Part shown: positions 1 to 64,000 of the stretch, one piece after another
Layout: each line of letters starts with the position of its first letter
Numbering within the stretch: the stretch's first letter is position 1
Source of the DNA: Eledone cirrhosa
Taxonomy: Eukaryota
Assembly (NCBI GenBank): GCA_964016885.1
Contig: OZ024750.1
Location: forward strand, 43,152,001-43,216,000
DNA: 64,000 bases
Reading direction: 5' to 3'
The notes under the pieces: model-generated
The model's input: only the letters and a program-made list of their open reading frames with translations
The model's database searches: none
What the model was told of the DNA's origin: nothing
Program-made: the position numbers and the translations under genes

Positions 1-15159: not shown

Positions 15160-17062
15160 ATGTTAAACGCAGCGAACGAAAATAGTGGTGGGAGGACAGC
15201 GGTAAGAGTTGTAAGCTCGCACGCTTTAGTCCTCCCTTCCTTCCCAACTAACGTCATAGAGAAGGAAGGAAAAATGAAAATAAAAACGGACGAATCTGCG
15301 GAGAAAAAATTAAATGACGAAAACATAAATCTGGACTTGGATTCCAACAACGAAAAAAAAAAAATTTGAAAAATTGCATGACAATACTAATAACACAAAC
15401 AAAGACACAACAAACAAAAAAATAACAGTTGAAAATAACATCATATCAGAAAACAAAGCAGACGACAAGATTTCATTTGCACAGAAAACAAAGAAATCTT
15501 TGACTTATATAGCGGAAAACATTTCAGATGTGGTACGAAGGATCACGGACGCAAAACAATACATAAGTGAAGGTGAGAATGGTATTTTATTGGTAAAAAT
15601 GCCTCAAGAATTCACGAAAGACATTGAAAGCCGAACGGTCAAGTTTCGGACCATCAACAACAGTACAAAAAAACCTGAACAGCCTTCTCAAGCAGATATC
15701 AAAACAGTACTCACAGAAGTACTGAATGAAACAACTTTCATAAGAAAAGACAGACTGTATGGAAGCCTAGCAATTATCATGAAGAACGAATCGGCGGCAA
15801 AAAAATGTGCTTTGTCACCGATTCGTTCGAAAAATTTCACCTTTTATCCATCTTATATGGGAAAAAAAACTCAACGCATATGGCTGGATGCAATGATGCC
15901 AGATGTGGACTACTGCTGGCTCATAGCTGGCTTCATCGATCCAGTGAATGACAACGTGATTTCCATTGGGAAAACCACAGGCAATGCGTTCAGTGGAACA
16001 GGTATAGAGCTGGTAGTACAAATGAAGCCTGAACGCATCGCCCAAAGACCCGACAGAATCCTATTAGAGGACCACGGGTATATAAACATTAGCGTGGAGG
16101 GGAGAAGGCCGTCCTGCCATATCTGTGCAGGCAGAGGGCACCTGAAAGCCGCTTGTCCCCAACTCAACAAAAAGAAAACCCTGCTACCAACACCAGCTCC
16201 ACCACCACCACCACAACAGATAAACAAACAACAAAACTCAGTCCCACCCAACCCGTCCCTCAGTAACACCACAACACCACCACAACACAAACAGTCACAA
16301 CACATTACCCCAAAACAAAATACAGGCCCACCCAACCTCTCACTCAATAAAACAACACAACCACCGCAGACACAACACACAACACAGTCTAACATAGTGA
16401 CATCCATCTCCCCCACAAAGAAAACCAACACGGAAACATTACCAGTAAACATACCTCTTCCCTCCAACACTGAAGATAACCCAACGAATTCGGAGGAAGA
16501 AACGGAGTCCTTCAGACAGATTAAAAGGAAAAAAAGAAAACATGTGCAAAACACACAAGGACAAACAACCCCCACCCAAATCGCAACACAATCTAACAAA
16601 ACAGAAAACACCCCTCCAGCAACAAACAAAACCAAACCTGCCCCTCCCCTCTTCGAAACACTCACACCATCGGAAAAAAAGACATTACACTATACTTACA
16701 TCAACAGAAACAATAATAAATTAAATGAACTCATATACAATAATCCTTCGGTACAAACCGAAGGTGTAAACTTTGTTTCGTCAGAAAACCACCCACATTT
16801 AAAACTAATAAAAATCCCAATGAACCTCTACCAAAAACTAAAAAAGGATTTTAAGGAGGACGTAGGACCACCCTCTGTCAAACCCATAAACCGCGTCCTA
16901 CTAAAAAGCTTTCCCCCTCCCCTTCCCCTCCCCAACACAACTCCAAACACCCCAACCCCACCACACACTGACGACCCCACACCACCACAAGACACCCCTT
17001 CACCCAACACCCCCGACCCCATGGAAGTCGTGCAACCCGAACCCCGGGAAGCGGAAAGGTAG
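15160..17062 (+). CDS. ORF1 gag-like protein, copy 2 (frameshift in A12 run at 15353-15364; main frame 15374-17062)
   Basis: Same CCHC knuckle; near-identical to copy 1. Confidence 0.8.
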
Positions 17063-17095
17063 GTCTCTACACTCTCCTTTGGCTCTGCCGCCCAC

Positions 17096-20000
17096 ATGGA
17101 TGTGTTAAGAGTAGGATGTTTGAATGCACGTGGCCTGGGCTCAACTTGGAAGCAAGCAAAGCTTCTAAATGACCTCAGGTCATGTAGTATAAATGTAATG
17201 GTTATCTGTGAGACTCGAATCAGCGTCATGCGGCAGCTGGCCCCCACCTTCGATGACTTTGAGGTGCATGCATCTCTCTGTCAACCTGGAGGTGGGGGTG
17301 GGGTTGTCGTGCTGCTGCAAAAACACCTGGGTCTTGCCGTACAGGTTGTGCACTCGGACCCGGAGGGTCGTTTGTTGGTGCTAGACGTTGGCAGTAGTGA
17401 AAGTGCGGCCTTGAGACTGGTCGTCGTCTACTCCCCTTTCGGAGCTGAACGGCCCGACTTCTTCCAGCGTTTGGAGACTTTTCTGGGAACGTCGCGTTCC
17501 CTGCTTCTAGCGGGGGATTGGAATGACATCCTAGATGCACGTTGGGACTATGCAGGAGCATGTCCTAATAGAGTTACTCGACCGTTTTAACGGCCGTTAA
17601 CTCGACCGTTTTAGGGGTTACTCGACCGTTTTAGGGGTTACTCGACCGTTTTAACTTGGTCGATAGATATCGACTAGATTTTCCAACTGTGCCTACCTGG
17701 ACTTGGAGAAACCACAGTGGTCAATCTAGATCGTACTTAGATAGATTCTTAGTTAGAAGTAAGGATAGGGACATATTAAGCTGTCCAGAAATGCGCACGG
17801 TTGGCTACACAGATCACAAATTAGTGACCTGCGTGGTCAATCTCGAGAAAACACATAGACAGGGTCCCGGTTACTGGAAACTTCATTTGTCTTTACCGGC
17901 AAAAGAGACTTACAGAAACCGGATTAGCAGATTAGTTAAGGAGAGGTTGACGGGTGCAATCGTCAACAACCGATGGTGGGCATCTCTCAAAAGAGAGATT
18001 AGAACAGAATCAATAAGTTATAGCAAGATGTTAGCTGCCAATAGGAATAGAAACGAGAAAGAATTAACAGGTAAATTAGAAGAGGCAATCAAGAGCGAAG
18101 ATGTGGCCAGAGTGCTGGCATCGAGGACGGCCTTGAACCAGTTTTTCGATGCAAAGCATGAAGGCTGCGTCATTCGAAGTAAAATACGTGCTCTAGGTAA
18201 TGAGGGGGCCAAAGCCGTTGGATGGGCCCGCGTGACAGAAGCTAAAAGTGGAAATCGATCCACCATCCGGTCGTTGCAAGACGAAGATGGACGAGTGATC
18301 CGGGAGCCTAAGCAGATGTGCGAGGCCTTTCAAAAGCACTTTGCCCGATTGTTCGGGGGAGGCGAGGGTCCGGGCCGGGGCGTGGATTTCGGTCCATACC
18401 TCGACGGCCTGCCGCGTCTCTCGAACAAAGAGGCAGAGTCCTGCGAGGGACCAATCTCGGCTGATGAGATCAGAGATGCGCTGAGCCAATGCAGCAGACG
18501 CAAATCTCCAGGTCTCGATGGTATACCTTACGAACTTTATTTAGCAATGCCGGTCTTCTTCTCCGAACTCCTCGAAGCGGTCTACTGCAATTGGCAGCAG
18601 AACGGGAGAATTCCTTGTTCTGTAGCCAAGGGCGTAGTCACGCTGGTGAGGAAGGACGAGAACAAGGGGGATAGTATAAATAATTTTCGGCCCATAACCC
18701 TGCTAAACACAGAGTTAAAGATTTTGGCCAAGGTGTTAGCAAAGAGGTTGGCGCTTGTCGTGGGTGGCCTGGTGGGAGATGCGCAGACATGTGCTATCCC
18801 ATCCAGGTCCATTCACGATAACCTCCACCTCATGCGATACATCATAGAGAGGGTTGGCAACAAACCCGGCTTCGGTGGGGCCCTGATCAACTTGGATCAG
18901 TCTAAGGCCTTCGATAGGGTCGACCATGGTTACCTGGATGCGGTGCTAGCGGCGGCTGGGTTCGGTCCTGTTTTCAGAGGCTGGATCACTGCCCTACATA
19001 GCAACCACATCTGTTCTAGGACCAAGGTGAACGGCTACCTTTCGAAGCCGTTCGAAATCACACGATCCATTCGACAGGGGTGCCCTCTCTCCTCCCTTCT
19101 GTACGTATTGACTCTCGAGCCTTTACTGAGGAAGTTGGAGTTGTTGCAGGGTATCCCCCTGGAACCAGGATTGAGCAAAGCGGTGTCGGCCTACGCCGAT
19201 GACGTAACAGTAATGGTATCGACCGACTCGGAGATCGAGGCGATCGGTACCTTACTGGAGGAGTACGAAAGGTTGTCAGGAGCGAAACTGAACCGGGAAA
19301 AATCCATCGGGCTGCAACTCGGAACGTGGAGAGGCAGACCGATGCCTCCTGACGGTGTCGTCGGACACTGGACGGAGGGCCCGGTAAAGTTGCTTGGGGT
19401 CTGGTTTGGACCGGACCTCCAGGTGGAAAAGAACTGGAACGAGGTTACGAACAAGGTGTTTGCACTAACCCAGAAATGGGCCAAGTGTAAGCTGTCCCTA
19501 AAAGGCCGGGCGGAGGTGGCGAACATTTACATAGCGTCCGTCACTTACTACCGCCTGACTGTCGTGCCTTGCCCTAAGGAAACACTCACCACCATGGAAC
19601 GCATGCTCTTCCAATTTCTTTGGAAGAAGCGTCCTCCTATGGTGAGAAGATCCATCTGCTGCCAACAACCTTCGAAAGGAGGGCTGGGGATGCCGTGGTT
19701 GATGATGCGTAGGCACGCATTAAGGCTACGGCACCTACAGGTATTCCTCACTGGTCAACCGGTGTGGGCTCCGTTCGTGAAACGAGCCTTTCCGAGACTC
19801 GTCTCACTCACCGAGCTACAGTCCTGGGTCAAGCAAAGTTCCGGAAAACTGGGAGACTGGCACACTGAGTGTGCTCAGGCGCTCAGGGCTCTCTGGCAAG
19901 CGGGCCGGGCCATCGGTGGAGAATCCACCTCATCATTCTATAGAGGGCTGGTGGCTAGCAGGGGCGATGACACCCTTGGAGAGTCGCTGGACATGGAAGA

Positions 20001-20279
20001 AGACGAACTGGCCAGCCTGTTCGGTAGGACTTTCGGCCCAGGACCAATGGACAACTTCCAGAAGTCACTGGCCTGGCAGTGCTACCGAGGGGCTCTACCC
20101 GTTCGAGAGAGGCTCTACAGACACGGGCGCCCGGGCAGGGATCCCTCAAAAAAGATTTGCCCTAGATGCGTGCGTCACGAAGAAACCGTAGCGCACGCAT
20201 TGGTGCAATGTCCGGGCGTGGCTGATCTGTGGGGCTACGCCGAACAACTGCTGTCGCGGGTGGCGCCGATTAAATTGAC
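17096..20279 (+). pseudogene. ORF2 (APE-RT-zinc finger), copy 2; split at 17573-17655 and truncated at the C-terminus
   Basis: ATG start, CLNARGL, GDWN, TDHK, YADD. The frame from 17656 is uninterrupted and runs into foreign sequence after ...APIKLT. Confidence 0.9.
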
Positions 20280-20503
20280 AGCACGGACACTCTATCTCAA
20301 AATTATTTTTGAAAAGCATTTAGAAATGCGCAACCGGTAAAAACTTAAAAACTTAAAACCACAACTGAATACTAACCCATACAATCACTAATACTCTTTT
20401 ATTCCTAATTAAACCATTTTTTAACTGTGAACAATTTGTCAGCATTTTCTATTCCGTTTACCAATATATAATAACTTGTGTGTTACACCTCTATTCTTTT
20501 AAC
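20280..20503 (+). mobile_element. Penelope-like pLTR/retrozyme-like fragment, family B, carrying a variant hammerhead motif
   Basis: 20340-20503 matches 24538-24733; 20282-20340 resembles 23479-23536. Ends in (TA)n. Confidence 0.7.
20306..20343 (+). ncRNA. Minimal type I hammerhead ribozyme, U3-A8 variant, with GAAA mutated to GCAA
   Basis: TTT-TTGAAAA-GCATT taga AATGC-GCAA-CCGG-TA-AAA. Confidence 0.55.
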
Positions 20504-20519
20504 TATATATATATATATA

Positions 20520-21522
<1,003 letters not shown>

Positions 21523-21909
21523 AGTTCTATCGATATATTTTTAGCCATTTCCTTGCAGGACCGTATTAAAACCAATACTTTATGTGAGGAGATGGAGAGG
21601 GACAAAACCGTGTTTAAGTTGAAGTATGGCGTTATCTACATTGAAATGTCACCCTATTATTCCTGTGATAACAAACATGTCAATGGTATTTTACAGTCAG
21701 ATCTGTTTGTCATAGAACACTAAATCTAGAAAGATGATTCCTTCATATCTATATCGTTCAACTAGATTTAGAAGAATACTCCATTCAACTTCTATGTTTG
21801 GCGGTTTTTCATGATTTCAATGGATATTTCTCGTAGGTTTTAGATATAAAAATATAAAAAGACAAATATACAAACTTTTACAAAGTCACTAGACAGACAA
21901 AAGTATATG

Positions 21910-21968
<59 letters not shown>

Positions 21969-21999
21969 TATATGTATATATATATATATGTGTGTATAA

Positions 22000-22032
22000 A
22001 GATATATATTTATATAAAGAATAATTATATAA

Positions 22033-22070
<38 letters not shown>

Positions 22071-22103
22071 TTATATAATTATTCTTTATATAAATATATA
22101 TCT
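22000..22103. repeat. Perfect AT-rich palindrome centred on (TA)n
   Basis: AGATATATATTTATATAAAGAATAATTATATAAG-(TA)n-CTTATATAATTATTCTTTATATAAATATATATCT. Confidence 0.85.
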
Positions 22104-22219
22104 GAGTTCAAATCCTGCCGAGGTTAACTTTGCCTTTCATCCTTACGGGGTCGATAAAATAAAGTACCAATAACCTACTGGGTAATTGCTGGCCTTGTGC
22201 CAAATGTAGAAACAATTAT
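22101..22219 (+). mobile_element. SINE family A, 5'-truncated
   Basis: GAGTTCAAATCC...GCCTTTCATCCTTACGGGGTCGATAAA...GGCCTTGTGCC. Confidence 0.85.
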
Positions 22220-22392
22220 TTAGTTATGTAATAAACAACATAAGATAATTAATTCATTTACCAAAGGTTTCACGTAGACAGACGAGGCTGACACAGGTAA
22301 TTATCTTATGTTGCTTATTACATAACTAAAAAGCTCTGTAGTCTGCACAGAGCACCCTCTTTTCCTTTACCTTTCCTACGGAAATACTTCAT
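22220..22392 (+). mobile_element. Asymmetric hairpin element, family E (about 32-bp arms plus tail)
   Basis: TTAGTTATGTAATAAACAACATAAGATAATTA / TAATTATCTTATGTTGCTTATTACATAACTAA, followed by an unpaired tail ending at TA-rich sequence. No hammerhead core seen. Confidence 0.5.
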
Positions 22393-22699
22393 ATAATATT
22401 ATTTATATATATATATATATAAATATAATATATATATACATACATACACACACATATATATATATGTACACATATATATATAAACAATAGCACCAACAAA
22501 ATACAACAATCAAACCAGTAAATTAAATAAACGATAAATATATATGAAAAGGTTTACAGTTTGTCTAATGTACGTAAAACCTCTCGCATCAACATCTATA
22601 TATATATGTATATGTTTTAACATTCACACGAACACATATATATACTACAGATGCCTTCACACACACAATTATATTTTCGTATATGTATGTATGTCCCTA

Positions 22700-22796
<97 letters not shown>

Positions 22797-23182
22797 AATA
22801 AAAATAAATAATCGAGAATCGAAATCTCAGCCCACGAAATCACGAAACACAATCTTCGAAATGTGTGGCAGAGGGCTCAATAGTTTGGGTAAACCAGAGC
22901 TATAACTATCGTTAAAATACCAATGCTTAAAATACCAATGCTTAAAATCATTCGCACAGCCGAAAAAACGACCAGGAAAATTCGGGTCACACAAATAATA
23001 AATTAATAAATTAATAAATTAAATGAATATATATATATATTTATTAAAATAACAGATTAAAGTTTAAGCAAACAATCGTTGCTTTCACCCTTAACGGGAT
23101 CTTCTGAAACTTTTATATATTTGATATATATATTATTCTTATCGAGCCCTCTTCGGATTTTAGTCTTCACATTTATTATTAT

Positions 23183-23257
<75 letters not shown>

Positions 23258-23334
23258 TATATATATATATATAAATATATATATAATTATATATAGATAT
23301 ATAGATATATAAATATATATATAATTATATATTA

Positions 23335-23613
23335 GAAAGTGAGGTTTTTTTTACAAAATGAAAAATAACCGAGGTCTACTACACGAGTGAAAGTATAAAG
23401 AAAAAGAGATGAAATCGAAAATACAACTGGAGTCTTATTTAAAAAAAATATATATATATATTTATTTGGTTCCTTTACCACAGACCCTCCATCTCAACTC
23501 ACCTTTTGAAAAGCAGAAGAACTGCGAAACCGGTAAAGGAACCGAATAAATATATATATTTAAAAAAAAAAAAAAATAAGACTCCAGTTGCATTTTCGAT
23601 TTTATCTCTTTTT

Positions 23614-23620
<7 letters not shown>
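23335..23620. mobile_element. Asymmetric hairpin element, family C, with hammerhead
   Basis: Arms at about 23394-23479 and 23532-23620; tail at 23335-23393; TA-rich flanks. Confidence 0.75.
23502..23539 (+). ncRNA. Minimal type I hammerhead ribozyme, U3-A8 variant
   Basis: CCTT-TTGAAAA-GCAG aagaa CTGC-GAAA-CCGG-TA-AAGG. Confidence 0.72.
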
Positions 23621-23642
<22 letters not shown>

Positions 23643-23649
<7 letters not shown>

Positions 23650-24073
23650 AGATCAAAAGATGGTTAAAGGAGTTCCATATATTTTATTATGCGCATTTCA
23701 AAAACAAACATCATCAAGCAATAATATTTGTGTTTTCATCAGATAAAACAGGAGAACATGATATGAAGGCTAAAAAAACACTTGTTGATAGTGCAGTTTT
23801 AAATCAACATATCATGATATGTTGATTTAAAACTGCACTATCAACAAGTGTTTTTTTAGCCTTCATATCATGTTCTCCTGTTTTATCTGATGAAAACACA
23901 AATATTATTGCTTGATGATGTTTGTTTTTGAAATGCGCATAATAAAATATATGGAACTCCTTTAACCATCTTTTGATCTTTTATTATGCATACTCCAGTC
24001 CCACAAACTGTAGAGTGCTTCTTATCCGATATCTGCATTGCTTTATTGCACTACAATAAAACTCACCTCCTAC
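23643..24073 (+). mobile_element. Family A hammerhead hairpin element, copy 2 (spacer-less 344-bp palindrome 23643-23986 plus tail)
   Basis: Centre ATCA|TGAT at 23814/23815; arms essentially perfect. Confidence 0.9.
23881..23947 (+). ncRNA. Minimal type I hammerhead ribozyme (mirror copy at 23682-23748 on minus strand)
   Basis: TTTTAT CTGATGA ... GAAA TGCGCA TA ATAAAA. Confidence 0.82.
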
Positions 24074-24106
<33 letters not shown>

Positions 24107-24108
<2 letters not shown>

Positions 24109-24336
24109 ATTGTAACGTCAAACCCGTTGGTTCACCAAAGTAAGCTCCCGTAGTCTCCAGTATTTGGGGGTTGTACTAAGCAGAGTGTAATGTTAATAAG
24201 TATGACGAAGTGTTAAATTTTCATTAAGTTTATTCAGGTATGACGCGCGTTTCGCGCTTGATCAACTCAAGGTTCTATTTCTCTCGATCGGGTCTGACTC
24301 TGGAATCAAAAGCTCATCAGACTCCTGTTAGCTTAA

Positions 24337-24338
<2 letters not shown>
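24107..24338 (-). mobile_element. Hammerhead-bearing short element, family F (no inverted arm)
   Basis: Unique segment between two (TA)n tracts that contains a hammerhead core on the minus strand. Confidence 0.65.
24235..24327 (-). ncRNA. Type I hammerhead ribozyme with large stem II insertion
   Basis: Minus strand: CAGGAGT-CTGATGA-GC...GC-GAAA-CGCGCG-TC-ATACCTG. Confidence 0.72.
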
Positions 24339-24419
<81 letters not shown>

Positions 24420-24423
<4 letters not shown>

Positions 24424-24729
24424 TAAACGGAATAGAAAATGCTGACAAATTGTTCACAGTTGAAAAATGGTTTAATTAGGAATAAAAGAGTATTAGTAAT
24501 TGTATGGGTTAGTATTCAGTTGTGGTTTTAAGTTTTTAAAACTTAAAAACTTAAAAACTTAAAAACTTAAAAACTTAAAAACTTAAAACCACAACTGAAT
24601 ACTAACCCATACAATTACTAATACTCTTTTATTCCTAATTAAACCATTTTTCAACTGTGAACAATTTGTCACCATTTTCTATTCCGTTTACCAATATATA
24701 ATAACTTGTGTGTTACACCTCTATTCTTT

Positions 24730-24733
<4 letters not shown>
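24420..24733 (+). mobile_element. Family B asymmetric hairpin element with (ACTTAAAA)x6 at the turnaround
   Basis: 24420-24537 is the reverse complement of about 24577-24694; tail of about 40 bp; (TA)n on both sides. Confidence 0.85.
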
Positions 24734-24811
<78 letters not shown>

Positions 24812-24866
24812 AATGTGTGTGTGTGCGTGTGCGTGTGCGTGTGAGTGTGTGTGTGTGCGTGTGTGC

Positions 24867-24897
<31 letters not shown>

Positions 24898-24968
24898 CGT
24901 GTGTGTGTGTGCACGTGTGCGCGTGCGTGCGCGCGCGCGCGCGCGTGTGTGTGTGTGTTTGTGTGTGT
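24734..24968. repeat. (TA)n/(TG)n/(CG)n microsatellite
   Basis: Direct reading. Confidence 0.9.
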
Positions 24969-26051
24969 TTGGTAACGCTCTAGTTAATTTTTGTAAATTT
25001 TTTCTCATAAGAAATTAATATAACAATTTTATATATTAAATCTTTATCAAAAGGTGCTTTATCTTGCGGAACTTTTTCTTGGAATCCCGAAGTTCCTTAA
25101 AACTGGATTAAAGTACTGTTAATCTTTTTGACACTAGACCACCCAAAACCATGCCTGGTTCTATGGTACACAACTCTTTATTTTAAAATGGTTACATTTA
25201 TCTAAAAAAATTTGTTTAGTTAAGCTCTATACACCTGATACACAACGAGGAAATTAGTTCTTTTACTAAATCTCTCCAAATTCTTGATTATTTAAAAATT
25301 ATTTGAAAATTATTGGCAGTGTTTTTCTTTAGAAATATGGCAAGGAAAGGGTGAAACTCTCAAAGGACTAAACCTGTAAACATGTTCCGATCCTTAGTTA
25401 TAACAGCTTTATTTCAATTACTTCGCTAACGTCTTCACAAGTTCTCATCATCAGAAAAATATTTTCCTTTGTTTGTGTTGTGTGAGAGATTTTTTGAAAA
25501 GTGATAATTTATAAGCTAAAAGTCAAGGAATCTAGTTAGAATATGATGAATATAACGATAGAGATGTTGTCTTCCCTTGGGAAATCATACGTTGTTTCCA
25601 AAGTATAATTCCTCAAAACATTTCTTTACGATAATGGGAGTATTATTAAAGCCAAGCAACATTATTTATGTGTTTGCGAATCTTAGTATTTATGCGCATG
25701 CGTTGATATACAAGTTGATTACTTAGAGATATGTGTGTATGTATCTATAAGCGTAATTATATAAATATGTGTTAGGTGCATTTAAACAAACAAAAATGGG
25801 CACATGTATGTTAGTGTGGAGCATGAAAATATGTATTATACTAGAAAATAGAAGTGTAGTCTAAATTTTGTATTATTTGGTATAGATTGTTGTATGTATT
25901 TCATCTTGTGATTAAAAACCACTTCCAGTATGGAGGCTATTGTAATATGGAGCAGCGTTGTTAGATATTTCTCTAAATTCTTGTTTCCCAAATTTGTTTA
26001 AATCAAAGCACACCTTAGAACAAGTAAAACTATGATGGCATACGTTGTACC

Positions 26052-26208
26052 TGGCGGCGAATTGGCAGAGATGTTAGGACGTCGGATAAAATGTTTAGTG
26101 ATCTACGTTCGAGCTCTCTGCTCTGTTTCAAATCCCGCCGAGGTCAACTTTGTTTTTCATGCTTTCGTGGTCTATACAATACAGTACCAGTCTAGTACTT
26201 GGGTCGAT
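26052..26208 (+). mobile_element. Diverged SINE related to family A
   Basis: GGCGGCGAATTGGCAGA...TTCAAATCCCGCCGAGGTCAACTTTG...AGTACCAG. Confidence 0.7.
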
Positions 26209-26459
26209 TCTTCCTCTATATCTCTTTCTCATTTCCTCTCTCTCTCACTCCGAATCTTTCTATGGAAGAAATTTTCTGTGTTCGGACCTGGAGAGGAATG
26301 GGCTCCCCAGGCTAAACGTCGTATGCCACTACGGTGCCCCAACGACTCAATCATGAGTTACGGGAACATACCATAGCACATTGTACCTAAATTAGAAACT
26401 TTATTCACAAGAGACATTTATACATGTTAACATAACATAAAGTAGAAATATAGATAATT

Positions 26460-26590
26460 AATTGTTTCTACGTTAGGCACAAGGCCAGCAATTACCCAGT
26501 GTATTACTGGTACTTTATTTTATCGACCCCGTAAGGATGAAAGGCAAAGTTAACCTCGGCGGGATTTGAACTCAGAATGGCAAGGGCCGT
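26460..26590 (-). mobile_element. SINE family A, 5'-truncated, flanked by a direct repeat of about 21 bp
   Basis: Matches 241-357; GTAGAAATATARATAATTAAT at 26442 and 26589. Confidence 0.85.
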
Positions 26591-26958
26591 AGAAATATAA
26601 ATAATTAATACTCAGTAAATAGGACAAAGTTATCAATGTGAAACACGTGCTTGGTGTGTTTTTTTGGCAATGTTTTCATTCGTAGTTTAGTTGTTTCCCA
26701 CTTTCACAGTTAGATATGAACTTTATTACGAATTTCAATTTTTATTTTTCACATTTGAAAATCTTGCTCTTTCGTGGCAGCTTGTGGGCCGAGGCGCAAA
26801 GATCAAGGACCACTGGAATAGGTATATGTGATTAGGTTTAGTATTGCATTGAGGAAATTTACTATCAACAGGGTTGTATTATTGTGATTTTTAAATCAAT
26901 TTCATTCAACATTTTAATTAGTGTATTTCTGATTCCGTCATATCATGCCCATTCATGA

Positions 26959-27130
26959 TATACACTGAGTCTGTCATCTCTGTAAAGTCACATGTTTGTA
27001 GATACACTGAGTCTGTCGTCTCTGTAAAGTCACATGTTTGTAGATACACTGAGTCTGTCGTCTCTGTAAAGTCACATGTTTGTAGATACACTGAGTTTGT
27101 CGTCTCTGTAGAGTCACAGGTTTGTAGATC
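26959..27130. repeat. 42-bp minisatellite, about 4 copies
   Basis: GATACACTGAGTCTGTCGTCTCTGTAAAGTCACATGTTTGTA. Confidence 0.9.
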
Positions 27131-27463
27131 TTGCTCTATTGTTCACTGAGTGTAGAGTGTATTATCAGACCACATCCGAAATCTCTGCATCATAGATTCC
27201 TTGAAAACTTCATTTTTAATTCTCTTCCCCCAGAAGAGATTACTTCAGAATAATAATGACATCTATGCATCCATAATATTGATATGGGTGTCGGTGATGG
27301 TGGTATACTTTTTCTTGAGGCTTTAAGGACCGCGTTTGAGATGGATGGGTTATATTCGACAATATCCAAGGTTTTCTTGAGATTTTAAGGACGGCGTTTG
27401 AGATGGATGGGTTATATTCGACAATATATAACTGAATGAATCCGCAGTTGGTTTTATTTTCAA

Positions 27464-27698
27464 ATTGGTCAACAAATTGACCGTGACAAGACTATTTTTA
27501 ATATTGGTCAACAACTGGACAGTGACAAGATTATTGTCAATATTGGTCAACAACTTCACTGTGTCAAGACTATTGTCAATATTGGTTAACAACATGACTT
27601 TGACAAGACTATTGTCTATATTGGTCAACAACTTCACTTTGACAAGACTATTGTCAATATTGGTCAACAACTTCACTGTGACATGACTATTGTCAATT
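27464..27698. repeat. 39-bp minisatellite, about 6 copies
   Basis: ATTGGTCAACAACTTCACTGTGACAAGACTATTGTCAAT; minus-strand frame reads LLTNIDNSLVTVK repeats. Confidence 0.9.
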
Positions 27699-28002
27699 GT
27701 CTTAATTTTGTACTGCAACATATTTTTACATTTACTGGGTGTTCTATGGAAAGTTTCCTTCGTCGAAAATTACATTTTATATAATAAAATATATATTATT
27801 ACCCAGAATGTAGAAGTTATATATTTTCTTTTTATATCAAATTAGAATATAATGTATATTTATTGGTGGCCTTACAGAGAAAGATCGACTATAATATTTA
27901 AAGATTATTTCATCTAGAGTCTTGCTTAAGAGCAGACGACTAATGTACAAATTGTGGACAATAAAATGTCTTACCTGGTAAAAAACAAACACACAAATGT
28001 AC

Positions 28003-28384
28003 AGAGAGAGAGAGAGAGGGGAGGGGAAGAGAGAGAATAAGAGAGAAAAAGAGAGTGAGAGAGAGGGGAGAGAGAGAAAGAGGGAGAGAGAGAGTGAGAG
28101 AGAAAGAGAGAGAGAGTAAGAGAGAGTAAGAGAGAGAAAGAGAGAGAGAGAAAGAGAGAGAAAGAAAGTGAGAGAGAAAGATAGAGAGAGAGTGAGAGAA
28201 AGATAGAGAGAGAGTGAGAGAGAGAAAGAGAGAGAGAGAGAAAGGGAGAGAGAGAGAGAGTAAGAGAGGAAGAGAGAGAGAGTAAGAGAGGAAGAGAGAG
28301 AGAGAGTAAGAGAGAGTAAGAGAGAGGAAGAGAGAGGGAGAGAGAGAGAAAGAGAGAGAGAAAGATAGAGAGAGAGTGAGAGAA

Positions 28385-28420
<36 letters not shown>

Positions 28421-28488
28421 GGAGAGAGAGAGAGAGAGAGAAAGGGAGAGAGAGGGGAAGAGAGAGAGAGAGAGAGAGTAAGAGAGAA

Positions 28489-28569
<81 letters not shown>

Positions 28570-28602
28570 TAGAGAGATAGAGAGAAAGAGAGAGAGAGAG
28601 AG

Positions 28603-28670
<68 letters not shown>
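28003..28670. repeat. GA-rich/(TA)n compound microsatellite
   Basis: Direct reading. Confidence 0.9.
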
Positions 28671-28792
28671 TATTCTTTGCACTTTGTATGTTTTTTGTAG
28701 CCTCAAGACCAATGCTTTTGGTTTAAACAACGAATTGTTCTAGAGACCACTTGGGAATGGTTTCGACTCTTGTTTGAGTAAATAGATATACA

Positions 28793-28862
28793 GGGTCGAT
28801 AAAATAAAGTACCAGTAATGCACTGGTTAATTGCTGGCCTTGTGCTTATATAAGAAACCATT
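28793..28862 (+). mobile_element. SINE family A 3' fragment
   Basis: GGGTCGATAAAATAAAGTACCAGTAATGCACTGG...GGCCTTGTGC. Confidence 0.8.
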
Positions 28863-29138
28863 ACTACGTTACTTGAGTTTTACATGTATACACACATGTA
28901 TATACGCACACATACACACATATATATATGATATATGTACCTATTATATATATATATATATATATAATAGGTACATTATATATATATATATATATAGATA
29001 TATATATAGATATATGTATAGAGTCAGGAATAGAGAGAGAGAAAGAGAGATAGATAGATAGATAGATAGAGAAATGCATATATATATATATATATCCACA
29101 TACATACACGCGCATATATATTATATATATTCATGTAT

Positions 29139-29351
29139 GAAGGCGTGTGGCTGAGTGGTTAGAGAATTGGATTCGCAATCGTAAGGTTGTGAGTTCGATT
29201 CCTGGACCAGGCAATGCGTTATGTCCTTGAGCAAGACACTTTATTTCACGTTGCTCCTTCTACCTGGAGTTGCGACCGATAGATAGTATTAGCAATTGGA
29301 AAGACCAACGGAAACACTGTTCCCTCGGTCCGATTTGACGAAAGTCGATCG
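29139..29351 (+). mobile_element. tRNA-derived SINE, family B (CORE-like body)
   Basis: A box TGGCTGAGTGG, B box GAGTTCGATTCC, then GTCCTTGAGCAAGACACTT. Second copy at 31030. Confidence 0.82.
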
Positions 29352-29431
29352 TTCCTTTTATTCATGTATATATTTATACACGTAGATATTATAAGAATAT
29401 ATTTATCTATACAATATATATAATTGACTAT

Positions 29432-29467
<36 letters not shown>

Positions 29468-29468
<1 letters not shown>

Positions 29469-29660
29469 AAAGTTATTCCGGGTTCAATCGGGGGTAACCA
29501 CAGTAAGTAAGGTACTCAATACATAGCAGAGTATAAATGTTTTAATATAGAAAAGCTTCTACAGGACCAGTTCTGTTTCATTCGTGAGAAATCATCAGGA
29601 AGCCTGATGATTTCTCACGAATGAAACAGTTCTAGTCCTGTAGAAGCTTTTCTATATTAA
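29468..29660 (-). mobile_element. Family D asymmetric hairpin element (palindrome 29542-29660 plus tail) with hammerhead cores
   Basis: Both arms read CCTGATGA-TTTCTCACGAAT-GAAA-CAGWWCTRG-TC-CTGT; 3-nt spacer AAG; (TA)n flanks. Confidence 0.78.
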
Positions 29661-29685
29661 TATATATATATATATATATATTTTA

Positions 29686-29781
<96 letters not shown>

Positions 29782-30164
29782 CACACACACACACACACAC
29801 ACACATACACACACACACACACACACATGCACACGCACACATATATATATGTACAAACAGCCTGACATATATTTATCAGCACTGCAGTATTAAGTATTGA
29901 GTCGTTTCGCTCCTATTTTCTTTATACATTGTTTGTTAGTTAATATTTAGTGTTCAGTGTTTTCATTATTTGTAATGGAGAATTGTCGCTGTCTTCCATG
30001 GCAGTGTTTTTATCGCAATCTCAACAAAACCTAGCCGCCATCATGTCTATGAAGCCCACCTGGAATTTTACGATTTTTTTCACACAGGTACCACAGATAT
30101 TGTCTTTATTTGTTCAGCAAACAATATATTTACCTGAGCCTTCAAACGTTTTTGGCTCTTTCTT

Positions 30165-30607
30165 GCCTTCATTCTTTCTTTCTCTCTTTCTTTCTTATTT
30201 TCTTTCATTCTTACGTTCTTTCTTTCTTTCTTTCTTTCTTACTCTCTTTCTTTCTTTCTTTCTTCCTTTCTTTCTTTCGTTCTTTCTTTCCCTCTTTCTT
30301 TCTTTCTCTCTCCTTTTTTTGTTTGTTTGTTTGTTTGTTTCTTTTTTCATTCATTCATTAATTATTTTCTTTCTTTCTTTCATTCATTCATTCATTTCAT
30401 TCTTTCTTTCTCTCTTTCTGTTTTTCTCTCATCACTTCTTTTTTCTTTCTTTCTTTCTTTTTTCTTTGCTTAGTTTTCCTTTTTTATTCCATCTTCCTTC
30501 TTTTCCCTATCTGTCCTTCTATATTCTCTCTTTCTTTTCCCTTCGTATATTCCATCACTCCTTCATATTTTCATTTCTTTCTTTCTTTCTTTCTTTCTTT
30601 CTTTTTT

Positions 30608-30650
<43 letters not shown>
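30165..30650. repeat. Degenerate (TTTC)n/(TTCA)n microsatellite
   Basis: Direct reading. Confidence 0.9.
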
Positions 30651-31029
30651 GTCATCACTTCTCTCTTTCTATGTCGACCTCTCAGTAACAGTATATTGAC
30701 GTAAGATGTCCCATATACTACCACACTGATTCTCCTTCAATGTTACCTTTATGTCACTTGCTTCTACGGAATACTCAACCACTTATTCTATATTTCAAAA
30801 TGGAGGCAGTTCAGCTGATCGAAACCGATGGAGAATAATTTAGTTTCTTTCTTATATCGATTCATTGATAGAATCCTTAGTTTTTTCTCTTCTTTTTCTT
30901 TCTTTTCCGTTTTCCTTCTTTTTTATTCTTTATTTGTTTCTTTGTTCTCTTCTTTATTTGAAAAGTTACCGACAATTAGTTGTCATACTCAGGGGAGGTA
31001 ATAAAGGGTATATATACAGTAGAGAAGGT

Positions 31030-31242
31030 GAAGGCACGTGGCTGAGTGGTTAGAGAATTGGATTCGCAATCGTGAGGTTGTGAGTTCCATTCCTGGACCA
31101 GGCGATGCGTTATATCCTTGAACAAGACACTTTATTTCACGTTGCTCCTTCTACCTGGAGTTGCGAGTGATAGAGAGTATTAGCAATTGGAAAGACGAAT
31201 GGAAACATTGCTTCCTTGGTCCAATCTGACGAAAGTCGATCG
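31030..31242 (+). mobile_element. tRNA-derived SINE, family B, copy 2
   Basis: Colinear with 29139-29351. Confidence 0.82.
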
Positions 31243-31304
31243 ACTGTCGACAGTATAGAATATATAAACATGTTTAACGAAGGATATGTCAACATTCAAC
31301 TCCT

Positions 31305-31336
<32 letters not shown>

Positions 31337-31534
31337 AAACAACAACGAATAAATAAAACTAAGCTTTCTTCTTCACCTTGAACATCTTAAGTGAAACTGA
31401 TAACATTTTACAATGAAGTTGTAAACAGTCTCTTTTCTTTTTACGATAACAATTTTATTTTGAATGCCTTTTCTTATCGTGTTGTTAATACAATGTTAGC
31501 TATATGGAATTACAGAACTGTTTGTGTTATATAT

Positions 31535-32647
31535 CCAGGCTGGGTCATAAGTTTGGAAGCAAATAAAGATGCTTTTAATAACAAAACTACCCACTTTATT
31601 GACCAGCAACATATATGTAATTATACATAAATATGTTTAGAATATAATGTATAAAGGTTATTTAAAATGACCCCCTTATGCAGCAATAACAGACTCTAAC
31701 CTCCGTCAAACATCTTTCACCAAAACACACAACATTTCTTGGGGAATTTATTTCCAAGTGCTCGGTAAAGATGTTTTTAAATCATCGACTGTATTAGGGA
31801 CTTTTTAAAAGGTTTTTTCTTTAAGGATATACCAGACTGAATAGGTTCAAATCAGGTGAACAAGGAGGACACATTTCTTTTGACTAGAACCTCGGAAGAA
31901 GGTCTCTTCATCAAGCTTGTGTGACATTTGCTGTATGGGAAGTGACTCCACACTGTTGGAAGATCCACAGATAATCATTTTCAAAAGATTAGTTGTAGAA
32001 GCAAGTATAGGCTCCAGAATACCCTTTATGTAAGATTGGGAGCTGATTTTTGTCCTTTCTTCTACACAAATTAGAGGAGACTTCCAAGATGATAAAACAG
32101 CTCCCCAGACCATAACAGAAGCTAGTTTCATTGTATGGAATGAAGATGTTTGGCCAACACTGATTGCTGAGGCTTTCTTTCCAATTACTCGATCATTTCT
32201 TAGGTCGTGTGTCTGCTCAACTGTGAAAATCTTTTCATCTAACCAGACAATTTCCCCCGCCATGCCACCTTTCATTTCTCTAAGTAAATTCTTGCTTCTC
32301 TCTAGCCTTTTTTGTTTTGTCTTTTCAGAAAGGGTTTATCATTTCTGAAGAGTAAAGGAAGACATTCCTAAGTCAACATTGAATATCCTTCTCATTGTCC
32401 TAGGGCTTACTCGAGCCTCTTTGCTATTTTTCTCATGGATCTGTTCGTATTTCTTCTTATCCTTTCTCAAACAGCTTTAATGATAGTAGGAGCCCATTAA
32501 GTTCGTGGTCTTCCAATTCTGTGACCATCCAACAAATCTCCTTGCTCTTTATAACACTTCACCGCTTTCCAAACGGTAGATCTTGCAACCGAAAGTAACT
32601 TTACAATATCCGAATGTGACCTCCCTGTACGATGAAGTTTGAGTAAA
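31535..32647 (-). mobile_element. Decayed Tc1/mariner DNA transposon (maT/DD37D-like transposase pseudogene)
   Basis: Minus strand gives HTH 'SHSDIVKLLSVARSTVWKAVK...GRPRT', 'WLDEKIFTVE', 'VMVWGAV', 'WIFQQCG..SHTA' and 'PPCSPDLN' across frameshifts. Candidate TIR CCAGGCTGGGTCATAAGTT near 31535; the other end is lost at a SINE. Confidence 0.82.
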
Positions 32648-32737
32648 GATGAAAAGCAAAGCTAACCTCGGTAGGATTTGAACTCAGAACTATAAGCCAC
32701 GGAGCATGTTGTTCGATGTTCTACCGATACTGCCAAT

Positions 32738-32738
<1 letters not shown>
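32648..32738 (-). mobile_element. SINE family A 5' fragment
   Basis: GATTTGAACTCAG...CTACCGATACTGCCAATC. Confidence 0.75.
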
Positions 32739-32772
<34 letters not shown>

Positions 32773-32785
32773 GCTACTGCTGCTG

Positions 32786-32835
<50 letters not shown>

Positions 32836-32926
32836 GCTACTGCTGCTGCTACTACTACTACTACTACTGCTGCTACTACTACAACTACTACTACTACTAC
32901 TGCTACTACTACTACTTCTCCTGCTG

Positions 32927-32994
<68 letters not shown>

Positions 32995-33005
32995 GCTGCT
33001 GCTGT

Positions 33006-33056
<51 letters not shown>
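32739..33056. repeat. (TAC)n/(TGC) trinucleotide microsatellite
   Basis: Direct reading. Confidence 0.95.
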
Positions 33057-33060
<4 letters not shown>

Positions 33061-33213
33061 GCCTATCTATATATATCTATCTATATATCTATATAAATAA
33101 ATAGAGAGAGAGAGAGATGTATACTGTGAGAGTGGGAGAGATAGACAGAGAGAGAGAGAGGGAGAGAGAGGGGGGGAGAGGGAGAAAAAAGAAAGAGAGA
33201 CAGAGAGATAGAA

Positions 33214-33250
<37 letters not shown>

Positions 33251-33289
33251 AATGAAATAGATATCGAAAGACAAATAGATCGTGAAGGA

Positions 33290-33606
33290 GACACACACAC
33301 ACCCATACATACACACACACATACACATACATACACACACACCCATACATACACATACACACACATACACACACACACATAAACACTCACACACACACAC
33401 ATACACACACACATACACACACTCACACACATACACACATGCACACACACACACACACACACATACACATACACATGCACACACATACACATACACACAC
33501 TCACACACATACATACACATGCACACACATACACACACACACACACATACACACCTACACACACATACACATACACACATACACACACACACATACACAC
33601 ACACAT
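33290..33606. repeat. Degenerate (CA)n/(CATACA)n
   Basis: Direct reading. Confidence 0.9.
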
Positions 33607-33652
33607 GTATATATAAATATATAGAGAGAGAGGAAGTAAAGATTATAAGAAA

Positions 33653-34178
33653 ATAATTGTTTCTACTTTTGGCACAAGGCCAACAATTAACAAGTGCATT
33701 ACTGGTACTTTATTTTAGCGACCCCGTAAGGATGAAAGGCCAAGTAAACCTCGACGGGATTTGAACTCAGACCGTAAAGGGACATAACTATGCTGGAAAG
33801 CATGGCGTCCGACCCTCTACCGATACTGACAATCCATAAGAAAATAATTGTTTCTACGTTTGGCACAAGGCCAGCAAATAACCCAGTGCATTACTGGTAC
33901 TTTATTTTATCGACCCCGTAAGGATGAAAGGCAAAGTTAACCTCGGCGGGATTTGAACTCGGAATGGCAAGGGCCGTAGAAATATAAATAATTAATTGTT
34001 TCTACTTTAGGCACAAGGCCAGCAATTACCCAGTGCAGTACTGGTACTTTATTTTATCGACCCCGTAAGGATGAAAGGCAAAGTTAACCTCGGCGGGATT
34101 TGAACTCAGAATGGCAAGGGCCGTAACTCTATGCGTCAAAGCATGGCGTCCGACCCTCTACCGATACTGCCAATCCAC
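33653..34178 (-). mobile_element. Three tandem SINE family A copies (about 33653-33837, 33843-33977 and 33993-34178)
   Basis: Each contains GGCACAAGGCC...GGTACTTTATTTTA...GGATTTGAACTC; the middle copy lacks the A-box head. Confidence 0.88.
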
Positions 34179-34327
34179 CAAAATAATGTGAAATGTTTCT
34201 ACAATTCTCAGACTTTACCATAATTGAATTGATAACAGATTTTAAATGAAGATTTCATTGGTTTAATTTGAAATATTTCATATTGGGTGGAATATTGTTA
34301 CCATGAACAGACTGTTACTTCTCCCCC

Positions 34328-34785
34328 TGGTGGGGTGTGTGGTGGGGTGGTGGTGAAGGTAGTGGTTGTGTGTGGTGGTGTGGTGGTGAAGGTAGTGGTT
34401 GTGTGTGGTGGTGTGGTGGGGTGGTGGGGTGGTGGTGAAGGTAGTGGTTGTGTGTGGTGGTGTGGTGGGGTGGTGGGGTGGTGGTGAAGGTAGTGGTTGT
34501 GTGTGGTGGTGTGGTGGGGTGTGTGGTGGGGTGGTGGGGTGGTGGGGTGGTGGTGAAGGTAGTGGTTGTGTGTGGTGGTGTGATGGTGGTGGAGACGGTA
34601 TTGTGGTGGGGATGGTGGCGGTTGTGTGAGGCGGTGGTGGTGATGGTGATTTTGTGGTGGCGGGAGTGTGGTGGTGGTGGGGATGGTAGTGGTGGAGGTG
34701 GTGGCTGTTGTGTGTGGGGGTTCTGTGTGTGTGGTGTGGGTGTGTGGTGGTAGATGTGGTGGTGGTGTCGTGGTGGTGGTGGTGC
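34328..34785. repeat. GT-rich minisatellite (GGTGGTGAAGGTAGTGGTTGTGTGTGGT core)
   Basis: Core repeated about 5 times, decaying into (GGT)n. Confidence 0.85.
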
Positions 34786-34899
34786 TATTGAATAAGTATA
34801 TTGGAGTAGGGTGGAAACACGGAGGATAGAAAGATACATATATGTATGTATGTATGTATGATATGTATATATGTATATATGTCTGAATATATATATGTA

Positions 34900-34957
<58 letters not shown>

Positions 34958-34964
<7 letters not shown>

Positions 34965-35362
34965 AGATCAAAAGATGGTTAAAGGAGTTCCATGTATCTT
35001 ATTATGCGCATTTCAAAAACAAACATCATCATGCAATAATATTTGTGTTTTCATCAGATAAAACAGGAGAACATGATATGAAGGCTAAAAAACACTTGTG
35101 GATAGTGCAGTTTTAAATCAACATATCCTGCACTATCCACAAGTGTTTTTTAGCCTTCATATCATGTTCTCCTGTTTTATCTGATGAAAACACAAATATT
35201 ATTGCATGATGATGTTTGTTTTTGAAATGCGCATAATAAAATACATGGAACTCCTTTAACCATCTTTTGATCTTATATTATGTATACTCCAGTCCTACAA
35301 ACGGTAGAGTGCTTCTTATCCGATATCTGCATTGCTTTATTGTACTACAATAAAACTCACCT

Positions 35363-35365
<3 letters not shown>
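34958..35365 (+). mobile_element. Family A hammerhead hairpin element, copy 3 (arms within 34958-35280 plus tail)
   Basis: Same boundaries as copies 1 and 2; centre TTTTAAATCAACATATC. Confidence 0.9.
35175..35241 (+). ncRNA. Minimal type I hammerhead ribozyme
   Basis: TTTTAT CTGATGA ... GAAA TGCGCA TA ATAAAA. Confidence 0.82.
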
Positions 35366-35448
<83 letters not shown>

Positions 35449-35569
35449 TATATATAAATATATATAAATATATATATATACAGACATATTTCCACGTATA
35501 AAAACACAAACAAACGCCCACAAAATAACAAAAAAATCGTCAACATTATCATCTACCCCCCCACACGCA

Positions 35570-38500
35570 GATACACACACATACTTACACACTCTAACTC
35601 ACATCTACACACACACATATACTTACACACTCTAACTCACATCTACACACACACACATACTTACACACTCTAACTCACATCTACACACACACACATACTT
35701 ACACACTCTAACTCACATCTACACACACACACATACTTACACACTCTAACTCACATCTACACACACACATACTTACACACTCTAACACACATCTACACAC
35801 ACACACATACTTACACACTCTAACACACATCTACACACACACATACTTACACACTCTAACTCACATCTACACACACAGACATACTTACACACTCTAACTC
35901 ACATCTACACACACACATACTTACTTACACACTCTAACTCACATCTACACACACACATACTTACACACTCTAACTCACATCAACACACACACATACTTAC
36001 ACACTCTAACTCACATAAACACACACACACATACTTACACACTCTAACTCACATCTACACACACGCACATACTTACACACTCTAACTCACATCAACACAC
36101 ACACATACTTACACACTCTAACACACATCAACACACACACACATACTTACACACTCTAACTCACATCTACACACACACACATACTTACACACTCTAACTC
36201 ACATCAACACACACATACTTACACACTTTAACACACATCTACACACACACAGATACCTACACACTCTAACTCACATCTACACACACACATACTTACACAC
36301 TCTAACTCACATCAACACACACACATACTTACACACTTTAACACACATCAACACACACACACATACTTACACACTCTAACACACATCTACACACATACTT
36401 ACGCACTCTAACTCACATCTACACACACACATACTTACACACTCTAACTCACATCAACACACACACATACTTACACATTTTAACACACATCTACACACAC
36501 ACACATCCTTACACACTCTAACACACATCTACACAAACACATACTTACACACTCTAACTCACATCTACACACACACATACTTACACACTCTAACTCACAT
36601 CAACACACACACATACTTACACACTTTAACACACATCTACACAGACACACATACTTACACACTCTAACACACATCTACACACACACATACTTACACACTC
36701 TAACTCACATCTACACACAGACATACTTACACACTCTAGCTCACATCAACAAACACACATACTTACACACTTTAACACACATCTACACACACACACATAC
36801 TTACACACTCTAACTCACATCTACACACACACATACTTACACACTCTAACTCACATCAACACACACACATACTTACACACTTTAAAACACATCTACACAC
36901 ACACACATACTTACACACTCTAACTCACATCAACACACAAACATACTTACACACTTTAACACACATCTACACACACACACATACTTACACACTCTAACAC
37001 ACATCTACACACACACATACTTACACACTCTAACTCACATCTACACACACGTACTTACACACTCTAACTCACATCTACACACACACATACTTACACACTC
37101 TAACTCACATCAACACACACACATACTTACACACTCTAACTCACATCAACACACACACATACTTACACACTCTAACTCACATCAACACACACACATACTT
37201 ACACACTCTAACTCACATCAACACACACACATACTTACACACTCTAACTCACATCTACACACACACACATACTTACACACTCTAACTCACATCTACACAC
37301 ACACACATACTTACACACTCTAACTCACATCTACGCACACACACATACTTACACACTCTAACTCACATCTACACACACACATACTTACACACTCTAACAC
37401 ACATCTACACACACACACATACTTACACACTCTAACACACATCTACACACACACATACTTACACACTCTAACTCACATCAACACACACACACATACTTAC
37501 ACACTCTAACTCACATCTACACACACACATACTTACTTACACACTCTAACTCACATCTACACACACACATACTTACACACTCTAACTCACATCAACACAC
37601 ACACATACTTACACACTCTAACTCACATCAACACACACACACATACTTACACACTTTAACTCACATCTACACACACACACATACTTACACACTCTAACTC
37701 ACATCTACACACACGCACATACTTACACACTCTAACTCACATCAACACACACACATACTTACACACTCTAACTCACATCAACACACACACACATACTTAC
37801 GCACTCTCACTCACATCTACACACACACACATACTTACACACTCTAACTCACATCAACACACACACATACTTACACACTTTAACACACATCTACACACAC
37901 ACAGATACCTACACACTCTAACTCACATCTACACACACACATACTTACACACGCTAACTCACATAAACACACACACATACTTACACACTTTAACACACAT
38001 CTACACACACACACATACTTACACACTCTAACACACATCTACACACATATTACGCACTCTAACTCACATCTACACACACACATACTTACACACTCTAACT
38101 CACATCAACACACACACACACTTACCCATTTTAACACAAATCTACACACACACACATACTTACACACTCTAACACACATCTACACACACACATACTTACA
38201 CACTCTAACTCACAACTACACACACACATACTTACACACTCTAACTCACATCAACACACACACATACTTACACACTTTAACACACATCTACACACACACA
38301 CATACTTACACACTCTAACACACATCTACACACACACATACTTACACACTCTAACTCACATCTACACACACACATACTTACACACTCTAACTCACATCAA
38401 CACACACACATACTTACACACTTTAACACACATCTACACACACACACATACTTACACACTCTAACTCACATCTACACACACACATACTTACACATTCTAA

Positions 38501-41500
38501 CTCACATCAACACACACACATACTTACACACTTTAACACACATCTACACACACACACATACTTACACACTCTAACTCACATCAACACACACACATACTTA
38601 CACACTTTAACACACATCTACACACACACACATACTTACACACTCTAACACACATCTACACACACACATACTTACACACTCTAACTCACATCTACACACA
38701 CGTACTTACACACTCTAACTCACATCTACACACACACATACACACTCTAACTCACAGCAACACACACACATACTTACACACTCTAACTCACATCAACACA
38801 CACACATACTTACACACTCTAACTCACATCAACACACACACATACTTACACACTCTAACTCACATCAACACACACACATACTTACACACTCTAACTCACA
38901 TCTACACACACACACATACTTACACACTCTAACTCACATCTACACACACACACATACTTACACACTCTAACTCACATCTACACACACGCACATACTTACA
39001 CACTCTAACTCACATCTACACACACACACATACTTAAACACTCTAACTCACATCTACACACACACATACTTACACACTCTAACACACATCTACACACACA
39101 CACATACTTACACACTCTAACACACATCTACACACACACATACTTACACACTCTAACTCACATCTACACACACACACATACTTACGCACTCTAACTCACA
39201 TCTACACACACACATACTTACACACTCTAACTCACATCAACACACACAAATACTTACACACTCTAACTCACATCAACACACACACACATACTTACACACT
39301 CTAACTCACATCTACACACACACACATACTTACACACTCTAACTCACATCTACACACACGCACATACTTACACACTCTAACTCACATCAACACACACACA
39401 TACTTAGACACTCTAACTCACATCAACACACACACACATACTTACACACTCTAACTCACATCTACACACACACACACATACTTACACACTCTAACTCACA
39501 TCAACACACACACATACTTACACACTTTAACACACATCTACACACACACAGATACCTACACACTCTAACTCACATCTACACACACACATACTTACACACG
39601 CTAACTCACATAAACACACACACATACTTACACACTTTAACACACATCTACACACACACACATACTTACACACTCTAACACACATCTACACACATACCTA
39701 CGCACTCTAACTCACATCTACACACACACATACTTACACACTCTAACTCACATCAACACACACACACACTTACCCATTTTAACACAAATCTACACACACA
39801 CACATACTTACACACTCTAACACACATCTACACACACACATACTTACACACTCTAACTCACATCTACACACACACATACTTACACACTCTAACTCACATC
39901 TACACACACACATACTTACACACTTTAACACACATCTACACACACACACATACTTACACACTCTAACTCACATCAACACACACACATACTTACACACTTT
40001 AACACACATCTACACACACACACACACATACTTACACACTCTAACACACATCTACACACACACATACTTACACACTCTAACTCACATCTACACACACGTA
40101 CTTACACACTCTAACTCACATCTACACACACACATACTTACACACTCTAACTCACATCAACACACACACATACTTACACACTCTAACTCACATCAACACA
40201 CACACATACTTACACACTCTAACTCACATCAACACACACACATACTTACACACTCTAACTCACATCAACACACACACATACTTACACACTCTAACTCACA
40301 TCTACACACACACACATACTTACACACTCTAACTCACATCTACACACACGCACATACTTACACACTCTAACTCACATCTACACACACACACATACTTAAA
40401 CACTCTAACTCACATCTACACACACACATACTTACACACTCTAACACACATCTACACACACACACATACTTACACACTCTAACACACATCTACACACACA
40501 CATACTTACTTACACACTCTAACTCACATCTACACACACACATACTTACACACTCTAACTCACATCAACAGACACACATACTTACACACTCTAACTCACA
40601 TCAACACACACACACATACTTACACACTCTAACTCACATCTACGCACACACACATACTTACACACTCTAATTCACATCTACACACACGCACATACTTACA
40701 CACTCTAACTCACATCAACACACACACATACTTACACACTCTAACTCACATCAACACACACATACTTACACACTCTAACTCACATCAACACACACATACT
40801 TACACACTTTAACACACATCTACACACACACAGATACCTACACACTCTAACTCACATCTACACACACACATACTTACACACTCTAACTCACATCAACACA
40901 CACACATACTTACACACTTTAACACACATCTACACACACACACATACTTACACACTCTAACACACATCTACACACATACTTACGCACTCTAACTCACATC
41001 TACACACACACATACTTACACACTCTAACTCACATCAACACACACACATACTTACACATTTTAACACACATCTACACACACACACATCCTTACACACTCT
41101 AACACACATCTACACAAACACATACTTACACACTCTAACTCACATCTACACACACACATACTTACACACTCTAACTCACATCAACACACACACATACTTA
41201 CACACTTTAACACACATCTACACAGACACACATACTTACACACTCTAACACACATCTACACACACACATACTTACACACTCTAACTCACATCTACACACA
41301 GACATACTTACACACTCTAGCTCACATCAACAAACACACATACTTACACACTTTAACACACATCTACACACACACACATACTTACACACTCTAACTCACA
41401 TCTACACACACACATACTTACACACTCTAACTCACATCAACACACACACATACTTACACACTTTAAAACACATCTACACACACACACATACTTACACACT

Positions 41501-44500
41501 CTAACTCACATCAACACACACACATACTTACACACTTTAACACACATCTACACACACACACATACTTACACACTCTAACACACATCTACACACACACATA
41601 CTTACACACTCTAACTCACATCTACACACACGTACTTACACACTCTAACTCACATCTACACACACACATACTTACACACTCTAACTCACATCAACACACA
41701 CACATACTTACACACTCTAACTCACATCAACACACACACATACTTACACACTCTAACTCACATCAACACACACACATACTTACACACTCTAACTCACATC
41801 AACACACACACATACTTACACACTCTAACTCACATCTACACACACACACATACTTACACACTCTAACTCACATCTACACACACACACATACTTACACACT
41901 CTAACTCACATCTACGCACACACACATACTTACACACTCTAACTCACATCTACACACACACATACTTACACACTCTAACACACATCTACACACACACACA
42001 TACTTACACACTCTAACACACATCTACACACACACATACTTACACACTCTAACTCACATCAACACACACACACATACTTACACACTCTAACTCACATCTA
42101 CACACACACATACTTACTTACACACTCTAACTCACATCTACACACACACATACTTACACACTCTAACTCACATCAACACACACACATACTTACACACTCT
42201 AACTCACATCAACACACACACACATACTTACACACTTTAACTCACATCTACACACACACACATACTTACACACTCTAACTCACATCTACACACACGCACA
42301 TACTTACACACTCTAACTCACATCAACACACACACATACTTACACACTCTAACTCACATCAACACACACACACATACTTACACACTCTCACTCACATCTA
42401 CACACACACACATACTTACACACTCTAACTCACATCAACACACACACATACTTACACACTTTAACACACATCTACACACACACAGATACCTACACACTCT
42501 AACTCACATCTACACACACACATACTTACACACGCTAACTCACATAAACACACACACATACTTACACACTTTAACACACATCTACACACACACACATACT
42601 TACACACTCTAACACACATCTACACACATATTACGCACTCTAACTCACATCTACACACACACATACTTACACACTCTAACTCACATCAACACACACACAC
42701 ACTTACCCATTTTAACACAAATCTACACACACACACATACTTACACACTCTAACACACATCTACACACACACATACTTACACACTCTAACTCACAACTAC
42801 ACACACACATACTTACACACTCTAACTCACATCAACACACACACATACTTACACACTTTAACACACATCTACACACACACACATACTTACACACTCTAAC
42901 ACACATCTACACACACACATACTTACACACTCTAACTCACATCTACACACACACATACTTACACACTCTAACTCACATCAACACACACACATACTTACAC
43001 ACTTTAACACACATCTACACACACACACATACTTACACACTCTAACTCACATCTACACACACACATACTTACACATTCTAACTCACATCAACACACACAC
43101 ATACTTACACACTTTAACACACATCTACACACACACACATACTTACACACTCTAACTCACATCAACACACACACATACTTACACACTTTAACACACATCT
43201 ACACACACACACATACTTACACACTCTAACACACATCTACACACACACATACTTACACACTCTAACTCACATCTACACACACGTACTTACACACTCTAAC
43301 TCACATCTACACACACACATACACACTCTAACTCACATCAACACACACACATACTTACACACTCTAACTCACATCAACACACACACATACTTACACACTC
43401 TAACTCACATCAACACACACACATACTTACACACTCTAACTCACATCAACACACACACATACTTACACACTCTAACTCACATCTACACACACACACATAC
43501 TTACACACTCTAACTCACATCTACACACACACACATACTTACACACTCTAACTCACATCTACACACACGCACATACTTACACACTCTAACTCACATCTAC
43601 ACACACACACATACTTAAACACTCTAACTCACATCTACACACACACATACTTACACACTCTAACACACATCTACACACACACACATACTTACACACTCTA
43701 ACACACATCTACACACACACATACTTACACACTCTAACTCACATCTACACACACACACATACTTACGCACTCTAACTCACATCTACACACACACATACTT
43801 ACACACTCTAACTCACATCAACACACACAAATACTTACACACTCTAACTCACATCAACACACACACACATACTTACACACTCTAACTCACATCTACACAC
43901 ACACACATACTTACACACTCTAACTCACATCTACACACACGCACATACTTACACACTCTAACTCACATCAACACACACACATACTTAGACACTCTAACTC
44001 ACATCAACACACACACACATACTTACACACTCTAACTCACATCTACACACACACACACATACTTACACACTCTAACTCACATCAACACACACACATACTT
44101 ACACACTTTAACACACATCTACACACACACAGATACCTACACACTCTAACTCACATCTACACACACACATACTTACACACGCTAACTCACATAAACACAC
44201 ACACATACTTACACACTTTAACACACATCTACACACACACACATACTTACACACTCTAACACACATCTACACACATACCTACGCACTCTAACTCACATCT
44301 ACACACACACATACTTACACACTCTAACTCACATCAACACACACACACACTTACCCATTTTAACACAAATCTACACACACACACATACTTACACACTCTA
44401 ACACACATCTACACACACACATACTTACACACTCTAACTCACATCTACACACACACATACTTACACACTCTAACTCACATCTACACACACACATACTTAC

Positions 44501-47500
44501 ACACTTTAACACACATCTACACACACACACATACTTACACACTCTAACTCACATCAACACACACACATACTTACACACTTTAACACACATCTACACACAC
44601 ACACACACATACTTACACACTCTAACACACATCTACACACACACATACTTACACACTCTAACTCACATCTACACACACGTACTTACACACTCTAACTCAC
44701 ATCTACACACACACATACTTACACACTCTAACTCACATCAACACACACACATACTTACACACTCTAACTCACATCAACACACACACATACTTACACACTC
44801 TAACTCACATCAACACACACACATACTTACACACTCTAACTCACATCAACACACACACATACTTACACACTCTAACTCACATCTACACACACACACATAC
44901 TTACACACTCTAACTCACATCTACACACACGCACATACTTACACACTCTAACTCACATCTACACACACACACATACTTAAACACTCTAACTCACATCTAC
45001 ACACACACATACTTACACACTCTAACACACATCTACACACACACACATACTTACACACTCTAACACACATCTACACACACACATACTTACTTACACACTC
45101 TAACTCACATCTACACACACACATACTTACACACTCTAACTCACATCAACAGACACACATACTTACACACTCTAACTCACATCAACACACACACACATAC
45201 TTACACACTCTAACTCACATCTACGCACACACACATACTTACACACTCTAATTCACATCTACACACACGCACATACTTACACACTCTAACTCACATCAAC
45301 ACACACACATACTTACACACTCTAACTCACATCAACACACACACACATACTTACACACTCTAACTCACATCAACACACACACATACTTACACACTTTAAC
45401 ACACATCTACACACACACAGATGCCTACACACTCTAACTCACATCTACACACACACATACTTACACACTCTAACTCACATCAACACACACACATACTTAC
45501 ACACTTTAACACACATCTACACACACACACATACTTACACACTCTAACACACATCTACACACATACTTACGCACTCTAACTCACATCTACACACACACAT
45601 ACTTACAAACTCTAACTCACATCAACACACACACATACTTACACATTTTAACACACATCTACACACACACACATACCTACACACTCTAACACACATCTAC
45701 ACACACACATACTTACACACTCTAACTCACATCTACACACACACATACTTACACACTCTAACTCACATCAACACACACACATACTTACACACTTTAACAC
45801 ACATCTACACACACACACATACTTACACACTCTAACACACATCTACACACACACATACTTACATACTCTAACTCACATCTACACACACACATACTTACAC
45901 ACTCTAACTCATATCAACACACACACATACTTACACACTTTAACACACATCTACACACACACACATACTTACACACTCTAACACACATCTACACACACAC
46001 ATACTTACACACTCTAACTCACATCTACACACACACACATACTTACACACTCTTACTCACATCTACACACACACATACTTACTTACACACTCTAACTCAC
46101 ATCTACACACACACATACTTACACACTCTAACTCACATCAACAGACACACATACTTACACACTCTAACTCACATCTACGCACACACACACATACTTACAC
46201 ACTCTAACTCACATCTACACACACACACATACTTACACACTCTAACTCACATCTACACACACGCACATACTTACACACTCTAACTCACATCAACACACAC
46301 ACATACTTACACACTCTAACTCACATCAACACACACACACATACTTACACACTCTAACTCACATCAACACACACACATACTTACACACTTTAACACACAT
46401 CTACACACACACAGATGCCTACACACTCTAACTCACATCTACACACACACATACTTACACACTCTAACTCACATCAACACACACACATACTTACACACTT
46501 TAACACACATCTACACACACACACATACTTACACACTCTAACACACATCTACACACATACTTACGCACTCTAACTCACATCTACACACACACATACTTAC
46601 ACACTCTAACTCACATCAACACACACACATACTTACACATTTTAACACACATCTACACACACACACATACTTACACACTCTAACACACATCTACACACAC
46701 ACATACTTACACACTCTAACTCACATCTACACACACACATACTTACACACTCTAACTCATATCAACACACACACATACTTACACACTTTAACACACATCT
46801 ACACACACACACATACTTACACACTCTAACACACATCTACACACATACTTACGCACTCTAACTCACATCTACACACACACATACTTACACACTCTAACTC
46901 ACATCAACACACACACACACTTACCCATTTTAACACAAATCTACACACACACACATACTTACACACTCTAACACACATCTACACACACACATACTTACAC
47001 ACTCTAACTCACATCTACACACACACATACTTACACACTCTAACTCACATCAACACACACACATACTTACACACTTTAACACACATCTACACACACACAC
47101 ATACTTACACACTCTAACACACATCTACACACACACATACTTACACACTCTAACTCACATCTACACACACACATACTTACACACTCTAACTCACATCAAC
47201 ACACACACACACTTACACACTTTAACACACATCTACACACACACACATACTTACACACTCTAACTCACATCTACACACACACATACTTACACACTCTAAC
47301 TCACATCAACACACACACATACTTACACACTTTAACACACATCTACACACACACACATACTTACACACTCTAACTCACATAACACACACACATACTTACA
47401 CACTTTAACACACATCTACACACACACACATACTTACACACTCTAACACACATCTACACACACACATACTTACTTACACACTCTAACTCACATCTACACA

Positions 47501-50500
47501 CACACATACTTACACACTCTAACTCACATCTACACACACACATACTTACTTACACACTCTAACTCACATCTACACACACACATACTTACACACTCTAACT
47601 CACATCAACAGACACACATACTTACACACTCTAACTCACATCTACGCACACACACACATACTTACACACTCTAACTCACATCTACACACACACACATACT
47701 TACACACTCTAACTCACATCTACACACACGCACATACTTACACACTCTAACTCACATCAACACACACACATACTTACACACTCTAACTCACATCAACACA
47801 CACACACATACTTACACACTCTAACTCACATCAACACACACACATACTTACACACTTTAACACACATCTACACACACACAGATGCCTACACACTCTAACT
47901 CACATCTACACACACACATACTTACACACTCTAACTCACATCAACACACACACATACTTACACACTTTAACACACATCTACACACACACACATACTTACA
48001 CACTCTAACACACATCTACACACATACTTACGCACTCTAACTCACATCTACACACACACATACTTACACACTCTAACTCACATCAACACACACACATACT
48101 TACACATTTTAACACACATCTACACACACACACATACTTACACACTCTAACACACATCTACACACACACATACTTACACACTCTAACTCACATCTACACA
48201 CACACATACTTACACACTCTAACTCATATCAACACACACACATACTTACACACTTTAACACACATCTACACACACACACATACTTACACACTCTAACACA
48301 CATCTACACACATACTTACGCACTCTAACTCACATCTACACACACACATACTTACACACTCTAACTCACATCAACACACACACACACTTACCCATTTTAA
48401 CACAAATCTACACACACACACATACTTACACACTCTAACACACATCTACACACACACATACTTACACACTCTAACTCACATCTACACACACACATACTTA
48501 CACACTCTAACTCACATCAACACACACACATACTTACACACTTTAACACACATCTACACACACACACATACTTACACACTCTAACACACATCTACACACA
48601 CACATACTTACACACTCTAACTCACATCTACACACACACATACTTACACACTCTAACTCACATCAACACACACACACACTTACACACTTTAACACACATC
48701 TACACACACACACATACTTACACACTCTAACTCACATCTACACACACACATACTTACACACTCTAACTCACATCAACACACACACATACTTACACACTTT
48801 AACACACATCTACACACACACACATACTTACACACTCTAACTCACATAACACACACACATACTTACACACTTTAACACACATCTACACACACACACATAC
48901 TTACACACTCTAACACACATCTACACACACACATACTTACACACTCTAACTCACATCTACACACACGTACTTACACACTCTAACTCACATCAACACACAC
49001 ACATACTTACACACTCTAACTCACATCAACACACACACATACTTACACACTCTAACTCACATCAACACACACACATACTTACACACTCTAACTCACATCA
49101 ACACACACACATACTTACACACTCTAACTCACATCTACACACACACACATACTTACACACTCTAACTCACATCTACACACACACACATACTTACACACTC
49201 TAACTCACATCTACACACACGCACATACTTACACACTCTAACTCACATCTACACACACACACATACTTAACCACTCTAACTCACATCTACACACACACAT
49301 ACTTACACACTCTAACACACATCTACACACACACACATACTTACACACTCTAACACACATCTACACACACACATACTTACACACTCTAACTCACATCTAC
49401 ACACACACACATACTTACGCACTCTAACTCACATCTACACACACACATACTTACTTACACACTCTAACTCACATCTACACACACACATACTTACACACTC
49501 TAACTCACATCAACAGACACACATACTTACACACTCTAACTCACATCAACACACACACACATACTTACACACTCTAACTCACATCTACACACACACACAT
49601 ACTTACACACTCTAATTCACATCTACACACACGCACATACTTACACACTCTAACTCACATCAACACACACACATACTTACACACGCTAACTCACATCAAC
49701 ACACACACACATACTTACACACTCTAACTCACATCAACACACACACATACTTACACACTTTAACACACATCTACACACACACAGATGCCTACACACTCTA
49801 ACTCACATCTACACACACACATACTTACACACTCTAACTCACATCAACACACACACATACTTACACACTTTAACACACATCTACACACACACACATACTT
49901 ACACACTCTAACACACATCTACACACATACTTACGCACTCTAACTCACATCTACACACACACATACTTACAAACTCTAACTCACATCAACACACACACAT
50001 ACTTACACATTTTAACACACATCTACACACACACACATACCTACACACTCTAACACACATCTACACACACACATACTTACACACTCTAACTCACATCTAC
50101 ACACACACATACTTACACACTCTAACTCACATCAACACACACACATACTTACACAATTTAACACACATCTACACACACACACATACTTACACAATCTAAC
50201 ACACATCTACACACACACATACTTACATACTCTAACTCACATCTACACACACACATACTTACACACTCTAACTCATATCAACACACACACATACTTACAC
50301 ACTTTAACACACATCTACACACACACACATACTTACACACTCTAACACACATCTACACACACACATACTTACACACTCTAACTCACATCTACACACACGT
50401 ACTTACACACTCTAACTCACATCTACACACACACATACTTACACACTCTAACTCACATCAACACACACACATACTTACACACTCTAACTCACATCTACAC

Positions 50501-53500
50501 ACACACATACTTACACACTCTAACACACATCTACACACACACACATACTTACACACTCTAACACACATCTACACACACACATACTTACACACTCTAACTC
50601 ACATCTACACACACACACATACTTACACACTCTTACTCACATCTACACACACACATACTTACTTACACACTCTAACTCACATCTACACACACACATACTT
50701 ACACACTCTAACTCACATCAACAGACACACATACTTACACACTCTAACTCACATCAACACACACACACATACTTACACACTCTAACTCACATCTACACAC
50801 AAACACATACTTACACACTCTAACTCACATCTACACACACGCACATACTTACACACTCTAACTCACATCAACACACACACATACTTACACACTCTAACTC
50901 ACATCAACACACACACACATACTTACACACTCTAACTCACATCAACACACACACATACTTCCACACTTTAACACACATCTACACACACACAGATGCCTAC
51001 ACACTCTAACTCACATCTACACACACACATACTTACACACTCTAACTCACATCAACACACACACATACTTACACACTTTAACACACATCTACACACACAC
51101 ACATACTTACACACTCTAACACACATCTACACACATACTTACGCACTCTAACTCACATCTACACACACACATACTTACACACTCTAACTCACATCAACAC
51201 ACACACATACTTACACATTTTAACACACATCTACACACACACACATACTTACACACTCTAACACACATCTACACACACACATACTTACACACTCTAACTC
51301 ACATCGACACACACACATACTTACACACTCTAACTCACATCAACACACACACATACTTACACACTTTAACACACATCTACACACACACACATACTTACAC
51401 ACTCTAACACACATCTACATACACACATACTTACACACTCTAACTCACATCTACACACACACATACTTACACACTCTAACTCATATCAACACACACACAT
51501 ACTTACACACTTTAACACACATCTACACACACACACATACTTACACACTCTAACTCACATCTACACACACACATACTTACACACTCTAACTCACATCAAC
51601 ACACACACATACTTACACACTTTAACACACATCTACAGACACACATACTTACACACTCTAACTCACATCTACACACACGAACTTACACACTCTAACTCAC
51701 ATCTACACACACACATACTTACACACTCTAACTCACATCAACACACACACATACTTACACACTCTAACTCACATCAACACACACACATACTTACACACTC
51801 TAACTCACATCAACACACACACATACTTACACACTCTAACTCACATCAACACACACACATACTTACACACTCTAACTCACATCTACACACACACACATAC
51901 TTACACACTCTAACTCACATCAACACACACACATACTTACACACTCTAACTCACATCAACACACACACATACTTACACACTCTAACTCACATCAACACAC
52001 ACACATACTTACACACTCTAACTCACATCAACACACACACATACTTACACACTCTAACTCACATCTACACACACACATACTTACACACTCTAACTCACAT
52101 CAACACACACACATACTTACACACTCTAACACACATCTACACACACACATACTTACACACTCTAACTCACATCTACACACACGAACTTACACACTCTAAC
52201 TCACATCTACACACACACATACTTACACACTCTAACTCACATCAACACACACACATACTTACACACTCTAACTCACATCAACACACACACATACTTACAC
52301 ACTCTAACTCACATCAACACACACACATACTTACACACTCTAACTCACATCAACACACACACATACTTACACACTCTAACTCACATCTACACACACACAC
52401 ATACTTACACACTCTAACTCACATCTACACACACACACATACTTACACACTCTAACTCACATCTACACACACATATACTTACACACTCTAACTCACATCA
52501 ACACACACACATACTTACACACTTTAACACACATCTACACACACACACATACTTACACACTCTAACTCACATCTACACACACACATACTTACACACTCTA
52601 ACTCACATCAACACACACACATACTTACACACTCTAACTCACATCTACACACACACATACTTACACACTCTAACTCACATCTACACACACACACATACTT
52701 ACACACTCTAACTCACATCAACACACACACATACTTACACACTTTAACACACATCAACACACACACACATACTTACACACTCTAACTCACATCTACACAC
52801 ACACATACTTACACACTCTAACTCACATCAACACGCACACATACTTACACACTCTAACTCACATCTACACACACACACATACTTACACACTCTAACTCAC
52901 ATCAACACACACACATACTTACACAGTCTAACTCACATCTACACACACACACATACTTACACACTCTAACTCACATCTACACACACACACATACTTACAC
53001 ACTCTAACTCACATCTACACACACACACATACTTACACACTCTAACTCACATCTACACACACACACATACTTACACACTCTAACTCACATCAACCCACAC
53101 ACATACTTACACACTTTAACACACATCTACACACACACACATACTTGCACACTCTAACTCACATCTACACACACACATACTTACACACTCTAACTCACAT
53201 CAACACACACACATACTTACACACTTTAACACACATCTACACACACACACATACTTACACACTCTAACACACATCTACACACACACACATACTTACACAC
53301 TCTAACTCACATCTACACACACACATACTTACACACTCTAACTCACATCAACACACACACATACTTACACACTTTAACACACATCTACACACACACACAT
53401 ACTAACACACTCTAACACACATCTACACACACACACATACTTACACACTCTAACTCACATCTACACACACGTACTTACACACTCTAACTCACATCTACAC

Positions 53501-56500
53501 ACACACATACTTACACACTCTAACTCACATCAACACACACACATACTTACACACTCTAACTCACATCTACACACACACATACTTACACACTCTAACACAC
53601 ATCTACACACACACACATACTTACACACTCTAACACACATCTACACACACACATACTTACACACTCTAACTCACATCTACACACACACATACTTACATAC
53701 TCTAACTCACATCTACACACACACATACTTACACACTCTAACTCATATCAACACACACACATACTTACACACTTTAACACACATCTACACACACACACAT
53801 ACTTACACACTCTAACACACATCTACACACACACATACTTACACACTCTAACTCACATCTACACACACGTACTTACACACTCTAACTCACATCTACACAC
53901 ACACATACTTACACACTCTAACTCACATCAACACACACACATACTTACACACTCTAACTCACATCTACACACACACATACTTACACACTCTAACACACAT
54001 CTACACACACACACATACTTACACACTCTAACACACATCTACACACACACATACTTACACACTCTAACTCACATCTACACACACACACATACTTACACAC
54101 TCTTACTCACATCTACACACACACATACTTACTTACACACTCTAACTCACATCTACACACACACATACTTACACACTCTAACTCCCATCAACAGACACAC
54201 ATACTTACACACTCTAACTCACATCAACACACACACACATACTTACACACTCTAACTCACATCTACACACACACACATACTTACACACTCTAACTCACAT
54301 CTACACACACGCACATACTTACACACTCTAACTCACATCAACACACACACATACTTACACACTCTAACTCACATCAACACACACACACATACTTACACAC
54401 TCTAACTCACATCAACACACACACATACTTCCACACTTTAACACACATCTACACACACACAGATGCCTACACACTCTAACTCACATCTACACACACACAT
54501 ACTTACACACTCTAACTCACATCAACACACACACATACTTACACACTTTAACACACATCTACACACACACACATACTTACACACTCTAACACACATCTAC
54601 ACACATACTTACGCACTCTAACTCACATCTACACACACACATACTTACACACTCTAACTCACATCAACACACACACATACTTACACATTTTAACACACAT
54701 CTACACACACACACATACTTACACACTCTAACACACATCTACACACACACATACTTACACACTCTAACTCACATCGACACACACACATACTTACACACTC
54801 TAACTCACATCAACACACACACATACTTACACACTTTAACACACATCTACACACACACACATACTTACACACTCTAACACACATCTACAGACACACACAT
54901 ACTTACACACTCTAACTCACATCAACACACACACATACTTACACAATTTAACACACATCTACAGACACACACATACTTACACACTCTAACACACATCTAC
55001 ACACACACATACTTACACACTCTAACTCACATCTACACACACGAACTTACACACTCTAACTCACATCTACACACACACATACTTACACACTCTAACTCAC
55101 ATCAACACACACACATACTTACACACTCTAACTCACATCAACACACACACATACTTACACACTCTAACTCACATCAACACACACACATACTTACACACTC
55201 TAACTCACATCAACACACACACATACTTACACACTCTAACTCACATCTACACACACACACATACTTACACACTCTAACTCACATCTACACACACACACAT
55301 ACTTACACACTCTAACTCACATCTACACACACACATACTTACACACTCTAACTCACATCAACACACACACATACTTACACACTTTAACACACATCTACAC
55401 ACACACACATACTTACACACTCTAACTCACATCTACACACACACATACTTACACACTCTAACTCACATCAACACACACACATACTTACACACTCTAACTC
55501 ACATCTACACACACACATACTTACACACTCTAACTCACATCTACACACACACACATACTTACACACTCTAACTCACATCAACACACACACATACTTACAC
55601 ACTTTAACACACATCTACACACACACACATACTTACACACTCTAACTCACATCTACACACACACATACTTACACACTCTAACTCACATCAACACACACAC
55701 ATACTTACACACTTTAACACACATCTACACACACACACATACTTACACACTCTAACTCACATAACACACACACATACTTACACACTTTAACACACATCTA
55801 CACACACACACATACTTACACACTCTAACACACATCTACACACACACATACTTACACACTCTAACTCACATCTACACACACGTACTTACACACTCTAACT
55901 CACATCAACACACACACATACTTACACACTCTAACTCACATCAACACACACACATACTTACACACTCTAACTCACATCAACACACACACATACTTACACA
56001 CTCTAACTCACATCAACACACACACATACTTACACACTCTAACTCACATCTACACACACACACATACTTACACACTCTAACTCACATCTACACACACACA
56101 CATACTTACACACTCTAACTCACATCTACACACACGCACATACTTACACACTCTAACTCACATCTACACACACACACATACTTAACCACTCTAACTCACA
56201 TCTACACACACACATACTTACACACTCTAACACACATCTACACACACACACATACTTACACACTCTAACACACATCTACACACACACATACTTACACACT
56301 CTAACTCACATCTACACACACACACATACTTACGCACTCTAACTCACATCTACACACACACATACTTACTTACACACTCTAACTCACATCTACACACACA
56401 CATACTTACACACTCTAACTCACATCAACAGACACACATACTTACACACTCTAACTCACATCAACACACACACACATACTTACACACTCTAACTCACATC

Positions 56501-59500
56501 TACACACACACACATACTTACACACTCTAATTCACATCTACACACACGCACATACTTACACACTCTAACTCACATCAACACACACACATACTTACACACG
56601 CTAACTCACATCAACACACACACACATACTTACACACTCTAACTCACATCAACACACACACATACTTACACACTTTAACACACATCTACACACACACAGA
56701 TGCCTACACACTCTAACTCACATCTACACACACACATACTTACACACTCTAACTCACATTAAACACACACACATACTTACACACTTTAACACACATCTAC
56801 ACACACACACATACTTACACACTCTAACACACATCTACACACATACTTACGCACTCTAACTCACATCTACACACACACATACTTACAAACTCTAACTCAC
56901 ATCAACACACACACATACTTACACATTTTAACACACATCTACACACACACACATACCTACACACTCTAACACACATCTACACACACACATACTTACACAC
57001 TCTAACTCACATCTACACACACACATACTTACACACTCTAACTCACATCAACACACACACATACTTACACAATTTAACACACATCTACACACACACACAT
57101 ACTTACACAATCTAACACACATCTACACACACACATACTTACATACTCTAACTCACATCTACACACACACATACTTACACACTCTAACTCATATCAACAC
57201 ACACACATACTTACACACTTTAACACACATCTACACACACACACATACTTACACACTCTAACACACATCTACACACACACATACTTACACACTCTAACTC
57301 ACATCTACACACACGTACTTACACACTCTAACTCACATCTACACACACACATACTTACACACTCTAACTCACATCAACACACACACATACTTACACACTC
57401 TAACTCACATCTACACACACACATACTTACACACTCTAACACACATCTACACACACACACATACTTACACACTCTAACACACATCTACACACACACATAC
57501 TTACACACTCTAACTCACATCTACACACACACACATACTTACACACTCTTACTCACATCTACACACACACATACTTACTTACACACTCTAACTCACATCT
57601 ACACACACACATACTTACACACTCTAACTCACATCAACAGACACACATACTTACACACTCTAACTCACATCAACACACACACACATACTTACACACTCTA
57701 ACTCACATCTACACACACACACATACTTACACACTCTAACTCACATCTACACACACGCACATACTTACACACTCTAACTCACATCAACACACACACATAC
57801 TTACACACTCTAACTCACATCAACACACACACACATACTTACACACTCTAACTCACATCAACACACACACATACTTCCACACTTTAACACACATCTACAC
57901 ACACACAGATGCCTACACACTCTAACTCACATCTACACACACACATACTTACACACTCTAACTCACATCAACACACACACATACTTACACACTTTAACAC
58001 ACATCTACACACACACACATACTTACACACTCTAACACACATCTACACACATACTTACGCACTCTAACTCACATCTACACACACACATACTTACACACTC
58101 TAACTCACATCAACACACACACATACTTACACATTTTAACACACATCTACACACACACACATACTTACACACTCTAACACACATCTACACACACACATAC
58201 TTACACACTCTAACTCACATCGACACACACACATACTTACACACTCTAACTCACATCAACACACACACATACTTACACACTTTAACACACATCTACACAC
58301 ACACACATACTTACACACTCTAACACACATCTACATACACACATACTTACACACTCTAACTCACATCTACACACACACATACTTACACACTCTAACTCAT
58401 ATCAACACACACACATACTTACACACTTTAACACACATCTACACACACACACATACTTACACACTCTAACTCACATCTACACACACACATACTTACACAC
58501 TCTAACTCACATCAACACACACACATACTTACACACTTTAACACACATCTACAGACACACATACTTACACACTCTAACTCACATCTACACACACGAACTT
58601 ACACACTCTAACTCACATCTACACACACACATACTTACACACTCTAACTCACATCAACACACACACATACTTACACACTCTAACTCACATCAACACACAC
58701 ACATACTTACACACTCTAACTCACATCAACACACACACATACTTACACACTCTAACTCACATCAACACACACACATACTTACACACTCTAACTCACATCT
58801 ACACACACACACATACTTACACACTCTAACTCACATCAACACACACACATACTTACACACTCTAACTCACATCAACACACACACATACTTACACACTCTA
58901 ACTCACATCAACACACACACATACTTACACACTCTAACTCACATCAACACACACACATACTTACACACTCTAACTCACATCTACACACACACATACTTAC
59001 ACACTCTAACTCACATCAACACACACACATACTTACACACTCTAACACACATCTACACACACACATACTTACACACTCTAACTCACATCTACACACACGA
59101 ACTTACACACTCTAACTCACATCTACACACACACATACTTACACACTCTAACTCACATCAACACACACACATACTTACACACTCTAACTCACATCAACAC
59201 ACACACATACTTACACACTCTAACTCACATCAACACACACACATACTTACACACTCTAACTCACATCAACACACACACATACTTACACACTCTAACTCAC
59301 ATCTACACACACACACATACTTACACACTCTAACTCACATCTACACACACACACATACTTACACACACTAACTCACATCTACACACACATATACTTACAC
59401 ACTCTAACTCACATCAACACACACACATACTTACACACTTTAACACACATCTACACACACACACATACTTACACACTCTAACTCACATCTACACACACAC

Positions 59501-62500
59501 ATACTTACACACTCTAACTCACATCAACACACACACATACTTACACACTCTAACTCACATCTACACACACACATACTTACACACTCTAACTCACATCAAC
59601 ACACACACATACTTACACACTTTAACACACATCAACACACACACACATACTTACACACTCTAACTCACATCTACACACACACATACTTACACACTCTAAC
59701 TCACATCAACACGCACACATACTTACACACTCTAACTCACATCTACACACACACACATACTTACACACTCTAACTCACATCAACACACACACATACTTAC
59801 ACAGTCTAACTCACATCTACACACACACACATACTTACACACTCTAACTCACATCTACACACACACACATACTTACACACTCTAACTCACATCTACACAC
59901 ACACACATACTTACACACTCTAACTCACATCTACACACACACACATACTTACACACTCTAACTCACATCAACCCACACACATACTTACACACTTTAACAC
60001 ACTTCTACACACACACACATACTTGCACACTCTAACTCACATCTACACACACACATACTTACACACTCTAACTCACATCAACACACACACATACTTACAC
60101 ACTTTAACACACATCTACACACACACACATACTTACACACTCTAACACACATCTACACACACACACATACTTACACACTCTAACTCACATCTACACACAC
60201 ACATACTTACACACTCTAACTCACATCAACACACACACATACTTACACACTTTAACACACATCTACACACACACACATACTAACACACTCTAACACACAT
60301 CTACACACACACACATACTTACACACTCTAACTCACATCTACACACACGTACTTACACACTCTAACTCACATCTACACACACACATACTTACACACTCTA
60401 ACTCACATCAACACACACACATACTTACACACTCTAACTCACATCTACACACACACATACTTACACACTCTAACACACATCTACACACACACACATACTT
60501 ACACACTCTAACACACATCTACACACACACATACTTACACACTCTAACTCACATCTACACACACACATACTTACATACTCTAACTCACATCTACACACAC
60601 ACATACTTACACACTCTAACTCATATCAACACACACACATACTTACACACTTTAACACACATCTACACACACACACATACTTACACACTCTAACACACAT
60701 CTACACACATACTTACGCACTCTAACTCACATCTACACACACACATACTTACACACTCTAACTCACATCTACACACACACATACTTACACACTCTAACTC
60801 ACATCAACACACACACATACTTACACACTCTAACTCACATCTACACACACACATACTTACACACTCTAACACACATCTACACACACACACATACTTACAC
60901 ACTCTAACACACATCTACACACACACATACTTACACACTCTAACTCACATCTACACACACACACATACTTACACACTCTTACTCACATCTACACACACAC
61001 ATACTTACTTACACACTCTAACTCACATCTACACACACACATACTTACACACTCTAACTCCCATCAACAGACACACATACTTACACACTCTAACTCACAT
61101 CAACACACACACACATACTTACACACTCTAACTCACATCTACACACACACACATACTTACACACTCTAACTCACATCTACACACACGCACATACTTACAC
61201 ACTCTAACTCACATCAACACACACACATACTTACACACTCTAACTCACATCAACACACACACACATACTTACACACTCTAACTCACATCAACACACACAC
61301 ATACTTCCACACTTTAACACACATCTACACACACACAGATGCCTACACACTCTAACTCACATCTACACACACACATACTTACACACTCTAACTCACATCA
61401 ACACACACACATACTTACACACTTTAACACACATCTACACACACACACATACTTACACACTCTAACACACATCTACACACATACTTACGCACTCTAACTC
61501 ACATCTACACACACACATACTTACACACTCTAACTCACATCAACACACACACATACTTACACATTTTAACACACATCTACACACACACACATACTTACAC
61601 ACTCTAACACACATCTACACACACACATACTTACACACTCTAACTCACATCGACACACACACATACTTACACACTCTAACTCACATCAACACACACACAT
61701 ACTTACACACTTTAACACACATCTACACACACACACATACTTACACACTCTAACACACATCTACAGACACACACATACTTACACACTCTAACTCACATCA
61801 ACACACACACATACTTACACAATTTAACACACATCTACTGACACACACATACTTACACACTCTAACACACATCTACACACACACATACTTACACACTCTA
61901 ACTCACATCTACACACACGAACTTACACACTCTAACTCACATCTACACACACACATACTTACACACTCTAACTCACATCAACACACACACATACTTACAC
62001 ACTCTAACTCACATCAACACACACACATACTTACACACTCTAACTCACATCAACACACACACATACTTACACACTCTAACTCACATCAACACACACACAT
62101 ACTTACACACTCTAACTCACATCTACACACACACACATACTTACACACTCTAACTCACATCTACACACACACACATACTTACACACTCTAACTCACATCT
62201 ACACACACACATACTTACACACTCTAACTCACATCAACACACACACATACTTACACACTTTAACACACATCTACACACACACACATACTTACACACTCTA
62301 ACTCACATCTACACACACACATACTTACACACTCTAACTCACATCAACACACACACATACTTACACACTCTAACTCACATCTACAGACACACATACTTAC
62401 ACACTCTAACTCACATCTACACACACACACATACTTACACACTCTAACTCACATCAACACACACACATACTTACACACTTTAACACACATCAACACACAC

Positions 62501-64000
62501 ACACATACTTACACACTCTAACTCACATCTACACACACACATACTTACACACTCTAACTCACATCAACACGCACACATACTTACACACTCTAACTCACAT
62601 CTACACACACACACATACTTACACACTCTAACTCACATCAACACACACACATACTTACACAGTCTAACTCACATCTACACACACACACATACTTACACAC
62701 TCTAACTCACATCTACACACACACACATACTTACACACTCTAACTCACATCTACACACACACACATACTTACACACTCTAACTCACATCTACACACACAC
62801 ACATACTTACACACTCTAACTCACATCAACCCACACACATACTTACACACTTTAACACACATCTACACACACACACATACTTGCACACTCTAACTCACAT
62901 CTACACACACACATACTTACACACTCTAACTCACATCAACACACACACATACTTACACACTTTAACACACATCTACACACACACACATACTTACACACTC
63001 TAACACACATCTACACACACACACATACTTACACACTCTAACTCACATCTACACACACACATACTTACACACTCTAACTCACATCAACACACACACATAC
63101 TTACACACTTTAACACACATCTACACACACACACATACTAACACACTCTAACACACATCTACACACACACACATACTTACACACTCTAACTCACATCTAC
63201 ACACACGTACTTACACACTCTAACTCACATCTACACACACACATACTTACACACTCTAACTCACATCAACACACACACATACTTACACACTCTAACTCAC
63301 ATCTACACACACACATACTTACACACTCTAACACACATCTACACACACACACATACTTACACACTCTAACGCACATCTACACACACACATACTTACACAC
63401 TCTAACTCACATCTACACACACACACATACTTACACACTCTTACTCACATCTACACACACACATACTTACTTACACACTCTAACTCACATCTACACACAC
63501 ACATACTTACACACTCTAACTCACATCAACAGACACACATACTTACACACTCTAACTCACATCAACACACACACACATACTTACACACTCTAACTCACAT
63601 CTACACACACACACATACTTACACACTCTAACTCACATCTACACACACGCACATACTTACACACTCTAACTCACATCAACACACACACATACTTACACAC
63701 TCTAACTCACATCAACACACACACACATACTTACACACTCTAACTCACATCAACACACACACATACTTACACACTTTAACACACATCTACACACACACAG
63801 ATGCCTACACACTCTAACTCACATCTACACACACACATACTTACACACTCTAACTCACATCAACACACACACATACTTACACACTTTAACACACATCTAC
63901 ACACACACACATACTTACACACTCTAACACACATCTACACACATACTTACGCACTCTAACTCACATCTACACACACACATACTTACACACTCTAACTCAC
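35570..64000. repeat. Satellite array of more than 28 kb, 36-bp monomer (about 32-40 bp), running off the window end
   Basis: Consensus CATACTTACACACTCTAACTCACATCTACACACACA with recurrent variants (TCAAC/TCTAC, CTTTAACAC); plus strand almost G-free. Confidence 0.98.

Follow-up and report, generated by a model that had tools for sequence, protein, structure and literature searches.

The hairpin located 24.5 kb into the window (the whole 64,000-nucleotide stretch of Eledone cirrhosa DNA analyzed in this study) is best interpreted, with a probability of roughly 70%, as a truncated Penelope-like insertion into (TA)n, the template 5' end of which was made by the predicted hammerhead ribozyme of the element; this ribozyme is likely active in vivo but accounts for less than 1% of the inserted arms. 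The preliminary description had drawn in vivo activity of the variant ribozyme from this single hairpin. The activity is supported by other copies of the same family, in which U6 or rRNA is fused to the first base after the predicted cut, and not by the hairpin itself. All positions relative to the ribozyme are counted from this predicted cut, +1 being the first base after it.

Family B, to which the hairpin belongs, is the 3' end of an EN+ Penelope-like retroelement (PLE) with a reverse transcriptase (RT) and a GIY-YIG domain. A 784-aa frame in the long copy L082 contains the RT (RVT_1; E = 4e-7) followed by a C-terminal GIY-YIG domain (E = 2e-6), and the CX2-5CxxC linker of the Neptune clade was recognized by eye in the translation. 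The (TA)n flanks of the family B copies correspond to the microsatellite targeting of that clade. The 3.0-Gb genome contains 6,626 occurrences of a family B 24-mer, and the pLTR copies have a 30- to 40-bp tail at one end; 48 of 101 arms are tailed, with one tail per short hairpin pair. In the accessible parts of PMC8557442 and PMC3846280, Neptune-type EN+ PLEs are described as having an RT plus a C-terminal GIY-YIG with a Cys linker, pLTRs, a pLTR hammerhead, an inverted 5' copy with a palindromic junction, a 30- to 40-bp tail on one arm, and microsatellite targeting; Penelope elements are known for their inverted 5' copies, for a tail on one side, and for targeting (TA)n. The architecture of family B shows no difference from these descriptions, and genomic evidence of cutting is added here. 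A reading of the family as a non-LTR retrozyme or a satellite was dropped, because family B ends coding copies and occurs as dispersed singles and hairpins, with no noncoding tandem arrays.

The 24.5-kb copy is a truncated inverted insertion of family B with (TA)n on both sides (Table 1). From position 24538, AAAACTT is followed by five AAAAACTT units, AAAACCAC, the body, the tail, and (TA)n. Tandem Repeats Finder reports a period of 8 with 6.4 copies at 24538-24588, and the stutter of six repeat units in the tailed arm, as given in the preliminary description, is present. The outermost unit contains four A residues, matching the predicted cleavage product, and the inner units all contain five. 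The inverted arms (24414-24539 and 24575-24700) are 99% complementary. The earlier claim that the hairpin starts exactly at the predicted cut holds insofar as AAAACTT is found at 24538; the word "exactly" has to be softened, since the AA at 24538-39 is common to both arms (TT/AA microhomology), which leaves the junction ambiguous by 2 nt, and the 8-nt periodicity allows the start to be read in the +9 register as well. With two of the four A residues shared between the arms and a periodic repeat, the start cannot be established from this locus alone. Unstuttered versions of this junction are found in L199, L201, and L208. Elsewhere in the window, two tandem LINE copies (ORF1 and ORF2, approximately 5.88 kb apart) occupy 9015-20277, the second of which is cut in ORF2 and joined to family B at approximately 20278, and a 36-bp C/A-rich satellite (approximately 776 copies) with extreme strand skew occupies 35573-64000.

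Table 1. Features of the family B hairpin, related hammerheads, and chimeric junctions (positions refer to the window; L numbers are loci elsewhere in the genome)
Feature	Position or locus	Strand	Basis or remark
Family B copy retaining its tail and an intact ribozyme	20278..20503	+	5' end joined to truncated LINE ORF2
Predicted minimal type-I hammerhead, family B, cut after A20339	20306..20342	+	By eye; motif scan; energies
Family A hairpin, internal control	20514..20874		ATCAACAT x4.8 at 20679-20716; centre upstream of intact hammerhead
Family C hammerhead, CCTT TTGAAAA GCAG..CTGC GAAA CCGG TA^AAGG	23501..23539	+	Motif scan; U6 fused at the family C cut in L240, L235
(TA)n target, left flank	24339..24419		Repeat annotation
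Inverted tail-less arm, family B (Penelope-like pLTR 3' part)	24420..24539	-	Ends in TTAA of one ACTTAAAA unit
Stuttered start of tailed arm, AAAACTT + 5 x AAAAACTT + AAAAC	24538..24588	+	Sequence reading; Tandem Repeats Finder
Body of tailed arm	24589..24700	+	98% identity to 20338-20521
33-nt Penelope "tail", one arm only	24701..24733	+	Sequence reading; family matches end at query position 186 or 221
(TA)n target, right flank	24734..24809		Repeat annotation
U6 at family B +1	L189, L190, L262	sense	Junction scan of 153 arms
18S at family B +1	L073, L125, L207, L215	sense	Junction scan of 153 arms
28S at family B +1	L195, L202	sense	Junction scan of 153 arms
U6-first loci, families B, B', C, and D	B L189, L190; B' L245; C L240, L235; D L158, L229		NUH-triplet junctions
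U6-first loci, families E, F, G, and I	E L236; F L252; G L231, L243; I L234		NUH-triplet junctions

The ribozyme is predicted from the 20.3-kb copy, which reads TTT (20306-08), TTGAAAA (20309-15), GCAT, ttagaa, ATGC, GCAA (20330-33), CCGG, T, and A (20339), the cut being followed by AAAACTTAAAAACTTAAAACC. The predicted core is U3 U4 G5 A6 A7 A8 A9 with G12 C13 A14; stem I (UUU/AAA) consists of three A-U pairs, stem II (GCAU/AUGC) of 4 bp, and stem III, the palindrome ACCGGU, of 6 bp only as a dimer. The type-I core (C3-G8 or U3-A8, together with G5, A6, A9, G12, A14, A15, U16, and H17) is present in family B in the U3-A8 form, a covariant described for Schistosoma PLE hammerheads in the available text of PMC4209133. 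The consensus A13, as given in the accessible part of PMC3088659, is absent in family B and replaced by C13; families B and B' read GCAA where families C, D, F, G, H, and J read GAAA. According to the same text of PMC4209133, minimal PLE hammerheads share type I, a short stem I, a palindromic stem III, and G10.1-C11.1 with family B, whereas family B additionally has C13 for A13 and a stem I of just 3 bp. The C13 variant may already have been published elsewhere.

The computed energy of the family B monomer fold is unfavorable (+6.5 kcal/mol) compared with that of a competing hairpin (-3.8 kcal/mol), and the palindrome dimer is computed at -8.3 kcal/mol. Rfam gave no hammerhead match at the gathering score in the window, and the family B motif is a by-eye call; on the junction loci, Rfam at E <= 1 returned mostly spurious miRNA matches from hairpins, plus U6. 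Families A, D, F, G, H, and J escaped a strict hammerhead motif scan and were recognized by eye. Other Penelope-type hairpins or fragments containing hammerheads lie in the window at 29.4-29.7 kb, 24110-24338, and 35.1-35.3 kb, and comprise a family G member whose core is canonical, a minus-strand member of another family, and a third copy of family A.

The 5' ends of family B were collected from the first 100 listed of the 6,626 places of the 24-mer, a sample that is unbiased upstream of the anchor and yielded 101 arms. Ends beyond about -200 are unreliable in this histogram because of internal repeats and (CA)n, and a DNA similarity search, which is limited to the top 40 copies and favors full matches, was left out of it. 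The preliminary description had proposed a peak of 5' ends after GGTA. No dominant peak is found there: none of the 101 arms ends at +1, one ends downstream of it, 2 end at -1 to -10, and 43 end at -61 to -90 (19 at -73 and 6 at -75), with the uncut ribozyme kept in 100 of the 101. The main hairpin turn of family B is a GATC palindrome approximately 75 nt upstream of the cut. The dominant -73/-75 end (e.g., L037, L305, and L306) is also found in single copies directly after (TA)n, with the CTAATCAG motif preceding it, and could mark the start of transcription, a splice acceptor, or a strong stop.

A peak at +1 in family B is nevertheless real but small, amounting to a 2- to 3-fold local excess. 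Counts were obtained with fixed search patterns, and the rows of rare ends were classified by eye. In the cut unit, defined as all 61 arms in the genome whose match to the reference ends within the T-run at the cut, minus 5 point or deletion variants, 36 arms (32 loci) end at exactly +1, and 7, 5, 2, and 6 arms end at +2 to +5. The next repeat unit, which has the identical sequence, served as the control; among the matches listed (100 of 102, with 28 variant or ambiguous rows dropped), 21 arms end at the position equivalent to +1 and 12, 12, 10, and 17 at the following four. Comparison of 4T with 0-3T ends (36 versus 20 arms for the cut unit and 21 versus 51 for the next unit) gives a Fisher p of 8e-5, or conservatively 0.002 when loci are counted and five control hairpins probably hidden by the filter are added. 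Upstream of the cut, 7, 10, 11, 4, 8, 2, 7, and 11 arms end at -1 to -8 under a stricter three-letter filter (among the matches listed, 100 of 119), and the corrected rate is approximately 15 arms per position versus approximately 43 at +1. The total number of junctions counts against the +1 signal, as it is similar in the second unit and the cut unit (72 versus 56 arms). Including 5 stuttered arms, approximately 41 of approximately 6,600 family B arms end at +1 (0.6-0.7%, about one copy in 150).

Among other families, family C shows a weaker excess (approximately 16, 13, 9, 8, 9, and 2 arms from +1 to -5, among the matches listed, 100 of 434), and nearly all of the first 100 listed copies of family J keep the ribozyme. 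Family J hairpins with their turn at the predicted cut or adjacent to it (L336, L338, and similar loci) were also seen in a sample biased by the query. The contigs of four sequencing runs contain no informative joints or end peaks and are evidence neither way.

These counts bear on the earlier statement that the template of the 24.5-kb copy was the self-cleaved 3' product. The single hairpin does not show this, although an origin of this copy from ribozyme-cut RNA is the reading we consider probable. It is unlikely that the ribozyme cuts in vivo while this particular hairpin is an ordinary truncation at TTAA microhomology with a coincidental 4-A start. Many of the 129 short hairpins, of which 50 are listed, do turn at TTAA in either unit, the second unit also yields 21-26 4T ends, and the 2-nt ambiguity of the 24.5-kb junction is compatible with such a truncation; however, the ratio in the second unit leads to a background expectation of only about 8-10 of the 36 +1 ends, and the contrast between the 4-A outermost unit and every 5-A inner unit also speaks for a cut template.

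The stutter is probably slippage at the junction. Genome-wide, 41 arms have at least three units; of these, 27 read through the cut, 5 stop at a terminal 4-A unit, and 9 stop at other points of the repeat; the 24.5-kb copy has the longest pure array among them. Stuttering is found in 5 of the 41 arms ending at +1 compared with 27 of approximately 6,500 read-through arms, a difference of about 30-fold. Because other junctions, including that of family A in the window, also stutter, the stutter reports junction formation and not cleavage. An unstuttered sister of the family A hairpin lies at 23637-23992, and a longer mosaic stutter of about ten units was seen at the hairpin junction of L331. Later replication slippage or an assembly error, independent of insertion, is an improbable source of the repeat units: the genome is rich in microsatellites and the 27 read-through arms also have 3-4 units, but the enrichment of expansions in +1-ending arms and the 9 stuttered arms ending elsewhere in the repeat argue against it.

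Foreign RNA joined to family B was sought in 153 arms that diverge from the reference in the interval from -9 to +20, a set enriched for +1 ends (38 of 153). Nine loci have U6 or rRNA joined in sense at +1 (Table 1), and one (L261) has it at -1; among the 153 arms, no independent U6 or rRNA locus was found at other positions, the rest being partner arms or a 3-nt deletion variant (L262). The identity of the rRNA is based on the rDNA unit annotated by Rfam. In addition, single-copy host sequence is joined at +1 or +2 in L197, and L073 has a long foreign piece on its tail-less arm. Four family B +1 ends (L188, L192, L194, and L198) are fused to pieces from within the element's own ORF and are candidate self-ligated or circularized RNA products.

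A search started from U6 was blind to the position in the element. Among the matches listed (100 of 105 U6 3' ends), 33 belong to a tandem gene array and many nonarray copies join SINE-like repeats, while at least 12 loci, from eight families and counting those of a further search, join predicted cuts, i.e., sequence that elsewhere follows a hammerhead NUH triplet; approximately 10 further partners have no family assignment. Nine of the 12 assignments are firm and three are tentative (L245 within 1 nt; L236 and L234 each from one diverged context). Both family B loci in this search are at +1, for which the chance is approximately 4e-5 against the 0.6% background. Five terminal T residues are found in 11 of the 12 U6 copies (one L158 arm has three, then CT), compared with mostly seven in the array genes. 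A U6 3' end with 4-6 T residues in sense to the element, as in RtcB-type joints, is what is observed, and L240 and L262 match RF00026 above the gathering score. A possible counterexample is L239, in which a possible U6 junction lies upstream and an intact ribozyme approximately 200 nt downstream. The tandem array consists of at least 33 U6 gene copies with approximately 1.8-kb spacing at C19:31.78-31.84 Mb. Among the matches listed, about 20 U6 copies are fused to nearly one position of a SINE-like 3' repeat, which points to one more fixed 5' end that may be a cleavage site.

A search from one 18S site gave a similar picture: 18 of 24 matches continue as rRNA, and six arms (five loci) break at approximately 1519-1522, all five breaks joining predicted cuts (families B, D, D, H, and J). 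A further locus, L280, adds family G. At a 28S site, family B is joined at +1 in L195, and the other partner, L324, has no family assignment. Taken together, the 12 U6 loci and the five 18S breaks lie at the predicted cuts of up to ten Penelope-type families. The 18S rRNA itself (L270, 5873-8732) is approximately 2.86 kb with large expansions, in an rDNA unit of approximately 19.6 kb.

Because these chimeras sit at +1, the family B ribozyme likely cuts in vivo; as judged from the sequence, cleavage by a variant with U3-A8, C13, and a 3-bp stem I is very probable. Ends could also pile up near +1 with no ribozyme cleavage if the RT stalled at the folded or dimerized motif or if a protein nuclease made the cut, and the variant C13 core, the weak stem I, and a palindrome able to form a 6-bp duplex ending at -2 are in keeping with this. 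We regard it as the least probable of the alternatives, since the +1 junctions recur across families whose stems vary widely (3-5 bp in stem I; stem III long or palindromic), and stalling would follow the stem edge (+4 to +6, or -1), whereas the junctions follow the NUH triplet each time. Since less than 1% of family B arms start at the cut, cleavage is not how most templates are made; in vivo it is likely a minor side path.

The following sequence of events would account for the structures. Two transcripts may pair via the ACCGGU palindrome and be cut after GUA, leaving a 5'-OH, and this end would sometimes be ligated, probably by RtcB, to RNAs with a cyclic phosphate before reverse transcription. 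Both target strands would then prime, one at the tail start and one at an internal start, and the two cDNA 3' ends would join by TT/AA microhomology. An RT that slips back one 8-nt unit near the template end would give 5-A inner units and a 4-A outermost unit; in the 24.5-kb copy, a cDNA ending at +1, its TT pairing with AA, would yield the observed junction.

For the chimeras, RNA ligation is somewhat favored over template jumping because the much more common -75 end lacks U6 and rRNA partners (0 of 23 contexts, and the -75 end is absent from the U6-first and 18S-first lists as well). R2-type RTs are capable of end-to-end template jumping, and an RT that leaves the real cut 5' end and continues on the 3' end of another RNA would need no ligation. 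Such jumping would fit the A microhomologies, which count against ligation in 4 of 7 rRNA junctions (4 nt in L125, 2 nt in L195, and 1 nt in L073 and L215, compared with 0 nt in L202 and L207 and one extra A in L261). It is the less likely source of the chimeras, however, given the partner-free -73/-75 end, which is far more common, and the identical foreign junction on both arms in L125, L189, and L197. Ligation by RtcB is described in PMC6789731, in the part available, for U6/LINE-1 chimeras, which need a cyclic phosphate and a 5'-OH and in which the U6 3' end with approximately five T residues is joined in sense to retroelement RNA and then retrotransposed, as is likely here. Those L1 junctions are scattered, whereas the Penelope junctions are fixed at the ribozyme cut and also include rRNA partners (the recurrent 18S break and the 28S site).

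The anole Poseidon element, as presented in the accessible parts of PMC11167929, behaves similarly in vitro: the tail is delimited by two RT starts, extension occurs on both target strands, the uncut RNA is the main template, and the ribozyme is protein assisted. Two RT start sites with extension of both strands fit the one-tail hairpins and L073. Cleavage is dispensable in vitro in the anole element, and the same parts of that paper report no RNA-seq reads at the cut, both of which count against the preferred explanation; the Eledone cirrhosa chimeras, in contrast, record such ends. In the available texts, in vivo evidence for minimal PLE hammerheads is stated to be lacking (PMC4209133), the function of hammerheads in EN+ PLEs is called unclear (PMC8557442; PMC6765202 on dimers), and whether and why minimal animal Penelope hammerheads cut in cells is stated as open (PMC4209133, PMC8557442, and PMC11167929). 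A literature search in the main texts of mostly open-access papers found no report of U6-Penelope ribozyme chimeras, and the accessible parts of PMC13247085 and 10.64898/2026.07.22.740005 add nothing on this point. The element, the hairpin, the tail, and the minimal hammerhead are already known; the present analysis adds rRNA as a partner, with a break that recurs, the C13 variant, and an estimate of the fraction of templates that are cut.

A broader generalization is held only tentatively, at a little under even odds. Penelope hammerheads, even with a doubly altered core (U3-A8 and C13) and a 3-bp stem I, may cut in the germ line, and RtcB may ligate their 5'-OH products to any cyclic-phosphate RNA; the insertions would then archive ribozyme activity and recurrent rRNA breaks (18S at approximately 1520 and 28S near the 3' end), and the same ends might drive telomerase-like repeat addition by the Penelope RT. 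Cleavage appears to serve as a side path, or else to destroy or circularize transcripts, and the chimeras point to RtcB acting on Penelope RNA, a step required by the circular-RNA model. The chimeras also pin down where variants rejected by motif searches are cut, and host RNAs fused at the predicted bond provide an in vivo read-out from DNA alone that is applicable to any genome.

What the first reader, a model, noticed from the sequence alone, without database searches (positions are those of the whole stretch)
34958..35280. Copy-private mutations are mirrored in both arms of each hairpin
Seen: copy 3 differs from copies 1 and 2 at CATGTAT/ATACATG, CATGCAAT/ATTGCATG and TGTGGATAG/CTATCCACA, each change present in both arms. 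Copy 2 has A7/T7 where the others have A6/T6. A few unmirrored changes also exist. Inference: each palindrome is built de novo from a single template molecule at insertion, or its arms are homogenised by intrastrand conversion. The three different centres favour de novo formation.
Basis: partly seen in the sequence, partly recalled or inferred. Interest (0 to 1): 0.75.

Follow-up and report, generated by a model that had tools for sequence, protein, structure and literature searches.

The report
Penelope retroelement back-to-back end copies
This hairpin is one of thousands of back-to-back end copies left by a known kind of jumping gene (a Penelope-like retroelement); its two halves match because both were likely copied from one RNA during insertion, and the matching changes are family variants found at many other places, not private to this copy.

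Summary
The mirrored differences exist, but they are not copy-private. Copy 3's alleles occur in 4,262 arms genome-wide and copy 2's A7 in 1,559. Centres recur: one class makes up 19 of the first 50 listed, and copy 2's centre is shared. The hairpins are head-to-head 3' ends (pLTRs, with a hammerhead motif) of an abundant Penelope-like retrotransposon with Hydra-clade motifs (~800-aa RT + GIY-YIG ORF, ~3.56-kb unit), inserted in (TA)n, with an 87-bp tail on one side. This layout is published, and the scan met it before in other genomes. The data add mechanism. 139 of 144 two-armed insertions carry exactly one tail. Arms agree at subfamily sites (3% discordance, 24% when shuffled). Both arms either stop at one fixed site or both run into the 3'UTR (1 mixed of 25, 12.5 expected). 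Short hairpins are no more homogeneous than arms kilobases apart. This fits two priming events on one RNA at insertion and does not support arm conversion. About 7 of 99 loci look chimeric. No RNA or biochemical test was possible.

The parts
34958..35126 (-). Left arm of copy 3: element 3' end (pLTR) without tail, running inward to the fixed stop site ...ATCAACATAT
   Evidence: homologous to the element end downstream of the ORF and 3'UTR in L092, L101, L017
35127..35127 (.). One extra C at the junction, present in neither arm's template at that position
   Evidence: W3 row: insert C, no microhomology
35128..35280 (+). Right arm of copy 3: sense pLTR lacking its first 16 nt
35173..35243 (+). 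Type I hammerhead motif (CTGATGA core at 35181, long stem II, GAAA, palindromic stem III ATGCGCAT, predicted cut after 35235); mirror copy on the minus strand of the left arm
   Evidence: motif search, positions; fold forms stems I and II but z = -0.98; no hammerhead hit in Rfam
35281..35366 (+). 87-bp tail; in full units the same sequence continues into the leader before the ORF
   Evidence: L092, L098, L106
34834..34957 (.). Left (TA)n target flank
35367..35480 (.). Right (TA)n target flank
20520..20954 (.). Copy 1: palindrome 20520-20868 plus tail; centre holds repeated AACATATC units
23643..24072 (.). Copy 2: palindrome 23643-23986 plus tail; both arms reach the stop site, centre ATAT-CATG-ATAT

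Best explanation
The palindrome is an insertion of a Penelope-like retrotransposon with Hydra-clade motifs, made of two copies of the element's 3' end joined head to head in a (TA)n tract, and its arms match because both were likely reverse-transcribed from the same pLTR of one RNA at insertion. Shown: family identity, abundance, one-sided tail, matched haplotypes, fixed inner stop site, recurrent centres. Inferred: the RT-endonuclease (probably a dimer) nicks both target strands; one 3' end primes at the tail start site and the other about 90 nt further along the same RNA; both cDNAs run to the RNA's 5' end (likely the transcription start in the pLTR) or, from a 3' pLTR, into the UTR and ORF; the two cDNA ends are then joined, often by their self-complementary ATAT ends. 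Mirrored variants are inherited from the source element; unmirrored ones arose after insertion.
For: [quoted passage not shown] L092 shows inverted copy + pLTR-tail-ORF-UTR-pLTR-tail. Abundance: 17,088 exact matches of a 31-mer, 0 in the reversed control. One tail in 139 of 144 two-armed insertions, 95 of 99 with at least 90 bp overlap, 42 of 46 in the set followed up without selection. (TA)n beside 270 of 288 termini. Discordance at 27 subfamily sites 73/2415 (3.0%) against 24% (minimum 20%) in 2,000 shuffles. In the unselected set, among 25 loci with both arms past position 160: 12 both stop, 12 both continue, 1 mixed, 12.5 mixed expected, P = 8e-7; two of these rows were misread by the script, and the counts are 11, 14, 0. 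A two-mutation haplotype found in only 3 arms genome-wide lies in both arms of L101, 4.2 kb apart. The tail-less arm reaches further inward in 82 of 139 loci (25 the reverse, 32 equal; rough estimates), so there neither arm contains the other. Literature: the anole element PAc cuts and extends both target strands, starts RT at two sites that bound the tail, and is a predicted dimer (PMC11167929).
Against: No RNA data: no RNA run was listed and the laid runs were contigs, so the transcription start and cap are untested. Haplotype agreement alone would also follow if one subfamily was active at a time. Some loci have arms of different haplotypes: L103 (two tails), L236 (compound centre), L233, L197, L208, L234, and L211, whose tail arm lacks the rare L101 allele carried by its other arm; so two RNAs or later ectopic conversion occur in a minority. 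Informative sites are about twice as discordant as other sites (3.0% against 1.3%). The reach asymmetry is inflated because very short tail-less arms escape detection. About 18 places followed up showed no inverted partner within 6.5 kb (counted by eye). Most of the 144 loci were selected by pattern, and most are from one chromosome.
Confidence: 0.7

Rival explanations
1. Two separate RNA molecules from the same source element or subfamily template the two arms; the single tail comes from an order of priming or from endonuclease trimming.
For: About 7 of 99-100 loci have arms of different haplotypes. Subfamilies active at different times would give matched haplotypes anyway. Craig et al. ascribe the tail to EN-mediated resolution (PMC8557442).
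Against: A full-length RNA has a 5' and a 3' pLTR, so independent molecules should give mixed pairs (one arm stopping at the site, one entering the UTR): 1 of 25 seen, 12.5 expected. The rare L101 haplotype is in both arms.
Confidence: 0.15
2. Self-priming fold-back: one strand (an antisense RNA, as proposed for Adineta Penelope elements, or the first cDNA) primes on itself and is copied into a hairpin that is then trimmed and integrated.
For: Perfect-palindrome centres are the commonest class (19 of 50). It explains mirrored rare alleles (7 mirrored against 68 unmirrored singletons) and matched stopping. Proposed in PMC3846280 (Discussion passage).
Against: In 82 of 139 loci the tail is on the arm that reaches less far, so neither arm contains the other; fold-back of a target-primed cDNA cannot give this. 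An extra C and repeats of the last 8 nt on the cDNA strand at the stop site suggest an RT reaching the end of a sense template. An extrachromosomal hairpin with later trimming is not excluded by geometry.
Confidence: 0.1
3. Arms are homogenised after insertion by intrastrand conversion in the hairpin or cruciform.
For: A small share of rare alleles is mirrored: 2 of 15 at one site, 7 of 75 singletons.
Against: No excess in short hairpins (5 of 58 singletons mirrored, against 2 of 17 in long elements). Arm divergence in short hairpins is not lower than in long elements (0.73% vs 0.65%; 1.95% vs 1.15%) and is about 3% in the oldest subfamily. 13 of 15 loci keep the rare allele in one arm.
Confidence: 0.04
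4. The palindromes are MITE or foldback DNA transposons copied as whole units.
For: Many share length and centre.
Against: Arms vary from under 30 bp to over 3 kb and continue into an RT ORF. The tail is one-sided. The same centre occurs in different subfamilies, and no unmirrored variant is shared by loci with the same listed centre.
Confidence: 0.01

Closest known systems
Hydra clade of C-terminal EN+ Penelope-like elements, e.g. Hydra-1_Obim and Penelope-13_HM (PMC8557442; passages, section 11 and parts of the supplement seen)
   Same: Single RT + C-terminal GIY-YIG ORF, DKT, CxCX5C linker, CxxC and CxH, no CCHH, hammerhead near the 3' end, (TA)n targets. Penelope-13_HM carries a 5'-truncated inverted copy. 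The ORF resembles Hydra-1_Obim along its length (by eye).
   Different: Unit about 3.56 kb (Hydra generally under 3 kb), long 3'UTR, RWT/RWI for RWK, a different hammerhead sequence from Hydra-1_Obim, an 87-bp tail, and at least 17,000 arm ends.
Inverted 5'-truncated pLTR insertions with optional tail in EN+ Penelope-like elements (PMC8557442 Fig. 2 legend; PMC3846280 and PMC2377424 passages; opposite-strand hammerhead pairs 100-700 bp apart in PMC4209133 passages)
   Same: Same layout: head-to-head copies, tail at one end, partial tandems, palindromic junctions.
   Different: Tail is 87 bp rather than 30-40 bp. The passages I read describe the layout without counts of tail number, arm haplotypes or stop sites.
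PAc (Poseidon, Anolis) in vitro mechanism (PMC11167929; parts 1-3 of 4 read, i.e. the main text and methods)
   Same: Two RT start sites bounding the tail just past the pLTR, AT-rich targets, both strands cut and extended, predicted dimer.
   Different: Different clade. That study did not test whether both strands use one RNA or how the two cDNAs are joined.

Membership tests
EN+ Penelope-like element | Single ORF with RT and C-terminal GIY-YIG endonuclease | tested here: met
   ORFs of 809 and 821 aa in L091, L101 with RT motifs and LIY...YFG; Pfam GIY-YIG E = 0.0025, below its cut-off, on the L009 fragment; no Pfam hit on the two full ORFs
EN+ Penelope-like element | Partial tandems forming pLTRs, inverted 5'-truncated copy, one-sided tail | tested here: met
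   L092, L098, L106, L206; one tail in 139 of 144
EN+ Penelope-like element | Hammerhead motif in the pLTR | tested here: met
   Core and stems by motif; the only recurrent variant inside the CTGANGA core is at the free N position; no Rfam hammerhead hit; cleavage not tested
Hydra clade | DKT for DKG; CxCX5C linker; CxxC and CxH; CCHH absent | tested here: met
   DKT at 144, CNCRIKNKC at 680, CNLC at 780, CLH at 808 of the L101 frame; one Cys in the GIY-YIG core
Hydra clade | RWK motif | tested here: inconclusive
   RLRWT / RLRWI at the matching place
Hydra clade | Insertion into (TA)n | tested here: met
   270 of 288 termini
Hydra clade | Placement in the Hydra RT clade by phylogeny | not tested
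   Only compared by eye with the published alignment
Neptune clade | CX2-5CxxC linker and CCHH motif | tested here: not met
   Linker is CxCX5C and CCHH is absent (definitions); my first label 'Neptune' was dropped
MITE / foldback DNA transposon | Fixed-length terminal inverted repeats, symmetric ends, no RT | tested here: not met
   Arm lengths vary over 100-fold, one-sided tail, RT ORF

The most novel reading that the evidence does not exclude
This family is a record of about ten thousand Penelope integration events that decides an open question: both arms are made by twin target-primed reverse transcription from one pLTR of one sense RNA, with a leading (tail-less) and a trailing (tail) RT whose cDNA ends are joined at ATAT. 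At the RNA's 5' end this telomerase-related RT sometimes realigns and adds further 8-nt AACATATC repeats, as in copy 1.
Probability: 0.5. Interest if true: 0.6.

Novelty: new member of a known kind. Interest (0 to 1): 0.36.

Why it matters
The hairpin is ordinary for a Penelope-like element and should not be annotated as a MITE or as a case of palindrome conversion. How these elements make their inverted repeats is still open in the papers read here (self-priming on an antisense RNA was proposed; two-strand extension was shown in vitro). The counts give testable rules: one tail, one haplotype, both arms stop or both continue. Since arms appear to start identical and then drift, arm divergence could date insertions as LTR pairs do.

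Tried and rejected
(1) A-to-I editing hot spot at copy 3's unmirrored site. It looked recurrent, but that search skips common words and so returned carriers of the rare allele; genome-wide the allele is in 33 of 17,088 arms, and sense-strand A>G (16) does not exceed T>C (17) among unmirrored changes. (2) Neptune label: dropped after reading the clade definitions. (3) Hammerhead cut as the inner stop site: no arm ends at the predicted position 43; the stop site is at 167. (4) Rfam: only generic hairpin (miRNA) models below their cut-offs. (5) Expression: no RNA holder listed; contigs of four coded runs cannot show starts. (6) Protein atlas gave no result. (7) The L1/Tx1-like ORF in the window is unrelated to the family's ORF (best E = 0.059). 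(8) A nearest-neighbour count was computed asymmetrically and is not used. (9) The extra C as a cap signature: C follows the stop site in 46 of the first 100 rows (by eye; G excluded by the pattern), but microhomology, the genomic base before the site and realignment explain part of these, so it stays a suggestion. (10) Look-up of earlier findings by sequence was empty. Literature searches showed no paper, among those listed or read, that tests one-RNA origin of the arms; older subscription papers on Penelope structure were not searchable, and only one paper's supplement was opened (PMC8557442, part 2 of 59 and two searches). Rows dropped: 7 of 151 arm pairs (duplicate, nested or compound loci); locus L105 was lost in de-duplication; site 39 was left out because those loci were selected on it; indels and arm ends were masked.

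Full report
Observation. The window holds three related palindromes at 20520-20868, 23643-23986 and 34958-35280, each in a (TA)n tract and each followed on the right by the same 87-bp sequence.

The variants are not private. The window lies in a 3.0-Gb genome; an octopus is my guess from recall and comes from no call. A 31-mer of the arm matches exactly 17,088 times. A 69-mer with copy 3's alleles matches 4,262 times, and copy 2's A7 tract 1,559 times. In a tree of arms from sampled loci, arms group by subfamily; several loci share identical arms, with copy 3 in one group and copies 1 and 2 in another. Centres recur: 1,459 loci have both arms reaching the same inner site, and four centre types make up 34 of the first 50 listed. 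Each common centre occurs in several subfamilies, so centres are re-made at each insertion rather than inherited.

What the element is. [quoted passage not shown] L092 shows the whole arrangement: an inverted partial copy, then pLTR, tail, leader, ORF, UTR, pLTR, tail, with a period of about 3.56 kb. The sense pLTR holds a type I hammerhead motif with a palindromic stem III (not found by Rfam; cleavage untested). The protein has DKT, CxCX5C, CxxC and CxH and lacks CCHH, the marks given for the Hydra clade in PMC8557442 (section 11), and it resembles Hydra-1_Obim by eye without being that family. No phylogeny was run. Inverted 5'-truncated copies with a one-sided tail and (TA)n targets are described for these elements (PMC8557442 passages; PMC3846280; PMC2377424; PMC4209133).

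How the arms come to match. I followed up the 100 listed matches and added loci, giving 144 two-armed insertions after dropping 7 of 151 pairs. (a) Exactly one arm has the tail in 139 of 144; in the set taken without selection, in 42 of 46. (b) At 27 subfamily sites the arms of a locus differ in 73 of 2,415 comparisons, against 24% when arms are shuffled between loci. (c) Arms stop at one fixed site, 167 nt from the end, or continue into the UTR. In the unselected set the script found 12 loci with both stopping, 12 with both continuing and 1 mixed, where 12.5 mixed were expected; reading one search corrects this to 11, 14 and 0. (d) A haplotype with two rare changes exists in three arms in the genome, two of them the arms of L101, 4.2 kb apart. 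(e) The tail-less arm reaches further inward in 82 of 139 loci, so one arm is often not contained in the other; detection favours this class, but among arms ending between positions 16 and 159 there are still 38 tail arms to 17 tail-less.

Inferred mechanism. The anole element PAc cuts and extends both strands of AT-rich DNA, starts reverse transcription at two sites that bound the tail, and is a predicted dimer (PMC11167929). Applied here, the two target ends prime at two sites about 90 nt apart on one pLTR of one RNA. From a 5' pLTR both cDNAs end at the RNA's 5' end, giving the short hairpins in this window; from a 3' pLTR both run into the UTR and ORF. The cDNA ends are joined by their self-complementary ATAT ends, by other microhomologies or with short inserts. 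Copy 3 has a full tail-less arm, one extra C, and a tail arm 16 nt short. Copy 1 has repeats of the last 8 nt at its centre; three or more such units occur at 4 loci genome-wide, which fits realignment of the RT at the template end. That the stop site is a capped transcription start is inference; Penelope of D. virilis is transcribed from within its pLTR (PMC2377424 passages), but no RNA data were available here.

Against this reading. About 7 of 99-100 loci have arms of different haplotypes (L103, L236, L233, L197, L208, L234, L211), so two templates or later ectopic conversion occur. Succession of subfamilies explains (b) on its own. An extrachromosomal hairpin made by self-priming and then trimmed, akin to the proposal in PMC3846280, is not excluded by geometry. 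About 18 followed-up places had no inverted partner within 6.5 kb.

Conversion. It is not the main cause. Short hairpins are no more homogeneous than long elements of the same subfamily, the oldest short hairpins differ by about 3%, mirrored singletons are 5 of 58 in short and 2 of 17 in long elements, and a rare allele is mirrored in 2 of 15 loci.

Earlier findings of the scan report the same kind of structure in other genomes; I saw them only at the end and did not check their DNA.

Verdict. A new, very abundant member of a known kind.

Noticed in passing
window 9438-14691 and 15329-20340 (+): Two tandem units (about 5.9 kb period) of an L1/Tx1-like non-LTR element by the look of its ORFs (zinc-knuckle ORF1, endonuclease and RT ORF2; label from recall); the second unit ends about 180 bp before copy 1.
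   Followed up: partly
window 35573-64000: A 36-38-bp satellite of at least 28 kb (776 units, 90% matches) with extreme C over G skew, running off the window end.
   Followed up: no
window 20679-20716; L207, L208, L210: Tandem 8-nt AACATATC units at palindrome centres, 4 loci genome-wide with three or more; looks like reiterative copying of the template end by a telomerase-related RT.
   Followed up: partly
window 33650-34170: Three imperfect copies of a 147-bp dispersed repeat (SINE-like by recall), also seen beside other loci.
   Followed up: no
window 31847-32335 (-): Fragment resembling a Tc1/mariner transposase (162 aa frame; label from recall).
   Followed up: no
L001:505-1224, L030:2678-3077, L023, L020: Remnants of a second Penelope-like family, with a CxxC-type linker and GIY-YIG (Pfam E = 0.0004), next to copies of this family in (TA)n.
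   Followed up: no
L004:981-1385, L019:879-1250: One arm jumps from ORF sequence to the end of the UTR, skipping sequence that the other arm contains; template jump or later deletion.
   Followed up: no
window 20520-35366: All three copies have the tail on the right; flanks and centres differ, so they are independent insertions (1 in 4 by chance).
   Followed up: yes
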